Sequence record: OP617745.1
Direction: 5' to 3' (one strand)
Length of the DNA stretch: 64,000 nucleotides
Shown: positions 1-64,000 of the stretch, one piece after another
How positions within the stretch are numbered: the stretch's first letter is position 1
Layout: each line of letters starts with the position of its first letter
Position numbers and translations under genes: made by a program
The notes under the pieces: model-generated
The model's database searches: none
What the model saw: only the letters and a program-made list of their open reading frames with translations
What the model was told of the DNA's origin: nothing

Positions 1-110
1 ATTATATGTCAGATGGTACACCATATGACGTTACTGTTACAGTACTGAAACCTGAAGTTAATGATCTTGAAGGTTTAAAACAGTGCTACGCATACCAAAC
101 ACGTAGTTAA
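1..110 (+). CDS. 3' end of a gene entering from the left edge (partial, unknown product)
   Basis: Open frame ...YMSDGTPYDVTVTVLKPEVNDLEGLKQCYAYQTRS ends at TAA 108-110 and is followed by a terminator hairpin. Confidence 0.55.
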   Translation, partial: YMSDGTPYDVTVTVLKPEVNDLEGLKQCYAYQTRS

Positions 111-119
111 TATATTAAA

Positions 120-148
120 GGCAGAGATGTACTTCTCTGCCAATTTTT
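120..148 (+). terminator. Rho-independent terminator
   Basis: GGCAGAGA-tgtact-TCTCTGCC then AATTTTT. Confidence 0.7.
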
Positions 149-179
149 AATTCAAAACAAAATAAGGTTTAGTAGATAT

Positions 180-1040
180 ATGAAATTATATTTTTTATTT
201 TCTTTTGCTGAAGATATGTATGGATTTGCAGAAGTTGCAGAAAGTGATGGAATCTCATCACATACCAGGCATCAAAAACACCCACATGAGTTTTATAATA
301 ATTTATTCATGTTTATGCAATATAAAATTTTCTCATCTGAATTTGATAATTTAGATCACCCATGGGAATTACCTTTAATTGATATTCCAGACGAATACGT
401 ATTTCAGTTCATGTTAATGGGTCTGGAAGACTATGACTTAGTTGTTTATAACTACAGAACTAAACGCATTATGCTTGGAACTCACGATAGTTCCATTGTA
501 TATGTTTCAAGTACCAATGATGAGTTAGCGTCTGATGAAGGTAATTATAGAAAATCTTATGGTTATATAGAAAATGATAATGATTTTATTTTAGATTTTC
601 GTGTATCAGAAGAAGAAAGAAGAAAAAGAGAAACTTATCAAGTGGAGTTAAAACCAGATAATGGTTATAATGAAATTTTGGAAGTACTTAAACCATACTA
701 CCTTGATATTGTTTATAAGAAATATAAACGCCTGCTAAATCATCTTAGCGAAAAAGAACCAATTGGTTTTGAAACCAATTCATTACGTAATAGCATCATA
801 TTTCCACCTAGAGTAATGAAATATGGTGAAGTTTCTAAACACAAGATGAAACTATATCCCGATGATATTGAAGTTCTATATCATTCGTGGTTGAATAATG
901 ATGAACTATATGTAGAAAATAAAAAGTTAATGCGTATAAGTAATAATGATGATAGATTGCTACAAGCGTGGTATAATGATTCATATTCTGCATTTACTGA
1001 CAGTAATTCTGAGTATTGGAAGAACACAGGACAAAAATAA
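180..1040 (+). CDS. Hypothetical protein (286 aa)
   Basis: Long ORF between two terminators; no motif recognised. Confidence 0.75.
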   Translation: MKLYFLFSFAEDMYGFAEVAESDGISSHTRHQKHPHEFYNNLFMFMQYKIFSSEFDNLDHPWELPLIDIPDEYVFQFMLMGLEDYDLVVYNYRTKRIMLGTHDSSIVYVSSTNDELASDEGNYRKSYGYIENDNDFILDFRVSEEERRKRETYQVELKPDNGYNEILEVLKPYYLDIVYKKYKRLLNHLSEKEPIGFETNSLRNSIIFPPRVMKYGEVSKHKMKLYPDDIEVLYHSWLNNDELYVENKKLMRISNNDDRLLQAWYNDSYSAFTDSNSEYWKNTGQK

Positions 1041-1043
1041 ACC

Positions 1044-1071
1044 AAGGACGGCGTAAAAACCGTCCTTTTTT
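1044..1071 (+). terminator. Rho-independent terminator
   Basis: AAGGACGG-cgtaaaaa-CCGTCCTT then T-run directly after the stop codon. Confidence 0.8.
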
Positions 1072-1119
1072 AATACATAAATATCTGAACGAAAAATAGA
1101 TTTAAGATATAATGTTTAT

Positions 1120-1740
1120 AATTACAAGGATGTTGGATGCACAGGATGTGCATACACTAAAAACCTGATCCACTCGAAACAAGTAGAGGGCAGATGAGTA
1201 TACCAACAATACGCCGTGTAGAGGATACCCGTTTAGGCGAGTCGACACGTTAAAGGGCAAAGGTAGCACGATTGCCCCAATCTCTCAGGAGATTGATAGG
1301 ACGCGAATCCAGTTAAGTCTGGACATTAAGTGTAAAAGGGAGATTATTTTCTTTTAGATATTTTGGAAATAATCACAGTATTGAATTGCTTGAATAGTTC
1401 GGTACTGAAGTGCAAGTATGTTTAAACTTGTGACCGTTGCATGTGACTGCGATAAGGGGAAACCGGGCAACCCGCCTCTGCCTAAATAAATTGAATTTAT
1501 TAGAATTCGCAATTCAAGGAATTTCGACAGCTACGAGCTTCAAGGCTTAGCTTTTTTATTTCTCTTCCCCTCCCTGTGGGGGGATGAAAATATCTCGTGC
1601 AAACGCCTTCAAGTATTGAAATTCACGAAGTGAATTGAAATTACTTGTTCTGTAGTCGAACGACAGTGAGACGTGAGAACAAGTAATTTCTGCATGTATC
1701 AACGAAGTGCAAACGGAGTTGATACATAGCACTTTAAAAC
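1120..1740 (+). ncRNA. Candidate large structured non-coding RNA or structured cis-element
   Basis: No ORF in the track over ~740 bp; much higher GC than the flanks; many stems (ATGCACA/TGTGCAT, CGTGT/ACACG, GGGCAA/TTGCCC, CAATCTC/GAGATTG, TCCAG/CTGGA, GAAATTACTTGTTCT/AGAACAAGTAATTTC, ATGTATCAAC/GTTGATACAT); TATAAT at ~1108. Confidence 0.55.
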
Positions 1741-1782
1741 ATTATTGAATTCAATAATTAATATTATTATGGTTTTAAAGAA

Positions 1783-2379
1783 ATGAATTTAGAAGAACAG
1801 AAGAAAATCGCTTCAAGAAAACAAAAGAAAGGGATTGATATTAAGTACTACAATACTGATTTTGATTTAGTACTAAATCCAGATACCACATTTAGTGGAT
1901 ATGTAGTAAGAACAGAAAAAAATACATTGTCAAATATTAAAGAATATGAAAATGGAAAAGAGATTGGAATCATTTCATTTAGACCTACACAAACCCCCAC
2001 CATAGATGTTGTTCGTTATAAAAGCTATTATGAAGAACGATACGTAAATGGAAATCTTTCTTTGCAATTCAATATAACATGTGATTCATTATTCGGTGAA
2101 TATATAAAATATGATCAAAATGGTGATATTTTAATGAGATATTACTATAATAATAATGTTAATTGTACTGAAGAAATCATGGATTTTATTGGATTTAATG
2201 GTACAATTGAAGAGTTTAAATATTATACATTTAAAGAAGATGAAGAATTTAATATTTTAATGCGTTATGGGAGTCACTTTAAATTATTAAAAGAACAAGA
2301 AAAAAAACCTCAGTACTTTGACGGTTTATTTGAGAGGTTATATAAAAAAAATAGGGAAATAAATGAGAAAAGGAAGTAA
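1783..2379 (+). CDS. Hypothetical protein (198 aa)
   Basis: ORF with short Y..NG/Y.ENG beta-repeat-like segments; function unknown. Confidence 0.75.
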   Translation: MNLEEQKKIASRKQKKGIDIKYYNTDFDLVLNPDTTFSGYVVRTEKNTLSNIKEYENGKEIGIISFRPTQTPTIDVVRYKSYYEERYVNGNLSLQFNITCDSLFGEYIKYDQNGDILMRYYYNNNVNCTEEIMDFIGFNGTIEEFKYYTFKEDEEFNILMRYGSHFKLLKEQEKKPQYFDGLFERLYKKNREINEKRK

Positions 2380-3007
2380 AAAAAGTGATTTAGTTCACGG
2401 ATTTGGTATAAATGATATACCTAGAGATTCAAAATTAGATAGTGATTATTATAGATGTTATGGTATATGGGTTGGATTTTTGCGTAGATGTTATAGTAAT
2501 AATAGATCTCTAAAGAATATTTCATATACAAATACTGTTGTATGTGACGAGTGGAAATACTATTCAAATTTCAAAATATGGTATTATAATAATTACATAG
2601 AAGGTTATCAAATAGATAAAGATGTAATTGGTGGTACATTAGATATATATTCACCAGAAACGTGTGCTTTCATACCTAACTTGATTAATAGCTGTATTAT
2701 TGATGGTAATAGAAAAGATAAGAGTACGCCAATTGGTGTTTCATTATCTATATATAAAAACAATGTCAAGTACAGAACCTGTATAACAAAATATGGTAAA
2801 CAATTAAAAAATTTCGGTTTATATGATAATCCGTATGATGCACATAAAATTTGGCAAATTGAAAAACGTAATTATCTTTTAGAATTAATTGATAAGTACA
2901 GTAATGATGTGGTACCAGAAGTCATTCAAGGATTACAACGACGAGTTGATATTTTGAATAATGATATTTTAAATGGAATAGAGACAAAAACAATAAGTAA
3001 AGTATAA
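2363..3007 (+). CDS. HNH-family homing endonuclease-like protein
   Basis: Phage HNH-like pattern RRCY...VCDEW..YSNF..W...IDKD...YSPETCAFIP..IN; paralogue of 4062-4739. Confidence 0.75.
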   Translation: MRKGSKKSDLVHGFGINDIPRDSKLDSDYYRCYGIWVGFLRRCYSNNRSLKNISYTNTVVCDEWKYYSNFKIWYYNNYIEGYQIDKDVIGGTLDIYSPETCAFIPNLINSCIIDGNRKDKSTPIGVSLSIYKNNVKYRTCITKYGKQLKNFGLYDNPYDAHKIWQIEKRNYLLELIDKYSNDVVPEVIQGLQRRVDILNNDILNGIETKTISKV

Positions 3008-3020
3008 GGATTATACAATC

Positions 3021-3539
3021 ATGGAAGAAGAAAAGAAAGATAAACATGCCGTACATTTTACAGGTGGTCATGATATATGGACTACTCCACTTGATTTTTT
3101 TAAGAAATTAGATGATGTTTGGCATTTTACATTAGATAGTGCTTGTGTAAAAGAAACTGCGTTATGCTCTAAGTACTATACACCAGAAACTGATGGTTTA
3201 TCTCAGGATTGGGGGAACGAAATTGTATGGTGTAATTGTCCTTACAGTGATATAAAAACTTGGTTATCTAAGTGTGCAGATGCGTATAAAAAAGGTGCTA
3301 CCGTACTGATATTAGTTCCTGCTCGTACCGAGACTATTGCATTTCAAAATTATGCTATGCCAATTGCTGATTGTATTACCTTTATTAAAGGTAGATTAAA
3401 ATTTGGTGATCCTGCTAATCCAGAACGTAAAACAACTAGTGCACCGTTCCCATCATGTCTAATAGTACTGGATAAGAATCTAACACAAGCGAAAATAGAT
3501 TGCCTAAAATCTTTAGGAAACACTATGGTTAACATATGA
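3021..3539 (+). CDS. Phage Dam-type DNA N6-adenine methyltransferase
   Basis: W.TP..FF, FTLD.AC, DGLSQDW, motif IV variant NCPY, LVPART, FIKGRLKF, SAPFPS. Confidence 0.85.
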   Translation: MEEEKKDKHAVHFTGGHDIWTTPLDFFKKLDDVWHFTLDSACVKETALCSKYYTPETDGLSQDWGNEIVWCNCPYSDIKTWLSKCADAYKKGATVLILVPARTETIAFQNYAMPIADCITFIKGRLKFGDPANPERKTTSAPFPSCLIVLDKNLTQAKIDCLKSLGNTMVNI

Positions 3540-4090
3540 ATAAATGTATAATTACTTTTGGTAGAATAAATCCAATTCATTTAGGTCATGGGATTTTATT
3601 CAATAAAGTACAAGATATTAGTACTGAATTAAATGCAGATTTTCGAATTTATCTCAGTACTACACAAGATCCAAAGAAAAATCCACTTCCACCTAATCTA
3701 AAACAATATTACACTTCAAATTTTTATCCAAACATTAAAGATGTATTGAGTACTGAAAGTAATGTAATTAATATTATGCAAGATTTGGATTCTCAGTACA
3801 GTGATATTATTTTTGTTTGTGGATCAGATCGAATAAATTCCTTTAAAAAAGCACTTGACAGTGCCAATGGAAAATTATATAATTTCGATTCAATAGAAGT
3901 AATTCAGGCTGGGATTGAAAGAGAATGTAGCAAATATAGTAGTACTGCAATGCGTTCATATGCACTTGGTGGCGATTATAAATCTTTCAGTACCTTTTTA
4001 CCTGGCAAAGATGTTTATTTAAAAGAACAACTATTTGAAGACGTACAGAGATACATGAGAGATGGGTATAATGGTAGCAAAAGGAAGTAA
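3536..4090 (+). CDS. Cytidylyltransferase-like (HxGH) nucleotidyltransferase
   Basis: TFGRINPIHLGH, VCGSDR, SSTAMR motifs. Confidence 0.8.
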   Translation: MNKCIITFGRINPIHLGHGILFNKVQDISTELNADFRIYLSTTQDPKKNPLPPNLKQYYTSNFYPNIKDVLSTESNVINIMQDLDSQYSDIIFVCGSDRINSFKKALDSANGKLYNFDSIEVIQAGIERECSKYSSTAMRSYALGGDYKSFSTFLPGKDVYLKEQLFEDVQRYMRDGYNGSKRK

Positions 4091-4739
4091 AAAAGGAGAT
4101 CTGGTGTATGGAATAGGTATTAATGACGTATATGGTGATTGTATAAGAACTAGTGAATTTATAATTGTTTATAGTGCATGGAAAGGTATGTTACAAAGAT
4201 GCTATTCTCCTATATGGTTAGAAAAACATCCTAGTTATATTGGGACTAAAGTATGTGATGAATGGAAATATTATTCCAATTACAAGAGTTGGCATTTAAA
4301 CAATTACATTGAAGGATATGAATTGGATAAAGATATTATTGATGGAAAATCTAAAATTTATTCACCATATACATGCTCGTTCGTACCTCCATTAATTAAT
4401 ACATGTATATTGGATGGTGGTAATACTAGCTATTCTTCTCCATATCCACTGGGTGTTTCTTATCATAAGAAAGCGAAACAAATGAAAAATGAACGTTCAC
4501 GCCCATATGAAACTAATATAACTCTTTATGGTAAAAGAAAAAACTTAGGTTCATTTAAAACACCAGAAGAAGCACATAAAGCATGGCAATTTACAAAACG
4601 TGATTATTTATTGGAATTGATTAATAAGTACTGTAATGATGTAGTACCAGAAGTAATTCAAGGGCTTCAACGACGTGTTGATATTCTCAATTATGATATT
4701 AAAAATAGCAGAGAAACCAAATCGCTGAGTAAAGTATAA
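4062..4739 (+). CDS. HNH-family homing endonuclease-like protein
   Basis: QRCYS...VCDEWKYYSNY...LDKD...YSPYTCSFVP..IN; C-terminus near-identical to 2363-3007. Confidence 0.75.
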   Translation: MGIMVAKGSKKGDLVYGIGINDVYGDCIRTSEFIIVYSAWKGMLQRCYSPIWLEKHPSYIGTKVCDEWKYYSNYKSWHLNNYIEGYELDKDIIDGKSKIYSPYTCSFVPPLINTCILDGGNTSYSSPYPLGVSYHKKAKQMKNERSRPYETNITLYGKRKNLGSFKTPEEAHKAWQFTKRDYLLELINKYCNDVVPEVIQGLQRRVDILNYDIKNSRETKSLSKV

Positions 4740-4793
4740 AAATATTAATACATGATTATTTAATGTATTAATATTTTTTTGAGAGGGTATAAA

Positions 4794-5084
4794 ATGGTAT
4801 TATTCAACATAGCAGCATTACATTGGGATAATAATGAAAAAACTGGATTTCGTCAAATCTCTGTTACTTATGAAGGTAAACAAATCATAAGTATTATCTC
4901 TAATAAAACCCTTGGGATATGGGGTTCTCGAATAGTACCTCTTGGATTCAGTTATAATAAAGATGAAGTACAAATGTTAAGTACTTTATATAAGAATATA
5001 GAGTGTATTATGAATTTTCTTGAACAAGATATAGTACTTAATCAGGATGCAGTACTTGACTTTTTGGAAAATATTAATGTATGA
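4794..5084 (+). CDS. Hypothetical protein
   Basis: ORF; ATG at 4794 follows GAGGG. Confidence 0.65.
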   Translation: MVLFNIAALHWDNNEKTGFRQISVTYEGKQIISIISNKTLGIWGSRIVPLGFSYNKDEVQMLSTLYKNIECIMNFLEQDIVLNQDAVLDFLENINV

Positions 5085-5337
5085 TATAACTTGTGTCTTT
5101 CAAGAAGCATGGCTGTCAGGCACTTATGATTTAGAAGTGATCGATGGTATTAAAATGTGGATTATAAAGAGTTCGACGCCTTTTAGTCCAGTAATAAAAA
5201 GTAAATTAAAATATGCAAGTGATGAATATTTAGATTGTACAATAAAAACAAAAAACATTAACTATAATGGAAAAATAATTTTTCTTGGTAATGAACATTT
5301 GTTTTATATTTTTAAAGAGGAATACAATGAATACTAA
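5077..5337 (+). CDS. Hypothetical protein
   Basis: ORF overlapping the previous stop; probable ATG at 5077. Confidence 0.6.
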   Translation: MYDITCVFQEAWLSGTYDLEVIDGIKMWIIKSSTPFSPVIKSKLKYASDEYLDCTIKTKNINYNGKIIFLGNEHLFYIFKEEYNEY

Positions 5338-5932
5338 TAGTAATACTTATTTTCGTTATCTACGTCTGGGTCTATCTCTTCGTCCAGTACGTGGTTATTG
5401 TGATGATCTGGAAGATTTTGAATACGCGTGGGCTGTTCATTGTGAAAATGTACAATACGTACTTAATGATTTTGGTGAATTTGAAAAAGATAATGATTCA
5501 ACTTCAATGATGAATGCGATTGACAATCTTGATTGTATTGCTAATTCAGATCGTCATGAAACAGTACTTGCAGTACAGAAATATATTGAAAGCAATCTGA
5601 GCAAGCCAGTTTGGTGCATGGTAAGCACTGAAGAACAACTTGGAATTACTTTTGGTACTGAAGATGGTTATGTTGCACAATTAATTATGGATTTCAGTAC
5701 TGAAGAAAAATTCATTTCTTATCGTGATAAAATTTATCAAGCACTATTACGCAGTGGTATCAGTGAAGATCAAGTACCAGAAATTGCACCAATGAAAGAT
5801 TTCTTCCTTATCCCAAGTGATGAAAAATATGATGCAATGTTTTATAAAATGAATGTGCCAGGTGTTATTGTTGAACATTTTGACGATGATAATACTGAGT
5901 GGTTGGACTTGGGTGATGACGAAGACTATTGA
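5327..5932 (+). CDS. Hypothetical acidic protein
   Basis: ATG at 5327 after GAGG; highly-expressed-style codons; acidic C-terminus. Confidence 0.75.
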   Translation: MNTNSNTYFRYLRLGLSLRPVRGYCDDLEDFEYAWAVHCENVQYVLNDFGEFEKDNDSTSMMNAIDNLDCIANSDRHETVLAVQKYIESNLSKPVWCMVSTEEQLGITFGTEDGYVAQLIMDFSTEEKFISYRDKIYQALLRSGISEDQVPEIAPMKDFFLIPSDEKYDAMFYKMNVPGVIVEHFDDDNTEWLDLGDDEDY

Positions 5933-6080
5933 TGATTTTTATTGCTTTATAGAAAATACAACTGCACTACTGGAATATTTTGATAATACTCCTTATCATA
6001 AAATAATAGTGCAGGTTTATGATGATCTTTTTTATGAATATGGTAACTATTTTGATTGGTTCGCACATCTTAGTACATAA
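5916..6080 (+). CDS. Small hypothetical protein
   Basis: In-frame ATG at 5916 within track ORF 5853-6080; fills a gap in the operon. Confidence 0.4.
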   Translation: MTKTIDDFYCFIENTTALLEYFDNTPYHKIIVQVYDDLFYEYGNYFDWFAHLST

Positions 6081-6345
6081 CTTTTTATTACTTCTTAATA
6101 ACAAAATACAAATTAACTATATTTTCAGAGATGATCCTTTATATAAAAATGAAATCTCTGATATATACAAGAATATGACAACTGAAATCTATCATTATTA
6201 CATGAATAAAAAATTCAAGTGCTATTATATCAAAGGAATTGTAAAACCAGCAAGGTTATATATATGCACTAAAAATGATATGGTGAGTAAAGTTATAGAT
6301 ATCAAAGATTTAAAAGATGAGGTTCTTAGGGATGAATGGTACTGA
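6019..6345 (+). CDS. Small hypothetical protein, ~90-aa array family (start uncertain)
   Basis: Helical N-terminus then MNKKFK...GIV beta-rich C-terminus ending IDIKDL. Confidence 0.6.
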   Translation: MMIFFMNMVTILIGSHILVHNFLLLLNNKIQINYIFRDDPLYKNEISDIYKNMTTEIYHYYMNKKFKCYYIKGIVKPARLYICTKNDMVSKVIDIKDLKDEVLRDEWY

Positions 6346-6649
6346 ATGTGTGAAAAAGAAAATAGAATTTATACAAATGACGTGTAAGGTAATTTTCGAT
6401 TTAGTACACAATACCAATATACCAACCTTGTTCAAAGAAGAATTATTATTAAGTACTGAGGTTATTTTTGAAGAATATTTCAGTACTAAATTGTATTTAA
6501 ATTATGGTAATTTTTACAAAATTCACGGCTTTACTATAAGTAGTTCAAATGGAAGTGTTTATATTTTAACTTCATTTGGTCATTTCGAATTAACAGAAAG
6601 TACTGTAAAAAATTTTTATGAATATCCATCAAAAATGAGAGTAAATTAA
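6332..6649 (+). CDS. Small hypothetical protein, possible array family
   Basis: ORF overlapping both neighbours; similar helix+beta layout. Confidence 0.6.
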   Translation: MNGTECVKKKIEFIQMTCKVIFDLVHNTNIPTLFKEELLLSTEVIFEEYFSTKLYLNYGNFYKIHGFTISSSNGSVYILTSFGHFELTESTVKNFYEYPSKMRVN

Positions 6650-6849
6650 TGAAAAAATGTTCGTGTTGTGGATCTACTCAAATTGCACGTTTTCGATTAG
6701 ATTCTGATTGGGCCGTTGGTTGTGGTGATTTCTACCCAGTTAATGATGATTCAGAATATACTGAAGAACAACTGAAAGATTTTGATAATAGTTGGAGACC
6801 AGATTTTGAGTTTCTATATTGTTTGAATTGTAATTCGGTACAGGAATGA
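6649..6849 (+). CDS. Small zinc-ribbon-like protein
   Basis: CSCCGS at the N-terminus and CLNC at the C-terminus. Confidence 0.7.
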   Translation: MKKCSCCGSTQIARFRLDSDWAVGCGDFYPVNDDSEYTEEQLKDFDNSWRPDFEFLYCLNCNSVQE

Positions 6850-7115
6850 TTAAACCACATTATCATTGTATTCACTACTTAGGAACGACTATTTGTAATG
6901 AATTTACGAAAAATAAACATCATCAATTCAGTACTGTAATACGTGATATATTGTTATACATTGAAAAAGAATTAACATTATTTTATAAAAATACCGTATA
7001 TACTTATTGTAATAAAAAGTACAAAATACTCAATTTATCATTTGATGATAGAGGATTTTTATATGTAATGAGTACTGAATATTATACTCATTTGGTTCTG
7101 CATACGGATTTATAA
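6846..7115 (+). CDS. Small hypothetical protein, array family
   Basis: ATGA overlap; IRDILLYIEKELTLFY resembles IRSILDNIEDELNVLY of the next ORF. Confidence 0.65.
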   Translation: MIKPHYHCIHYLGTTICNEFTKNKHHQFSTVIRDILLYIEKELTLFYKNTVYTYCNKKYKILNLSFDDRGFLYVMSTEYYTHLVLHTDL

Positions 7116-7384
7116 TGAACAAACAATTATTATACTGTAAAGTGGTTTATTACTTGACTAATTCAGTACTGAATATGAATAACACACATTTTAACTATTC
7201 ACTCTGTATTAGAAGTATTCTAGATAACATAGAAGATGAACTAAATGTGTTATATACTGGAAAAACATTCACAAAAAACAATATCCGACACAAATGTAAT
7301 GGTATTGTTATAACATATGGTCGTATATTTGCTTTATACGGTATACGTTACACTTGCTATTTTCATAGGGCCAAATTTAAATGA
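7115..7384 (+). CDS. Small hypothetical protein, array family
   Basis: TAATG overlap; similar to the previous ORF. Confidence 0.65.
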   Translation: MNKQLLYCKVVYYLTNSVLNMNNTHFNYSLCIRSILDNIEDELNVLYTGKTFTKNNIRHKCNGIVITYGRIFALYGIRYTCYFHRAKFK

Positions 7385-7998
7385 AAACAGATTATTCAAA
7401 ACTAAGAACAAAACTTTATGGAATTATAGAGGGACTATCTCTAATCGATCCAAAGTACTATGAATTACGTCGTTTACTTGCATTCGCCGAACAATATCAT
7501 TGTAATACACGCAAAGATGGTTCTGAAGAATTCTCTCATCAATTACAAATGCTTGGATTGGCTCTTACGCTTCATGAATCGATGTGTAAGCCGTTTGAAG
7601 TATACATGGCAATTGTATCTCATGATTTAATCGAAGACTATCCAGAAGCTTCTGAAACGCTTGAGATGTTATTCCCTGATGTAATCCAATATAGTCGCAA
7701 ACTGGCTAAATTTAAAGATTCAAATACTGATGAAGATTCGTACTATGGATACTTTAATCAGCTTGCTAATTGTCAAGTATGTTCAATTGTAAAACTCGTA
7801 GATAGAGTGCACAATTTGAGTACCGCACCTGGTGTATTCAGTACTGAAAAAATTATAAGTTATTGTGATGAAACTGATAAGTATTTCTTTGATATGATAA
7901 AAAAATCCAAAGTTATGTTCAATCAACGTTCAGCTTATGAAGTTCTAAAATTCATGTTGAATACTGAAGTCAGTACTATCAGGAATTTATTAAAATGA
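7381..7998 (+). CDS. HD-domain hydrolase of the RelA/SpoT hydrolase (small alarmone hydrolase/Mesh1-like) type
   Basis: AEQYH...RKDGS..F.H, HDLIEDY, VKLVDRVHNL motifs. Confidence 0.8.
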   Translation: MKTDYSKLRTKLYGIIEGLSLIDPKYYELRRLLAFAEQYHCNTRKDGSEEFSHQLQMLGLALTLHESMCKPFEVYMAIVSHDLIEDYPEASETLEMLFPDVIQYSRKLAKFKDSNTDEDSYYGYFNQLANCQVCSIVKLVDRVHNLSTAPGVFSTEKIISYCDETDKYFFDMIKKSKVMFNQRSAYEVLKFMLNTEVSTIRNLLK

Positions 7999-8201
7999 AA
8001 ATAGTTTTAGAATTTGCATTTATTATTTTTGGTTTCATTTGGTTCACTGCTATTTCAATTTTTGCTGGATATCTCATTATTAAACCGGATATGTTGATTT
8101 TCTACTGGATTTTGACTTTAATTGCATTCATCAGTGTTGTCTATTTGTCTTATAAACTGGTATATCTATATGCAGATGAAATCAAAAAATATAACACTTA
8201 G
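7995..8201 (+). CDS. Small membrane protein (two TM helices)
   Basis: Two long hydrophobic stretches. Confidence 0.65.
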   Translation: MKIVLEFAFIIFGFIWFTAISIFAGYLIIKPDMLIFYWILTLIAFISVVYLSYKLVYLYADEIKKYNT

Positions 8202-8234
8202 TTGGTTTTATGTTGAAAAGATTTAAAATCGATA

Positions 8235-8264
8235 TTGAATAAACATTTCTCCTTGTGATATAAT
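8235..8264 (+). promoter_or_regulatory. Sigma70-like promoter
   Basis: TTGAAT-N18-TATAAT with an extended -10 TG. Confidence 0.55.
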
Positions 8265-8308
8265 ACTATATGTAAAAGGATTTTACATAAGCACAAGGAG
8301 AGTCAAAG

Positions 8309-9037
8309 ATGATAGATAATTTAGCATTTGCATCCGAAATGGCTAATCAGTTGAACATGAGTAATTTTCAGAGTCTTACACCAGTGATGGCGGAATATGC
8401 TGTTGCTCATGCCACCTGTGGTGAACAAGTTGGATCAGCAAATTTATTAGCTGATGTATTCAGTACTGTACAAAGTACCCAATACAGTGTTAAAATGTAT
8501 AGGGATAAGTTTGTACAGTTGTATATGCTTGATGTAATAAAAGAAGAACCAGAATGGACTGATTTTATTATTGAACGTAGGATTAGTGGTGTTTCTAATC
8601 CAGATAAAGATGCAGTACAAGTATTTGATGAAATACTTCAAGATGTATATAGTAATGAACAAAAAAGTCTAAATCAATACAATGTACGTTCTACCAAGAC
8701 AGTGCTCGTGGGATTTGATGAAGATGAAGAATATTACTATTTTCGTTGTACTGAAGTAGATTTTAAATACGAAACTCCCAGTACAGTTAAAGTTAAAGAA
8801 TTTACTGAAAAGAGTAAAAACTTCAAAAAACATTCTTCTAATATTAGTAATATAGTTGGTTATAATAAAGATGGTATTGACATATATCAATGGGTACACC
8901 CAAATAACTCAACTTATACCAGATGTTTAAAGAAACGTTATAATTTAAAACAAGAAGAATCATTTTATTTTAAGATAAAGAAGCATTCCTATCAACGACC
9001 TGATGAATCAGTGTTACTTGGTATGATTTACTTCTGA
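8309..9037 (+). CDS. Hypothetical protein (242 aa)
   Basis: AAGGAG RBS, own promoter and terminator. Confidence 0.8.
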   Translation: MIDNLAFASEMANQLNMSNFQSLTPVMAEYAVAHATCGEQVGSANLLADVFSTVQSTQYSVKMYRDKFVQLYMLDVIKEEPEWTDFIIERRISGVSNPDKDAVQVFDEILQDVYSNEQKSLNQYNVRSTKTVLVGFDEDEEYYYFRCTEVDFKYETPSTVKVKEFTEKSKNFKKHSSNISNIVGYNKDGIDIYQWVHPNNSTYTRCLKKRYNLKQEESFYFKIKKHSYQRPDESVLLGMIYF

Positions 9038-9045
9038 TTTTAGTC

Positions 9046-9079
9046 GTCCAGTACAATATAAGTACTGGACATTTTTTTT
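9046..9079 (+). terminator. Rho-independent terminator
   Basis: GTCCAGTAC-aatataa-GTACTGGAC then T8. Confidence 0.8.
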
Positions 9080-9090
9080 AAGGTAAAAAA

Positions 9091-9369
9091 TTGAATATAT
9101 TACAAAAAGTCAATTTATTTGGAAAAGCGTATGTAAATGCTTTTTATGATATTGATAAACGTTATGAATATGCTAATTTTTTAAATAGAGAAATTGAATT
9201 TAGTAGAATGAATAGGTTATTGTCTGGTAAACGAGTAACTATTATTTTTAATGGTTATCAGGGATATATTAATCAAATTCGCCATCTAGATAAGAAAATT
9301 TTTGCATTCGTTTATACTAATAATGGAAATTTATTGGTTAATGTATCTTTTTTGGAATTGATTGAATGA
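9091..9369 (+). CDS. Small hypothetical protein, array family
   Basis: Helix + LLSGKRV...GYINQI...VNVSFLELIE. Confidence 0.65.
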   Translation: MNILQKVNLFGKAYVNAFYDIDKRYEYANFLNREIEFSRMNRLLSGKRVTIIFNGYQGYINQIRHLDKKIFAFVYTNNGNLLVNVSFLELIE

Positions 9370-9650
9370 AATTAATAGACCAAGTTATTCTTTATAAGAA
9401 AGTATTTGATTATATGGAAGATTTTCTTGATGGTACACATTATGAATGTTGCATTTATGTTACATGGAAAAAGAATGTAATGGAAATAGAAAAAGCTACT
9501 ATTTCTAAAATAGTTCGAGTAAAAAGCCTTGATATTATCGGTACTATCATTGAACTTAATATAGGAAGATATTTTGCATTTTTTGGTGTAAAAGTACCTG
9601 AAAACGATTTTGCTCTTATAATTTCATTAGATGATATTGAGTTTCTTTGA
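9366..9650 (+). CDS. Small hypothetical protein, array family
   Basis: Helix + KIVRV...GTIIEL...ISLDDIEFL. Confidence 0.7.
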   Translation: MKLIDQVILYKKVFDYMEDFLDGTHYECCIYVTWKKNVMEIEKATISKIVRVKSLDIIGTIIELNIGRYFAFFGVKVPENDFALIISLDDIEFL

Positions 9651-9679
9651 GTTTTATCTATTTGGTAATATAAAATATT

Positions 9680-9991
9680 ATGGATAAATTACACAAAGCA
9701 GTATTATTTTTAAAAGCATATAGCTATGAGTACTTACAAAGTCATGGAAAATGGAATGGTAGTTATAATGATTTGTATTCATCTGTTTTTCTTAATGAAG
9801 TAAATCTTGTGATATCAGAAGTACAAAAATTATATGAAAGAAAACTTGTGCATACGAGATTTGGTATTGGAATTATTATTAGTATATTTTGCTTCACACA
9901 CGGTTCCTTTTCAGTTACAATCAAAATAATAGTAGAAGGCAAACCACAAACAATAGTATTAAAATTAAGTGAGATATATCTGGATGAATGA
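9680..9991 (+). CDS. Small hypothetical protein, array family
   Basis: Helix + LYERKLV...GIIISI...LKLSEIYLDE. Confidence 0.7.
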   Translation: MDKLHKAVLFLKAYSYEYLQSHGKWNGSYNDLYSSVFLNEVNLVISEVQKLYERKLVHTRFGIGIIISIFCFTHGSFSVTIKIIVEGKPQTIVLKLSEIYLDE

Positions 9992-10256
9992 ACATTTTAA
10001 TAGAATACAATTAATCACCCAACTTCTACAAATGGTTGATGACACATTTGATGAATTAAAAAATAATCTTATGAATAAGAAAATCAAATGTAAGGTATAT
10101 ATGAATGATGGTGATTATTTCGATATGCGTGAAGTTGAAGTAACTGGAATTGTTACTAATATTACTTTGTATGAATATGATCTAACTATTACAGTGAAAA
10201 TCGACGAAGGTCGTGAATATTACGTTTGTAATCAACATATTGAGGTGGTTGAATGA
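9984..10256 (+). CDS. Small hypothetical protein, array family
   Basis: Helix + LMNKKI...GIVTNI...HIEVVE. Confidence 0.7.
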   Translation: MNEHFNRIQLITQLLQMVDDTFDELKNNLMNKKIKCKVYMNDGDYFDMREVEVTGIVTNITLYEYDLTITVKIDEGREYYVCNQHIEVVE

Positions 10257-11398
10257 GTTTAGTAGAAATCTATAATGATTTAATGAATTTAGTACAAAAT
10301 AATGAAGCATTTGAATATAAAGATCAGCGTTCAATTGGCGGTGGTTTGTATAGAATCTTTTCTTATCGAATGGCCTCATATACTGATTTCTGTGAACCTA
10401 ATGCCAAAGAAACACGAGGTTCAATGTGGGAAATCAATGAAGATGGTACTATGATTCGTTGTGCAGCACGTACTATGAATAAATTTTTTAACGCATATGA
10501 AAACCCATTCACAATGTTTGATAAAAATATGCTTAGTACTGAAATTGAAGTGGCGATGGATAAACGAGACGGTTCTATTATCAGTACTTTCAGAGATAAT
10601 GACGGAATTATTCGTTGTAAATCTCACACTTCTCTATCTTCAGAACACGCAATTAATAGTAATGCTATCATGCGTCCTGGTTCTAGTTTATATCAATACG
10701 TAGAAGAAGCTGAACTTCAACAATATACCGTGAACCTCGAATATACTTCACCTGAATATCGTATTGTATTGCCATATCAGAGCGAGAAACTGACTGTATT
10801 GAACGTTCGTCATCGAATCACTGGTGAACTACTGTGTGGTGAAAAACTGCGTCAGAAGTTTCCTATGCTCGCTATGCGTAGCACTAATATTATAAATGGT
10901 CAGAACATTGCCAGTAATTTTCCAATGCGTACTACAGTACTTGAAACGGTGGAAGCAGTAAAAGGAATGCGAGACATTGAAGGATTTGTGGCAGTACTGA
11001 AAGATGGTACAATGTTTAAAATTAAAACAGATTGGTACTGTGCTTTGCATTTTAATAAGGATAGTATTAATGTTGATTCTAGACTTTATGAATCAGTGCT
11101 ACAAGGTGCAAGTGATGATTTAAGGCAAATGTTCTCTAATGATCAGTATTGTCTTGATAAGATTAAAAGGATGGAAGATTTAGTATTCAGTACTTATAAT
11201 TCTTTTGAAAAATTTGTTAACGATTTTTACAATGAATTTAAACATTTAGAACGCAAAGAATATGCACTAAAAGTACAGAAACTGTTACCGAAAGAATTAA
11301 ATCATCAGGGTTATGCTTTCTCTTTGTATAACAATAAACCATTTGATTTAAAGGAAAACATGATCAAATACAGCAAAGAAGTATTAAAAGATTTCTAA
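10253..11398 (+). CDS. rnlA: RNA ligase 1 (T4 Rnl1/gp63-like)
   Basis: YRIFSYRMAS, ETRG, KFFN..ENPF, motif I KRDGS, IEGFV, FKIKTDWY. Confidence 0.9.
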   Translation: MSLVEIYNDLMNLVQNNEAFEYKDQRSIGGGLYRIFSYRMASYTDFCEPNAKETRGSMWEINEDGTMIRCAARTMNKFFNAYENPFTMFDKNMLSTEIEVAMDKRDGSIISTFRDNDGIIRCKSHTSLSSEHAINSNAIMRPGSSLYQYVEEAELQQYTVNLEYTSPEYRIVLPYQSEKLTVLNVRHRITGELLCGEKLRQKFPMLAMRSTNIINGQNIASNFPMRTTVLETVEAVKGMRDIEGFVAVLKDGTMFKIKTDWYCALHFNKDSINVDSRLYESVLQGASDDLRQMFSNDQYCLDKIKRMEDLVFSTYNSFEKFVNDFYNEFKHLERKEYALKVQKLLPKELNHQGYAFSLYNNKPFDLKENMIKYSKEVLKDF

Positions 11399-11410
11399 TA
11401 AGGACACCAA

Positions 11411-11584
11411 ATGAAGAAAAGGAATTCGTGGAGTACTCCTGAAGAATATAGGAAGATTCAGTGTTATTTTGATACAATACACAAAGAAAAATCCAGTTCA
11501 GGAGTACGAAAAAACAGAAATAAAATTAATACTAAAAAGAAAGAACGTATATATTCTTTAGAACGCCATACAAGAGAAGCTTAA
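11411..11584 (+). CDS. Small basic hypothetical protein (57 aa)
   Basis: Read manually; ATG after AAGGAC; below the track length cut-off. Confidence 0.45.
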   Translation: MKKRNSWSTPEEYRKIQCYFDTIHKEKSSSGVRKNRNKINTKKKERIYSLERHTREA

Positions 11585-11597
11585 ACGGGAGATTATT

Positions 11598-11810
11598 ATG
11601 AAAGTACAAATTCAGCACAGTATTGTTCAAGACATGTCAGTGGTTAAATTTAACAATCTTCATGATTTTTTTAGATGTATTGACTTTCTCGATAATTCAT
11701 GTTTAGAATATGATATGATAAAATACAGTTCAGTTCTTGATACTGCCAGTATCAGAGTGAATGAATTGGTACTACATAAATTTAGCAAACGTTTCGGGAT
11801 TGGGAAATGA
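11598..11810 (+). CDS. Small hypothetical protein
   Basis: GGGAG RBS; ORF. Confidence 0.65.
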   Translation: MKVQIQHSIVQDMSVVKFNNLHDFFRCIDFLDNSCLEYDMIKYSSVLDTASIRVNELVLHKFSKRFGIGK

Positions 11811-12073
11811 TTATGTATGAAAAATTTATATCAACTAAAGAAATGCTTCAAAGGTTGATTGACGATAATGACAAAGAAATTATAAGGTATTACACTGGAA
11901 AAAAAGTAAAAATTTCTGCTGAACTCCTTGAGGAACTCGAATTGGAATCAGAGGATGATACTGTATGGACTATATATGCAGTCACTGTATTCGATGATTG
12001 TCTATTTTTTGATGTAGAACACGGTGATGATGATTTACAAGATTTAGAAATAGATGATCTTATATTTCTTTGA
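11807..12073 (+). CDS. Small hypothetical protein, array family
   Basis: YYTGKKVKI...TIYAV...LEIDDLIFL. Confidence 0.7.
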   Translation: MIMYEKFISTKEMLQRLIDDNDKEIIRYYTGKKVKISAELLEELELESEDDTVWTIYAVTVFDDCLFFDVEHGDDDLQDLEIDDLIFL

Positions 12074-12081
12074 GAATAAAA

Positions 12082-12348
12082 ATGAATACAGAACAAGCTA
12101 TTAGTACTATTGAAAATTTAAATAACACTTTAGGAATTCTTGAAAAAATTAAGTTAGATGTTGAATATCAAGTACAAAATTTATTTTTGAATAAGAAAGC
12201 ATTATTCAAGGATGGCACTGAAGGATATATTGTCGAGTTGTTTTCTGAAAATGTAAACCTACCTTATGATTTTCAATTTCTTGTTCGTTCAGAAGGTGGA
12301 TACTTAGATTATATATATGAGGCAAAAGATTTTGTGCAATTCATCTAA
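12082..12348 (+). CDS. Small hypothetical protein, array family
   Basis: Helix + LFLNKKA...GYIVEL...KDFVQFI. Confidence 0.7.
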   Translation: MNTEQAISTIENLNNTLGILEKIKLDVEYQVQNLFLNKKALFKDGTEGYIVELFSENVNLPYDFQFLVRSEGGYLDYIYEAKDFVQFI

Positions 12349-12574
12349 AATAATTAAGCAGTACGAACAATACGTAACTATGCTTGAAACCATGAATGCG
12401 GAATTAGAAGTTTCTGCATTTAATTCTGTACATAGATACTTTATAAATCGTCCAGTACTTTATAAAAATAATGAATATAGAATTCAAAATGTATTCAGAG
12501 ATGAAGAAAGTACTATTATTTTTCTACTGTATAATAATATATATGTGGATTATACTGAAGTAACGTTTATTTAA
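12317..12574 (+). CDS. Small hypothetical protein, array family
   Basis: Helix + YFINRPV...YRIQNV...VDYTEVTFI. Confidence 0.65.
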   Translation: MRQKILCNSSKIIKQYEQYVTMLETMNAELEVSAFNSVHRYFINRPVLYKNNEYRIQNVFRDEESTIIFLLYNNIYVDYTEVTFI

Positions 12575-12585
12575 AGGACATAATA

Positions 12586-13530
12586 ATGCCAACAATCACA
12601 TTAACAGTTGGACTTCCGGGGTGTGGTAAGACTACATGGGCTGTTGAAGAAGTTCGAAGATCTAAAAGTAAAACGGTAAATATCAACCGTGATGATATGC
12701 GAGAAAGTATGGCTGGTTCTCATGAGAATTATAAATTCAAAGATGATAATGAGAAGTACATAGACGCTATGCAAATTGCAGCAGCAGATACAGCAGCAAA
12801 GAATAAGTGGAATATTATTATTTCAGATACCAACCTAAAGTTATCTATCCGAAAGAAATGGAAAGATTGGGCTAAAGCCAATGGCTATGATTACAAAGAA
12901 AAGAATTTCTTTGATGACTTTGTAGCAAAAAGTACTTCAGGTGCAGATGTTCATCAGTACTTTAAAATTAAAGAATTTGTAAAACAATGCAAAGACTATA
13001 ATTTACTTCGCTACAAATCAGTACCTGAATCGGTAATTGATACAATGGCTGATTCTTATTTGTATAGTACTATGCCAGTTCCTTCTATTCAGAAAGATTC
13101 GATGTATGATTTTAGTACTGAATATATCATTGTTGATATTGATGGTACTTTAGCACATAGGGGAAATCGCAACCCATATGATGAAAGTACTGTACTGGAA
13201 GATACACCAGATCTTGAAGTTATTCGTTCAGTACTGGCTGAAGTGAACCATCATAAACGAAAGGTTATTATCATGAGTGGTCGTCATGAAACTTGTGCAA
13301 AAGACACTCGTTTGTGGCTCCATGAAAATGGAGTTCCATTTGAATATCTTTTCATGCGTTCAGAAAATGACAATCGCCCTGATGATGTGGTAAAATATGA
13401 ATTGTACATGAAACATGTTGCACCATATTACAATGTAGTTAAAGTTTATGACGACCGCCAAAGCGTCTGTCAAATGTGGCGTAAACTATTGAAATTGAAA
13501 GTATTTCAGGTTGATGTTGGAAATTTTTGA
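12586..13530 (+). CDS. pseT: Polynucleotide 5'-kinase/3'-phosphatase (T4 PseT-like)
   Basis: P-loop GLPGCGKTT, NRDDMR; HAD domain DIDGT, SGR, DDR. Confidence 0.92.
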   Translation: MPTITLTVGLPGCGKTTWAVEEVRRSKSKTVNINRDDMRESMAGSHENYKFKDDNEKYIDAMQIAAADTAAKNKWNIIISDTNLKLSIRKKWKDWAKANGYDYKEKNFFDDFVAKSTSGADVHQYFKIKEFVKQCKDYNLLRYKSVPESVIDTMADSYLYSTMPVPSIQKDSMYDFSTEYIIVDIDGTLAHRGNRNPYDESTVLEDTPDLEVIRSVLAEVNHHKRKVIIMSGRHETCAKDTRLWLHENGVPFEYLFMRSENDNRPDDVVKYELYMKHVAPYYNVVKVYDDRQSVCQMWRKLLKLKVFQVDVGNF

Positions 13531-13630
13531 TGATTATTGAAGGGGAACACTTGATCCCCTTCTCTTCTTTTGATAAAATAGAACTACAAATAGAAAAATA
13601 ATCAAGACTCGGTACTTGGAATAAGAAAAA

Positions 13631-13897
13631 ATGAAACAATTTTATGAACACTGGAAGATGTTATTTAATAGTACAGAGTCGTTGTACTGGAATAGATATT
13701 ATTCCGGTTGTATCAATGAATTGTATAATCATTTTTTATATGAAGCTACTTCATCATTAAAAGGACAAACAGTTCAACACAATGTCTACGGTGAGTGCAG
13801 AATTGCAAGAGTTTATTCTTTTTATGATGATGAACTATTTTGTACAACATATTCGAATTTATACAGAATGGATGTAAAATTGCGAGATTTAATTTAA
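13631..13897 (+). CDS. Small hypothetical protein, array family
   Basis: Helix + LKGQTVQH..YG.CRI..V...VKLRDLI. Confidence 0.7.
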   Translation: MKQFYEHWKMLFNSTESLYWNRYYSGCINELYNHFLYEATSSLKGQTVQHNVYGECRIARVYSFYDDELFCTTYSNLYRMDVKLRDLI

Positions 13898-14199
13898 TGA
13901 ATTTATCAGAATGTATAAAATTGACTAAATTTTTAGATTCAGTGAATGATCGTATGTTTGAGGAATTTTGTGATAATACTGAATATTTAAATATAGTAAT
14001 GTGTATTTTTCATAAACATTTAAATGGGTATATTGATGAACTGAATAAAAAACTAAAAAACAGAGAACTTTTCGTGTATGGTTTAGGTTATTGTGTAATT
14101 TATGATGTTTATCGTTCGATACACGGTGAATTAAAATGTACAGTAACATTTGAAAATGAATATCATAATGTCTATATGAAATACTCAAAACTTGTATGA
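13897..14199 (+). CDS. Small hypothetical protein, array family
   Basis: TAATG overlap; ELNKKLKNREL...G.CVI.DV. Confidence 0.7.
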   Translation: MNLSECIKLTKFLDSVNDRMFEEFCDNTEYLNIVMCIFHKHLNGYIDELNKKLKNRELFVYGLGYCVIYDVYRSIHGELKCTVTFENEYHNVYMKYSKLV

Positions 14200-14489
14200 A
14201 TAAAATAAAATCACTTGATATTGCTTATACCCTATTTTATATCAAAGATCATATAGATGACTCTTTTTACAAAGTTATAGTCGATTATACAGAGAATTTA
14301 ATACAAGAACTTAACACAATACTTATTGGTAGTGACTGTATTGTTAAACCATCTGGTGTTGAATTCAAAGCTACAATTGATTCAATATTGTTTAGTTCTA
14401 TTTCTGGTTTAGTATATAAAGTGACTGAAAATACTAAATCATTTTATAGTTATCGTTATGTTAATCCATTAAAAATTGAGTTCTTATGA
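14196..14489 (+). CDS. Small hypothetical protein, array family
   Basis: ELNTILIGSDC...ATIDSI...VNPLKIEFL. Confidence 0.7.
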   Translation: MNKIKSLDIAYTLFYIKDHIDDSFYKVIVDYTENLIQELNTILIGSDCIVKPSGVEFKATIDSILFSSISGLVYKVTENTKSFYSYRYVNPLKIEFL

Positions 14490-14761
14490 AATCACTCAAA
14501 GAAGATATTAATTTCAAATTATTATCAGTACTGAAAGAACATACTTTTAGTAACCCACTTTGTCAAGATTTACTTAATTCAATATATTATAATAAAATTA
14601 CCAAATATGTTGATAATAAATGTTATTTTATTCATGACAAAGAAAAAGTATGCTCAACCATAAATGGGTTTTATGTATCCAAAAACGGTGATGTTTTATG
14701 TTATTTGTATCATAATAAAACATACAATTTTATAGAATTAAAGGATGTATATATTGAATAG
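14486..14761 (+). CDS. Small hypothetical protein, array family
   Basis: Helix + YVDNKC...STINGF...IELKDVYIE. Confidence 0.7.
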   Translation: MKSLKEDINFKLLSVLKEHTFSNPLCQDLLNSIYYNKITKYVDNKCYFIHDKEKVCSTINGFYVSKNGDVLCYLYHNKTYNFIELKDVYIE

Positions 14762-15041
14762 TATTCAGGATGATATAGAAAGGAGAATATACTTCATTGT
14801 AGTGTGTTATAAAAGAAAATACACTACGCAGTACTATAAAATTTCTGGAATGCAAGATTAAATTTAGAAATTAAAAACATATTATACTATCAGAGGATAT
14901 TGTGATGGATTCTTATTTAGATGAATTGATTATTGATTTACTAGTTTCTTCAGTACTATCACGACGTGGTGAAAAAAAATCACGCAAATACAATAAAGAA
15001 AAATTTGATGATTATTTGCGTGATTTTCTGGGAAGATTCAG

Positions 15042-15227
15042 ATGAATCAACATCAAGATTACAAATATCATAAGCTGCTTGATGAATTCACAGAAAATAT
15101 AAAAATGTATGGGGTGCTAAAACAGATAGAAACAAAACATAAAACAGGAGACTATTTCAATAAAAGATGTAATTCAATTATAAAGAGATTTGTTACAGAA
15201 AGTAATTTTATTATTAAAGGAAAATAA
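15042..15227 (+). CDS. Small hypothetical protein
   Basis: Short ORF within the operon. Confidence 0.5.
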   Translation: MNQHQDYKYHKLLDEFTENIKMYGVLKQIETKHKTGDYFNKRCNSIIKRFVTESNFIIKGK

Positions 15228-15434
15228 TTTATGGATATTGATGATACGTATTTGTATAATCTTGAATTAGTGAGAGTTGGTGTATTGTTGACCACTTATT
15301 ATACTAACTACAAATGTATTAATTCTGTTATAAATTCTATACTTGATTCATGGGTATATTATAGTTCCAGATTACTATAATGATTAATTTAAATTTAAGT
15401 TACAAAACACATAACTTCGAAAGTATAAAATTTG

Positions 15435-15734
15435 ATGAATAAAATAAATGACGCATATCATACTTGGGAAATGCTTTTTGACTTAACTGATGATTTTTAT
15501 CCAAGTAACTATTCAAATGTTTATTATGAAGTATATAAAAATTATTATTCAGAACTTAATAATTATGTCAAAGGAACTAAAGTTGAACTTATATTATTAT
15601 ATTCAGTGAGTCCTTCAAAACTAGGAACTGTTAATTCAATAAATGTGACACCATTTGGATTACACTTTGAAATAGAACTGTGCCATAATTCAGTAATAGT
15701 TTTCCGTGAATATTGTGAAATAAAAGAATGTTAA
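15435..15734 (+). CDS. Small hypothetical protein, array family
   Basis: ELNNYVKGTKV...GTVNSI. Confidence 0.7.
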   Translation: MNKINDAYHTWEMLFDLTDDFYPSNYSNVYYEVYKNYYSELNNYVKGTKVELILLYSVSPSKLGTVNSINVTPFGLHFEIELCHNSVIVFREYCEIKEC

Positions 15735-15748
15735 TATGTGGGGTTATC

Positions 15749-16009
15749 ATGAATTTAAAAACTGATATAGAATATTTCAATTTACTTATGTCATTAGTAA
15801 ATGAACAATTGGAGCACATGAATAATACTTATAAAAATACAAATGTATTAATAGATTCATATAAACAAAATTTATATGATGAAGAGGGGAGTATTTTATC
15901 ATTTGATATTTCGGATAAAGACGTAACATTAATGATAAGTGTTCAATACAGTAACAGTTGGTTTGGTCGTTTAAACTCAGAATATCATGATTTTGTGATC
16001 AAAAAATAA
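15749..16009 (+). CDS. Small hypothetical protein, array family
   Basis: MNNTYKNTNV...GSILSF. Confidence 0.65.
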   Translation: MNLKTDIEYFNLLMSLVNEQLEHMNNTYKNTNVLIDSYKQNLYDEEGSILSFDISDKDVTLMISVQYSNSWFGRLNSEYHDFVIKK

Positions 16010-16018
16010 CAAAAAATA

Positions 16019-16047
16019 TTGCAATGGCTTCTATTGTGTTGTATAGT
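16019..16047 (+). promoter_or_regulatory. Sigma70-like promoter
   Basis: TTGCAA-N17-TATAGT. Confidence 0.55.
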
Positions 16048-16142
16048 CTGTGTATCAGTCTCACTGATGGATGTAAAATAAAAATTGAATATTTTTCGTA
16101 TCAATGATATAGTGTTATAAACATATAAAAGAGGAAATAAAA

Positions 16143-16814
16143 ATGATCGCTATCTGGTTTATTATGGTTATTCTTGTCGGTGTTTGGGCTAATGCATGTG
16201 GTCGTAGTGGTATTTTATTCGGTCTGCTGTCACTAATTTTGTCACCACTGATTGGTGCAATTGTGCTTCTTTGTGCTGGTAAAAAAGTTGTTGCAACACA
16301 ACCACAAAATATGCAACCAATTCAGAACATCGTAATTCATACCAACGGTACTACTCCATCAGAAGTACAAGTAACAACTGATACTACTGTACTGGAAAAA
16401 GAAGACGAATCTGATAAAAAAAAAGATCAAAGTCTTGAACCCGTAGAAGCAACCGAAGTATCTGAAATAGTAAATGAGGTTGTTGAATCTTCTCCAAAAG
16501 AAGATAATACGAATCCAGTACCAGTTACTAAACAAAAGAGAGCACAACAAGCGAAAAAAGCACGTACTGTTAAAAAGAAATCAAGTACTGTTGGTGCAAC
16601 TAAACAAACAAAAACAACTAAAACTGTTGTCGATGATTCCAGTGCTAAAAATACATCAAACAACAATGATAGTATTGATAGTACTTCAATCGTACCTGGT
16701 GTATCCGCTGCTGTTATTACAACCCAAATCCTAACGGAGAGTAGTTCAGTGGATAGTAGCTCTTCATACGATTCTGGGAGTTGTGACAGTTCTTCAAGTT
16801 CTTCATGTGATTAA
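16143..16814 (+). CDS. Membrane-anchored protein with a low-complexity K/T/S-rich tail
   Basis: Two N-terminal TM helices; ends SSSYDSGSCDSSSSSSCD; GAGG RBS. Confidence 0.8.
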   Translation: MIAIWFIMVILVGVWANACGRSGILFGLLSLILSPLIGAIVLLCAGKKVVATQPQNMQPIQNIVIHTNGTTPSEVQVTTDTTVLEKEDESDKKKDQSLEPVEATEVSEIVNEVVESSPKEDNTNPVPVTKQKRAQQAKKARTVKKKSSTVGATKQTKTTKTVVDDSSAKNTSNNNDSIDSTSIVPGVSAAVITTQILTESSSVDSSSSYDSGSCDSSSSSSCD

Positions 16815-16820
16815 TAAACA

Positions 16821-16850
16821 AAAGAAGCCCAAATAAGGGCTTCTTTTTAT
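16821..16850 (+). terminator. Rho-independent terminator
   Basis: AAAGAAGCCC-aaataa-GGGCTTCTTT then T-run. Confidence 0.85.
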
Positions 16851-16876
16851 TTAAGTAAAATATATTAAGGATTAAT

Positions 16877-17623
16877 ATGAGACATTATTTACAAGTAACC
16901 GTACCGGATGAGAAGGAATTATATATTGTTGGTGATATTCATGGCAATGCAAGACTGTGGGATTTAACTAAAAAAGAATTTGGAATCACTGATAATGATG
17001 TAGTATTCAGTCTAGGTGATATTGTGGATCGTGGTAAAAATAATTCCAAATTACTATTTGAATTTCTTTTTCAAGACAATCGTTATATGATTAACGGAAA
17101 TCACGAATCCATGCTCGTTGATGGATTGACTAATCGTGAATGGTATCATTGTCATATGAGTAATGGTGGAGACAAACTATACGAAGAACTTGGTCATACT
17201 GGTGTAGAATTCTTTGCTCAGTATTTAAAAGATTTACCCATGATCATAGAAATACGTTATCGTGGTATGAAAATTGGATTAGTACACGGTTGCTGTCCTT
17301 TACGTTATACAGACTGGAACGAATTTTTAACTGATAGTTCAACGTTATCTCCAAAAATTGTTGAAGAATGTATTTGGTCCAGAAATGATTTTGACTATGC
17401 AAAACAAAACAACACTTATCATTCACCAAGAATTTCCAATATTGATTATGTTATTTCAGGACATTCCCCTGTATTTGATCCACTAATTTATGGAAACCGA
17501 TGGTGGATTGATTCACAATTTAGTACTGGAGATTTGACTGTAGTACAACCAAACAGTGGAAAACTTAGATATTTTAGAAGAGAAAAGGATGCATATTCTT
17601 TTGATCGTAAACGTGGTTATTAA
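16877..17623 (+). CDS. Ser/Thr protein phosphatase family metallophosphoesterase (NinI-like)
   Basis: GDIHG, GDIVDRG, GNHE, GHSP motifs. Confidence 0.9.
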   Translation: MRHYLQVTVPDEKELYIVGDIHGNARLWDLTKKEFGITDNDVVFSLGDIVDRGKNNSKLLFEFLFQDNRYMINGNHESMLVDGLTNREWYHCHMSNGGDKLYEELGHTGVEFFAQYLKDLPMIIEIRYRGMKIGLVHGCCPLRYTDWNEFLTDSSTLSPKIVEECIWSRNDFDYAKQNNTYHSPRISNIDYVISGHSPVFDPLIYGNRWWIDSQFSTGDLTVVQPNSGKLRYFRREKDAYSFDRKRGY

Positions 17624-17635
17624 TAAGGATAAAAT

Positions 17636-18073
17636 ATGAAACTATATCTATTAGTTAACAGTTATTGTACTGGTAAACAAGCATATATTCAGGCAATGCA
17701 CGCTGGTTTTGATCTACTCATGAAATATCATGATGATTCAACCTATGGTACCAAATGTGTCGATATGATCACCGATTGGTACAATAATCATAAAACAGTA
17801 GTAGTACTGAATGCTGGTAATTCAGATATGCTTCATTATTATGAGACCATTCTTGACGCACAACAAACAGTTCCATACGATGTTTTCTGTGAACCCGGAC
17901 TGGATGGTGCCATGACTGCAATTGCAGTACTCGCCAGTACTGAAATGGTGGAAGATATGAAACACATGCGTGATGGTTTATATGATGATGTTCCTGGATT
18001 TTTTGGTGTAAAATATGGTTGTGAATTAGAAGAAATCCTAACTGACATGAGTACCATGAGAACTGCGGATTAA
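17636..18073 (+). CDS. Peptidyl-tRNA hydrolase 2 (PTH2)-like protein
   Basis: GKQAYIQAMHA, W....KTVVVL, FCEP.L....TAIAV pattern. Confidence 0.7.
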   Translation: MKLYLLVNSYCTGKQAYIQAMHAGFDLLMKYHDDSTYGTKCVDMITDWYNNHKTVVVLNAGNSDMLHYYETILDAQQTVPYDVFCEPGLDGAMTAIAVLASTEMVEDMKHMRDGLYDDVPGFFGVKYGCELEEILTDMSTMRTAD

Positions 18074-18744
18074 TGAAAATTTATAATAAAGAAACTAAAC
18101 TTTATAATAATGTTATAAAATTGTATAATTCTGAAATTAATTACTTAAAAAGCAAAGTTAAGAAACTCAAAAACAATCCAGTACTTAGAAATGAAATAAA
18201 ACGAACCAACGAATTATACATCAAAAAGGCAAAAACTGAATTATCAAAAGAACATTACACCGCTTACAGTAACTGGATGGAAGCATCCTTAAATGTAAAC
18301 AAAATAAAGCACAATTTGGGAATAAAAAGTTATTTACAACTAATAACCGATTTAGAAACACAAAAGGAATTTGTATTAAAAGAAATAGAAAACCAGTTAG
18401 GTTCAGTTTTATTTCATTTGTGTGAATTAGATGGTAATTCCTCAACGCATTATTCTTTCTTTAGTATGAATGGTGTATATATTTGGATTACCAACATCGC
18501 AACATCATATATTTTATATGATAATTTTGATTATTACAGTACTGAATTATTTGAGGAACTTATAAAGTACCTTCCCAAGAAAAATTCTGAACTGAAATTC
18601 ATTTTGCATGGTAAAAATAAGCATATAATTGTAAAAGATGATATTTTTATTCTTTTTGATGAAGTAAATTTTAACCATTTTAGTACAGGATCACTACAGG
18701 AACTATTTGAAGAAATTATAAGGATTAATAATGAGTATACCTAG
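18073..18744 (+). CDS. Hypothetical protein
   Basis: Translationally coupled ORF. Confidence 0.7.
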   Translation: MKIYNKETKLYNNVIKLYNSEINYLKSKVKKLKNNPVLRNEIKRTNELYIKKAKTELSKEHYTAYSNWMEASLNVNKIKHNLGIKSYLQLITDLETQKEFVLKEIENQLGSVLFHLCELDGNSSTHYSFFSMNGVYIWITNIATSYILYDNFDYYSTELFEELIKYLPKKNSELKFILHGKNKHIIVKDDIFILFDEVNFNHFSTGSLQELFEEIIRINNEYT

Positions 18745-19945
18745 TAAATTATACGTAGCACGTTCATATGCTGGAACAGATAAAATAAATGGAAGTATAA
18801 TCGATGCAACAAAAGATCATACTAAAGCATATCAGGATAAAAAATCCAGAGTAGATCAACGCCACCGACATAATACACTGGCTTCACTTGAACTGGATAA
18901 TGTCCCAACAAAGGGGTTCAGCGTAGTCAAACAATATAGTTATGTCAGCCGTGAATGTTTTTTTTCTATTCATCACCCAAGAGGTTTTGAATTTAGTATT
19001 TCAGTACAAAATATGATTGATTTGATTGCTAACAATAATATCATCAATGGTTCATTTGTTGATGAAATGTACTTCGATGATAAATTACAACTAATCAACA
19101 GTAATACTGAAGCGTTTGAAAAAATGAAAAAACGCGAAGAAATCAAAGAGAAGAACAAAAATACAAAAGAAAATCTTAAATGTGGTAGTGGTTTTGTTTA
19201 TCTGAAAAATGAATTCTATTACTGTGGTAAAGTTCATGCAATTAGTGTTCATGCAAACAAAGATTATGCATTAACTGATAAAAGTCGTTCATATGATTTA
19301 GTATATGATATTGGCAAGAAACTCTATTCTTTGTGTAATGATTTGAGTAAGTACCAAATTGAACAAAGAGCACTTCTTAATACAAAAACTGATTTAGAAA
19401 CAGAAGTACAGAAAGCAAATACATATTTTCAAAGTACAGTCAAAAAAGAATATGCACCTCTTTCCGACCAAAGAGAACCAGTACTAATTCATACCAAATC
19501 ATTCAAGAAATCCGACTTACGTATTCAGTACAATGATATTTCTTATTCAGAAATGTCAAACGGTGTAAATTATTTTTGTTCTAATTTATTATACTTAGCA
19601 GAATATAATAATAACACATATAGAGTGTTCTTTGGTCTTAATAAAAACTATAAGCCAGGTGTATACCGACATTATAGTAATGATTATGATATAATCAATT
19701 CTGGTAATTTTGAGATTTACTGTGCATACCCATGTACTGTATCAGAAAATACATTAGAAATGGATGTTGACATTAATAGTCATTATTCTTTTGCTATGTG
19801 GGGTGCATATAAATCACCATTCTATCCACCATCCAAGCGTTATGACGCATATAGTACCAGTTATAAAAACAAAAAAGAATTAGTTCATCTTGAACCATCG
19901 AAAACGACGCTAAAAGTTGGTCATTATTATCTACAAGGAAAGTAA
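18731..19945 (+). CDS. Hypothetical protein (404 aa)
   Basis: Long ORF; LDNVPTKGF...HPRGFEFSISVQN recalled from large-phage hypotheticals. Confidence 0.75.
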   Translation: MSIPSKLYVARSYAGTDKINGSIIDATKDHTKAYQDKKSRVDQRHRHNTLASLELDNVPTKGFSVVKQYSYVSRECFFSIHHPRGFEFSISVQNMIDLIANNNIINGSFVDEMYFDDKLQLINSNTEAFEKMKKREEIKEKNKNTKENLKCGSGFVYLKNEFYYCGKVHAISVHANKDYALTDKSRSYDLVYDIGKKLYSLCNDLSKYQIEQRALLNTKTDLETEVQKANTYFQSTVKKEYAPLSDQREPVLIHTKSFKKSDLRIQYNDISYSEMSNGVNYFCSNLLYLAEYNNNTYRVFFGLNKNYKPGVYRHYSNDYDIINSGNFEIYCAYPCTVSENTLEMDVDINSHYSFAMWGAYKSPFYPPSKRYDAYSTSYKNKKELVHLEPSKTTLKVGHYYLQGK

Positions 19946-19948
19946 AAA

Positions 19949-21364
19949 ATGAGCATTCTGTCCATTCTAAATGAAATTAAAAATACCAGTAGTACTAATG
20001 CAAAAAAAGATATCCTAAGAGAAAATAAAAATAATATTTTACTACAAAAGGTAATCAAATACGCATTGGATCCTCTTAAAGTTTATGGATATAAAAAGCT
20101 TCCAGAACCAGTCTCAGACGGTTTCAAAATGAGCCTTAATGATGCACTGGACGCACTTGACCGTATTGCTAGTCGTGAATTTACTGGTCATGCTGGCCGT
20201 GATTTTATTGCATCAGTACTTGGTTCAGTTAATGAAGATGATGCTGAAGTACTGCGTAAAGTACTATCAAAAGATCTTGAATGTGGTATTCAAGAAAAAT
20301 TGTGTAATGATGTATTTGGTAAACAATTCATCAAAGATGAACCGTATATGCGTTGTGGATTACTTGATAGTAAAAGTATTCGTGGTATTGATTTTAGCAA
20401 ATATGGATACGCGATTTCTGAATTAAAATGTGATGGATGTTACATGAATCATTCAGTAATTAATGGTTCAGTAACAAGTACCTCAAGAAATGGTCGTACT
20501 TATGATTTTCTTGGAATACGTGATGAAGAAATGAATAAACTTTCTGACATTTTAAAAAGGTTAGATACACGTTTCGATAGTGGATGTATCTTTATGGGTG
20601 AATGTTTGATGCTTGATGAATATGGAAAAATCCAAGATCGTAAAACCGGAAATGGGTTAATTCAGAAAGCAATGCGTGGTACAATTTCTATTGCTGAGGC
20701 ACATAATGTACTCTTCGTCTTCTGGGATATTGTTCCCAGAACAGCATTTGAATCTGGTGAATGGAAAGTAGAACGAAAAGAACGTAGGGAACTTTTAGAA
20801 AAAGCAATTCAAGAACTAAACAGTACTTATATTCGTATGGTTGAATATAAGAAAGTGACTAATCTAAAAGAAGCATTTGATTATAATACTGAACTTATGA
20901 CTCGTGGTGAAGAGGGTTCAGTGCTAAAATGTGAATCTGGATACTGGAAGTCACATACTTCACCCAAACAATTAAAAATGAAACTAAAGATGCAGGTAGA
21001 TTTACGCATTAAAGGTTTTAATGAAGGTGAAGGTAAGCGTAAAGGTATGCTAGGTTCATTGATTTTGGAATCTGATGAAGGTGAGTTAGAAGTTTCCTGT
21101 GGTACTGGAATTAAAGAAAAAGATGAAGAATGGACATTCCAAACTATTTGGAATAATCGTGATAAATTAATGGGTGCTATCGTGACAGTTGAAACTAATG
21201 ATATTATTCAAGATAAGCGTACAAATAAACCATCTTTATTTTTACCAGTTTTTCAAGAATTTCGATTTGATAAACAAACTTGCGACTCGTATGAACGAAT
21301 TTTGGAAATTCGTGAAAGTGCAGTAGAAGTATTCAGTAAACAACTTATTGGATCATTAAAATAA
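19949..21364 (+). CDS. lig: ATP-dependent DNA ligase (T4 gp30-like)
   Basis: Motif I ELKCDG, FVFWD, EEGSVLK, KMK, C-terminal OB-fold LFLPVF.EFRFDK. Confidence 0.93.
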   Translation: MSILSILNEIKNTSSTNAKKDILRENKNNILLQKVIKYALDPLKVYGYKKLPEPVSDGFKMSLNDALDALDRIASREFTGHAGRDFIASVLGSVNEDDAEVLRKVLSKDLECGIQEKLCNDVFGKQFIKDEPYMRCGLLDSKSIRGIDFSKYGYAISELKCDGCYMNHSVINGSVTSTSRNGRTYDFLGIRDEEMNKLSDILKRLDTRFDSGCIFMGECLMLDEYGKIQDRKTGNGLIQKAMRGTISIAEAHNVLFVFWDIVPRTAFESGEWKVERKERRELLEKAIQELNSTYIRMVEYKKVTNLKEAFDYNTELMTRGEEGSVLKCESGYWKSHTSPKQLKMKLKMQVDLRIKGFNEGEGKRKGMLGSLILESDEGELEVSCGTGIKEKDEEWTFQTIWNNRDKLMGAIVTVETNDIIQDKRTNKPSLFLPVFQEFRFDKQTCDSYERILEIRESAVEVFSKQLIGSLK

Positions 21365-21413
21365 AATAAAATGGAGTACTACGGAATTGTTCTCCCTATT
21401 TTCAAGGAATGAA

Positions 21414-22784
21414 ATGTTAAAAAGTAATAAACCATTTATTGGTACAATTGATTTAAGAACTAAACCAGTAGTAGATAAAGAAATATTAGACGCTATTGCT
21501 TTATCAGAATCAGGTGATGCTGAAGCAATAACACGAAGAATTCTTAGTGAAAAATATCCATATATTGATTGGAATACCATAGATTTTAATAATCTTGAAC
21601 AAGACAATTTTAGTACTAAAATGAATAATTGCATAGGTATTGTAAGATTACGAAAGAAATCAAATAAATGGCCTATAAAACAATATGTAATGAAATGTCA
21701 AAAATGTTCAATAGATGAACAATTATTCGGATATGCTATTTATATTACGGATCGTAAAAGTATAAAAAACAACCAAGTTGGTTGTGGATGTACCAAATAT
21801 ACTAAATGGTCAAAGTATCAATATATAATTAGAATCCAAAGACAATCTATAATTGATAAGATTTTATTCATTGGATTTAATGGTGATTTTTGTGGCAAAA
21901 ATACCAAATTAAATTTATATTGTAATATACGTTTACATGGAAAATGGAATTATACTACTGTTAATAACTTTTTATCGCAAAAAGAACAAAGTTATGGATG
22001 TCCAGTTTGTAAAAAAGAATCACAAACTATTGCTGATGATATACATATAGAAAAATTTTTCAGTACTGGGAAATATAAAGATGGAACTGTATTTTGCAGA
22101 ACACATCAAAAAGAACATATATGGATATGGAAATATAAATGTCCAATATGTAGTTATGATGAATATGTTCAAAATGGTGTATGTACTGGAATTTTTGAAA
22201 TTCCACATTCTGATTTATTAAAAGGAAAATATCGCTGTCGTTGTAGTTTGGTTAAATGGACACAAGAACAAAGAGAATATCAAATTAATAGAGAATTATC
22301 AAAAAGATTATCAAAACATAAATTTATTAAATGGAAAGACGATTTTGGATATAAAAATCCTTATAGCAAATTTATATATTATTGTGAAATTAATGAAGAA
22401 TATAATGAAATATCAATAAATGAATTCATTGATGTTGGGTGTGGATGTTCTTCTTGTTATAATAGAAATCAAAAAGAAAGTTATATAAATTTAATACTTG
22501 ACAATGATATTCCAATAGCAATAAAATATGGAATTACTGTAAATCATAAAAAACGAGTATCTACACAAAATAGATATTGTATATATGATGTTAAAAATTT
22601 CGGTAAATGGGAATTTGATTCTCCATATCTATGCAAATCAGCAGAAGATGAATGTAAAAGAACATTTACAAGAGTTTTAGAAAAAAGAGAAATGAAAGAT
22701 GGATATACTGAAACCACATCAGTACTGAATCTTGAAAATATAATTGAGATTTATGAAAATTGGGGTGGAATTTATATAAAATAA
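21414..22784 (+). CDS. Homing endonuclease-like protein: Cys-rich Zn repeats plus C-terminal GIY-YIG-like domain (start 21387 or 21414)
   Basis: Several CxxC pairs; IKYGITVN.KKR..TQN...AE...K...KDGYTET; lies directly after the ligase gene. Confidence 0.65.
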   Translation: MLKSNKPFIGTIDLRTKPVVDKEILDAIALSESGDAEAITRRILSEKYPYIDWNTIDFNNLEQDNFSTKMNNCIGIVRLRKKSNKWPIKQYVMKCQKCSIDEQLFGYAIYITDRKSIKNNQVGCGCTKYTKWSKYQYIIRIQRQSIIDKILFIGFNGDFCGKNTKLNLYCNIRLHGKWNYTTVNNFLSQKEQSYGCPVCKKESQTIADDIHIEKFFSTGKYKDGTVFCRTHQKEHIWIWKYKCPICSYDEYVQNGVCTGIFEIPHSDLLKGKYRCRCSLVKWTQEQREYQINRELSKRLSKHKFIKWKDDFGYKNPYSKFIYYCEINEEYNEISINEFIDVGCGCSSCYNRNQKESYINLILDNDIPIAIKYGITVNHKKRVSTQNRYCIYDVKNFGKWEFDSPYLCKSAEDECKRTFTRVLEKREMKDGYTETTSVLNLENIIEIYENWGGIYIK

Positions 22785-22787
22785 ATG

Positions 22788-22816
22788 TTGACATTTATAA
22801 TTATCTGTTTTATAAT
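22788..22816 (+). promoter_or_regulatory. Consensus sigma70 promoter
   Basis: TTGACA-N17-TATAAT. Confidence 0.85.
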
Positions 22817-22843
22817 AAACAAGCTAAACAAAAAAGGTAAAAT

Positions 22844-23128
22844 ATGAAACGTGTAATTCTGTCTCTATCTACAGCAGTAGTGTTGGCACTGACTGGCTGT
22901 ACTGATGCAACTCAATCACAAATCATGTCACCTGGTAATATTCATCAAGTTAAATGTTATAGTGGTGGAGTAGAAATCTTTAATGATTACAGTACTGGTA
23001 AAGTGAATGATGAAAGTGGTAATGGTATTGGATATGAATCTTACTATACTAAACAATATGTAAACACATATGCAGATTGTATTGTACATACTATGCCAAA
23101 TAACTTTATTCCACCTTCTCAAAACTAA
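22844..23128 (+). CDS. Small lipoprotein
   Basis: Signal peptide with lipobox LTGC. Confidence 0.75.
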   Translation: MKRVILSLSTAVVLALTGCTDATQSQIMSPGNIHQVKCYSGGVEIFNDYSTGKVNDESGNGIGYESYYTKQYVNTYADCIVHTMPNNFIPPSQN

Positions 23129-23137
23129 GGAACAATT

Positions 23138-23166
23138 GAGAGTACTATAGTACTCTCTAATTTTTA
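23138..23166. repeat. Perfect 20-bp palindrome containing two AGTACT sites (possible terminator)
   Basis: GAGAGTACTATAGTACTCTC at 23138-23157, followed by a T-run. Confidence 0.75.
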
Positions 23167-23561
23167 TGTACATAAAAATGCTAAATTTTAGGAATAATGA
23201 TTTTATATTTACATCAACTGCATCACCACAGTCGTATTTGAATATGAATAATCTACCTTCTGGTATTATGTATCATTGTGATGTATCTACAATTTTCGAT
23301 TCCAATAATCCTGAATTTCATTTCGTTGAAAAATCAAGATATAATAACAATGTTGGTATTATCAATGGTGGATTATATGAATATGCATTTGATTACGATA
23401 AAAATTATTATGTAGCAATACCAAGTAGTAGTTTGGTGTATTCGTGTAAACTAGACAAAATAATTGGGTTTTCATGGAGTACTAAATTATTGAAATTTGA
23501 TTTGAGGATGATTGAACCAGTACTGTTATGGGATTTTATTTTGGTAATGAAATCACTTTAA
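23166..23561 (+). CDS. Hypothetical protein
   Basis: ORF, 131 aa. Confidence 0.6.
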   Translation: MYIKMLNFRNNDFIFTSTASPQSYLNMNNLPSGIMYHCDVSTIFDSNNPEFHFVEKSRYNNNVGIINGGLYEYAFDYDKNYYVAIPSSSLVYSCKLDKIIGFSWSTKLLKFDLRMIEPVLLWDFILVMKSL

Positions 23562-23677
23562 TTCTTGACAAATGAAAAAATGAAAAAATATTTAAATATT
23601 TTGAAAAAATGATTGACTTAAAATGTTTTTATATGTTACAATGTTTACATAAATCGATGAACAAAGAGGAAAATGCA

Positions 23678-24379
23678 ATGTTTGAACAATTCATGTTTGG
23701 TGGTTATGTTGATGGTACACAAGTAACAAATCAATCCATTCCATATGTGGTTGAAAAAGAGAATGGTCAAGAACGTACTTATGACCTAGCTTCTCGTATG
23801 ATGAAAGATCGTTTGATTTTTCTAGATACCGATTTCAATGACCAAATGGCACATGTTATCAAAATGCAACTTCTGTGGCTTGATTCTCAGAGTGATGAGC
23901 CTATTACTTTATATATTTGTAGTCCAGGTGGTTCTGTTGTTAGTGGACTGGGTATTGCCGATGTTGTACATTCTCTTCGCTCTCCAGTACGTACTGTAGT
24001 AATGGGTTATGCCGCTTCCATGGGTTGCTATACTCAAAGTACTATGGGTACTCCCGGTTATCGTTTGGGTGGACAACGATCCTATGTAATGTGTCACCAA
24101 GTTTCCAGTAATACTAAAGGTGTAATTATGGATCAGAAAATTTCTCTTGCTCATTCTGAACGTTTAAACACTCTATTAATGACAGAAATTGCTAACGCAG
24201 TTGGTGTTAGTTATGAACAACTACTGGAAGATGCTAATCGTGATTTGTGGTTAAATGCAGAAGAGGCTTTAAACTACGGAACGAAAGGATTTTACGATGC
24301 TATTATTTTAGATGGTAAACCAAATAACAAAGGCCAATATCGTGTAAAACGACGTAATGGTGTGGAAGATTGGGTATAA
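23678..24379 (+). CDS. clpP: ClpP-family protease proteolytic subunit
   Basis: DLASRMMKDRLIFL, SPGGSV, catalytic Ser GYAASMG, His MCHQ, Asp RDLWL; ATG 23678 after GAGGA. Confidence 0.9.
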   Translation: MFEQFMFGGYVDGTQVTNQSIPYVVEKENGQERTYDLASRMMKDRLIFLDTDFNDQMAHVIKMQLLWLDSQSDEPITLYICSPGGSVVSGLGIADVVHSLRSPVRTVVMGYAASMGCYTQSTMGTPGYRLGGQRSYVMCHQVSSNTKGVIMDQKISLAHSERLNTLLMTEIANAVGVSYEQLLEDANRDLWLNAEEALNYGTKGFYDAIILDGKPNNKGQYRVKRRNGVEDWV

Positions 24380-24442
24380 AATAGTACTGAATTATATTAA
24401 ACTTGCCCCAGTATATGGGGCATTATTTTAAATGGATTTTAA

Positions 24443-25378
24443 ATGAAAAAAAGAATATCAAAAGAACAATTTTTACAAGAGGCACATCTAAAATTTAATA
24501 GTAAGTTCATATATCTAATAAATGATAATTCTTGGACTGGAATTACTTCAATAATTGGTGTAATATGTCCTGATCATGGAATAAAATATACAACTGCATT
24601 CAATCATAGGAAAGGGTTATATGGTTGTATGGGATGCCTACACGACGCACAACGTAAAACTATAGAACAATTTATCAATGAATCAATAGATAAACATGGT
24701 AATTTATATGATTACTCTAAAGTAAAATATATCAACAAAGAAACTAAAGTATGTATTATTTGCCCAATACATGGTGAATTTTGGCAAACACCAGCAGATC
24801 ATATTAGACCATACGGTTGTAAAGATTGTGCTCGTGAAAATTCTAAAATAGGTTATGATGAATTTGTTAGACGTAGTAACATAAAACATAATAACAAATA
24901 TGATTATTCTAAAGTAGAATATAATAGATGTGATGAACGTGTTTGTATTATTTGTCCTAAACATGGCGAATTTTGGCAATTTGTAACTGGGCATATGCAT
25001 AGCGGTAATGGTTGTATTAATTGTGCTCGTGAAGAGATGTATCAATCTAAACCAGTCCTTAAAATTAAACAGTATCTATTAGAAAATAATTACAATATAG
25101 TAATGGAAAAGTCATTTAGTGATTGTAGAAATGAGAATACATTACCATTTGATTTTTATTTAGAAGAATATAATCTATGTATCGAATATGATGGTGAACA
25201 ACACTATAAATCTATTGAATTCTTTGGTGGAGAAGAAAAGCTTATTAAGCAACAACAAAATGATTCTATAAAGAATCAATATTGTAAAGACAACAATATA
25301 AATCTTTTACGTATACGATTTGATGAAGATCCTATACTTAAAATTAAAGAATACTTTAACAACATAAGGTCTATATGA
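24443..25378 (+). CDS. Homing endonuclease-like protein: CP.HGEF Zn repeats plus C-terminal PD-(D/E)XK/Vsr-like nuclease
   Basis: Three YDYSKV.Y...KVCIICP.HGEFWQ repeats; LPFDFYL...CIEYDGEQHY. Confidence 0.75.
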   Translation: MKKRISKEQFLQEAHLKFNSKFIYLINDNSWTGITSIIGVICPDHGIKYTTAFNHRKGLYGCMGCLHDAQRKTIEQFINESIDKHGNLYDYSKVKYINKETKVCIICPIHGEFWQTPADHIRPYGCKDCARENSKIGYDEFVRRSNIKHNNKYDYSKVEYNRCDERVCIICPKHGEFWQFVTGHMHSGNGCINCAREEMYQSKPVLKIKQYLLENNYNIVMEKSFSDCRNENTLPFDFYLEEYNLCIEYDGEQHYKSIEFFGGEEKLIKQQQNDSIKNQYCKDNNINLLRIRFDEDPILKIKEYFNNIRSI

Positions 25379-25656
25379 AACAATTAATTCGAAACAATAC
25401 AAATGAAGAATCCGAAATTCTAGATGATACTGAATTTCTCAGTACTGCATTAGAACAGATCAGTACTACTGCATTAAATCTCAAAGAAGTTGACGCAACT
25501 GATAAATTACTTGATGGTTTTTCAGATATTCTTGAACTTCTTAGTGAAGTACTTCTTAAAAATAATATCAATCCAAAAAATGCTTTTATTCATGCAGAAA
25601 ATCTACGTCAAGAAAAGGGAACTTTTCATGACAAGAAAGCAATTAATAAAGACTAA
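25375..25656 (+). CDS. Degenerate MazG/PRA-PH-like protein
   Basis: K.LIRN, SDILELL, LRQEKGTF pattern, but lacks the usual EE motif. Confidence 0.4.
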   Translation: MKQLIRNNTNEESEILDDTEFLSTALEQISTTALNLKEVDATDKLLDGFSDILELLSEVLLKNNINPKNAFIHAENLRQEKGTFHDKKAINKD

Positions 25657-25679
25657 CATCAATTAAAAGGAATTAGAAT

Positions 25680-26144
25680 ATGTCACAACAAGAACAATAT
25701 GAACTAGGTAAAGTATCTTTCAACAACGGTATTGTATATACTCAGGAAGAACTTAAACAATGTAATCCACTATTTCGTACTGGATATAAGGCTGCACAAC
25801 AAGCAGCGATGCTACGAAATAACAACATTTTCCCCACTGTACTCTTCGATGTTCCAAAACGTCCAGAAATTTTCAAACCAACATGGGTTGATATCATGAG
25901 TGCAATGAAACGCCCACGATACCATCGCTTACATAGTAATGAAGGCCGTTGGTTGATGTTTGGTATTGCTAAGCACATTGAAACGCGTACAAGTGAAATC
26001 AAGCGTTATAAAGACGTACTCAACATGGTGGATGAAGCATTTGACTATGTTCTCCAATATGGTTATGATGAAGGTGTATTAACGGCACAGGATTGTGAGC
26101 AATATAATTACACACCAAAACCAGTAATTGCAAATAAAGAATAA
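25680..26144 (+). CDS. Hypothetical protein
   Basis: ORF with AAGGA RBS. Confidence 0.75.
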   Translation: MSQQEQYELGKVSFNNGIVYTQEELKQCNPLFRTGYKAAQQAAMLRNNNIFPTVLFDVPKRPEIFKPTWVDIMSAMKRPRYHRLHSNEGRWLMFGIAKHIETRTSEIKRYKDVLNMVDEAFDYVLQYGYDEGVLTAQDCEQYNYTPKPVIANKE

Positions 26145-26193
26145 AATAGATCCGGTACTACACTCTATGTGGTATTTTTGAGGTAATTGTAAT

Positions 26194-26553
26194 ATGCGTA
26201 AAATTATTTGTGTTGATATGGATTATTCCGCTGATCCTCTGTGGTTAGGAATTGAAGATGTAGATGAACCAGAAAGTATTTCATTCATCAATGAATGTTT
26301 GACTGATTACGAGGATGTTTTGAGTAATGAAGTACTACACAGTTTAACTCTATTCCAATCCACATGGGAAAGTTTTCACAGTTCAAAATACAAATCTGTA
26401 TTTTCTGCATATTCTTTTCCTGGATCATTCAGTACCAAAGAATACCTGAGTACTTTAGCTTTTTTGTGTGCTTCACAAATTAAAAAAGAACACCCAGAAT
26501 GGCGTGTATTTTATACCTCAATGTATGATTATGAAAGGACTGAATTAAAATGA
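26194..26553 (+). CDS. Hypothetical protein
   Basis: GAGG RBS; ORF. Confidence 0.7.
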   Translation: MRKIICVDMDYSADPLWLGIEDVDEPESISFINECLTDYEDVLSNEVLHSLTLFQSTWESFHSSKYKSVFSAYSFPGSFSTKEYLSTLAFLCASQIKKEHPEWRVFYTSMYDYERTELK

Positions 26554-27098
26554 AATTAAAAAATGCAGATGTAAAAAACATTAGTACTAAAATTGAATAC
26601 TTGCATAAGCGTAGAATTGAACTTGCATATGAAATTAGTACTAAAGCATATAATTTAGTTAAAGGGTTATATGCCGAATATGAAAAAAATTTCAAATATA
26701 GTATTTTAAATACACTTCAATTCAAACCACAATCTTTTGATAGTTTTGAGAAAGATTTGTTTGGTGGTGGAGGATTCTATAGTACCAAAAAGAAAATTGT
26801 ACTTGATGTAGTTAATCAGACCAATCCAGGTGTTACTAGGGTGATATTTGTTGATGCTTTGTGGTTTAAAGTCAAATATACTATAACCAACGAAAAGGAT
26901 GATGATTTTATTCATCGTGCTGATACAGTAGGTCAAATTTTTGTAGATCATAATAAAGACTTTGATTTTTATAAAAAATTCCGTATTATTTCTGAATTGG
27001 GTGATATAGAATATGAAGATTCAGATTTATCCCGAATTACACGCTGGGAAAGAGAGATTGACAATATGGAATCAATTTTAGCGGATTACAATAAATGA
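26550..27098 (+). CDS. Hypothetical protein
   Basis: ATGA overlap. Confidence 0.7.
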   Translation: MKLKNADVKNISTKIEYLHKRRIELAYEISTKAYNLVKGLYAEYEKNFKYSILNTLQFKPQSFDSFEKDLFGGGGFYSTKKKIVLDVVNQTNPGVTRVIFVDALWFKVKYTITNEKDDDFIHRADTVGQIFVDHNKDFDFYKKFRIISELGDIEYEDSDLSRITRWEREIDNMESILADYNK

Positions 27099-27622
27099 TA
27101 TATCATTTAACAGAAGAACAAAGTACTGAATACTTTAACAATTTAGAAGCAGTTCTGGACTATCATAAAAAAATTCATACAGATGCATGTAATATTTTAA
27201 ATTCTTGGTATACTTTTTATAAACTGAATTTTAATAACCTACCATGGTATATGAAATTTGGTGTTTTATCATATAAAAAGTTTTTAGCATCTATTGCTAA
27301 CGATACTGGGTTAGAAATAAGAAATAAAATGTATCAATATGTAACACCACGCAATATGTCTGGATGGGTTTATAAATTAAAAATTAATAAAATCCAAAAA
27401 TTAACTGGTATTGATTTAAGTACCGAAAGTATAAATTTAGTAATTCATGCAATGCATTTTGGTTTACAATATGATAGTATGTATGATTTGTATAGAACAT
27501 TAGAAAAAATAAAAAAATATGGTTCAATTCCATATACTATTGATGAATATGATTTGAAAATTTTAGAACATGTATCATTTTTAGTACAACATTATAATAT
27601 AGAGAAATATAATGAAGCATAA
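27095..27622 (+). CDS. Hypothetical protein
   Basis: ATGA overlap. Confidence 0.7.
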   Translation: MIYHLTEEQSTEYFNNLEAVLDYHKKIHTDACNILNSWYTFYKLNFNNLPWYMKFGVLSYKKFLASIANDTGLEIRNKMYQYVTPRNMSGWVYKLKINKIQKLTGIDLSTESINLVIHAMHFGLQYDSMYDLYRTLEKIKKYGSIPYTIDEYDLKILEHVSFLVQHYNIEKYNEA

Positions 27623-28082
27623 AACATGGTTAAATATTGCTAAAGTTGTTGCTGAAGAAAGTAAATGTATTTCACACAAAGTTGGTGCAGTAATTGTAAA
27701 GAATAACAGGATTCTCAGTACTGGGTATAATGGTACAAGTTCTGGGGCAGTTAATTGTTGTGATGCGAATAGTCATTTAATTCATAATAATGAATTTCAA
27801 AATTGGGTATCAGATGAAGCTAAACATGAACATCATGAGTGGAGTAATATTCATGAAATTCACGCAGAAATGAATGCTTTATTGTATAGCTCTCCACAAG
27901 AACGACAGGGTGCAACTCTTTACAGTACAATGCAACCCTGCTATACCTGTTCTAAATTAATTGCAGGAAGTGGTATTACTAATGTAATTTATGAAAAAGA
28001 ATACCCACGTACACCACCCGAAGCAATTGAAGTTTTAAAAGATGCTGGTATTACAGTTAATAAATTATCAGATTTGGAATAA
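27612..28082 (+). CDS. cd: dCMP deaminase
   Basis: SKC...VGAVIV...STGYNG, HAEMNA, PCYTCSK. Confidence 0.92.
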   Translation: MKHKTWLNIAKVVAEESKCISHKVGAVIVKNNRILSTGYNGTSSGAVNCCDANSHLIHNNEFQNWVSDEAKHEHHEWSNIHEIHAEMNALLYSSPQERQGATLYSTMQPCYTCSKLIAGSGITNVIYEKEYPRTPPEAIEVLKDAGITVNKLSDLE

Positions 28083-28149
28083 TTATTTTAACATAATAAA
28101 TGTACTTTTGGATTATATACAATTAGTATCTTTTGAGTTAAAATAATAC

Positions 28150-28184
28150 AAAAAAGGAGAACTATAAAGTTCTCCTTAATTTTT
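28150..28184. terminator. Bidirectional terminator
   Basis: AAGGAGAACT-ataa-AGTTCTCCTT between convergent genes, A-run on the left, T-rich on the right. Confidence 0.75.
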
Positions 28185-28187
28185 AAA

Positions 28188-28826
28188 TTATTCTACTGTG
28201 ACTTCAACAGTATCAGTTTTGCTTCCATCATTGGTGGTTACAGTTATAGTTGCAGTACCAGTAGCTACATATGAAACTAGCCCAGTACTATCTACAGTAC
28301 AAACACCCACTGCACTGGAAGACCATGTAACAGATTTATCGGTTGCATCCAATGGTAGTACTGAAACGCTTAATTGCTCAGTGCCGCCGACTGCACCAGT
28401 AAGAGTTTTTGGTGAAACAGTAACGCTTTCTACATGAACGACTGGTGGTTTTACGTTAGTGCGTCTAAAAATAAATCCACCATTATCCAACTTGACTTTG
28501 TTGAGTTGGTAGAGTATACTGAATCCCTCGACACCGGTTTTTGGGTCAGATTCTTTGATACAAAAGGTATTTACTGCTAGTGAATCAGCAATATCTTCGT
28601 CAGCATCGGAATATTTTAGTGCTACCAGATTTGAATCGCGGTGAACTAGTCTAATAAATGTATAAACAGTTCCATCTGTGGAAATCAAATCATACACATC
28701 AAAAGTTCTTTGTTTGTATACAAATAGGTCGCCAACATGAACTGTACCATTAACATTTGCCGCAGTGACTTTCAATCCATCAACAACAAACGGATAATGG
28801 TTTTGTTTTGCGATAACACGTGCCAT
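28188..28826 (-). CDS. Ig-like (Big_2) domain protein, probably virion-associated
   Basis: C-terminal VESVTVSP...EQLSVSVLP.DATDKSVTWSSS..VCTVDSTGLV...GTATITVTT.DG. Confidence 0.85.
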   Translation of the reverse strand: MARVIAKQNHYPFVVDGLKVTAANVNGTVHVGDLFVYKQRTFDVYDLISTDGTVYTFIRLVHRDSNLVALKYSDADEDIADSLAVNTFCIKESDPKTGVEGFSILYQLNKVKLDNGGFIFRRTNVKPPVVHVESVTVSPKTLTGAVGGTEQLSVSVLPLDATDKSVTWSSSAVGVCTVDSTGLVSYVATGTATITVTTNDGSKTDTVEVTVE

Positions 28827-28925
28827 TATTTTCTCCCTTTTATAAAAACTTGTAAACGTTATTAAATTTATGTTTATTATAAAATTTTATATAACCTTAC
28901 TATTATTTACCAATTTAGAGGAAAT

Positions 28926-29522
28926 ATGTTTATTGTACTAAAAGAATTTTTATATAATACATTAATTGCTTTTTCACTTATTTTCCCATCACATGATATT
29001 CAACAGAATGTAACTGTAAACGATAGTAACGTATTAATTTTTAATACGAAAATAAACGACGAATCAGTACAAAGAGCGGAAACATTATATAAGAAATATA
29101 AGTACAAAACCATTTCTATTACCTCACCTGGAGGTGATGTGAATTCTAGTTTTGAATTAGCAGTCTTTGCTTCTGACCATAATATTAAAGTTCATGTACC
29201 ACAGTACTGTGCCAGTGCATGTACAGTTATATTTTTTGCTGCTGATAAACAAAACAGGGTTATGGATAAAGATGCTATTATCGCTATTCATAATGTTTCG
29301 GTTGTGGCTAATAATGATATTTCTGGTAATGAAACCATATCTATCAATACTGCCATGGATTTAATGAAAGATACATCAGAAATCGTAGCATCTATGTATA
29401 GTTTATATGCATATGTTGGTATTCCAGGTGAAATCCTGATGAGAACAAGCACTATGCACGGAGCTGATTCTTATCAAATAACAAAAAAACAACTCCAAAT
29501 GTGGGGCATTTTAGAAAAATAA
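28926..29522 (+). CDS. ClpP/crotonase-fold peptidase-like protein
   Basis: TSPGGDV, CASAC (Ser), IAIHN (His); hydrophobic N-terminus. Confidence 0.7.
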   Translation: MFIVLKEFLYNTLIAFSLIFPSHDIQQNVTVNDSNVLIFNTKINDESVQRAETLYKKYKYKTISITSPGGDVNSSFELAVFASDHNIKVHVPQYCASACTVIFFAADKQNRVMDKDAIIAIHNVSVVANNDISGNETISINTAMDLMKDTSEIVASMYSLYAYVGIPGEILMRTSTMHGADSYQITKKQLQMWGILEK

Positions 29523-29609
29523 ATCTGTACAAGAATATCATTTGTGATATAATAATTAAACAGAGAGTGATGTAGCTCTCTTTTATATAGCTTAGGGAGT
29601 ACTAAGACA

Positions 29610-30674
29610 ATGAAAGAAAAAGTTTATGTATATATTGGACGTTTCCAAATTCCACATATTGGTCATGAAGAAGTCCTCAAACATGCAATCAAAATTGCAG
29701 ATCGTGTTATCATTCAGGTCGGTTCAAGTGAACTGGCTCGTGATCCAAAAAACCCATTCACGTTTGAAGAACGTAAGTCAGTACTAGAAGAAATTACAAA
29801 ACGTGTAGCTCAAGATGAATGGAATAAAGGTCGAACTGTTAAAATCGATATTATGCCATTACATGATTATGTATATGATAATAATGCATGGCTAAAAGAA
29901 GTACAGGATAATGTTAAAACATGTACTTCAAGTAATGATATTACTATTACCGGTTGTCGTAAAAATGGTGATACCAGTACTGAATATCTTAACTATTTTC
30001 CTCAATGGAAAAATGACTTCATTAACGAAGTACAAAGTAATGCAAAAGGTACTATTAGTAGTACTGAACTACGCGAAGCTTTTTTTGTCTCTGGTAAAGT
30101 TCCAACTGAATTTGTTTCAAAAGAAACAACAGAATTTCTAGAAAATTTTGTCAGTACTAAACCCGATGTATTCGATAATCTTATTAAAGAATATGAATTC
30201 ATTAATCGTTATATTGAACAAATGAAAGAAGCACTACCTTATGATATTCCATTTATTTGTGGTGATGCTGTAGTCATTAGTTGCGGGCATGTTTTACTTG
30301 GTCGCAGGAGAACATTTCCATCAAAAGGTTCTTTGTGTTTACCGGGGGGTTTTTTTCAAAGTTGGGATGATAAAGATCAAATTGATACTGCAATTCGTGA
30401 ACTAAAAGAAGAAACAAAAATTGATGTTCCTGAAAAAGTTCTTCGTGGTAATATTATAAAAACTGAAGATTTTACTGATATGAATCGTTCTCTCCGCTGG
30501 CGTATTCTTACTAAAGCAGTGTTGATACAATTACCAGATACTACTTTACCAAAAGTTAAAGGTAGTGATGATATGTGTAATGCTCAATGGATTCCATTGA
30601 GTGATATTGAAAAATATCGAGATCAATTTTTTGAGGACCATTATTCAATTATTAATAATTTGTTAAATTTATAA
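29610..30674 (+). CDS. nadM: Bifunctional NMN adenylyltransferase/ADP-ribose pyrophosphatase (NadM-Nudix)
   Basis: GRFQIPHIGH, ISSTELR, Nudix box LPGGF...AIRELKEET, GSDD. Confidence 0.92.
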   Translation: MKEKVYVYIGRFQIPHIGHEEVLKHAIKIADRVIIQVGSSELARDPKNPFTFEERKSVLEEITKRVAQDEWNKGRTVKIDIMPLHDYVYDNNAWLKEVQDNVKTCTSSNDITITGCRKNGDTSTEYLNYFPQWKNDFINEVQSNAKGTISSTELREAFFVSGKVPTEFVSKETTEFLENFVSTKPDVFDNLIKEYEFINRYIEQMKEALPYDIPFICGDAVVISCGHVLLGRRRTFPSKGSLCLPGGFFQSWDDKDQIDTAIRELKEETKIDVPEKVLRGNIIKTEDFTDMNRSLRWRILTKAVLIQLPDTTLPKVKGSDDMCNAQWIPLSDIEKYRDQFFEDHYSIINNLLNL

Positions 30675-30727
30675 CAATGAAATAACATATAAAACGTGGG
30701 AAAAGGATTTCCCCATAAGAGATAACA

Positions 30728-32152
30728 GTGAGAGTTATAAAAACGAAATATAATTATGATTTTTATTATATATTGCCTGATGATTTAAAATCAGAACATA
30801 AATTGCATTCTAAAAAGATAATAGATGATATAATAAAGTTAAATATACCAAATTTGAAAGTTATTGGAATTAATATAAAGTATGAAGATGAATATTCTCT
30901 TAATAAAAAAGATACTAGATTATTAATAGAATATAAAAATATATTATATACACCTAAATATACATCAATAACAAAATCTTTTCGTGGTACAATAGAAGTT
31001 GATAGAAATAATATATATTATTATTTGTATTCAAAACGACCATTTGAAATACATAAATTAGAAATTGTAGATATTCCTAATAAATTTAAAATATTTTCAA
31101 AAGATTATATAACAATAAAATGTCATAATATAGATGTAAATGGTAATTTATGCGAATATGAATATCCAATTACATTAAACAAATTTTTATCCGATAAACA
31201 ATGCCCCAAATGTACTGGACAACGCATTGAATCATTGGAAGAAATAAAAGAACAACTTTTAAAAAATCTACATAAAAATAATTTTGAATTAATAAGTACT
31301 TCAAGTGAAAATTATCCCAAAGAAGCAGATTTAAAAATTAAATGTTTAGATTGTGATACAATAATTAATAAAAAAGTTGTTAGTGCTAAAAATGGTAATA
31401 TTATATGTGATGTTTGTGATACATATAATAATACAAATTTTATTGAAAAAATATATAAACATACCCCATTTTCTAAAAACCCAATGCATTATTATAAAAT
31501 AGATGATATAATTAATATTTCATCTATTATTGGTAATATGTGTTATGATTGTGGTTTTGAAGATATATGTACAGTTCAAGATGCTAAAAATGGTAAAAAA
31601 TGTCAATTTTGTAAAGGAAAATATACAAATGAAAATGTATATTTTCGTATAAAACAAAAAAGAAATTATGAATCTGAAGGTATTAAAATAATTAATATAC
31701 CTGACGTAAATGAAAAAGGGGTTTATACAAAAATACATTATTTGTGTAAACGTAACCATGATTGTTATATGTCAATATCAAAATTTAATTTAGGTCAAAA
31801 CTGTAAAAAATGCTTAAAATATGAATTATCATATGGTGAAAAAGAAATAGCATCATTATTAGAATATTCTAATGTATCATATATAGAGGAATATAAATTT
31901 GATGACTGTAGAAATATTTTTCAATTACCATTTGATTTTTATTTACCTGAATTAAATATTTGTATAGAATATGATGGTGAACAGCATTTTAAATCAATAC
32001 CATTTTATGGCGGGGATGATAAATTTAAGAAACAACAAAATAATGATCAAATTAAAAATCAGTACTGTGAAGATAACAACATCAGACTGATAAGAATTCG
32101 TTATGATGAAGACCCAAAAGAAATATTGACACGAGAGGGTATCATCAAGTAA
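30728..32152 (+). CDS. Homing endonuclease-like protein: CxxC repeats plus C-terminal PD-(D/E)XK/Vsr-like nuclease
   Basis: C-terminal LPFDFYLPELNICIEYDGEQHF closely matches 24443-25378; lies between nadM and NAMPT. Confidence 0.75.
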   Translation: MRVIKTKYNYDFYYILPDDLKSEHKLHSKKIIDDIIKLNIPNLKVIGINIKYEDEYSLNKKDTRLLIEYKNILYTPKYTSITKSFRGTIEVDRNNIYYYLYSKRPFEIHKLEIVDIPNKFKIFSKDYITIKCHNIDVNGNLCEYEYPITLNKFLSDKQCPKCTGQRIESLEEIKEQLLKNLHKNNFELISTSSENYPKEADLKIKCLDCDTIINKKVVSAKNGNIICDVCDTYNNTNFIEKIYKHTPFSKNPMHYYKIDDIINISSIIGNMCYDCGFEDICTVQDAKNGKKCQFCKGKYTNENVYFRIKQKRNYESEGIKIINIPDVNEKGVYTKIHYLCKRNHDCYMSISKFNLGQNCKKCLKYELSYGEKEIASLLEYSNVSYIEEYKFDDCRNIFQLPFDFYLPELNICIEYDGEQHFKSIPFYGGDDKFKKQQNNDQIKNQYCEDNNIRLIRIRYDEDPKEILTREGIIK

Positions 32153-32229
32153 AAAGAATTATTACACAGAGTAATAATAAATCAGAGAACGTAGTAGTTC
32201 TCTAACTTAAACTAAGGGAGTCTTAGAAA

Positions 32230-33702
32230 ATGAAAAACGTAAATCCAAATGTAAACTTTATTTTAAACTGCGACAGCTATAAGATTCAACATAGAAAAAT
32301 GCTCAAAAAGCATGTTGATGGTTATTACAGTACTATTGTACCTCGTAAAAGCTCTCCACATAGCAACCATGTAGTTGTGGCTGGTTTACAATACACAATT
32401 AATACCTATATCAATATTCAGATTACCAAAGAAGATGTTGATGAAGCTGAAATTGAAATTCGTGAACAAGGTTCACGTTTTGACCGCACTATTTGGGACA
32501 AAATCGTCAATGAGTTTGGTGGTAAAGTTCCAGTAAAAATTAGTGCTATTAAAGAAGGTACAGTTGTTCCAGTTCAATCAGTAGTTTGTGTTGTTGAAGC
32601 TAAAGATGAGTTTGCATTTTTGGCTAGTTATATTGAAACTTGTATTCAACGTGGTGTATGGTATAGCAGTACTGTAGCATCTGAATGTCGTGCAATGAAA
32701 AAAATTCTTGCTGATGTAATGCAACGTCATGCTGGTCATAAGAATGTAGATTATCATTTCCACAACTTTGGAGATCGTAGTGCAACTTGTTTTGAACATG
32801 CATATGTAGCTGGTATGGCACATGCAATTATGTTCAATGGTTCGGATAGTTTAACTTCCAATCGTTATATTAAAGCTCACTATAATACTACCAAAGCGTA
32901 TCTGAGTTCAGTTGACGCTACTGAACATAGCGTTATGTGCAGTAATAGTGATGCTGAACATCGCAATGATTATGGTGCAGCAGTAATGGCGGTAGATCAT
33001 TGGGAAGAACAAGTTACAATGTGGGAAGAAGATGGATTAGGTGTACCAGTAACTTCATGTGTTATTGATACTTATAATGATTATCGCTTTGTCCGTGACT
33101 TTATCGGTACTAAATTAAAAGACCGTATTGTTGAAATTGGCAAACGAGGTGGTCGCTTTGTTCTTCGTCCTGATTCACGAATTCCTAAAGAAATTTGTAT
33201 TGATGTAATCGAAATTCTTATGGAAAAGTTTGGTTATACTATTAACGAACATGGCTACAAAGTACTACCACCATATATTGGAGTAATTCAAGGTGATGGT
33301 GTTAATTTCGATAGTATTCATGAAATTCTAGATATTCTTGATGAAAAGAAATTATCCCTTGAAAACATTGTATTTGGTTGTGGTACCAAATTGGTTAACC
33401 CTGAACGTGGTCGTGATCTTTATAGTTGGTCAATGAAAGGTACTGCACAACACATCGAAGATGAACGTGAATGGCAAGACCTATTCAAAGATCCAGCAGG
33501 TGAACCAGGCAAACGTTCACATAAAGGGCGTGTAGTAACCTGGAAATGTAAAGTATCTGGTAAGATTTTTGTTGATCGTGATGATCTTGATAAAGTTAAT
33601 CATTTCATTGAAAATCTACTTGTACCAATGTATGACTGCGGTAAAATTATGAATTTCAGTACTTTTGATGAAGTTCGTGAGCGTGCTAACGTAGGTATCT
33701 AA
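32230..33702 (+). CDS. nadV: Nicotinamide phosphoribosyltransferase (NAMPT/NadV)
   Basis: DSYK..H, HNFGDR, TEHSV, VIDTY, RPDS, IQGDGV, KDP...KRS.KG. Confidence 0.92.
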   Translation: MKNVNPNVNFILNCDSYKIQHRKMLKKHVDGYYSTIVPRKSSPHSNHVVVAGLQYTINTYINIQITKEDVDEAEIEIREQGSRFDRTIWDKIVNEFGGKVPVKISAIKEGTVVPVQSVVCVVEAKDEFAFLASYIETCIQRGVWYSSTVASECRAMKKILADVMQRHAGHKNVDYHFHNFGDRSATCFEHAYVAGMAHAIMFNGSDSLTSNRYIKAHYNTTKAYLSSVDATEHSVMCSNSDAEHRNDYGAAVMAVDHWEEQVTMWEEDGLGVPVTSCVIDTYNDYRFVRDFIGTKLKDRIVEIGKRGGRFVLRPDSRIPKEICIDVIEILMEKFGYTINEHGYKVLPPYIGVIQGDGVNFDSIHEILDILDEKKLSLENIVFGCGTKLVNPERGRDLYSWSMKGTAQHIEDEREWQDLFKDPAGEPGKRSHKGRVVTWKCKVSGKIFVDRDDLDKVNHFIENLLVPMYDCGKIMNFSTFDEVRERANVGI

Positions 33703-33708
33703 TATATT

Positions 33709-33942
33709 TTGGAGAGTCATTATGGCTCTCCAATCTTTTTAATTAAAGTAATAAAGGTATATAATGTGTTTATTGGTTTTAAAATAGTTATTATCTTCTT
33801 TATATGGTTTATTACATATCAAATAATTGAAGAAATCAGTACTAAATTCTCTTCAGATAATTTCTTAGTAGACGTTTGTTTATTATCGATTGCAGTACTG
33901 GGATTTTTGATCATACCAGTTATATTTTCATATTTTATATAA
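33709..33942 (+). CDS. Possible small membrane protein
   Basis: Hydrophobic ORF; start uncertain. Confidence 0.35.
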   Translation: MESHYGSPIFLIKVIKVYNVFIGFKIVIIFFIWFITYQIIEEISTKFSSDNFLVDVCLLSIAVLGFLIIPVIFSYFI

Positions 33943-33948
33943 AAAATG

Positions 33949-33977
33949 TTGACATTTTTTTCTTCATAAGATATAGT
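33949..33977 (+). promoter_or_regulatory. Sigma70 promoter
   Basis: TTGACA-N17-TATAGT. Confidence 0.75.
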
Positions 33978-34011
33978 ATAGATATCAACAATTAACAACG
34001 GATATCAAAAA

Positions 34012-34278
34012 ATGTTCCAACATCTTTTGGATTTTTTCTGTACTGTAAACATTGAAAAACAAGCTAAGTTCATTATTGCAGAACTGGTCTGGTTTTACTT
34101 AGGTGGCCTAGTAATCACACTGTGTGCATTTTTACATAGTGATATTAATCTTGGTATTTCCTATGCCAAAAGTGAGAATAAACCATCATTACTACTAAAG
34201 TTTATTAGATGTTTATTGTACTTAGCGTATATCTTATATATTGTTGGATTTTTTGGTGTATATTATGTAATTCATTAG
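34012..34278 (+). CDS. Small membrane protein
   Basis: Two hydrophobic segments; downstream of the promoter. Confidence 0.7.
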   Translation: MFQHLLDFFCTVNIEKQAKFIIAELVWFYLGGLVITLCAFLHSDINLGISYAKSENKPSLLLKFIRCLLYLAYILYIVGFFGVYYVIH

Positions 34279-34288
34279 GAATTAATCG

Positions 34289-35026
34289 ATGATTAGTACT
34301 AAATTCATTAAAAAAGCTGGTGATAAAAGATTACTAATCATTTCTGGAAATGGATTGTCAATGGATAGTGGTTTTGATTTATATGATATTCCTGATAATT
34401 TTCAGATAAATGATGTATGTAATATTGCCAGTTTAGGTACAAAATATCACGTAGTACATTCTTATTATAATACTCTTAGAGTTAAATTAAAAGATATTGA
34501 ACCAAACGAAATGCATTACTATATTAAATCATTACAAGATGAGTATGGTGATAACTTTTTACACATGACCAGTAATGTAGATGATTTATATACAAGAATT
34601 GGTGGCACTGAATTAAAATTACATGGTAATATTAAAGAGGTTATAGAAAACTACACCGCTGATGGTTCTGAAATAGAAATAAAAGAATTAGGTTATGAAC
34701 CATATATTCCATGTAGTGGTATTTTTTCTAAACCCGGTGTTACATTAATTGGTGAGTTCCATAGTTATTTTTATGGATATAAAACCCCAATTTATGAAGA
34801 ACGAAATGAAATACTAAAATCATTAAATGAAAATGATACTGTAGTAGTAATTGGAAGTTCTGATTCAGTACTGAAATGGAGCCATTTAATAAATGAGAAA
34901 TGTTACACAGTACTAATCAATATAAGAAAAAATGAAAACGATCATCGTTTCAATGAACGAATTTATAAATCTTGTTCCAAATCTGTATTAGATTTATCTG
35001 GAATAATTTCAAAAAGGATGGTATAG
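34289..35026 (+). CDS. Sir2/sirtuin-family protein (divergent)
   Basis: IISGNGLSMDSG (GAGxS variant), EPN..H, TSNVDDL, catalytic LHG, KPGV, VIGSS. Confidence 0.8.
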   Translation: MISTKFIKKAGDKRLLIISGNGLSMDSGFDLYDIPDNFQINDVCNIASLGTKYHVVHSYYNTLRVKLKDIEPNEMHYYIKSLQDEYGDNFLHMTSNVDDLYTRIGGTELKLHGNIKEVIENYTADGSEIEIKELGYEPYIPCSGIFSKPGVTLIGEFHSYFYGYKTPIYEERNEILKSLNENDTVVVIGSSDSVLKWSHLINEKCYTVLINIRKNENDHRFNERIYKSCSKSVLDLSGIISKRMV

Positions 35027-35580
35027 TGGAAAAAATTGATTTCGGTAAAAGAAGTACCAGAGCCGATTTTGCTTTTTGTTGGATTTTTGCCAGAGATTGT
35101 ACTCCATACTCTGGATATGATGATCAACTTGGAATTGATAAAGTAAATTTAGTACTAGCACAATTACGTTTTGATGGTTGCATTGGGGCGTGTGGTGGTA
35201 TGGTGGAAAGTGATGATAATTCATTAGAAGAAGCTGTACAGCGTGAAGTACTGGAAGAAATTGGTTATACTGTTGATTTAACACATTTAAAACCACTTCT
35301 AAGCTTGCGTTTACCATCAGGCAGCCATTGTCATAGCTATAGTTATGAAGTTGATTACAATGAATTACAAAGCATTAGAGATGGTGCTTATAGAGGAATG
35401 CATTTCAATCCAGAATGTGCTGGTGTGAATCTTTTACATATTTCAAGATACACAAAAGGTTATGGAAATGAATGTGGATATAATGTATTATTAGAACAAC
35501 ACTGGAGTGGTACATCAAAAGAAGAATTTATGTACCTTGTAGAGACAGAAAATCTATTAATTAGTTATTTGAAGGAATGA
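35026..35580 (+). CDS. Nudix hydrolase, NUDT16-like
   Basis: [17 protein letters not shown]...[14 protein letters not shown]; probable GTG start at 35026 coupled to the sirtuin stop. Confidence 0.8.
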   Translation: [184 protein letters not shown]

Positions 35581-35912
35581 TAATGGGATACCAGTTATTT
35601 TTAGATGATATTCGTGACCCATCAAAATATTATAGTACTGAAATGGTACTATGTAGATCTTATGATGAAGCTGTCAAATATGTAGAAGAACATGGAATTC
35701 CAGAATTTATCAGTTTTGACCATGACCTTGGAGATACTTCTGATAATGAAAAAACTGGTTATTCATTTGCTAAATTTTTGATTGATTATATGATTGATAA
35801 TGGTATCAGTACTGAATTCAAATATAATATTCATAGCTCAAATCCAGTAGGTGCAGATAATATCGATTCTTATCTAAAAGCTGGTTTTAAATATCTAAGA
35901 GAAAATATGTAA
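35577..35912 (+). CDS. Cyclic-phosphate-processing receiver-like domain protein
   Basis: LFLDDIRDP, RSYDEA, ISFDHDLG, KTGY, HSSNPVG. Confidence 0.7.
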   Translation: MIMGYQLFLDDIRDPSKYYSTEMVLCRSYDEAVKYVEEHGIPEFISFDHDLGDTSDNEKTGYSFAKFLIDYMIDNGISTEFKYNIHSSNPVGADNIDSYLKAGFKYLRENM

Positions 35913-36232
35913 TGAGTATTAGTAATCATATTTTTGCATGTTTTATTAGTATATGTATATGTTCTGTTGTTGGTGGATTGTGGTATAATTCAATGAGGTA
36001 CGAAAAACACAATATTAGATATAATTCAGTTAAAGTTGTTGGTATTGGTCAATGTTCCAATAAAAGAAAAAGTTCGAGTGCCGAGTGTGCTTTTTGGTAC
36101 GAAGATGGAAATTCTACACAATTTGCAATTTCAGATAATCCAGTTTCAATTGGTCAAATTGTTTATCAAATGTGCTGGACAGAAAAGGCTCGTGGTGATA
36201 GATGTTATGTAAATTACCAAACGAGTAAGTAA
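35912..36232 (+). CDS. Membrane-anchored hypothetical protein
   Basis: N-terminal TM helix, four Cys in the C-terminal domain. Confidence 0.7.
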   Translation: MSISNHIFACFISICICSVVGGLWYNSMRYEKHNIRYNSVKVVGIGQCSNKRKSSSAECAFWYEDGNSTQFAISDNPVSIGQIVYQMCWTEKARGDRCYVNYQTSK

Positions 36233-36243
36233 ATGGAGAATAT

Positions 36244-37182
36244 ATGGCAGCAAAAAGAATTAAACATCCTACACAGAAATATTTAAAGGAATGTTTTGAT
36301 TATGATTCCAGTACTGGTAATTTGATTTGGAAAAACAGACCATTATCACATTTTGAAAATGAATGTGCTCAAAATATAACAAATTCAATGATGTGTGGAA
36401 AAGTTGCTGGTTCAAAAGACAAACATCCAAAAAGTGATACATTATATTATGTAATAATTAAAGTTAATAATAAAGATTATTATGCTCATTGTTTAATTTG
36501 GATTTGGTTACATGGTGAGTTACCAGATGATGAAGTTATTGATCATGATGATGGTGATGGTACCAATAATAGAGAAATAAATCTTATTAAGAGAGGTTTC
36601 AATGATAATGTAAGAAAAGGTAAAATGAGAAATGACAATATATCTGGATTTCGTGGAGTTTCTTATATTGAAAAAAGAAATAAATGGAAATCGGCAATAT
36701 CGATCAATAATATAAAAATACAGTTGGGATATTTTGATGATGTTATAATTGCAGCTAGATATTATGCGACTGCTTTTCTTATTCATTCAGGTGAAAAATA
36801 TAAATTCAACTCATCATCTGTTATAGAATATAATAATTCTGAACCTGAATATATTAAAATTAAATCTATATTACATAATAAATTGAATAACATTAAAACA
36901 ATTCGTCCTGATAATACGTCTGGTATTACAGGTGTTTATTTTTTAAAACGTGATAATAAATGGATTGCTAAATCTTTACATGATGGAAAATACATACCAC
37001 ATATCACAACAGCCGATAAAAACTTAGCTATACGTTATATTATAACTGCTGATGTTATTTTTGGTAAAAGAGATATAAATGATGAACAAGAATGCTTCAA
37101 TATAAATTCAAAGGAGTATAAAGAAATAAAGAATAAAATTAATGAATATATTAGTAAATTTCAGTTAAAATCTTTGATCTAA
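36244..37182 (+). CDS. HNH homing endonuclease with AP2-like DNA-binding domains
   Basis: YDSSTGNLIWK, AHCLIWIWLHG...IDHDDGDGTNNR.INL, two N.SG..GV repeats. Confidence 0.85.
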   Translation: MAAKRIKHPTQKYLKECFDYDSSTGNLIWKNRPLSHFENECAQNITNSMMCGKVAGSKDKHPKSDTLYYVIIKVNNKDYYAHCLIWIWLHGELPDDEVIDHDDGDGTNNREINLIKRGFNDNVRKGKMRNDNISGFRGVSYIEKRNKWKSAISINNIKIQLGYFDDVIIAARYYATAFLIHSGEKYKFNSSSVIEYNNSEPEYIKIKSILHNKLNNIKTIRPDNTSGITGVYFLKRDNKWIAKSLHDGKYIPHITTADKNLAIRYIITADVIFGKRDINDEQECFNINSKEYKEIKNKINEYISKFQLKSLI

Positions 37183-37230
37183 ATACATATGAGAACAAAA
37201 TTGTTCTCCACAACAATATAAGGATATATT

Positions 37231-38688
37231 ATGGCTAAGAAGTACGTCATCGATACTAATATTATCATCCGTGATAGCTCTTCAATTACAGCTTTTGATG
37301 GATGCTCTGTTATTATTCCATTTACAGTACTGGAAGAATTAGATCACATTAAAAGTAAAAATTTGGATGTGAGTCGAGATGCTCGTCAGGGTATTAAGGC
37401 TTTGAATGAAGTTGTTAAAGATGCTTCTTATGAAGAAATTAGTCAAACTGGTGTAGATCTTACTAAAGTTCATAAATTTTTGAGTTCAGAAAGTAAGCTT
37501 TTTATTATTACTAATGAAGAAGCTGAAGCATTGATTCGTTCTGATAAAGATAATAATAAGATTAATAAATTCCAAACTCTTATTGACAGTACTGTACCAG
37601 ATGATAAAATTATCCTTGTGGCTGCTGCAACCGATTCAGTACTAGTAACTGCTGATGTAAACATGCGAATTAAAGCTCTTTCATATAATGTTGAAGTTCA
37701 AGATTATCGACATGACGTAGTTATTGATGACGCTGATTATATGCATACTGGTACACACGAGCTTAATATTGAATTCTGGAAAGAAATAGAAAAAATTCAA
37801 GATCTAGATATGCACAGTAATCAAGAAGGTAAAAAATTATTTCATTATATTCCTAAACACCAAGTTCAACATCTATTGCCAAGTAACCTTTATGTTGGTG
37901 ATTATGTATGGGATAATGATGATAGTGATGTTCTTTTTGTGTATAATGGTATAGCAGACCGTTCTATGGAAGATGGTAGTACTGAGGGAGTTGAATATTA
38001 TTGTTTTGAAGATATTGGTAAATCTCATTCAATGAAACAAAAAGTATGGGATTTGAAAGCACGAAATATACAACAAGCATGTGCTATTAATGCTATTCTA
38101 GATCCTGAAATTTATGTAGTAGTACTTATTGGTTCCGCTGGTACAGGGAAGACTCTCATTGCACTCGGATCGTCACTCGACCTAGTACTAGAAACTAAAA
38201 AGTACAAAAAAATTATATATACACGTACTCAAGATTCTATGTTTCAGGATATTGGCTTTCTTCCCGGGAGTGCTCTTGATAAAATGCTTCCTTGGGTTGG
38301 TGGTTGTTTGGATGCTTTAGAAACACTTCACAAACATGATAAAGACCCACGAGGTAGTATTGAAGAAATCTTGGAACGAGAAGTTTTAAATTTTGAACCA
38401 TTGAATTTCATTCGTGGACGTTCGTTTGGTGATAGTATTATTATTCTTGATGAAGCACAAAACAATACTGCTGCTTCTATGAAAACTATTCTATCTCGTG
38501 GTCAAGAATCATCAAAATTCATTGTCATGGGTAACACTGGTCAGCTAGATAATAAGTACATTTCTGCTAATAGTAGTGGACTTACTTATTGCGTTGAAAA
38601 ATTTAAAGACTGGGAACATGCTCGTATCATTAAACTAGAAGGTATCGAACGTTCTCCTTTAGCAGAATTTGTTGAAAATAATTTCTAA
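37231..38688 (+). CDS. phoH: PIN-PhoH protein (PhoH2-like)
   Basis: PIN YVIDTN...VLEELD...DD.I...D.NMRIKA; Walker A GSAGTGKT; RGRSF, DEAQN, RSPLA. Confidence 0.92.
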   Translation: MAKKYVIDTNIIIRDSSSITAFDGCSVIIPFTVLEELDHIKSKNLDVSRDARQGIKALNEVVKDASYEEISQTGVDLTKVHKFLSSESKLFIITNEEAEALIRSDKDNNKINKFQTLIDSTVPDDKIILVAAATDSVLVTADVNMRIKALSYNVEVQDYRHDVVIDDADYMHTGTHELNIEFWKEIEKIQDLDMHSNQEGKKLFHYIPKHQVQHLLPSNLYVGDYVWDNDDSDVLFVYNGIADRSMEDGSTEGVEYYCFEDIGKSHSMKQKVWDLKARNIQQACAINAILDPEIYVVVLIGSAGTGKTLIALGSSLDLVLETKKYKKIIYTRTQDSMFQDIGFLPGSALDKMLPWVGGCLDALETLHKHDKDPRGSIEEILEREVLNFEPLNFIRGRSFGDSIIILDEAQNNTAASMKTILSRGQESSKFIVMGNTGQLDNKYISANSSGLTYCVEKFKDWEHARIIKLEGIERSPLAEFVENNF

Positions 38689-38752
38689 TTAACACTCAGT
38701 ACTGATATTTGTTCAAAAAGTTTTCAGTACTGAAAAATAAAATAAAAATCAC

Positions 38753-38781
38753 TTGACAGATTAACCACTTTATCCTATAAT
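38753..38781 (+). promoter_or_regulatory. Consensus sigma70 promoter with AT-rich UP element
   Basis: TTGACA-N17-TATAAT, preceded by an A-tract and a 16-bp palindrome. Confidence 0.88.
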
Positions 38782-38828
38782 AATCTCATCAACACGAAAC
38801 ACAGAAACAATAAAAGAGGAAATAAAAA

Positions 38829-39125
38829 ATGGCTAAACAAGCAAAGAAAAAAGTTCAAGAAGCTCCAGTTAAAGTTAAAAAAGCAAAAACCGAAAAACTG
38901 TCCAAAGAAGAACGCGTAAGTGCACTGTACAAAGCCGAAGCACAAACAACTCTCCAAACCCTACGCAAGAAAGGTGTGCTGACCCGCCGCCAACAACGCA
39001 TGATTGCGTACACAAAAGGTCTTGGTGGTGTCAAAGGTGTACCACTGGTAAATACCTATGAAGTGGAGAAAAAAGGCGACAAAAAAGTTGTAGTTCACAA
39101 ACTCCAACAATGGCATCGTATCTAA
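38829..39125 (+). CDS. Small Lys-rich basic protein (possible nucleic-acid binder)
   Basis: Very K/R-rich; GAGG RBS; strong promoter and terminator. Confidence 0.8.
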   Translation: MAKQAKKKVQEAPVKVKKAKTEKLSKEERVSALYKAEAQTTLQTLRKKGVLTRRQQRMIAYTKGLGGVKGVPLVNTYEVEKKGDKKVVVHKLQQWHRI

Positions 39126-39169
39126 TATAATTTCATAGTACTGTAATTATATTACAATACTTCACATTA

Positions 39170-39195
39170 AATCCCCACAAAAGTGGGGATTTTCC
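39170..39195 (+). terminator. Rho-independent terminator
   Basis: AATCCCCAC-aaaa-GTGGGGATT then TT. Confidence 0.75.
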
Positions 39196-39416
39196 TTATA
39201 TAAGGACAATGAGTATGCACCATTTATTCGAAGCTTTTTTGGATATTGTTACTTGTGTTATTCCATCTACTAAGAAAAGTACTATCATTTTTCTTGGTAT
39301 TATCCTGTTATTGACAATTGGCTATTTCCTCACTGCATAAGGAGTATAATGAAAAAATTAATCAGAGGTAGAATGACATTTCATTAAGTTAAACTAACTT
39401 AATGGAGATCATATAC

Positions 39417-39965
39417 ATGTTTTTCAACCAAACTTTCGTTTTGTATCATGACAACGGTAATGTAGAAATTACTGATGATTTATTAAAAACAGTAAAGAAA
39501 TATGGTGGTTCAGAAAAATTTCATAGTCTAATGAAATTTAATTTAGGTTCTTTTGAAGAACGAAAAAGAAAGTATTATCGTCCTAACGGATATTTTGATT
39601 ATGAATTCACAAATCATATAGGCTTTTTTCTTTGTAATGAAAAAGGATTACTTATTTCTCCTGATTTATTTTATGGTGAATATGAAGTAATCTGGAATAA
39701 GTACTGGGAACAGAGAAATCATACTCGTACTATGCATTTCAAACATAATAGATCATGGGTTCATAAACACAATAACACTCGTTATAAACACCCGCAAACA
39801 ATGAATGCTCGTAGAGCATCATGTGCAGTATTAAAAGAAGAAGGTGAACCTGAATTTCGAGGTAAACGTAAGGTACGTTCTATTCCAACGTTGTGGGATG
39901 ATAAAAAAACTCGTCACGGTACTGGATGGAAGTATAGTACAAAACGAAAACATCAATACAAATAA
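39417..39965 (+). CDS. Hypothetical protein with basic C-terminus
   Basis: R.KR....P..WDD...WK..TKRK.QYK; ATG after GGAG. Confidence 0.75.
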   Translation: MFFNQTFVLYHDNGNVEITDDLLKTVKKYGGSEKFHSLMKFNLGSFEERKRKYYRPNGYFDYEFTNHIGFFLCNEKGLLISPDLFYGEYEVIWNKYWEQRNHTRTMHFKHNRSWVHKHNNTRYKHPQTMNARRASCAVLKEEGEPEFRGKRKVRSIPTLWDDKKTRHGTGWKYSTKRKHQYK

Positions 39966-39968
39966 TCC

Positions 39969-39997
39969 AAAAGGAGAACGTAAATGTTCTCCTTTTT
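39969..39997 (+). terminator. Rho-independent terminator
   Basis: AAAAGGAGAAC-gtaaat-GTTCTCCTTTT. Confidence 0.75.
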
Positions 39998-40012
39998 CTA
40001 TTGGACAATTCA

Positions 40013-40366
40013 ATGTCAAAATATAAAAAGAAAATTTTATCAAAAATAATCCATACTGAATCACTTGAAGATGATAATTTGGATGATATTATTTCAGTAC
40101 TATTACACTGGAAAGAACAATACCCAAATGAAGAATTACGTGTTGAATATGGTTCTTGTGGTTTAGACCCTTATGGTGGATATGATGAATATTATATTAT
40201 CCGTGATTGTTTAGAAACTGATGAAGAATTTAATACAAGAGTTCAGTACGAAGAAGATAAATTAAGAACTAAAGAGCAAAAAGAAATGGAACGTTTATTA
40301 AGATGTAAAACTTTAAACGAATCCAACAAAGAAAAGTTAATCAAATATATCGAGAAATATAAATGA
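40013..40366 (+). CDS. Hypothetical protein
   Basis: ORF. Confidence 0.7.
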   Translation: MSKYKKKILSKIIHTESLEDDNLDDIISVLLHWKEQYPNEELRVEYGSCGLDPYGGYDEYYIIRDCLETDEEFNTRVQYEEDKLRTKEQKEMERLLRCKTLNESNKEKLIKYIEKYK

Positions 40367-41223
40367 ATCATATTACTGAAGAAAAAATTCTATATCACGC
40401 ATTACATAATGGATCATTTACTTTACAAAGTTGTGATTATATTGGTCATACTCAGACATGTATTGATAATCTTTTGAAATGTAAATTTATTACATGGGAA
40501 ACTAATAGTTTATGGAGTGATTACAAACATAATGATAGTTCTGAATATTATGACATAGCATTTCATCAGTATAAAATCACCGAAACAGGTGAAGTTCGTT
40601 TAGCCATTTATCGTTTAGCTTATGCACATAAGAATCATAGAGATACTTCTAAACATACGAAAAGAATGGAACAATTAACAAAAGTATTGAAACAGTATTC
40701 TCTGGATATTGATAACTTCAAAAAGAATTGTACTAAAAATGAAGTGAAAGCAATTAATTATTATAAAGAAAACTATAATAAAACGGTTGATATTGAAGAA
40801 GCAAAAGCTGTCGGTGATGCATTAAAACAAGCTATTCATCCAGTATTCAGTACTGAAAAAATTCAATCCAAAAATTCTCATCTAAATGATATTGATTTCG
40901 GTGATGTAGTACTTAATAATATGTTCCAAATGAGTTCTATGCTTGGTGAAAAAGGTTATGATAAATCCAGAACATGGGATTATGTTCTTCGTAAAATTAA
41001 TGAAGAATTAGGTGAAATGACACTTGAAATGAATGTAGCAGATGGGTTATCATATAAAGAAGCAGGGAAAGATGGCGTAAAAGGTGAAGCCGTTGATTTA
41101 GCAATTTGTGCTATGGATATGTTTGCGTTAGAATGTCCTGGTATGAGTGCTGATGAAATTGAGCGTGAATTTTTAACATACATGAACATCAAACTAGCTA
41201 AATGGAGAAAATCAATACAATGA
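40363..41223 (+). CDS. Protein with C-terminal MazG-like NTP pyrophosphohydrolase domain
   Basis: KINEELGEM...GEAVDLAICAMD acidic MazG pattern. Confidence 0.7.
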   Translation: MNHITEEKILYHALHNGSFTLQSCDYIGHTQTCIDNLLKCKFITWETNSLWSDYKHNDSSEYYDIAFHQYKITETGEVRLAIYRLAYAHKNHRDTSKHTKRMEQLTKVLKQYSLDIDNFKKNCTKNEVKAINYYKENYNKTVDIEEAKAVGDALKQAIHPVFSTEKIQSKNSHLNDIDFGDVVLNNMFQMSSMLGEKGYDKSRTWDYVLRKINEELGEMTLEMNVADGLSYKEAGKDGVKGEAVDLAICAMDMFALECPGMSADEIEREFLTYMNIKLAKWRKSIQ

Positions 41224-41522
41224 ATAAATTTATTTTTGGCATGGTCTTGATTGGTACAGTACTGTTAAGTGGTTGTGTTAGTTATTTTGAATGTGATACT
41301 TATACACAATACTTACCATTTAGTGCTAATGCACCGGAAAATTGTTATCTTGCGAATAGTGAGATTACTGTCATTAATGGTATTCCTTCATTTGAATATA
41401 TTTGCAATAAAAGAGAAGAATTACAAGAAGGTTCATCTCGTTCTCAATATTTAACTGGTTATACCCCATATAAATGGCCTGTAAGTACTGAAGATATTAT
41501 ATTCATAGGTGGTGAAGAATAA
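41220..41522 (+). CDS. Small lipoprotein
   Basis: Lipobox LLSGC. Confidence 0.7.
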   Translation: MNKFIFGMVLIGTVLLSGCVSYFECDTYTQYLPFSANAPENCYLANSEITVINGIPSFEYICNKREELQEGSSRSQYLTGYTPYKWPVSTEDIIFIGGEE

Positions 41523-41896
41523 TGCGTAAAATTGATTATGTAGCATTTTTATTAAAGGATGGTACTGTAATTGAAAAGCACATTATTCGTATGCCAGCTT
41601 ATAATGAGAAAGGATGGTATAATAGTGTAGTTAGTATTGATGCATTCAACAATCGTGAGTCCGAACGATTTTATCAAATTAGATGCGTTAAAAAGAAACC
41701 ACTTCTTGGTTTATTATGTCATTTATATCGATTAACTGAATGGGAACGTGATACACAGTTATCAACTAATCGTATGAAAAAATATGATCCTTCATATGAA
41801 CATCCTTACAATTTAGTACCATGCATTGAGCATCAAAATGTGTTTGACTTTTATAAACACATCGGGTATGATTATAAAAAGAAGCGATACATTTAA
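41522..41896 (+). CDS. Hypothetical protein
   Basis: Coupled ORF. Confidence 0.7.
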   Translation: MRKIDYVAFLLKDGTVIEKHIIRMPAYNEKGWYNSVVSIDAFNNRESERFYQIRCVKKKPLLGLLCHLYRLTEWERDTQLSTNRMKKYDPSYEHPYNLVPCIEHQNVFDFYKHIGYDYKKKRYI

Positions 41897-41907
41897 AGGT
41901 AAATTTA

Positions 41908-42483
41908 ATGAAACTTTGTAAGCATTGCCAGAAACCAAAATTCAAACATCAACGTGAAACACTGAATTGTCCAAGTCCAACTCGTTCATTGGCTGCGAAT
42001 TTTAATAGTACAACTGTATATGATGAATATGAATCCGATCCAGTACATTATGCTATTGCACAAGTACAATTGAAAGCTGATATTGCTGAAATTACTGCTG
42101 GTCTTGATGAACTTCTTGCTAAAGGTGATATTAACGAACAGTCGTATAAAATGAATTTAGCAAATGCAACTGCTAATCTTACTCGTATTGCTGAAAATAG
42201 TAAACGCGAAGAATTTGAACCTAATGCAGTACTGAATATTAACTTCAATGGTGAAAAATATTCATATAGCGTAGAATGGCGTGATAATGACTTAATCGGA
42301 ACTGATGATGCAATTTATGATCTGTACTTTAGTGATAAGTATAAAGTACAAAAAGATTCTGGTGTAGAACTGGTCATTATGGTATGTGATAATGAAAGTG
42401 GTAAACAATCTTTATGTACTTATGATCCAATTCGTGCTGAATTCAAAAGTATTGGAACTATTAATAACAATGAGGATTATTAA
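41908..42483 (+). CDS. Hypothetical protein with N-terminal CxxC
   Basis: CKHC...H...C at the N-terminus. Confidence 0.75.
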   Translation: MKLCKHCQKPKFKHQRETLNCPSPTRSLAANFNSTTVYDEYESDPVHYAIAQVQLKADIAEITAGLDELLAKGDINEQSYKMNLANATANLTRIAENSKREEFEPNAVLNINFNGEKYSYSVEWRDNDLIGTDDAIYDLYFSDKYKVQKDSGVELVIMVCDNESGKQSLCTYDPIRAEFKSIGTINNNEDY

Positions 42484-42701
42484 TGATCATCTATGCTGTT
42501 CAGGAAATTGATTTTTATACTGAAGAATACGACAATCAAAAAATTCGTAAATTATTTTTAAATTTAGACGCTGCACTTAATTATGTAAAAACTACATATG
42601 ATATTAAAATTACTAACGTTAATACATGTAAAACATATATCGAAAATGATGAAGAACGTGGAGAAGTTTCCGTTGGTATTTATGAAATGAGTGTGTTATA
42701 A
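42483..42701 (+). CDS. Small hypothetical protein
   Basis: TAATG overlap. Confidence 0.65.
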   Translation: MIIYAVQEIDFYTEEYDNQKIRKLFLNLDAALNYVKTTYDIKITNVNTCKTYIENDEERGEVSVGIYEMSVL

Positions 42702-42723
42702 TTAAATAGTTTTTAACAAACAA

Positions 42724-42842
42724 GAAAGTACTGTCACCGTGCATCTGGGTAAAATCAGTATAAGTCCGTAAAGCACAATGCAAATACTCAACAATCTCCC
42801 TACTCCTTGAGATCTACCAAAGTTGAGGGTGGTAGTACTTTC
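42724..42842 (+). ncRNA. Candidate ~120-nt structured small RNA (three-way junction)
   Basis: 15-bp closing stem 42724-42738/42828-42842 with two G-U pairs; inner stems GTGC/GCAC, CTCAAC/GTTGAG, ATCTC/GAGAT; extended -10 TGTTATAAT at 42694-42702. Confidence 0.6.
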
Positions 42843-42852
42843 ACCTTTTTAG

Positions 42853-43104
42853 ATGAGAAACATTATGATTTTATTAATTATTACTACAGTACTGTTAGGA
42901 TTATTCAATTGCTGGATTTATTCAAGAATTGAAAAGAAAGAAGGATATTGCTTTCATAGTACAAAAGATGGTCAATTGGTTTCAATGTTTAGTTTAGAAA
43001 CCCCATCAATTTGTAAATTCTTTATTCTTTTACAATTCATCCCGTTTGTTAATATTGTTTTCGCACTTTTATATTTCGTAGATATTCTTAATGGACATTT
43101 ATAA
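42853..43104 (+). CDS. Small membrane protein
   Basis: Two TM segments. Confidence 0.65.
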   Translation: MRNIMILLIITTVLLGLFNCWIYSRIEKKEGYCFHSTKDGQLVSMFSLETPSICKFFILLQFIPFVNIVFALLYFVDILNGHL

Positions 43105-43760
43105 TGAATATTAAAACAACCGCAGATAAGTACTGGTTCATTATGAACCACCCAAAGTTTTTAAATAAAAATTTCATCACACCAAAAATTGAAATTGAAC
43201 CACATAACGTATGTCCACAAACCAACAGAATTGAACCGTATGAATATTTGAATACAAAAGTCCAGTACTGGATTGAATTTTTTATCCCAGTACATGAGGA
43301 TGGAAAGTGGGATATTGCACATGATTACAAACATGATTGTGGTGGTGATACAATAGATGAAGCAATTGACTGCTTATACAATTCAGTACTAAATGAATAT
43401 GGAAATTATACACAAGAAGAATTAGACAAAAAAGAAGATGAAGTATATGATTACAAAAAATTCAAGGTTGGTGGTGCAACAATGTCATATATTTTATCTA
43501 AAATTCATGAAGACCTGTTTGAATACGCAAATGATAAAATTGTAACAGATGAAGAAGCAGAACCCTATAATAACAACACAGTTGGTTATTATGAAAACAA
43601 AATTAAAGAATTAAAAGGAACTTTAAATTCATTAATCGAATTCAAAAGAAATTCACCAAAAGAAATGCACAAAGTAATTGACAAAGACATAAAAAACGTA
43701 GAACATGACATTTTTGCGAATGAAATGAGTATTAAATTTATGGTGGATTTGGATCTATGA
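43104..43760 (+). CDS. Hypothetical protein
   Basis: Coupled ORF, 218 aa. Confidence 0.75.
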   Translation: MNIKTTADKYWFIMNHPKFLNKNFITPKIEIEPHNVCPQTNRIEPYEYLNTKVQYWIEFFIPVHEDGKWDIAHDYKHDCGGDTIDEAIDCLYNSVLNEYGNYTQEELDKKEDEVYDYKKFKVGGATMSYILSKIHEDLFEYANDKIVTDEEAEPYNNNTVGYYENKIKELKGTLNSLIEFKRNSPKEMHKVIDKDIKNVEHDIFANEMSIKFMVDLDL

Positions 43761-44125
43761 ATAAAGATCTTTCAAAATTAGTTGAAGACCTACGGAATAT
43801 GCCGAAAATTGAACAAGTTGGTTCGTTTAAACGTTTCTTAGTTATTGCACGTGCATTAGATAAAAAGGGACGTGTACTCAGTACCAAAACCAATTCATAC
43901 ACACAAACACATCCAGTACAGAAGAAGTTTGCAGTTAGGGCTGGACGGTGTGAAGCTGTATGGCTCCATGCAGAAATTCGTTGTTTGTTAGCTGCAAGAA
44001 AAGATGTTCATACATTACTAATTGCCAGAATTAACAAAGAAGGTCTTCCTGTTCCAGCAAAGCCATGTTCTGTTTGTGAACTGGCTATAAAAGAATATGG
44101 TGTAAAAAGGGTGATTTATACATGA
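43757..44125 (+). CDS. Zinc-dependent cytidine/deoxycytidylate deaminase-fold protein
   Basis: HAEIRCL and PCSVC motifs. Confidence 0.75.
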   Translation: MNKDLSKLVEDLRNMPKIEQVGSFKRFLVIARALDKKGRVLSTKTNSYTQTHPVQKKFAVRAGRCEAVWLHAEIRCLLAARKDVHTLLIARINKEGLPVPAKPCSVCELAIKEYGVKRVIYT

Positions 44126-44295
44126 AAAATATTTTTAAAAAAGAATATGATGGTGAAAGCCTTTGTGATATTCAACGCGATGTTGTTGAAGCATTCAGTA
44201 CAGTATTCAATCCAGAAATGATTGATATCCCAGTCGATGAATACGGATTTCAGGAAGGTACATTTGTTGTAAGTATTAAATGGAAGCCAGAATAA
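44122..44295 (+). CDS. Small hypothetical protein (57 aa)
   Basis: Read manually: MKNIFKKEYDGESLCDIQRD...KWKPE. Confidence 0.55.
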   Translation: MKNIFKKEYDGESLCDIQRDVVEAFSTVFNPEMIDIPVDEYGFQEGTFVVSIKWKPE

Positions 44296-44421
44296 TGCGT
44301 GATCTTATTATGTTCTTTTCTGCAATCATAGGACTATGTACTTATTATTTTTCCAATCATTATATTATAGCTATGGTATTTGCAATTATATATATTGCAC
44401 TTTACAGTACTGAAGACGAAT

Positions 44422-44447
44422 AAAAGCACCCTAGTGGTGCTTTTTTT
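44422..44447 (+). terminator. Rho-independent terminator
   Basis: AAAAGCACC-ctagt-GGTGCTTTT then T-run. Confidence 0.8.
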
Positions 44448-44579
44448 CCATTTGTACAAAATATAATCTAAGTGACTTTTTATTGATTTAAATCAAGAAT
44501 AAAATCACCTTTTAGTGATATAATATGTTAAGTAGCATTTAAATAAATCTACCACATAATAAAAAATCAAGGAAGAAAA

Positions 44580-46388
44580 ATGAATCCAAATAAATTATAT
44601 GAAGATATTGAAAATTTAATTAATAATACAAATAAGGATATTACTACTGAAAATGCTAATAAAGATGCAAAAGTAGTTAATACTCATAGAGATTTATTGG
44701 CTGGTATACTTTCTAAACATTACGCCCAAGATACGATCCCAGAAGAATTTATTAAATGGCATAATGATGGTTATGGTCACTGTCATGATTTGGATTACTG
44801 GATCTCATCATTAACTAATTGCTGTCTTATTAATTACCCAGATATGCTTAGAAATGGTTTTAAAATTGGTAGTGCTAACATTGAAGAACCAAAAAGTTTT
44901 TCTGTGGCTTGTACGGTACTAACACAGATTGTGCAAGCGGTTGCAAGTTCACAATATGGTGGACAATCATTAGCTCACATTGACAAATATTTAGAACCAT
45001 ATGTTCAAATGTCATGGAATAAACTATTAGAAAAACAAAAGAAATATAATTTAAGTACCGAATTCATTGAAGACGAATTAAAAAAAGAAGTTTATGATGG
45101 GTGTCAAACATTTTTATATCAATTAAACAGTACTGTGTCCGTGTCAGGTCAAACCCCTTTCATATCTATTAGTTTAGGTTTAAGTACTACTAAATTTGGA
45201 CGTTTAATTACTGAACAATATTTAAAAGTTCATGAAAAAGGTTTAGGTAAAGATGGCATTACTCCAGTATTTCCGAAAGTTATTTTCTTTTTAGAAGATG
45301 GTATTAATGCTAATAGTACTGATCCAAATTATGATTTAAAACAACAAGCATTACATTGTAGTTCTAAAAGAATTTATCCTGATTTTGTTAGTGTTAAATT
45401 AAATAAAGAAATCACGGGTAGTACTGCTGAAGCTGTTACTCCAATGAGTTGTCGTTCATTCCTTTCCAAATGGATAAATGAAGATGGCGAAGAGCAATAT
45501 AATGGCCGCTGCAATTTAGGGGTGGCATCAATCAACCTACCGTTAATCGCTCTTGAAAGTACGTCAGACGACGTTTTCTTTGACAAGTTACACCATCACA
45601 TGGACATGGCATATCGCTTCTTATCGCTTCGTGTAGAGCGTTTAAAAGACACAAAAGCCCGACAGAACCCAGTACTGTACATGTACGGAGCCTTAGCTCG
45701 TTTAGATCCAGATGAGACTATCGAACAACTATTTTACAATGGCAGAAGTTCCATTAGTATTGGGTATGTTGGTTTATCTGAATGTTCTGAAATTCTTAAA
45801 GGAAAAATAGACAAAGATTTTGGATTAAAAGTACTAAAATATATGCAAATGAAATGTAATCAATATAAAGAAGAAACTAATATCGCATATAGTTTATATG
45901 GAACACCAGCCGAAAGTTTGTGTTATAAATTTGCAAAAATTATTAATGAGAAATACCCCTCTGTATTGAATAGAGATTACATTAGTAATTCATTTCATTA
46001 CCCAGTTCATTATGATATTTCAATTTTCGATAAATTTGAATATGAAAGTTTATTTGGAAATATCAGTTCAGGTGGCAATATTAGTTATGTTGAAACCCCA
46101 AACCTTTCTAATAATTTAAAAGCATTAGAAACAATAGTTGATTATGCTAGTACGAAAGTACAATATTTCGGCATAAATCAACCAGTGGATCACTGCTATA
46201 AATGTGGTCATGATGGTCAGTTCAACGTAGATAAAAATGGATATAGTTGCCCGCATTGTGGTAATAATGATGAAAGTACTATATCAGTTTGCAGACGCGT
46301 TTCGGGTTATCTAGGAGCACCAAATAGTCGTCCATTCAATAAGGGGAAACAAAGTGAAGTAATAGCTCGCAAAATCCACAAATATTAA
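44580..46388 (+). CDS. nrdD: Anaerobic ribonucleoside-triphosphate reductase (class III)
   Basis: ENANKDA, H.HDLDY, NCCL, SQYGGQ, SGQTPF, PMSCRSFL, GRCNLGV, YGTPAESL, CxxC..CxxC, RRVSGYL. Confidence 0.96.
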   Translation: MNPNKLYEDIENLINNTNKDITTENANKDAKVVNTHRDLLAGILSKHYAQDTIPEEFIKWHNDGYGHCHDLDYWISSLTNCCLINYPDMLRNGFKIGSANIEEPKSFSVACTVLTQIVQAVASSQYGGQSLAHIDKYLEPYVQMSWNKLLEKQKKYNLSTEFIEDELKKEVYDGCQTFLYQLNSTVSVSGQTPFISISLGLSTTKFGRLITEQYLKVHEKGLGKDGITPVFPKVIFFLEDGINANSTDPNYDLKQQALHCSSKRIYPDFVSVKLNKEITGSTAEAVTPMSCRSFLSKWINEDGEEQYNGRCNLGVASINLPLIALESTSDDVFFDKLHHHMDMAYRFLSLRVERLKDTKARQNPVLYMYGALARLDPDETIEQLFYNGRSSISIGYVGLSECSEILKGKIDKDFGLKVLKYMQMKCNQYKEETNIAYSLYGTPAESLCYKFAKIINEKYPSVLNRDYISNSFHYPVHYDISIFDKFEYESLFGNISSGGNISYVETPNLSNNLKALETIVDYASTKVQYFGINQPVDHCYKCGHDGQFNVDKNGYSCPHCGNNDESTISVCRRVSGYLGAPNSRPFNKGKQSEVIARKIHKY

Positions 46389-46407
46389 AATGGTTAAATA
46401 ACATAAA

Positions 46408-47373
46408 ATGGATATTGTGGTATTTAATATGAAAATTAATAAAATATTAGAAAGTTTTAACAAAAAACATAATGGGAAATATACTTATAATTTTATAAAT
46501 GATAAAGATTATAAAAATAGTGATTATATAGAGATTATATGCGATGAACATGGAAAATTTGTACAACGAATTGAATTTCACAAAGAAGGCACTGGATGCC
46601 CTTCATGTGCAATTAATATAAATGCAAAAAGAAAAGTTGAAAAAGCAAAAAGTGTTTTTGAACATAAAGCCAATATAAAACATGATAACAAATATGATTA
46701 TTCAAAAGTTGAATATATTAATGCTAAAACAAATGTTATTATTATATGCAATGAACACGGAGAATTTGAAATAACACCTAATAAACATTTGAACGGTAGA
46801 GGTTGCCAAAAATGTGGAATAATTAGACGAAATGGAGTAAGGCGAAAGCCAATATCTCAATTTATCAATGAATCTAATATTATACATAATGATAGATATT
46901 ATTATAATCTTGTTGAATATACTAATACTGATAATAAAGTATGTATTATTTGTTCTGAACATGGTGAATTTTGGCAATCACCAAATCATCATATTCAAGG
47001 AAATGGTTGCCCATCTTGTAACAAATCTGGATTTAACCATTCAAGAGATAGTTATTTTTATGTTCAACAAATAGAACATGATAATAAAATAATTTCTTAT
47101 AAATTTGGTATAACCAATACAAATATAAAATCCCGTTTATATAGACAGAATCATTTATCAATTTATACGGTTACTAATATTTTTAATTTTAAATTGTTAG
47201 GTTATGAAGCATTAAAGATTGAAAATATAATAAAAGAAAAATTAGAAACTTCATTTTTATCTAAAAATGTTTTTAAAGATGGTTATACTGAAACCATAAA
47301 TCCAAAAGATATTGATAAATTAGAAAATTTAATAATAGAGTATATAACAAATGAATTATCAAACAATAATTAA
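46408..47373 (+). CDS. Homing endonuclease-like protein: C.EHGEF Zn repeats plus GIY-YIG-like C-terminus
   Basis: YDYSKVEY...ICNEHGEF repeats; YFYV...YKFGITN...SRL.RQN...KDGYTET; lies between nrdD and nrdG. Confidence 0.75.
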   Translation: MDIVVFNMKINKILESFNKKHNGKYTYNFINDKDYKNSDYIEIICDEHGKFVQRIEFHKEGTGCPSCAININAKRKVEKAKSVFEHKANIKHDNKYDYSKVEYINAKTNVIIICNEHGEFEITPNKHLNGRGCQKCGIIRRNGVRRKPISQFINESNIIHNDRYYYNLVEYTNTDNKVCIICSEHGEFWQSPNHHIQGNGCPSCNKSGFNHSRDSYFYVQQIEHDNKIISYKFGITNTNIKSRLYRQNHLSIYTVTNIFNFKLLGYEALKIENIIKEKLETSFLSKNVFKDGYTETINPKDIDKLENLIIEYITNELSNNN

Positions 47374-47809
47374 AGATGACTTAATAAATGGGGAGGGAGT
47401 TAGATGCTCCCTTTTTGTTTCGGGTTGTTCAATGGGTTGTAAAAATTGCTACAATGAAAAAGCATGGGATTATAGAAGCGGTACTGAATTCGGTACTGAA
47501 CAAGTTGAACTTATACTAAACGAATTATCTAAATCATATATATCAGGATTATCATTACTTGGTGGTGATCCACTTGCTCCAAAAAATTGTAGTACTGTAA
47601 TCGAACTATGTAAAGTTGTTAAAGAAAAATACCCAGACAAAACCATTTGGTGTTGGTCTGGGTATACATTAGAAGAGATACAAAACAATCATGCAAAAGA
47701 AATATTGCAGTACTGTGATGTATTGGTTGATGGTAAATTCATAAATGAATTAAAAGATTTATCATTACCATATAGGGGATCATCAAATCAAAGAATAATA
47801 AAATTTTAA
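47351..47809 (+). CDS. nrdG: Anaerobic RNR activating enzyme (radical SAM)
   Basis: NGEGVRCSLFVSGC...C..C, GLSLLGGDPL, WCWSGY, RGSSNQR. Confidence 0.95.
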   Translation: MNYQTIIKDDLINGEGVRCSLFVSGCSMGCKNCYNEKAWDYRSGTEFGTEQVELILNELSKSYISGLSLLGGDPLAPKNCSTVIELCKVVKEKYPDKTIWCWSGYTLEEIQNNHAKEILQYCDVLVDGKFINELKDLSLPYRGSSNQRIIKF

Positions 47810-47842
47810 TTATAAATTATTTTCTATATTATAGAACAATTT

Positions 47843-48676
47843 TCAAAACATTATCATTTTCTTAATCTCTCCATATAGAACCAGATGGCAATCTAGTTGG
47901 ACATGCTCACATGGTTCTTGAATAAAGTGTGTAAACGTTCTTCTAAGCGAGCCAGTAAAACTACTAAAATCAGCTTTTACCTGACTGGATATTCGGTAGT
48001 ACCCTGGGGGTATTAATAGTGTCGCTGAAGAATATCGGGTGTTACTTCCCAATTCAAACGTAACGTATGGACCTATCGCATCGAACGCTGCTTGAAACGC
48101 CGGAGACCAATCCCACGTGTTTGGATCTCCTGCGTCCGGTTTGTCAGTAATAAGATCTCTGAACTCCCAGACAGAGACTTTTATTGAACTTAATGCTGTA
48201 GCAACGGAATTGGCTGTAGATATAGCCGCAGCTAATGGGTTACGCTTTGAATTAACCATATAGCTTCCCAGACCATCTTCTGATGAAGCCAGATCTGCAA
48301 TTTTAACTCTATCTTGTAATGCTTGCTCTACCGTAACTCCTTGAGATGTACCAATTAGAGACGCACCATATCCAATTTGATTACTTTGTAACACAGATTT
48401 TGATAACAATAGCCCTTGAGTTAACGAAAATGTCCCAATACTTGTGACTAAAGTTAAAGTCTCTCCTGAAACACTCCAAGATATAGTTGTACCAGTAGCT
48501 GTTCCGCGATACCAACATGTTTCAGTACTTTCATCATATAAAACAATATATGGATTTATAAGTACTGAAGTAGATAGATATCCTACCGAAGATTTTTCAA
48601 TACCAAAGATTCTAGCTATAGATTCCTTATTAGTTTCTTTTGATACTGAGCCTTTTGGCTGAGTTAATTTATTCAT
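47843..48676 (-). pseudogene. Truncated tailspike/tail fibre (N-terminal adaptor intact, catalytic domain missing)
   Basis: Same N-terminus as 51889-54048; stops about 45 aa after the IPPGYYRI beta-helix entry with an unrelated-looking tail. Confidence 0.6.
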
Positions 48677-48708
48677 TATTATAATTTCTCCAAATATAAT
48701 TATATTAA

Positions 48709-48716
48709 TATTTATA
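48709..48716 (-). promoter_or_regulatory. T4-type late promoter TATAAATA
   Basis: TATAAATA on the minus strand ~33 nt upstream of the ATG; same context at 50983, 54077 and 58119. Confidence 0.7.
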
Positions 48717-48749
48717 ATATAAAAACACTATATCTATACATTTTTTATA

Positions 48750-50954
48750 TTAATAAGTACTATTATAACTTGCACCAGTTACAGTGATATAAAGAACTCC
48801 TGCACCTGAAGAAGTTATTGTTGGTGTTGTACTATCCGGCCAACTCACAGTAAATGTATTTGATCCGGCATAAACTTGATCTAAAACTGTTATTGTTGGA
48901 GTAGATGTTGCATTAAGTTTTATCAGACGACAGGACATTGCCCCAATAACAGAAGAGATATACAGTGTATATGCCCCTGCCAGACCTGCTTGATCTGGAT
49001 AAAGAGAATGACTGCCTGCTGCTGATACCTGAACACTATACGATGCAATTCCAGTAGATGTAGGTTTAGGTAATCTCTCAGAATAAGAACTTTCATAAGT
49101 AAGTTGACTACCTGCTACACAAGCTGCATATTCAAAACTTAAAGTAGATCCAGAATCGCCAACATTGATAGAAATGTCGTGATAAAGGTCATCAGTTGTA
49201 GCCACCACTGTACAGTAGTATTTTTGACCTCTCTTAACCCATGCACCAGAGTACGTAGTGACTGTACCTCCTGCGGATGTACAAGTGACTGTAACCCCAG
49301 AAGAAGTACCTACTGAATTCGCTGTAAATATATACGTTCTGGTAGATGCATACTGTCTAAAATTTGTCCCAAAAGAGGCTGCCGTTCCTGTGGAAGTTAC
49401 TGTACGCCCTGCATTAGCATTTACTGAACAATTCGTAAAATTCCAACCACGAGGAATACTGTTTGTAGGATGACGATACGCCCAGCCAGGATTAGGTACA
49501 AGGTTTTCTCTTATTGGTTCTGAAGTATATGATCTTGTAGAGTTAATTACCTTACCTGTTATAATACAAGAAGTACCTGCCCTATTATCAGTAGGTTCTG
49601 GACAATGTACACTAGTGGTGTCTATGACATATCCAGATGACGTTTGAAAATTAATTAGATAAGGAGGTTTAGAAGTAACTATAGACGATGAAGATTGGAA
49701 ATCACAATCCGTTACAAATACTTTTGAAATTAAATTGTTAGTAGTTTTTCTGAGAATAATATAACCAGAGTCACCATCAGCAACAGTAGTTCCAGCGTTT
49801 GACGCATTATCACCAATAACTTTAATACTGTTTAATGTAATAACAGAATCACCAGCAGTGTCATTATCAACAACACAACCAGTCTGGTCAAAAAGTCCCA
49901 ACTGTACAGTCAATATTCCAAGATAAGATGTTCCTGATTTGTTAACAATTGCTCGCTTATGGCAAAATGTATGGCAATCGAAAACATTACTTCCATCATG
50001 ATCTGTCAGGGTCAGGAATACTCTGTTATCATCTACTAAACATCTCCACATAGCTTCGGCAGGACGAACCACGTTCGGGTTAGCATGACAAGACTCTATG
50101 CGGTTAATATCACGAGACCCAGTAATTTGGAAGTCACGTTCCATGCAGAAGCCGTAGTTCTGGAACAGGAAATGCGAACCACCAGTCGAGACTACAAAAT
50201 TTTTCATCCCATAATATACACAGTTAGTTACATTTAAGAAACTAGTGGAAGAAATAGCAGTTCCGTAATTTAGAATATTTGCCTTACTCGTCGCAGACCA
50301 ATTTTGTAAAGGAGCACCAAATACTATACCTGTGAATGTACAAAGTTGACCACAATTAAACCAAATATTATCCCCTGTGCTACCGTACCATAAAAAGGCA
50401 GAGTCTAGGGGGTTAGCCGCTCTTTCCGCAGGTGTACTTCCAGATAAAGAAGAAGTTCCACCACCTTGTTGAAATTTATTAGATCTAGAGCCTTCAAAAG
50501 TAATCTGTGGTGGAATAGTATGTGTATTTTTAATTTTGTATATTTTAGAAAAAAGTTTAATAACAGGATAGCCATTATTCACTGCATATGATGTTGCTGC
50601 GTCAATTGCATCATCCCAATATTCATCACCATCTTTATGAAATTGTTCAAGAGTAATATATGTATTAATTTCATCCAAGCTTGTTTTTTTATTTAAATTA
50701 TAAGTACCTAAATCAGTAACAAGAGACATTGTGTTTTCTGAAATACTCCATGAAATTGGTGTACCGGTGGCGGCACCAACATTCCAACATGTAGTTGTTT
50801 TTGAATCATATAATACCAGTGTAGTACTAGAGATTTCATGTTTATTAGACAAATATTGAATATTTTCTGGAGAAATTCCATATATTAATGAAATACTAGT
50901 TTTTGTTGTATGAATCGCAGACGATCCTTTTGCTTGTGTTAAATCGGTTGACAT
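48750..50954 (-). CDS. Tailspike/putative polysaccharide depolymerase
   Basis: Conserved N-terminal adaptor (LTQAKGS), DDAIDAA..., beta-helix-like repeats, C-terminal NL.PNP carbohydrate-binding-like domain. Confidence 0.8.
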   Translation of the reverse strand: MSTDLTQAKGSSAIHTTKTSISLIYGISPENIQYLSNKHEISSTTLVLYDSKTTTCWNVGAATGTPISWSISENTMSLVTDLGTYNLNKKTSLDEINTYITLEQFHKDGDEYWDDAIDAATSYAVNNGYPVIKLFSKIYKIKNTHTIPPQITFEGSRSNKFQQGGGTSSLSGSTPAERAANPLDSAFLWYGSTGDNIWFNCGQLCTFTGIVFGAPLQNWSATSKANILNYGTAISSTSFLNVTNCVYYGMKNFVVSTGGSHFLFQNYGFCMERDFQITGSRDINRIESCHANPNVVRPAEAMWRCLVDDNRVFLTLTDHDGSNVFDCHTFCHKRAIVNKSGTSYLGILTVQLGLFDQTGCVVDNDTAGDSVITLNSIKVIGDNASNAGTTVADGDSGYIILRKTTNNLISKVFVTDCDFQSSSSIVTSKPPYLINFQTSSGYVIDTTSVHCPEPTDNRAGTSCIITGKVINSTRSYTSEPIRENLVPNPGWAYRHPTNSIPRGWNFTNCSVNANAGRTVTSTGTAASFGTNFRQYASTRTYIFTANSVGTSSGVTVTCTSAGGTVTTYSGAWVKRGQKYYCTVVATTDDLYHDISINVGDSGSTLSFEYAACVAGSQLTYESSYSERLPKPTSTGIASYSVQVSAAGSHSLYPDQAGLAGAYTLYISSVIGAMSCRLIKLNATSTPTITVLDQVYAGSNTFTVSWPDSTTPTITSSGAGVLYITVTGASYNSTY

Positions 50955-50982
50955 TATAATTCTCCAAATATAATTATAATAA

Positions 50983-51020
50983 TATTTATAAAGAAAAAGC
51001 CTCCATTTGGAGGCTTTTTA
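50983..51020 (-). promoter_or_regulatory. Terminator hairpin plus late promoter TATAAATA
   Basis: AAAAAGCCTCC-attt-GGAGGCTTTTT (50994-51019) next to TATAAATA (50983-50990, minus). Confidence 0.75.
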
Positions 51021-51199
51021 TTTTTTAAATTATATGATAAGTATATGTTATAACAATTTCTAATGTTGTTAAACTTGGTTAAAATAATAAAGAGAAAGTT
51101 GGTTGATGTTTCTGAATATGATGTAGGTGCTTCTGTAAGCAATGCTTGCTGGAATCACACTCGTAGCGATGCAACTATTGATGAGTGATTTAAGCTTCT

Positions 51200-51516
51200 A
51201 GTTAAGTTCTACTTCTGTCTGAAAAAGTAGTGGAGGCCAATCGTAATTGTAGAGCTGTTCTATCAAATGGAGAGAAGTCCAAAACTCAACGTAAGCCGAA
51301 AGAATCCAATCCAGTGTCTGCTGTAGACTTCAAACCTTTGCTACTTACAGTAACCAAGACATTAGGATGCTTGCTATAGTCAGTAAAGGTTTTAGGTTCA
51401 CCCCCAATACCATTGACGATCACATCATAGCCATTATTCTTAGTGTACTTACTTGTACTAGTCCATTCAGATACCGAAAGCATTCCTAAAAATGCTGTTA
51501 CTTGTTTACTAATCAT
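51200..51516 (-). pseudogene. Decayed lambda-R-like lytic transglycosylase (endolysin)
   Basis: AFLGML..SE...NNGYDVIV...FTDYS.HP..LV...LKSTA matches lambda R; stop at 51286; DFSP.DRTALQL continues in frame after the stop. Confidence 0.75.
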
Positions 51517-51536
51517 AAGAGTAACTCCTATCATAA

Positions 51537-51560
51537 AACCCCGTCCTTTATAGACGGGGG
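51537..51560 (-). terminator. Rho-independent terminator
   Basis: CCCCGTC-tataaag-GACGGGG then TTTT on the minus strand, after the 88-aa ORF. Confidence 0.6.
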
Positions 51561-51611
51561 ATATTCAGATTTCAGAAAATTAGAGGTACTCTACTCCCCA
51601 ATCAGGAAGCA

Positions 51612-51878
51612 TCAACCACTAAAACTGGATTCTAGTGAGGTTTCTGCCTGTACCAGCAGGTTATCTAATCCATCATGGTGGAAGGAATAAGTAATTATCC
51701 CTTCACCAATCCCTTCAGCTTTTACACTGAACTGAACCTCAGCTACCCCTGCTGCAACTGAATTCACAATAATTGCTTCATATGTAACGTTCAGCGTTTC
51801 ACTATTAGATGGTTTAACTATGCCAAGTTCAGGATAGTTTTTAACAACTGAACACTGTTTTGATATTGTAAATGACAT
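51612..51878 (-). CDS. Small tailspike-associated protein
   Basis: MSFTISK...; starts 11 nt after the tailspike stop. Confidence 0.65.
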   Translation of the reverse strand: MSFTISKQCSVVKNYPELGIVKPSNSETLNVTYEAIIVNSVAAGVAEVQFSVKAEGIGEGIITYSFHHDGLDNLLVQAETSLESSFSG

Positions 51879-51888
51879 TTTTTTATCC

Positions 51889-54048
51889 TTACGCGATTGC
51901 ACGCGAGTAAATTTTAGCGATTGTACTACCTTCAGTAACTGAAGAAAAAGTACAGTTATAGTGGTTTAGGATATAAGCAAGGCCAAGCCCGCTTATATTC
52001 GATCCCTGAATTATGTTCATATTTGATAATGAGCATGAATTCAGCGATAGTTTTACTACACCAGCCATCTGAGCAGGAGACACCAGGAACGGTTTATAAG
52101 TGACGTCACTTCCTGATATCGTACAGTTATTAAATGAAACCCCACAGTCACCATAAACATAAACCAGAGCACCAAATGCAATGGCTGCTGCACTTGTTGA
52201 TGAGGATAGCGTTAGAGTAATATTCAAGTTTTTGAATGAAATCCTTCCATCCTTAACCCCAACTCCTGATAGCCAGCCTGAATTTTCACCAATAACCAAA
52301 GTTGGCTTGGTTGTTGTATCACCAATAACCTGAATGTCAAAATTCTGGAAGAAGCGACTATTTGGCTGTAATCCATCTGAGTAGTATTTGGTTGTTGTTA
52401 CCGTATTACCAGCAGCAATATAAATCCTGTTTTTATAATTTGGCTGGCAGCGAAGCAATGCCTCCTGCAATGTTTTAACTGGGTAGCTTGAGCTATAGCC
52501 GTTATAACTGTCATCACCGGATGCCGAGATATAGATATCGCAATAACCAGAAAACTGAGAGTAACAGTTAAAAATAACTTTGCTAGGATATGCAATTTTC
52601 ATCCTGGTTCGCATGTCACCAGCATGTTTTACAACCAACTTACTAGAGCCAGGGCAGTTATATGGGTCAACAGTCTGGCTAAAGTAGTTAGTATTGGTCA
52701 TGTCAATACTTGCTGAGTTTGCAGCAGACCCTGACAAAAACACCATGCGTGTAGTAGCTGCTGCCCCTTTGTTATTGTAAAAATAACCAGGGGTCATACT
52801 CATTACGCACTCCATGAGGGCGTAGCATTCTTCCTCGATATTCTCAAAGTAAGTTCCGTGCTCGGAACCGCCCTGGCATCTGTGAAGCCTGTAGCCATTT
52901 TGAGAGTTTTCTAGTGTGCAATCCTTAAAATGTGGGGATGACCATGAACCAGCCACACAAGCTGTCCAGGCTTGTCTTGTTGAATACCCATAGAATTCAG
53001 GGAAATCAGTAAACCACGGAAGTGGGTTTGGCCCCTGGGTAGTCTGGAAATAGCAGTTATCAAACATCCATGTCGTAACATTATTTCTCAGTGTCAGAGC
53101 AATTGTTGCAGTCCTGAAAATGCAATCCCTGAAAGCACCATTCCACGTACAGGTGAGGTTCGCCCCAACGGCTGCTCGGGATGTAATGCGTGCACAGATG
53201 CTATTGAGTACGGCACCATGTGTGAGGCGGAAATTAAAAATCCCCTTCAGGGAAGTATTGGCACCAGCAACAACGGAGAAATTTTCCAACAGTAACCCAG
53301 GGCAGCGAGTGATTTCTCGCCTGTCGCTCGCACTGGCAGAATATGAGTCAATCTTTGCTGCGTGCGTACCTGTTTGATCAAGGTTTAGTGATTCAAATGC
53401 ATAACCATCCTGCATGGAAAAATCTGGTATGAACTTTGTGAAATTATTCGTTGGATCACCCAAATAAGATTGTGCAATTCCACTCATTCGGAGATAAGGC
53501 GGAATTATCATAGTTCTGGTGAAACGATACCTCCCCGGTAGCATCAAATAATATTTAACAGTTGCCCCTCGAGCATCAGTATCAGAAACATTTCCCTGCC
53601 ACACGAAATCAACACAAGCATTCATTGCAGCTTGCAATGCATCAGAATCGTCAGCAACACCATCTCCCACGGCTCCAAACATCTCCGGTGTGACCCACTT
53701 GATAGCATCGCCGACAAAGCCACCTTGTGTAAGACCAACCATTCCGGCACCATCACTTGAAGCTAGGTTTTGGCGAAGGTTAGCTAATTCTAGCTTATAT
53801 ACTCCTGATGAAGTAACCAAAGACAACCCAGTCTCCAATACAGTCCAACTAGTAGGCGTGCCTGAAGCTTCACCTCTAAACCAACAAGTTTGTGTGTTTT
53901 CATCATATAAAATTGTATATAAGTCTACTTCTACTGAAGTAGATAGATATCCCACCGAAGATTTTTCAATTCCAAAGATTCTAGCTATCGATTCCTTATT
54001 CGTTTCTCTCGTAACTGAGCCTTTTGGCTGAATTAACATATTTGCCAT
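51889..54048 (-). CDS. Tailspike/putative depolymerase with a GC-rich passenger region
   Basis: Adaptor QPKGSV..ETNKESIARIFG; WVTPEMFGAVGDGVADDSDALQAA pectate-lyase-3-like entry; beta-helix. Confidence 0.85.
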   Translation of the reverse strand: MANMLIQPKGSVTRETNKESIARIFGIEKSSVGYLSTSVEVDLYTILYDENTQTCWFRGEASGTPTSWTVLETGLSLVTSSGVYKLELANLRQNLASSDGAGMVGLTQGGFVGDAIKWVTPEMFGAVGDGVADDSDALQAAMNACVDFVWQGNVSDTDARGATVKYYLMLPGRYRFTRTMIIPPYLRMSGIAQSYLGDPTNNFTKFIPDFSMQDGYAFESLNLDQTGTHAAKIDSYSASASDRREITRCPGLLLENFSVVAGANTSLKGIFNFRLTHGAVLNSICARITSRAAVGANLTCTWNGAFRDCIFRTATIALTLRNNVTTWMFDNCYFQTTQGPNPLPWFTDFPEFYGYSTRQAWTACVAGSWSSPHFKDCTLENSQNGYRLHRCQGGSEHGTYFENIEEECYALMECVMSMTPGYFYNNKGAAATTRMVFLSGSAANSASIDMTNTNYFSQTVDPYNCPGSSKLVVKHAGDMRTRMKIAYPSKVIFNCYSQFSGYCDIYISASGDDSYNGYSSSYPVKTLQEALLRCQPNYKNRIYIAAGNTVTTTKYYSDGLQPNSRFFQNFDIQVIGDTTTKPTLVIGENSGWLSGVGVKDGRISFKNLNITLTLSSSTSAAAIAFGALVYVYGDCGVSFNNCTISGSDVTYKPFLVSPAQMAGVVKLSLNSCSLSNMNIIQGSNISGLGLAYILNHYNCTFSSVTEGSTIAKIYSRAIA

Positions 54049-54076
54049 TTATAATTCTCCAAATAAATTATAATAA

Positions 54077-54111
54077 TATTTATAATAAAAAGCCCCTGGT
54101 AAGGGGCTTTT
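54077..54111 (-). promoter_or_regulatory. Terminator hairpin plus late promoter TATAAATA
   Basis: AAAAAGCCCCT-ggta-AGGGGCTTTT next to TATAAATA (54077-54084, minus). Confidence 0.75.
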
Positions 54112-54121
54112 GTTGTTTTAT

Positions 54122-57100
54122 TTAAAATACATTAGAAGAAGTTATATCATCTGTAGTATCATACTCAATTTCAATTTGAAACCTACTACCTTTGACGTCG
54201 GACCACAAAAATCTATATGTGCTATCAGTGGATGTTTGTGATTGTAATATAAAATAATAGTTAACAACTGAATTGGAATCGGTAAAAGAACCACATTCAT
54301 ATGCAACCGGATTTATTTTTATTGTCCTAGTAATCGAATTATCATCTGTTATAGTAAAAGTTGTAGAAGTAATAACAATTGGTTTCACAGGCCCATATGT
54401 ATTAAGAGAATAACTTGTGTTACTAGAAATAATAGGTGCATAAATTTTATTAAATCCAATAACAACCGGTTCGGAACCACCAGTTGCTCTATTACTTGCG
54501 TCAAATACAATTTTCATTTTAACACGATTACCAATTCTCTCCATAAAAACACGTTTTGATGGCGTCGTTACTATAGTACTGGAACTACTGGTTGGAATAC
54601 CAGCGTATAATGTCATTTGTGAACTAACATCCTTTTCAAAATATTTCCAATAATATTTAGAATCAACTGTTCCAGTTGAATTTGGAATAAACTTCTGTGG
54701 GGGCGTTTGGTAAACATCAGGTGACATTTGTTCCACAATAACGGATGAACCAGAACCGTTGTCAACAATAGTCCTTCTCATTCGGTTTTTATAACCATTA
54801 TCATTTCTGGCAACAGTTCGGGCGGAACCAAACAAACCCAATGTGTTAACAGGAAATCCATTCATTATAACGACACTACCCTCACCACCCCAATATTCGG
54901 AATAAGTTTTATTGCCAGGCCAGTTGTCAGCACCAGAAGTAACAAAATCATTTGATCCACCAACAACTGTTCCACCATCGCGTGTCAATTTACAACCTTG
55001 TTCAATATAAGCAGTGCCTATAATACAACCAGGAACATTCAACTCACTAGAATCATTATAAGTGGTTAATACAGCGGCTCGGCTACATCCCCATGTTTTT
55101 AATGATAACACTTCATTTAGGATGTGGTAACGATGATATCTACCCATTTGTGACAATGCACGTTTCGAAATTCCCAAAAACGGACTATCAGTATATAAAG
55201 TACTGGTTGACGTTAAATTAGTACCAGTATTAGTACATCTTCCACCATCAGCAGTTCTTTTTGAATTATCATTTTTATAAAAATACGTATTAAAGAAAGT
55301 ATCAATTTTTGAAAATATATCACTACTTCCCCAATAAGTATCATTACTGTATTCAAGAGATTCAATTTTAACAAAATCGCACCATCCAATACAATACACA
55401 TCAGTACCATCAACATAAGGTGGAACACCCTTTCCTGTATTAGAACCACTAATATCATTCCTAGTTAGCCACCAACCACCTATTGTAAAGCCACTTGCAC
55501 AATTTGTCATTCTTATTTTTTTAATAGTTGAGCGATCACCACCCAACCAACTCATTGCAATTCCACAATTATTAAATTGTAATACTCCCCATGTTACTGA
55601 ACCAACTACACCATCAGCAACAATTCCAATAGCCGCATTTTTAATTGTAAAACCGTCAAATTCAATATTTGCAATATCACTATTCATTCTGTTTATAGAA
55701 CCAACTGCGGCTTTATATGTTCCGTCCCAATTCCTAACTCGCAAACAAATACCAATCGTTTGGTTGATATCAACAGTACTTTGATCCCACAAAAAATTTA
55801 ATGAATTACTTGCAATACCCGATGATTTCAAAGAAACACCAGATGGCCAATTTAATCCAACGGCCATTCTGTATTCTGGTTCTGGTGTTAATGTAACTTC
55901 ACCAGTTCTTCTAGTATCGTATGTTCCATCATCAAATGGCATTACAAAATCATAACCCAATGAAGGTTTAATATTATAATTACCACTAAAATATACAGTA
56001 CTAGCACCAATATCTTTCGCTTTCTGTGCCGCTGCCGCGAAGGCGGGACTCCAATCGTTTGGATCGGTTACTAAATTCTTAAATGATTCTACTGTTATAA
56101 TTTTATATAATGCATCTTGTACAGTTCCTGATTGTGACAAATAAACCAGACTTGCACCTTCTCCATCCTCTGTGGACTGTAAATTATCATTAAACTCATT
56201 TAAGTTATTAATATTTTCTTGAACAGTTTTATTGTTTTCAGTACCAATCAATGATGCTCCAGTAGTTGATGACAATATAGTTGTATCAACTTTGTTATTA
56301 AGTGTTTGTTGTAGATCACTACCATCAGGAGTTCCTATTATAGATGTACCAACATTGGATGATAGCGTTGATTTACTAACAAATTGAGAAGATGCATTAT
56401 CATAAGTCAAATATGGATTTGTATTGAAAACCAATTTACCAAGAATTGCAATAAAATTATCACCAGTTTGTAATGCACCATTTAAATTGACGTATTGCCC
56501 ATCAATTGTGTAGTGATTTAAATTTACGCTTTGAAGAATACCATTAATAAAAATAGTAATACTACCAAAATTATACGGAACGAAGATTCTAGTTACATTA
56601 TCAGAGGTTGCAGTATAAGTCCATGTAATAACGTCTTTGTTTGAATCTAATTTATAAAATGGTACGCCGGGTACTGTACCAAGAGTTCCTGTACCAGTCC
56701 ATACAGTACCGTCCACTGGATATAACCAGTACTGGTTCACAGTTGATGTACTACCAACTGTCCACATTTTCAGTGATCTTCGTGGCAATCCAAAAGCTAC
56801 TTCAATACTCGGTAAATGTGGTTGCCATTTTAAATTTATACCTTCATTTTTTAATGAATTTTTTAATTCCTGTAGTTCTTCTGCGGTTGCATAGGAAGTT
56901 AAATCTGCTTTGGTTACTAAATTACTGTTCTGTACTGGAGAGTTATAAACAATAACATGAATATCATCTCCTAATTGTAAAGGAGAACTTAACGTAACTT
57001 CAGTACCGTTTAATATATAAGCACCGCTGTCTGGATTTTGCAAAACACCATTGATAAAAACTTGCAATTCACTAAAATTAAAATAAGGTATATTTAGTTT

Positions 57101-58084
57101 ATTATTCGATTCATCGGTTATGGTACTGGTATAACTGGCATTAACACTATCAATGAATTTTGGATCATTCAATGTAACAAAAACATTATCATTTTCATCC
57201 AAAGACGAAATAAATGATAAAGTTGTGCCTGATACACTATATGCATTATCGTATTGTAAAACACCATTGATATAAACAAGACCATCATCAAACTCACCAG
57301 GTAAAGTAAAATCGGTTTGATCTTGAGATGCAAGAGCAGTAAATGAAACCAAGTCAGTCTCATTACCAAGAACAAGAATATCATCATTTAAATACAATTT
57401 ATCACCAAGAGTGATAGTACTTCCAGAAACAGTATACGAATCTGGATATTGCAAAATACCATTAATAAAAACAAAATTAGTTTTTTTGGTAAATGGTAAC
57501 ACAATAACAGTTTGATCTTCGGTTGCAGTTGCAGTAAATTCTTCATTATCAGTGTTGGTTGTGTCTTCACCAACAACAACATAAATGGTATCACCTGTAC
57601 TTAATTTGGAATTAAATGTTACAGTACCACCAAATGTTTGGTAAGATAAACCTGGATATTGTAGTACACCGTTAACATAGATAATTGCTTTTTTGAAATC
57701 TAGATTAGGAACCGTAAATTGAGTTTGTCCGGCAGCGGCGATAGAACTCCACGTTACTGTAGTTTTGGATGAATCAAAGATAGTAACCCAATCCGAATCG
57801 TTAACATCGTTAACGACTCTCATCATCAATTTCACTGGTGCTGAATCAGTGTCTTTCCAATCGCCAGTATTAAAAGAAAACATCCCAGCGATATTTTCTT
57901 GTTTACCAAAATTTGTTACTAAAGTATTACTTGCTAAATCTGTAGTGCTTTCATCAATTTCATTTATTGTGAATTTTCCTTTAGGCATAATTTTAGAATC
58001 TGATAACTTTTCATTATCAAATATCACTCCACCTTTAAGGGATGCATCAACTGCTGATAGTGATCCTTTAAATTTAAATGCCAT
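54122..58084 (-). CDS. Large tail fibre/tailspike with five ~55-aa repeats and C-terminal beta-helix
   Basis: Five FING.LQ...Y...G..L...GD repeats, W.PHLP..EVA.GLP domain, DWSPAFAAA entry into the beta-helix. Confidence 0.85.
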
Positions 58085-58118
58085 TTCATAATCCTTTTAA
58101 AATTAAAAATTTATAATG

Positions 58119-58155
58119 TATTTATAACGAAAAAGCCCCCACAAGGAGGCTTTTT
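58119..58155 (-). promoter_or_regulatory. Terminator hairpin plus late promoter TATAAATA
   Basis: AAAAAGCC...GGCTTTTT (58130-58155) next to TATAAATA (58119-58126, minus). Confidence 0.75.
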
Positions 58156-58156
58156 C

Positions 58157-60832
58157 TTATACTGAAGTTCCTGAAGAATCCACCCATCCAGTATTGTCAG
58201 CATTTCTCCAAATAGGTTTGTTTATAGTAGTGTCAAAATATTGCATCCCAGTTGTTGCAGCCGTGGAAGGTCTCTCAGCGGTAGTACCAGAATAAACACG
58301 CACTACATCTCCAACTTCTCTCCATATAGTAGCTGATGTTTTTATAAATTTATAAACTCTACCAACCACCATTGTTTTATTTGAATTTTTTGCAAAATTA
58401 TTAATTAAGAATGTTGAACTATTAACCAACGTCACGGATGCAGTAGCATTTAAATATACATCAACTTCCTGACCTATCATACCACCAACAAATCCTGTTA
58501 TTTGTGATAACGATGTTGTTGAAATAGAAATAACACTAACACCATCTACATTTGGTGTTGTGGTAGCATTCGATGAAATTGTTAATAATCCATTAGTTGG
58601 TGTGTATTCAACGCCATATGTCAATGGAGAATTTATCCATCCATTTTTATCACCATAAGAAAAACATTGATTTATCCAAGGTTTTAATCTAAGTGATAGA
58701 TAATCAACATTAGAAAAATCAAATCCATAACTATGCAAACGTTGTGTACCAGTTCCATCAACTGGTGCATTGTCAGTCCATGCTAAACAATTACTTAATA
58801 ATAATCTTGATGCAGAATCCAATGCACCAAAAGCTGGATATAGACCATCACCAGTTCTAGAATTATTATATGAATGACAATTAACCATTTGTACACCATT
58901 TAAAAGATAACCAGGACCAACATTATTATCTGCACGTGAATCAGAAATTTTGTGATGAACGGAACTAGCAGATATATATATACCAGTTTCTGATATTTCA
59001 CCCATTAATCCTGAAATATAATGATTATTTCCTGATATTTTAATTCCACATATATAAGGAGACGAATTGGTAATTGAGTTAAGTCCTTTTACTTGGGCAT
59101 TTCCCTCAATTCTGTGTATTTGACAATCTGATGCACCTGATATTTCAATAGTTCCGACATAATCAGTTCTGATTCTATTTTTTAAACATTCGTTGGCGAT
59201 AACATCCTCTATTAATCCAATATTACCACTAACTTCTAAACCTTGATCTTGAAAACCATAAAAACTACAAGATTTAACGCAAAATTCAGGACCACGTAAT
59301 CTTACCCCACCGGTACTATTAATAGCATCAGTAGCATCAAAATCTATTCCAATAATACCAAAACTTCTGGATGATACATCATTTTGGCTATTAGTTTCTG
59401 ATTTTATAATCCAATCATTGGAAAAATTCCTGAATCTCGTTCCATATGGTCTAGATGGGTTTCCCGGAGTGCCATAAGTCCAAGGTAAGGAACGACGAAC
59501 TGAACCATTTCTACTACCAATAAGCACCACATATTGCTTAGTAACTATATTACAATAATATTGCCCAGGTGGACACTCAATTACTGCTCCACCCAATGAA
59601 TTTGCTTGATTGATGGCATTTTGTATATATACAGACAAATCACCTTCATATGTATAATTTCTAATACCATCATGCAATTCTGGTGGTATGAATTCAAATA
59701 ATGATAACTTATTTTGGTATAAATCATATAGAGTAGATTTATAATTATTAGAAAACATAGAACTTTTATAATTTATATTACTCAACCCATCATCATTGGA
59801 AAATGAATTGTTAAAGTTGGAAAAAATATCAATATTTTGTTGCACAGAAGTACCATTATTGGTATTAATGTTTTTAGAAGCATCATATGATAATAAATCA
59901 TTTTTCAAAACATAGTCATCACTTTGTACAACAATATCACCAAGCATTATAATAATTTCATCATCTTGGTATAATTCTTCTGAAAAAGTAATTACTCTAT
60001 CAGCTCCTACACTATAAGCAGTACTGGGATTCTGTAAAACGCCATTAATATATACAATAGCAGTACTGAAATCATATGGCACTTGAATTGTTGTTTGGCC
60101 TTGCATTGCATTAGCTGTGTAAATTCTATTAAGTTTATCATTAGTACTGATATTCGGATTACCAATAAAAACATATAATAAATCACCAGCTTCTAATTCA
60201 GTAGTGAATGTTAATGTGCTACCCGATACGGCGTAATTCAATCCAGGTAATTGAATTGAACCATTAACAAATACAGTTATAGTACTGAATGTGAATGGAA
60301 TATTAAAATCAGTTTGACCATCGGTTGCTGATGCAGAATATGTTTTAATACTTGCATTAAAATTTGGAGTAATTTTTTCAAAACCAGTACTGGTTTCAGG
60401 GGTACTACCAAGAACACCAACCCCATTCCACACTGTACCATCAGTGTATAACCAATAATCATCTGATGTTGCAGTAGTACCAGATTTCCACATTTTTAAT
60501 GAATTTTTAGTTAGTCCATAAGCAACTTCAACAGTAGGGAGATGTGCGTTCCAGTCCAGAGTTAAACCCTCTGTTTCCATTTTTTCTTTTAATTTGCTGT
60601 ATATAACCGGAACCCAAGAAGTATCTGAAATACCACCATCAGTATTTGGATTATTAGTACTGGTAATATGAGGTAATGTACCTTTCCATACATATCCAGT
60701 TTTAATTGAAGTTACTGGATCTGTATAATATAAAATTTGGTTGTTTGATACTAATCGTTTGTTAATAACAAAGTCACCAGCATCAATTAGTGCACCTGAA
60801 ATATTTGTTGCACTTAAATTGTTCAATGACAT
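58157..60832 (-). CDS. Tail fibre/tailspike (putative depolymerase)
   Basis: N-terminal GY.WKG.LPH and W.AHLP domains, two FVNG.IQ repeats, CPPGQY beta-helix, C-terminal GTTAERP...YFDTT..KPIW motif; ATG 60832 after GAGG. Confidence 0.85.
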   Translation of the reverse strand: MSLNNLSATNISGALIDAGDFVINKRLVSNNQILYYTDPVTSIKTGYVWKGTLPHITSTNNPNTDGGISDTSWVPVIYSKLKEKMETEGLTLDWNAHLPTVEVAYGLTKNSLKMWKSGTTATSDDYWLYTDGTVWNGVGVLGSTPETSTGFEKITPNFNASIKTYSASATDGQTDFNIPFTFSTITVFVNGSIQLPGLNYAVSGSTLTFTTELEAGDLLYVFIGNPNISTNDKLNRIYTANAMQGQTTIQVPYDFSTAIVYINGVLQNPSTAYSVGADRVITFSEELYQDDEIIIMLGDIVVQSDDYVLKNDLLSYDASKNINTNNGTSVQQNIDIFSNFNNSFSNDDGLSNINYKSSMFSNNYKSTLYDLYQNKLSLFEFIPPELHDGIRNYTYEGDLSVYIQNAINQANSLGGAVIECPPGQYYCNIVTKQYVVLIGSRNGSVRRSLPWTYGTPGNPSRPYGTRFRNFSNDWIIKSETNSQNDVSSRSFGIIGIDFDATDAINSTGGVRLRGPEFCVKSCSFYGFQDQGLEVSGNIGLIEDVIANECLKNRIRTDYVGTIEISGASDCQIHRIEGNAQVKGLNSITNSSPYICGIKISGNNHYISGLMGEISETGIYISASSVHHKISDSRADNNVGPGYLLNGVQMVNCHSYNNSRTGDGLYPAFGALDSASRLLLSNCLAWTDNAPVDGTGTQRLHSYGFDFSNVDYLSLRLKPWINQCFSYGDKNGWINSPLTYGVEYTPTNGLLTISSNATTTPNVDGVSVISISTTSLSQITGFVGGMIGQEVDVYLNATASVTLVNSSTFLINNFAKNSNKTMVVGRVYKFIKTSATIWREVGDVVRVYSGTTAERPSTAATTGMQYFDTTINKPIWRNADNTGWVDSSGTSV

Positions 60833-61357
60833 ATTAAACCTCATCTAAAAGTTTATGTATAGTATTATTTATGATGCTCATTAGAACTAAATACATGAAA
60901 GCAAATGCAAACTAAGAGGTTTTTGACATGTCTTTAAGTAATTTAAGCTCAAGTAATAGTAATGGGGCATTTCTTGATTATGGAGAATTCAGAAGTGGTG
61001 TTTATATCCAAACATCAAATCAGATTTTGTACTTCACTGATGAAAATGGAAATAAAGTAGGTTATCAGTGGAAGGGACTTTTGCCTCACACAACAACAAC
61101 AAATGATCCAAATACTGATGGTGGTATTTCAGATACTGCTTGGTGTAGTATTGTTGGTAGTGGTTTTATTGAAAAATTATCAAAAGAAGGAATTGATTTA
61201 AGTTGGAAAGCACACTTACCAACAGTTGAAGTTTCTTACAATTTACCACATAAATCACTAAAAATATGGGAAGAAGGTACGATTAGTACTGATAATGATT
61301 ATTGGTTATACCCAGGGGATGGTACCGTATGGAATGGGGTTGGTGTTCTTGGTAGTA
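60403..61357. repeat. Perfect 28-bp inverted repeat (60403-60430 / 61330-61357)
   Basis: TGGAATGGGGTTGGTGTTCTTGGTAGTA and its reverse complement. Confidence 0.9.
60620..61137. repeat. Perfect 32-bp inverted repeat (60620-60651 / 61106-61137)
   Basis: ATCCAAATACTGATGGTGGTATTTCAGATACT and its reverse complement. Confidence 0.9.
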
Positions 61358-63903
61358 TTCCAGATGTACCTTTTAAGCAAATTGTACCACAAAATAATGT
61401 AATAGAATGGAGTGCAATTGCAACAGAAGGACAAAACCAATTTACTGTACCATATGAATTCACAAATATATCAGTTTTTATTAATGGATTATTACAGAAT
61501 AAAAGTACTGGTGGATATATGGTTAATGGCAGTACCGTTACATTAAATGGTTCATTGAAAGCTGGTGATGATATTCATGTAGTAATATCAAATATCCCTA
61601 TTAAAAATATAAATTATATTACTGATGTTGAATTATCACAACCTGATACAGCCAATAAAATAGGTCTTTTACATGGTGGAAAAGTACAAGATTTACAAAA
61701 ATTTCTTTCATTTGATATGTTTAATATAGATAAAACTGGAAGTACCGATGTTACTTCTAAAATTGAAAATGTTTTCTCTATTGCTAATAACTTTGGATTG
61801 GAAGTTATACAAAACGATGGGGTGTACCTGATTTCTGGTAATTTCAGTATTCCCGTTAAATATGGTTTCGATCTTTCTGGTGCTAAGTTTCTACTTGCTG
61901 CAAATACTACTGGTCAATTTTTGATAAGCCAGAGTAAAAAACCTACTACCTATGATTCTACAAGTGCTCTTGTAACGGCAATGAATGCAAAGGCAAGTAC
62001 AGATTTTGTCGCTGGTAATGGGATTTTAACTTCGTTGAAGGATAGTACTGTTCTTAACAACAGTATGCTGTTTATGTTAGGTGCAGATGATCTATTACAG
62101 TACACTGGTAATGCCTCACCCACCAAATGGCGTCACGTAAGTAACCTGTATCATTATGGCCTTCTTGCTGTGCCTTTTAAATATGGTGTTTCTGCACTTA
62201 CTTCAGTATATTCCTTACCTATTGCAGACAGCGTAACTGTTTGTAAGTTGCCAATCATTGACTTGCAGAACAACCCCCACACTATTCTGTTTGCATTTAA
62301 CGGTATTACAAGGTATGAGATTCATGAGGGAACCTGCATTAATAAAGCCCAGTCTCAAGTTGGTATTTTCCATATGGCATCCCTTACCAACTACTCTCTT
62401 GTAAACATTTATGTTATGAGAGATACTCATCCTACTGTTTCTTATTCAGATGCAGGTATGACACAGCAGGCAGCATCATACACGCTAAACTATGGGCGAG
62501 GCACAGATCTTACTGTCTATCACAGTGGGAGTCAGGGATATGGATGGGGGGCAACTGGCGGTGGGGATATTATAGCTAATACAAGATTCTTGTATTCAAA
62601 CTTTAACAGGTTTGACTCACACAACCCAATACTTGGATATTTCGATGCAATTGATTGTACTTTTGGTGTTGGTGGTCTTGCTGTAGCAGGCTTTGGTACG
62701 ATTAATATTGTTAGACCTCGTTTTTCACGAAACCCTAACAGTAATGACCCTTTTGGTGGGAATTTGCCTATGTATTTCAGGATTCGTGAAACCCACGGTG
62801 GCTGGTTTGATGGATCACTAAATATTACAGATATGGTAGTAGACGGTGTGGACACTATTCTACCCAACTTTGTGGAAGCCCCACAAATTAGTGATACACA
62901 ATTACCAGCAGGAAGTCCTGTGCAGCCTTGGGCCTTTAAACATATCTATATTGATGGATTGGAATTTACTACACCTAAAGTAGGCAGACGCTTGAATAAG
63001 TTCCATTCCCACTCTGGGCCATACTCTAGTGGGACTTATCACCCAAAAAGTATTATTATTAAGCGTCTTAAATACAATTGCCAAGGAAGTGCAGACCCTG
63101 AACAGGATGCTTTAGTTTTTGATATCACTAATGCTAAACAACAGACATTTAATACAGCAGCAAACCATGTAGCTATTGAACCTGCTACTACTGAGATTGT
63201 ATTGGAGGATTGTGAAGTAGCTTCTCTTGTGTTTAAGAGAAGTGCCATAGCCGCATCCCATTGTGTAGATGTAACCTTAGTAAGGTTGTCCCCATCACAA
63301 CCAGATGGGGATTACCCAGTAATTCATACTAATTTGAAAGGTAGATACAAAGCTATTGATTCTAAAATTGGTGGCTTTGATGATAGTGCCTTTGGTGTAC
63401 CTACTGCACATACATTGATGTTTGATCAAGTAAGCTGTATCAACAAGCATAAGGGTACAGACCTTCCCTATAAACTGGCGGGGGGATATCCTCACGACTT
63501 TACTTCCGTGGGTACTACCTTCATTGGTAACTACTCACGAGCAGAGGTAACTGCTCAGAACACAAACCTTGGACAGTGGTCATCTCTTGATGGGTGTAAG
63601 TATTATACGAAGGAGGGGGGAATCACCACTCACCTGATGATGTGGTCAGGTAATATCGGTTCAACACAGACTGACATTAATATAAGCATCCATGATGGGA
63701 ATACCTTACTATCCTCATTAATCCTTGATAGTAAGATTATATTTGATGAGATGAGGTTATGTAATGTGACTGGTATAGTTGGACGACAACTGTACAACCC
63801 ATCTTCTGGGGGTTACTACTACAATGTGGCAAGGAATGGGCATAGAGTTAATATCAATTCAGGTGCAGGGTCTGCATCAATTAGAGAAATACATGTCAAA
63901 TAA
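60928..63903 (+). CDS. Tail fibre/tailspike, paralogous N-terminus to 58157-60832
   Basis: Same N-terminal domains, one FING.LQ repeat, then a beta-rich passenger; GAGG RBS; CTAAATA upstream. Confidence 0.85.
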   Translation: MSLSNLSSSNSNGAFLDYGEFRSGVYIQTSNQILYFTDENGNKVGYQWKGLLPHTTTTNDPNTDGGISDTAWCSIVGSGFIEKLSKEGIDLSWKAHLPTVEVSYNLPHKSLKIWEEGTISTDNDYWLYPGDGTVWNGVGVLGSIPDVPFKQIVPQNNVIEWSAIATEGQNQFTVPYEFTNISVFINGLLQNKSTGGYMVNGSTVTLNGSLKAGDDIHVVISNIPIKNINYITDVELSQPDTANKIGLLHGGKVQDLQKFLSFDMFNIDKTGSTDVTSKIENVFSIANNFGLEVIQNDGVYLISGNFSIPVKYGFDLSGAKFLLAANTTGQFLISQSKKPTTYDSTSALVTAMNAKASTDFVAGNGILTSLKDSTVLNNSMLFMLGADDLLQYTGNASPTKWRHVSNLYHYGLLAVPFKYGVSALTSVYSLPIADSVTVCKLPIIDLQNNPHTILFAFNGITRYEIHEGTCINKAQSQVGIFHMASLTNYSLVNIYVMRDTHPTVSYSDAGMTQQAASYTLNYGRGTDLTVYHSGSQGYGWGATGGGDIIANTRFLYSNFNRFDSHNPILGYFDAIDCTFGVGGLAVAGFGTINIVRPRFSRNPNSNDPFGGNLPMYFRIRETHGGWFDGSLNITDMVVDGVDTILPNFVEAPQISDTQLPAGSPVQPWAFKHIYIDGLEFTTPKVGRRLNKFHSHSGPYSSGTYHPKSIIIKRLKYNCQGSADPEQDALVFDITNAKQQTFNTAANHVAIEPATTEIVLEDCEVASLVFKRSAIAASHCVDVTLVRLSPSQPDGDYPVIHTNLKGRYKAIDSKIGGFDDSAFGVPTAHTLMFDQVSCINKHKGTDLPYKLAGGYPHDFTSVGTTFIGNYSRAEVTAQNTNLGQWSSLDGCKYYTKEGGITTHLMMWSGNIGSTQTDINISIHDGNTLLSSLILDSKIIFDEMRLCNVTGIVGRQLYNPSSGGYYYNVARNGHRVNINSGAGSASIREIHVK

Positions 63904-63912
63904 GGAATATAA

Positions 63913-64000
63913 ATGTTTAAACAAGTTAAAGATACTGAAGTAACATTGTTATTCAATGGAAATTGTAGTATAGGAAAAATTACAATTCCTTTGACTATCT
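63913..64000 (+). CDS. 5' part of a gene leaving the window (partial)
   Basis: AAGGA RBS, ATG at 63913, open to the edge. Confidence 0.55.
   Translation, partial: MFKQVKDTEVTLLFNGNCSIGKITIPLTI

Follow-up and report, generated by a model that had tools for sequence, protein, structure and literature searches.

Two exact inverted repeats joining a head-to-head pair of tail-spike genes in the Klebsiella jumbo phage KP13-7 (Alcyoneusvirus; OP617745.1, whole record 357,701 nt) were probably left by ectopic gene conversion that has recurred, in short tracts, between the N-terminal virion-anchor domains. We analysed a 64,000-nt stretch of this record (the window), in which the two genes, here called A and B, are old paralogues whose synonymous sites are saturated except in homogenised patches within codons ~60-145. 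The borders of these patches differ among phages, and the same variants move between the paralogues across the population. Patches of identity in saturated paralogues, shared polymorphisms and haplotypes, and variable tract borders are the criteria of concerted evolution, and all of them were found at this locus; the conversions remain candidate events read from sequence patterns, but as such they are well supported.

Gene A (58157..60832, minus strand; GenBank CDS 244157-246832 of OP617745.1) encodes a tail-spike capsule depolymerase orthologous to RaK2 gp531 and matched PHROG tail fibre and tail protein families. Passages of PMC10550766 describe RaK2 gp531 as a K54-specific endoglucosidase or capsule depolymerase. 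Gene B (60928..63903, plus strand) encodes a tail-spike protein at the position of RaK2 gp532 and K64-1 S2-5 (phrog_16586 tail fibre protein match, E = 2.6e-176). The pairs RaK2 gp531/gp532 and K64-1 S2-4/S2-5, parts of the branched, multi-depolymerase fibres of these phages, occupy the same locus, with the head-to-head order and a 94-95 nt spacer in common. Positions 58119-61580, spanning the ORF531 gene and the gp532 5' region, are 97.2% identical to RaK2 at the nucleotide level; similarity to RaK2 stops near 61580 and that to K64-1 and RCIP0023 near 61739. Consistent with these limits, the N-terminal ~217-270 residues of gene B are orthologous to gp532 and S2-5, whereas its C-terminal receptor-binding part differs from theirs. 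The repeats were also considered as borders of inter-phage module exchange, a reading we rejected because similarity ends further in, at about residue 300-336 of A and residue 217-270 of B.

The first ~146 residues of A and B are 59% identical. PF18668 (Tail_spike_N) scored 19.6 and 20.2 bits on the two N-termini, under the 25-bit cut-off (E = 1e-3 and 6.5e-4), and residues 1-300 matched PHROG tail protein families. N-terminal domains of RaK2 spikes have been assigned by structure prediction, as parts of PMC10253068 relate, and passages of the RaK2 and K64-1 papers (PMC10253068, PMC10550766, PMC3622015) treat them as conserved docking modules like the D1/D2/XD domains of CBA120 tail spikes. 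Neither in these passages nor in keyword searches did we find inverted repeats mentioned at the nucleotide level, or the two genes described as exchanging sequence. Searching the genome with gene A residues 1-148 revealed an internal copy of the second half of this domain (56669..56875, minus strand) inside a 1320-aa fibre protein; it is 53% identical to gene A residues 78-145, and codon alignment showed no homogenisation with A or B.

The genes diverge from a 95-nt spacer (60833..60927), a length counted from the annotated gene A start at 60832, whose ribosome-binding site is GAGG. Within the spacer lie two such sites and two late-promoter-like TAAATA boxes, which were read directly from the sequence as a CATAAATA box on the minus strand (60866-60873) and a CTAAATA box on the plus strand (60887-60893). 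At equal distance from the ATG, a TAAATA box also precedes gene C, a further paralogue, and another four of the cluster's minus-strand genes. Among relatives, the spacer measures 94-95 nt in 15 and 101 nt in the divergent lineage L014.

The first repeat (block 1, 32 nt) pairs 60620..60651 on the minus strand, gene A codons (N)PNTDGGISDT, with 61106..61137 on the plus strand, gene B codons (D)PNTDGGISDT. The second (block 2, 28 nt) pairs 60403..60430 (minus) with 61330..61357 (plus), both arms covering the codons WNGVGVLGS, and a third pair, exact over 17 nt, joins 60446..60462 (minus; codons DDYWLY) to 61295..61311 (plus). Only three inverted repeats with an exact seed of at least 18 nt occur in the 64-kb window, and blocks 1 and 2 are two of them. 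A preliminary description of this DNA had reported the divergent paralogues, their 95-bp spacer, and exact 32-bp and 28-bp repeats within otherwise diverged 5' regions, all of which we recovered. It had also stressed that the repeats are symmetric about ~60879 and that a flip would be in frame; both properties are real but follow automatically from colinear paralogy, because the arms are homologous codons (nt 182-213 of A with nt 179-210 of B; nt 403-430 in both) of genes that start equally far from the spacer. As a purely speculative observation, block 1 includes GATGGTGG, one mismatch off the Chi octamer.

Strong protein conservation combined with AT-biased codon usage could in principle yield two long exact matches by chance. 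The peptides are highly conserved, with the GGIS..W motif recurring in distant tail-spike N-terminal domains (weak PF18668 match; PDB 9d84 alignment), and most block 1 codons are the preferred ones. However, a longest exact run of at least 32 nt was rare in codon resampling (P = 0.001-0.006), and none of 3000 trials gave both a run of at least 32 and one of at least 28. Both copies of block 2 also carry the non-preferred codons GGG (12% of Gly) and CTT (19% of Leu), and chance leaves unexplained the multi-nucleotide haplotypes common to both paralogues. Taken together, we consider coincidence highly improbable. Outside the blocks, in contrast, synonymous sites are saturated, with the same codon used at 43 of 89 identical degenerate residues (0.48), compared with 0.45 from independent draws on the codon usage of the fibre genes. 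Identity within the blocks is greater than protein conservation and codon bias together would produce. The long exact repeats are specific to the head-to-head pair: A and C, and likewise B and C, share only a 15-nt exact core.

We compared the locus across 16 independent or semi-independent genomes and contigs; the metagenome contigs among them possibly include near-duplicates (L023 and L024). A scan of IMG/VR for relatives returned RaK2 itself only, and a scan of JGI metagenomes found none. Repeat length varied widely, with block 1 measuring 38, 38, 32, 31, 27, 27, 27, 27, 23, 23, 23, 23, 19, 14, 14 and 0 nt, and block 2 measuring 28, 28, 28, 28, 27, 27, 27, 17, 17, 17, 17 and 14 nt, and being shorter than 14 nt or absent in the other four. 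In K64-1, phiKp_21, OU509535 and L014, the exact repeat amounts to just 14-19 nt or is missing, with the gene arrangement unchanged. Alleles were also shared between the genes. For example, the linked haplotype AGC-ACG (versus AAT-ACT) is carried by gene B in K64-1 and phiKp_21 but by gene A in L015, and the paired A/B alleles are ACT/ACT in KP13-7, OU509535 and L019 but ACA/ACA in RaK2 and Muenster; GCT/GCC and GTT/ATT variants likewise occur in both paralogues.

Overall, 20 alignment columns share at least two alleles between the paralogues; every one falls within A nt 180-432, and nt 1-179 has none. About 20% of columns are polymorphic in the former region versus 5-8% in the latter, which speaks against purifying selection at the nucleotide level. 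Columns polymorphic in both paralogues numbered 26 against 9.5 expected (P = 3e-8), and 20 against 12.7 at third codon positions alone (P = 0.004), counted over 14 phylogenetically non-independent phages with L024 left out. Some of the shared third-position alleles could reflect recurrent mutation.

These data also bear on selection acting on the nucleotides themselves, in which the blocks would be a cis element (a protein-binding site, translational pause or mRNA structure) under purifying selection. Such an element would account for the 15-nt core (GATGGTGGTATTTCA), shared without change by A, B and C in each of the seven GenBank phages, and for the rarer GGG and CTT that most phages retain in block 2 of both A and B. 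We nevertheless judge it very unlikely: block borders differ among phages, and synonymous polymorphism within the blocks is not below that of the flanks (~11% of block 1 positions variable among the seven GenBank phages, versus 8.8% region-wide). In L014, moreover, A and B both encode NDPNTDGGISDTAW, but their 12 PNTDGGISDTAW codons differ at 7 synonymous sites and any exact run common to the two genes is under 12 nt, so the peptide does not require nucleotide identity. Pairing between the A and B mRNAs was rejected as well, since their block sequences are identical and not complementary.

The preliminary description had inferred ongoing gene conversion or inversion. The excess identity, variable borders, shared alleles and the L014 pair argue for the first of these and do not extend to an inversion switch. 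Conversion could be the work of the T4-like recombination and replication apparatus that the phage itself encodes; strands might invade without crossover, or the replicating strand might switch template from one inverted copy to its neighbour. We found a RecA-family (RecA/UvsX-like) gene in the KP13-7 genome, and PMC3622015 lists for RaK2 a RecA-like protein, an endonuclease VII homologue and the two subunits of the recombination endonuclease. Exchange would start where the peptide is most conserved, since elsewhere too little nucleotide homology would be left. Orientation would normally be retained, with inversion, the crossover outcome, at most a rare by-product and not a regulated switch. 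The anchor ends of the two depolymerase spikes appear to evolve not independently but under repeated mutual correction, and this would help the anchors stay compatible with the same fibre scaffold while receptor-binding ends swap freely.

Conserved 'His-box' motifs in the distal tail-fibre genes of T-even phages are exchange points between phages at which adhesin specificity is swapped. As there, short conserved coding motifs in KP13-7 would provide homology islands for T4-type recombination, but exchange takes place between two inverted paralogues of one genome and at the anchor end rather than the receptor-binding end. Palindrome P6 of the human Y chromosome, where parts of PMC3723533 describe arm-to-arm gene conversion with rare inversion, and Saccharomyces chromosome XIV, where parts of PMC9731477 describe flip/flop arising from homogenised paralogues, offer a parallel in outcome: as far as these excerpts go, inverted paralogues are kept locally identical by non-crossover conversion and inversion is the rarer crossover product. 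Unlike those chromosomal cases, which span kilobases, the KP13-7 tracts are tens of nucleotides long, lie in a virus and occur only at the best-conserved peptide motifs; inversion there is hypothetical.

The repeats had been proposed to form a recombinase-free invertible switch, in which homologous recombination at the 32-nt or 28-nt arms would regularly invert the 0.5-0.9 kb centre. With exact, in-frame arms lying head to head, both products of a flip would be intact genes; the phage encodes a RecA-like recombinase, and inter-arm gene conversion shows that the arms pair. An 891-nt contig from the wastewater run X4 even reads 60145-60619, the repeat and then the reverse complement of 61137-60722, which is the predicted inverted junction. 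Against this, the reference orientation was seen in each of the 16 genomes and contigs, none of which mixes A-type with B-type segments; no chimera was present among 35 protein cluster representatives (including 13 A-type and 10 B-type); and a fragment-length protein search for chimeric partial ORFs returned two C-type fragments only. Repeats that are short or absent in relatives with the same arrangement further indicate that they are not a maintained feature. Regular inversion is therefore unlikely, as is the mixed population of differently wired fibres that would result from swapping promoters and N-terminal anchors. Both promoter boxes named in the preliminary description exist, but they are the same late-type box at the same distance, so that their exchange would leave the expression class unaltered and no regulatory change is expected. 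We found no evidence that the A/B locus is a new kind of genetic switch, although a rare, putative inversion through the RecA-like recombinase is possible.

Site-specific invertible tail-fibre segments such as Mu G/Gin, P1 C/Cin and e14 P/Pin need a serine invertase, an enhancer and Fis; in them the N-terminus and promoter stay fixed while C-terminal receptor-binding parts are swapped, and both orientations are readily found. The KP13-7 locus resembles them in having inverted repeats of a similar size (~26-34 bp in those systems) in or adjoining tail-fibre genes, with in-frame alternative fibres upon inversion. In contrast to these and to Hin, however, its repeats fall within N-terminal domains, and the two genes concerned are each complete and have their own promoter; a flip would exchange N-termini and promoters instead of receptor-binding ends. 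A single orientation was seen in 16 of 16 assemblies, the one inverted contig being the ambiguous depth-2 contig from X4. The absence of a visible invertase, first noted for the window, holds for the entire genome: PF00239 (Resolvase family serine recombinase) had no match at E <= 1 in the whole 357,701-nt record, with control genomes scoring, and PF00589 (tyrosine recombinase) had none at the same threshold in the whole genome, which also sets the locus apart from shufflon/Rci-type inversion.

The X4 contig has a depth of 2 and, like the contigs of the other runs aligned to the window, was assembled from 31-letter words, which are identical for either orientation of a 32-nt repeat and so cannot resolve it. 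A contig can cross the repeat only where two of the four branches are lost, as often happens at depth 2, and we did not count this junction as evidence either way. Were it genuine, it could mean that crossovers occur and can dominate a population, and it would be a natural example of the flipped cassette. It is a long shot that, in lysates of KP13-7, RaK2 or Muenster (28-38 nt arms), the RecA-like system flips the promoter and N-terminus cassette at measurable frequency to give a virion minority with chimeric anchors; if it did, the two depolymerases would dock at exchanged branched-fibre positions, an invertase-free source of structural heterogeneity. A 32-38 nt inverted repeat breaks or mis-threads 31-letter-word assemblies at this locus, so an inversion that seems to show up when metagenomes with these phages are assembled from short words is not trustworthy. 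In runs X1, X2 and X3, contigs break exactly at the repeat and the 32-mer or 38-mer forms its own contig at double depth, which makes orientation and minor isomers unreadable there. A joint of opposite strands in X2 (60547/61755) proved to be only a downstream paralogue aligning at 78% identity.

The studied region matched Klebsiella phage KP13-7 (OP617745.1, 357.7 kb, genus Alcyoneusvirus) with 100% identity, window position 58000 corresponding to 244000 in the record, and contains two head-to-head tail-spike genes. Gene A (58157-60832, minus strand) shares 97% nucleotide identity over its full length with RaK2 ORF531, whose product, gp531, is described as a characterized, K54-specific capsule depolymerase (PMC10550766). 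Gene B (60928-63903, plus strand) has its first ~217-270 codons in common with RaK2 gp532 and the K64-1 tail-fiber gene, beyond which its receptor-binding part is unlike either. Products gp526-gp534 have been assigned to branched long tail fibers, and the N-terminal domains of gp531-gp533 have been given a docking role and likened to the D1, D2 and XD domains of CBA120 tail spikes (PMC10253068). Copies of this domain occur in A, B and the next plus-strand gene, C, just past the window end, with a weaker copy in the gene following C.

We found exact 32-nt (60620-60651/61106-61137) and 28-nt (60403-60430/61330-61357) inverted repeats, encoding PNTDGGISDT and WNGVGVLGS, respectively, in both genes, as well as the reported 95-nt spacer and a 17-nt exact inverted pair. 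Apart from one small palindrome, no other long inverted repeats were present across the 64-kb window; the only other one with an exact seed of at least 18 nt was this 25-nt overlapping palindrome at 23131-23164 (88% complementary). The nesting, the common symmetry axis and the in-frame outcome that a crossover would have, noted in the preliminary description, all hold, but are explained by the codon alignment, because the repeat arms are homologous codons of the two paralogues. Outside the blocks, the same codon was used at 43 of 89 identical residues (48%), compared with 45% expected by independent draws from the codon usage of the fiber genes, and synonymous sites are therefore saturated. 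Codon resampling produced an exact run of at least 32 nt in 0.1-0.6% of trials and, together with a run of at least 28 nt, in none of 3,000. The third-position identity is thus as unusual as first proposed, and the repeats described are confirmed, with statistical support.

The blocks are polymorphic among phages, with the same alleles present in both genes. For example, a threonine codon reads ACT in both genes for KP13-7, OU509535 and the relative L019 and ACA in both for RaK2 and Muenster. A linked three-nucleotide haplotype, AGC-ACG (versus AAT-ACT), is carried by gene B in K64-1 and phiKp_21 and by gene A in the relative L015. GCT/GCC and GTT/ATT variants appear in either paralogue, and the upstream border variant AAC-GAT is found in A of RCIP0023 and B of several contigs, with B of another relative (L022) carrying the A-type AAT-AAT. 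Across a 14-phage alignment, at least two alleles were common to both paralogues at 20 columns, all within nt 180-432 of gene A (block 1 start to block 2 end) and none within nt 1-179; polymorphic columns made up ~20% of the former interval versus 5-8% of the latter. Columns polymorphic in both paralogues numbered 26 versus 9.5 expected (P = 3e-8), or 20 versus 12.7 at third positions only (P = 0.004). Such sharing of alleles and haplotypes between paralogues is the pattern classically left by ectopic gene conversion, and it also argues against purifying selection on nucleotides. The gene-conversion half of the earlier proposal is accordingly well supported by the common alleles and haplotypes and the excess identity. 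A and C, like B and C, have only a 15-nt core in common, and homogenization is specific to the head-to-head pair.

A divergent lineage (L014), with 72% nucleotide identity to KP13-7 in gene A and an unchanged gene arrangement, encodes NDPNTDGGISDTAW in both paralogues with 7 synonymous differences inside 12 PNTDGGISDTAW codons, and no exact common run of at least 12 nt was found between them. Since this lineage keeps the peptide without the nucleotide identity, selection at the protein level conserves the motif, and the nucleotide identity of the RaK2 clade is something extra.

We compared 16 sources: the GenBank genomes of seven Alcyoneusvirus phages, and nine contigs from metagenomes reached via a protein collection. 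The 1,001-nt core was colinear in every complete genome aligned, and in 16 of 16 sources the A-type N terminus stayed A-type and the B-type stayed B-type past both blocks. Likewise, no A/B chimera occurred among 35 protein cluster representatives with the domain (13 A-, 10 B- and 12 C-type). The longest exact match in block 1 was 38, 38, 32, 31, 27, 27, 27, 27, 23, 23, 23, 23, 19, 14, 14 and 0 nt, and block 2 ranged from 28 nt to none; these repeats are not maintained across the relatives.

The absence of a visible invertase extends to the whole KP13-7 genome, where we found neither Resolvase-family nor integrase-family recombinases; Gin/Cin-type and shufflon-type switches, which use these families, are therefore excluded. 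A RecA-family gene is present, and RaK2 is reported to carry a RecA-like protein, both recombination endonuclease subunits and an endonuclease VII homologue (PMC3622015). This T4-like recombination and replication system may make the conversions, possibly by non-crossover strand invasion or by template switching between the nearby inverted copies.

A flip would trade N-terminal stretches of 60 or 134 residues between A and B, across which the two proteins are ~59% identical. The boxes said to be swapped, CATAAATA for A and CTAAATA for B, are present, but their distance to the ATG matches that of other cluster genes, so a swap would bring no obvious change of timing class. In four other minus-strand genes of the cluster and in C, a TAAATA box lies ~35-40 nt 5' of the ATG, usually directly 3' of a terminator-like hairpin. 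With one orientation throughout, repeats decayed or absent in relatives of the same architecture, no regulatory difference expected and no invertase, the invertible switch is not supported.

The run data were contigs assembled with 31-letter words. In the KP13-7 source run (X1) and two metagenome runs (X2, X3), contigs end at the repeat, and orientation is therefore unreadable; the 32-mer (38-mer in X2) forms a separate contig at double depth, and the 513-514-nt center is its own contig in X1 and X2 and covered by shorter pieces in X3. A wastewater run (X4, depth 2) yielded an 891-nt contig joining 60145-60619, the repeat and the reverse complement of 61137-60722. This matches the inverted junction exactly, in an assembly whose words are identical for either orientation of the 32-nt repeat and where a contig crosses it only if two branches drop out, as is common at depth 2. 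The junction, ambiguous in orientation, is the sole hint of crossovers; occasional inversion arising as a side product of this A/B pairing has a low probability. The 60620-60651/61106-61137 repeat interrupts contigs in three runs and is traversed in inverted form in one run of low depth; it is a reproducible hazard for short-word metagenome assemblies of RaK2-like phages.

Several minor features were also observed. Gene B contains a mosaic patch at 61230-61329 (codons ~101-134), with two sharply distinct haplotypes ~20% divergent over 100 nt (one in KP13-7, RaK2, K64-1 and RCIP0023, the other in Muenster, phiKp_21 and OU509535), flanks 95-100% identical and a right border adjoining the 28-nt block. 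TAAATA box regions lie at 48677-48796, 50955-51074, 54049-54168, 58085-58204 and 60833-60927, and at 18147-18266 of sequence L001; every fiber gene examined has such a box ~35-40 nt 5' of its ATG. The boxes are mostly TTATAAATA, several directly 3' of a GC-rich hairpin and T-run, and look like T4-type late promoters, with one terminator-promoter unit per gene. The K64-1 record (NC_027399.1, ~6990-7012, equivalent to window ~60811) carries two additional A's within an adenine run following codon 7 of the gene A orthologue, frameshifting the N terminus; the deposited protein and solved structure 9k4a ('Depolymerase, capsule K1-specific') begin at a Met equivalent to residue 85. Either the sequence is in error here or the protein is truly truncated, with loss of the first anchor subdomain. 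Finally, a half copy of the N-terminal domain (56669-56875, minus strand) sits ~400 residues into a 1,320-aa fiber protein; it corresponds to the second half of the gp531-type domain, is 53% identical to residues 78-145 of gene A, and fits a module for branching or docking built into the large fiber protein.
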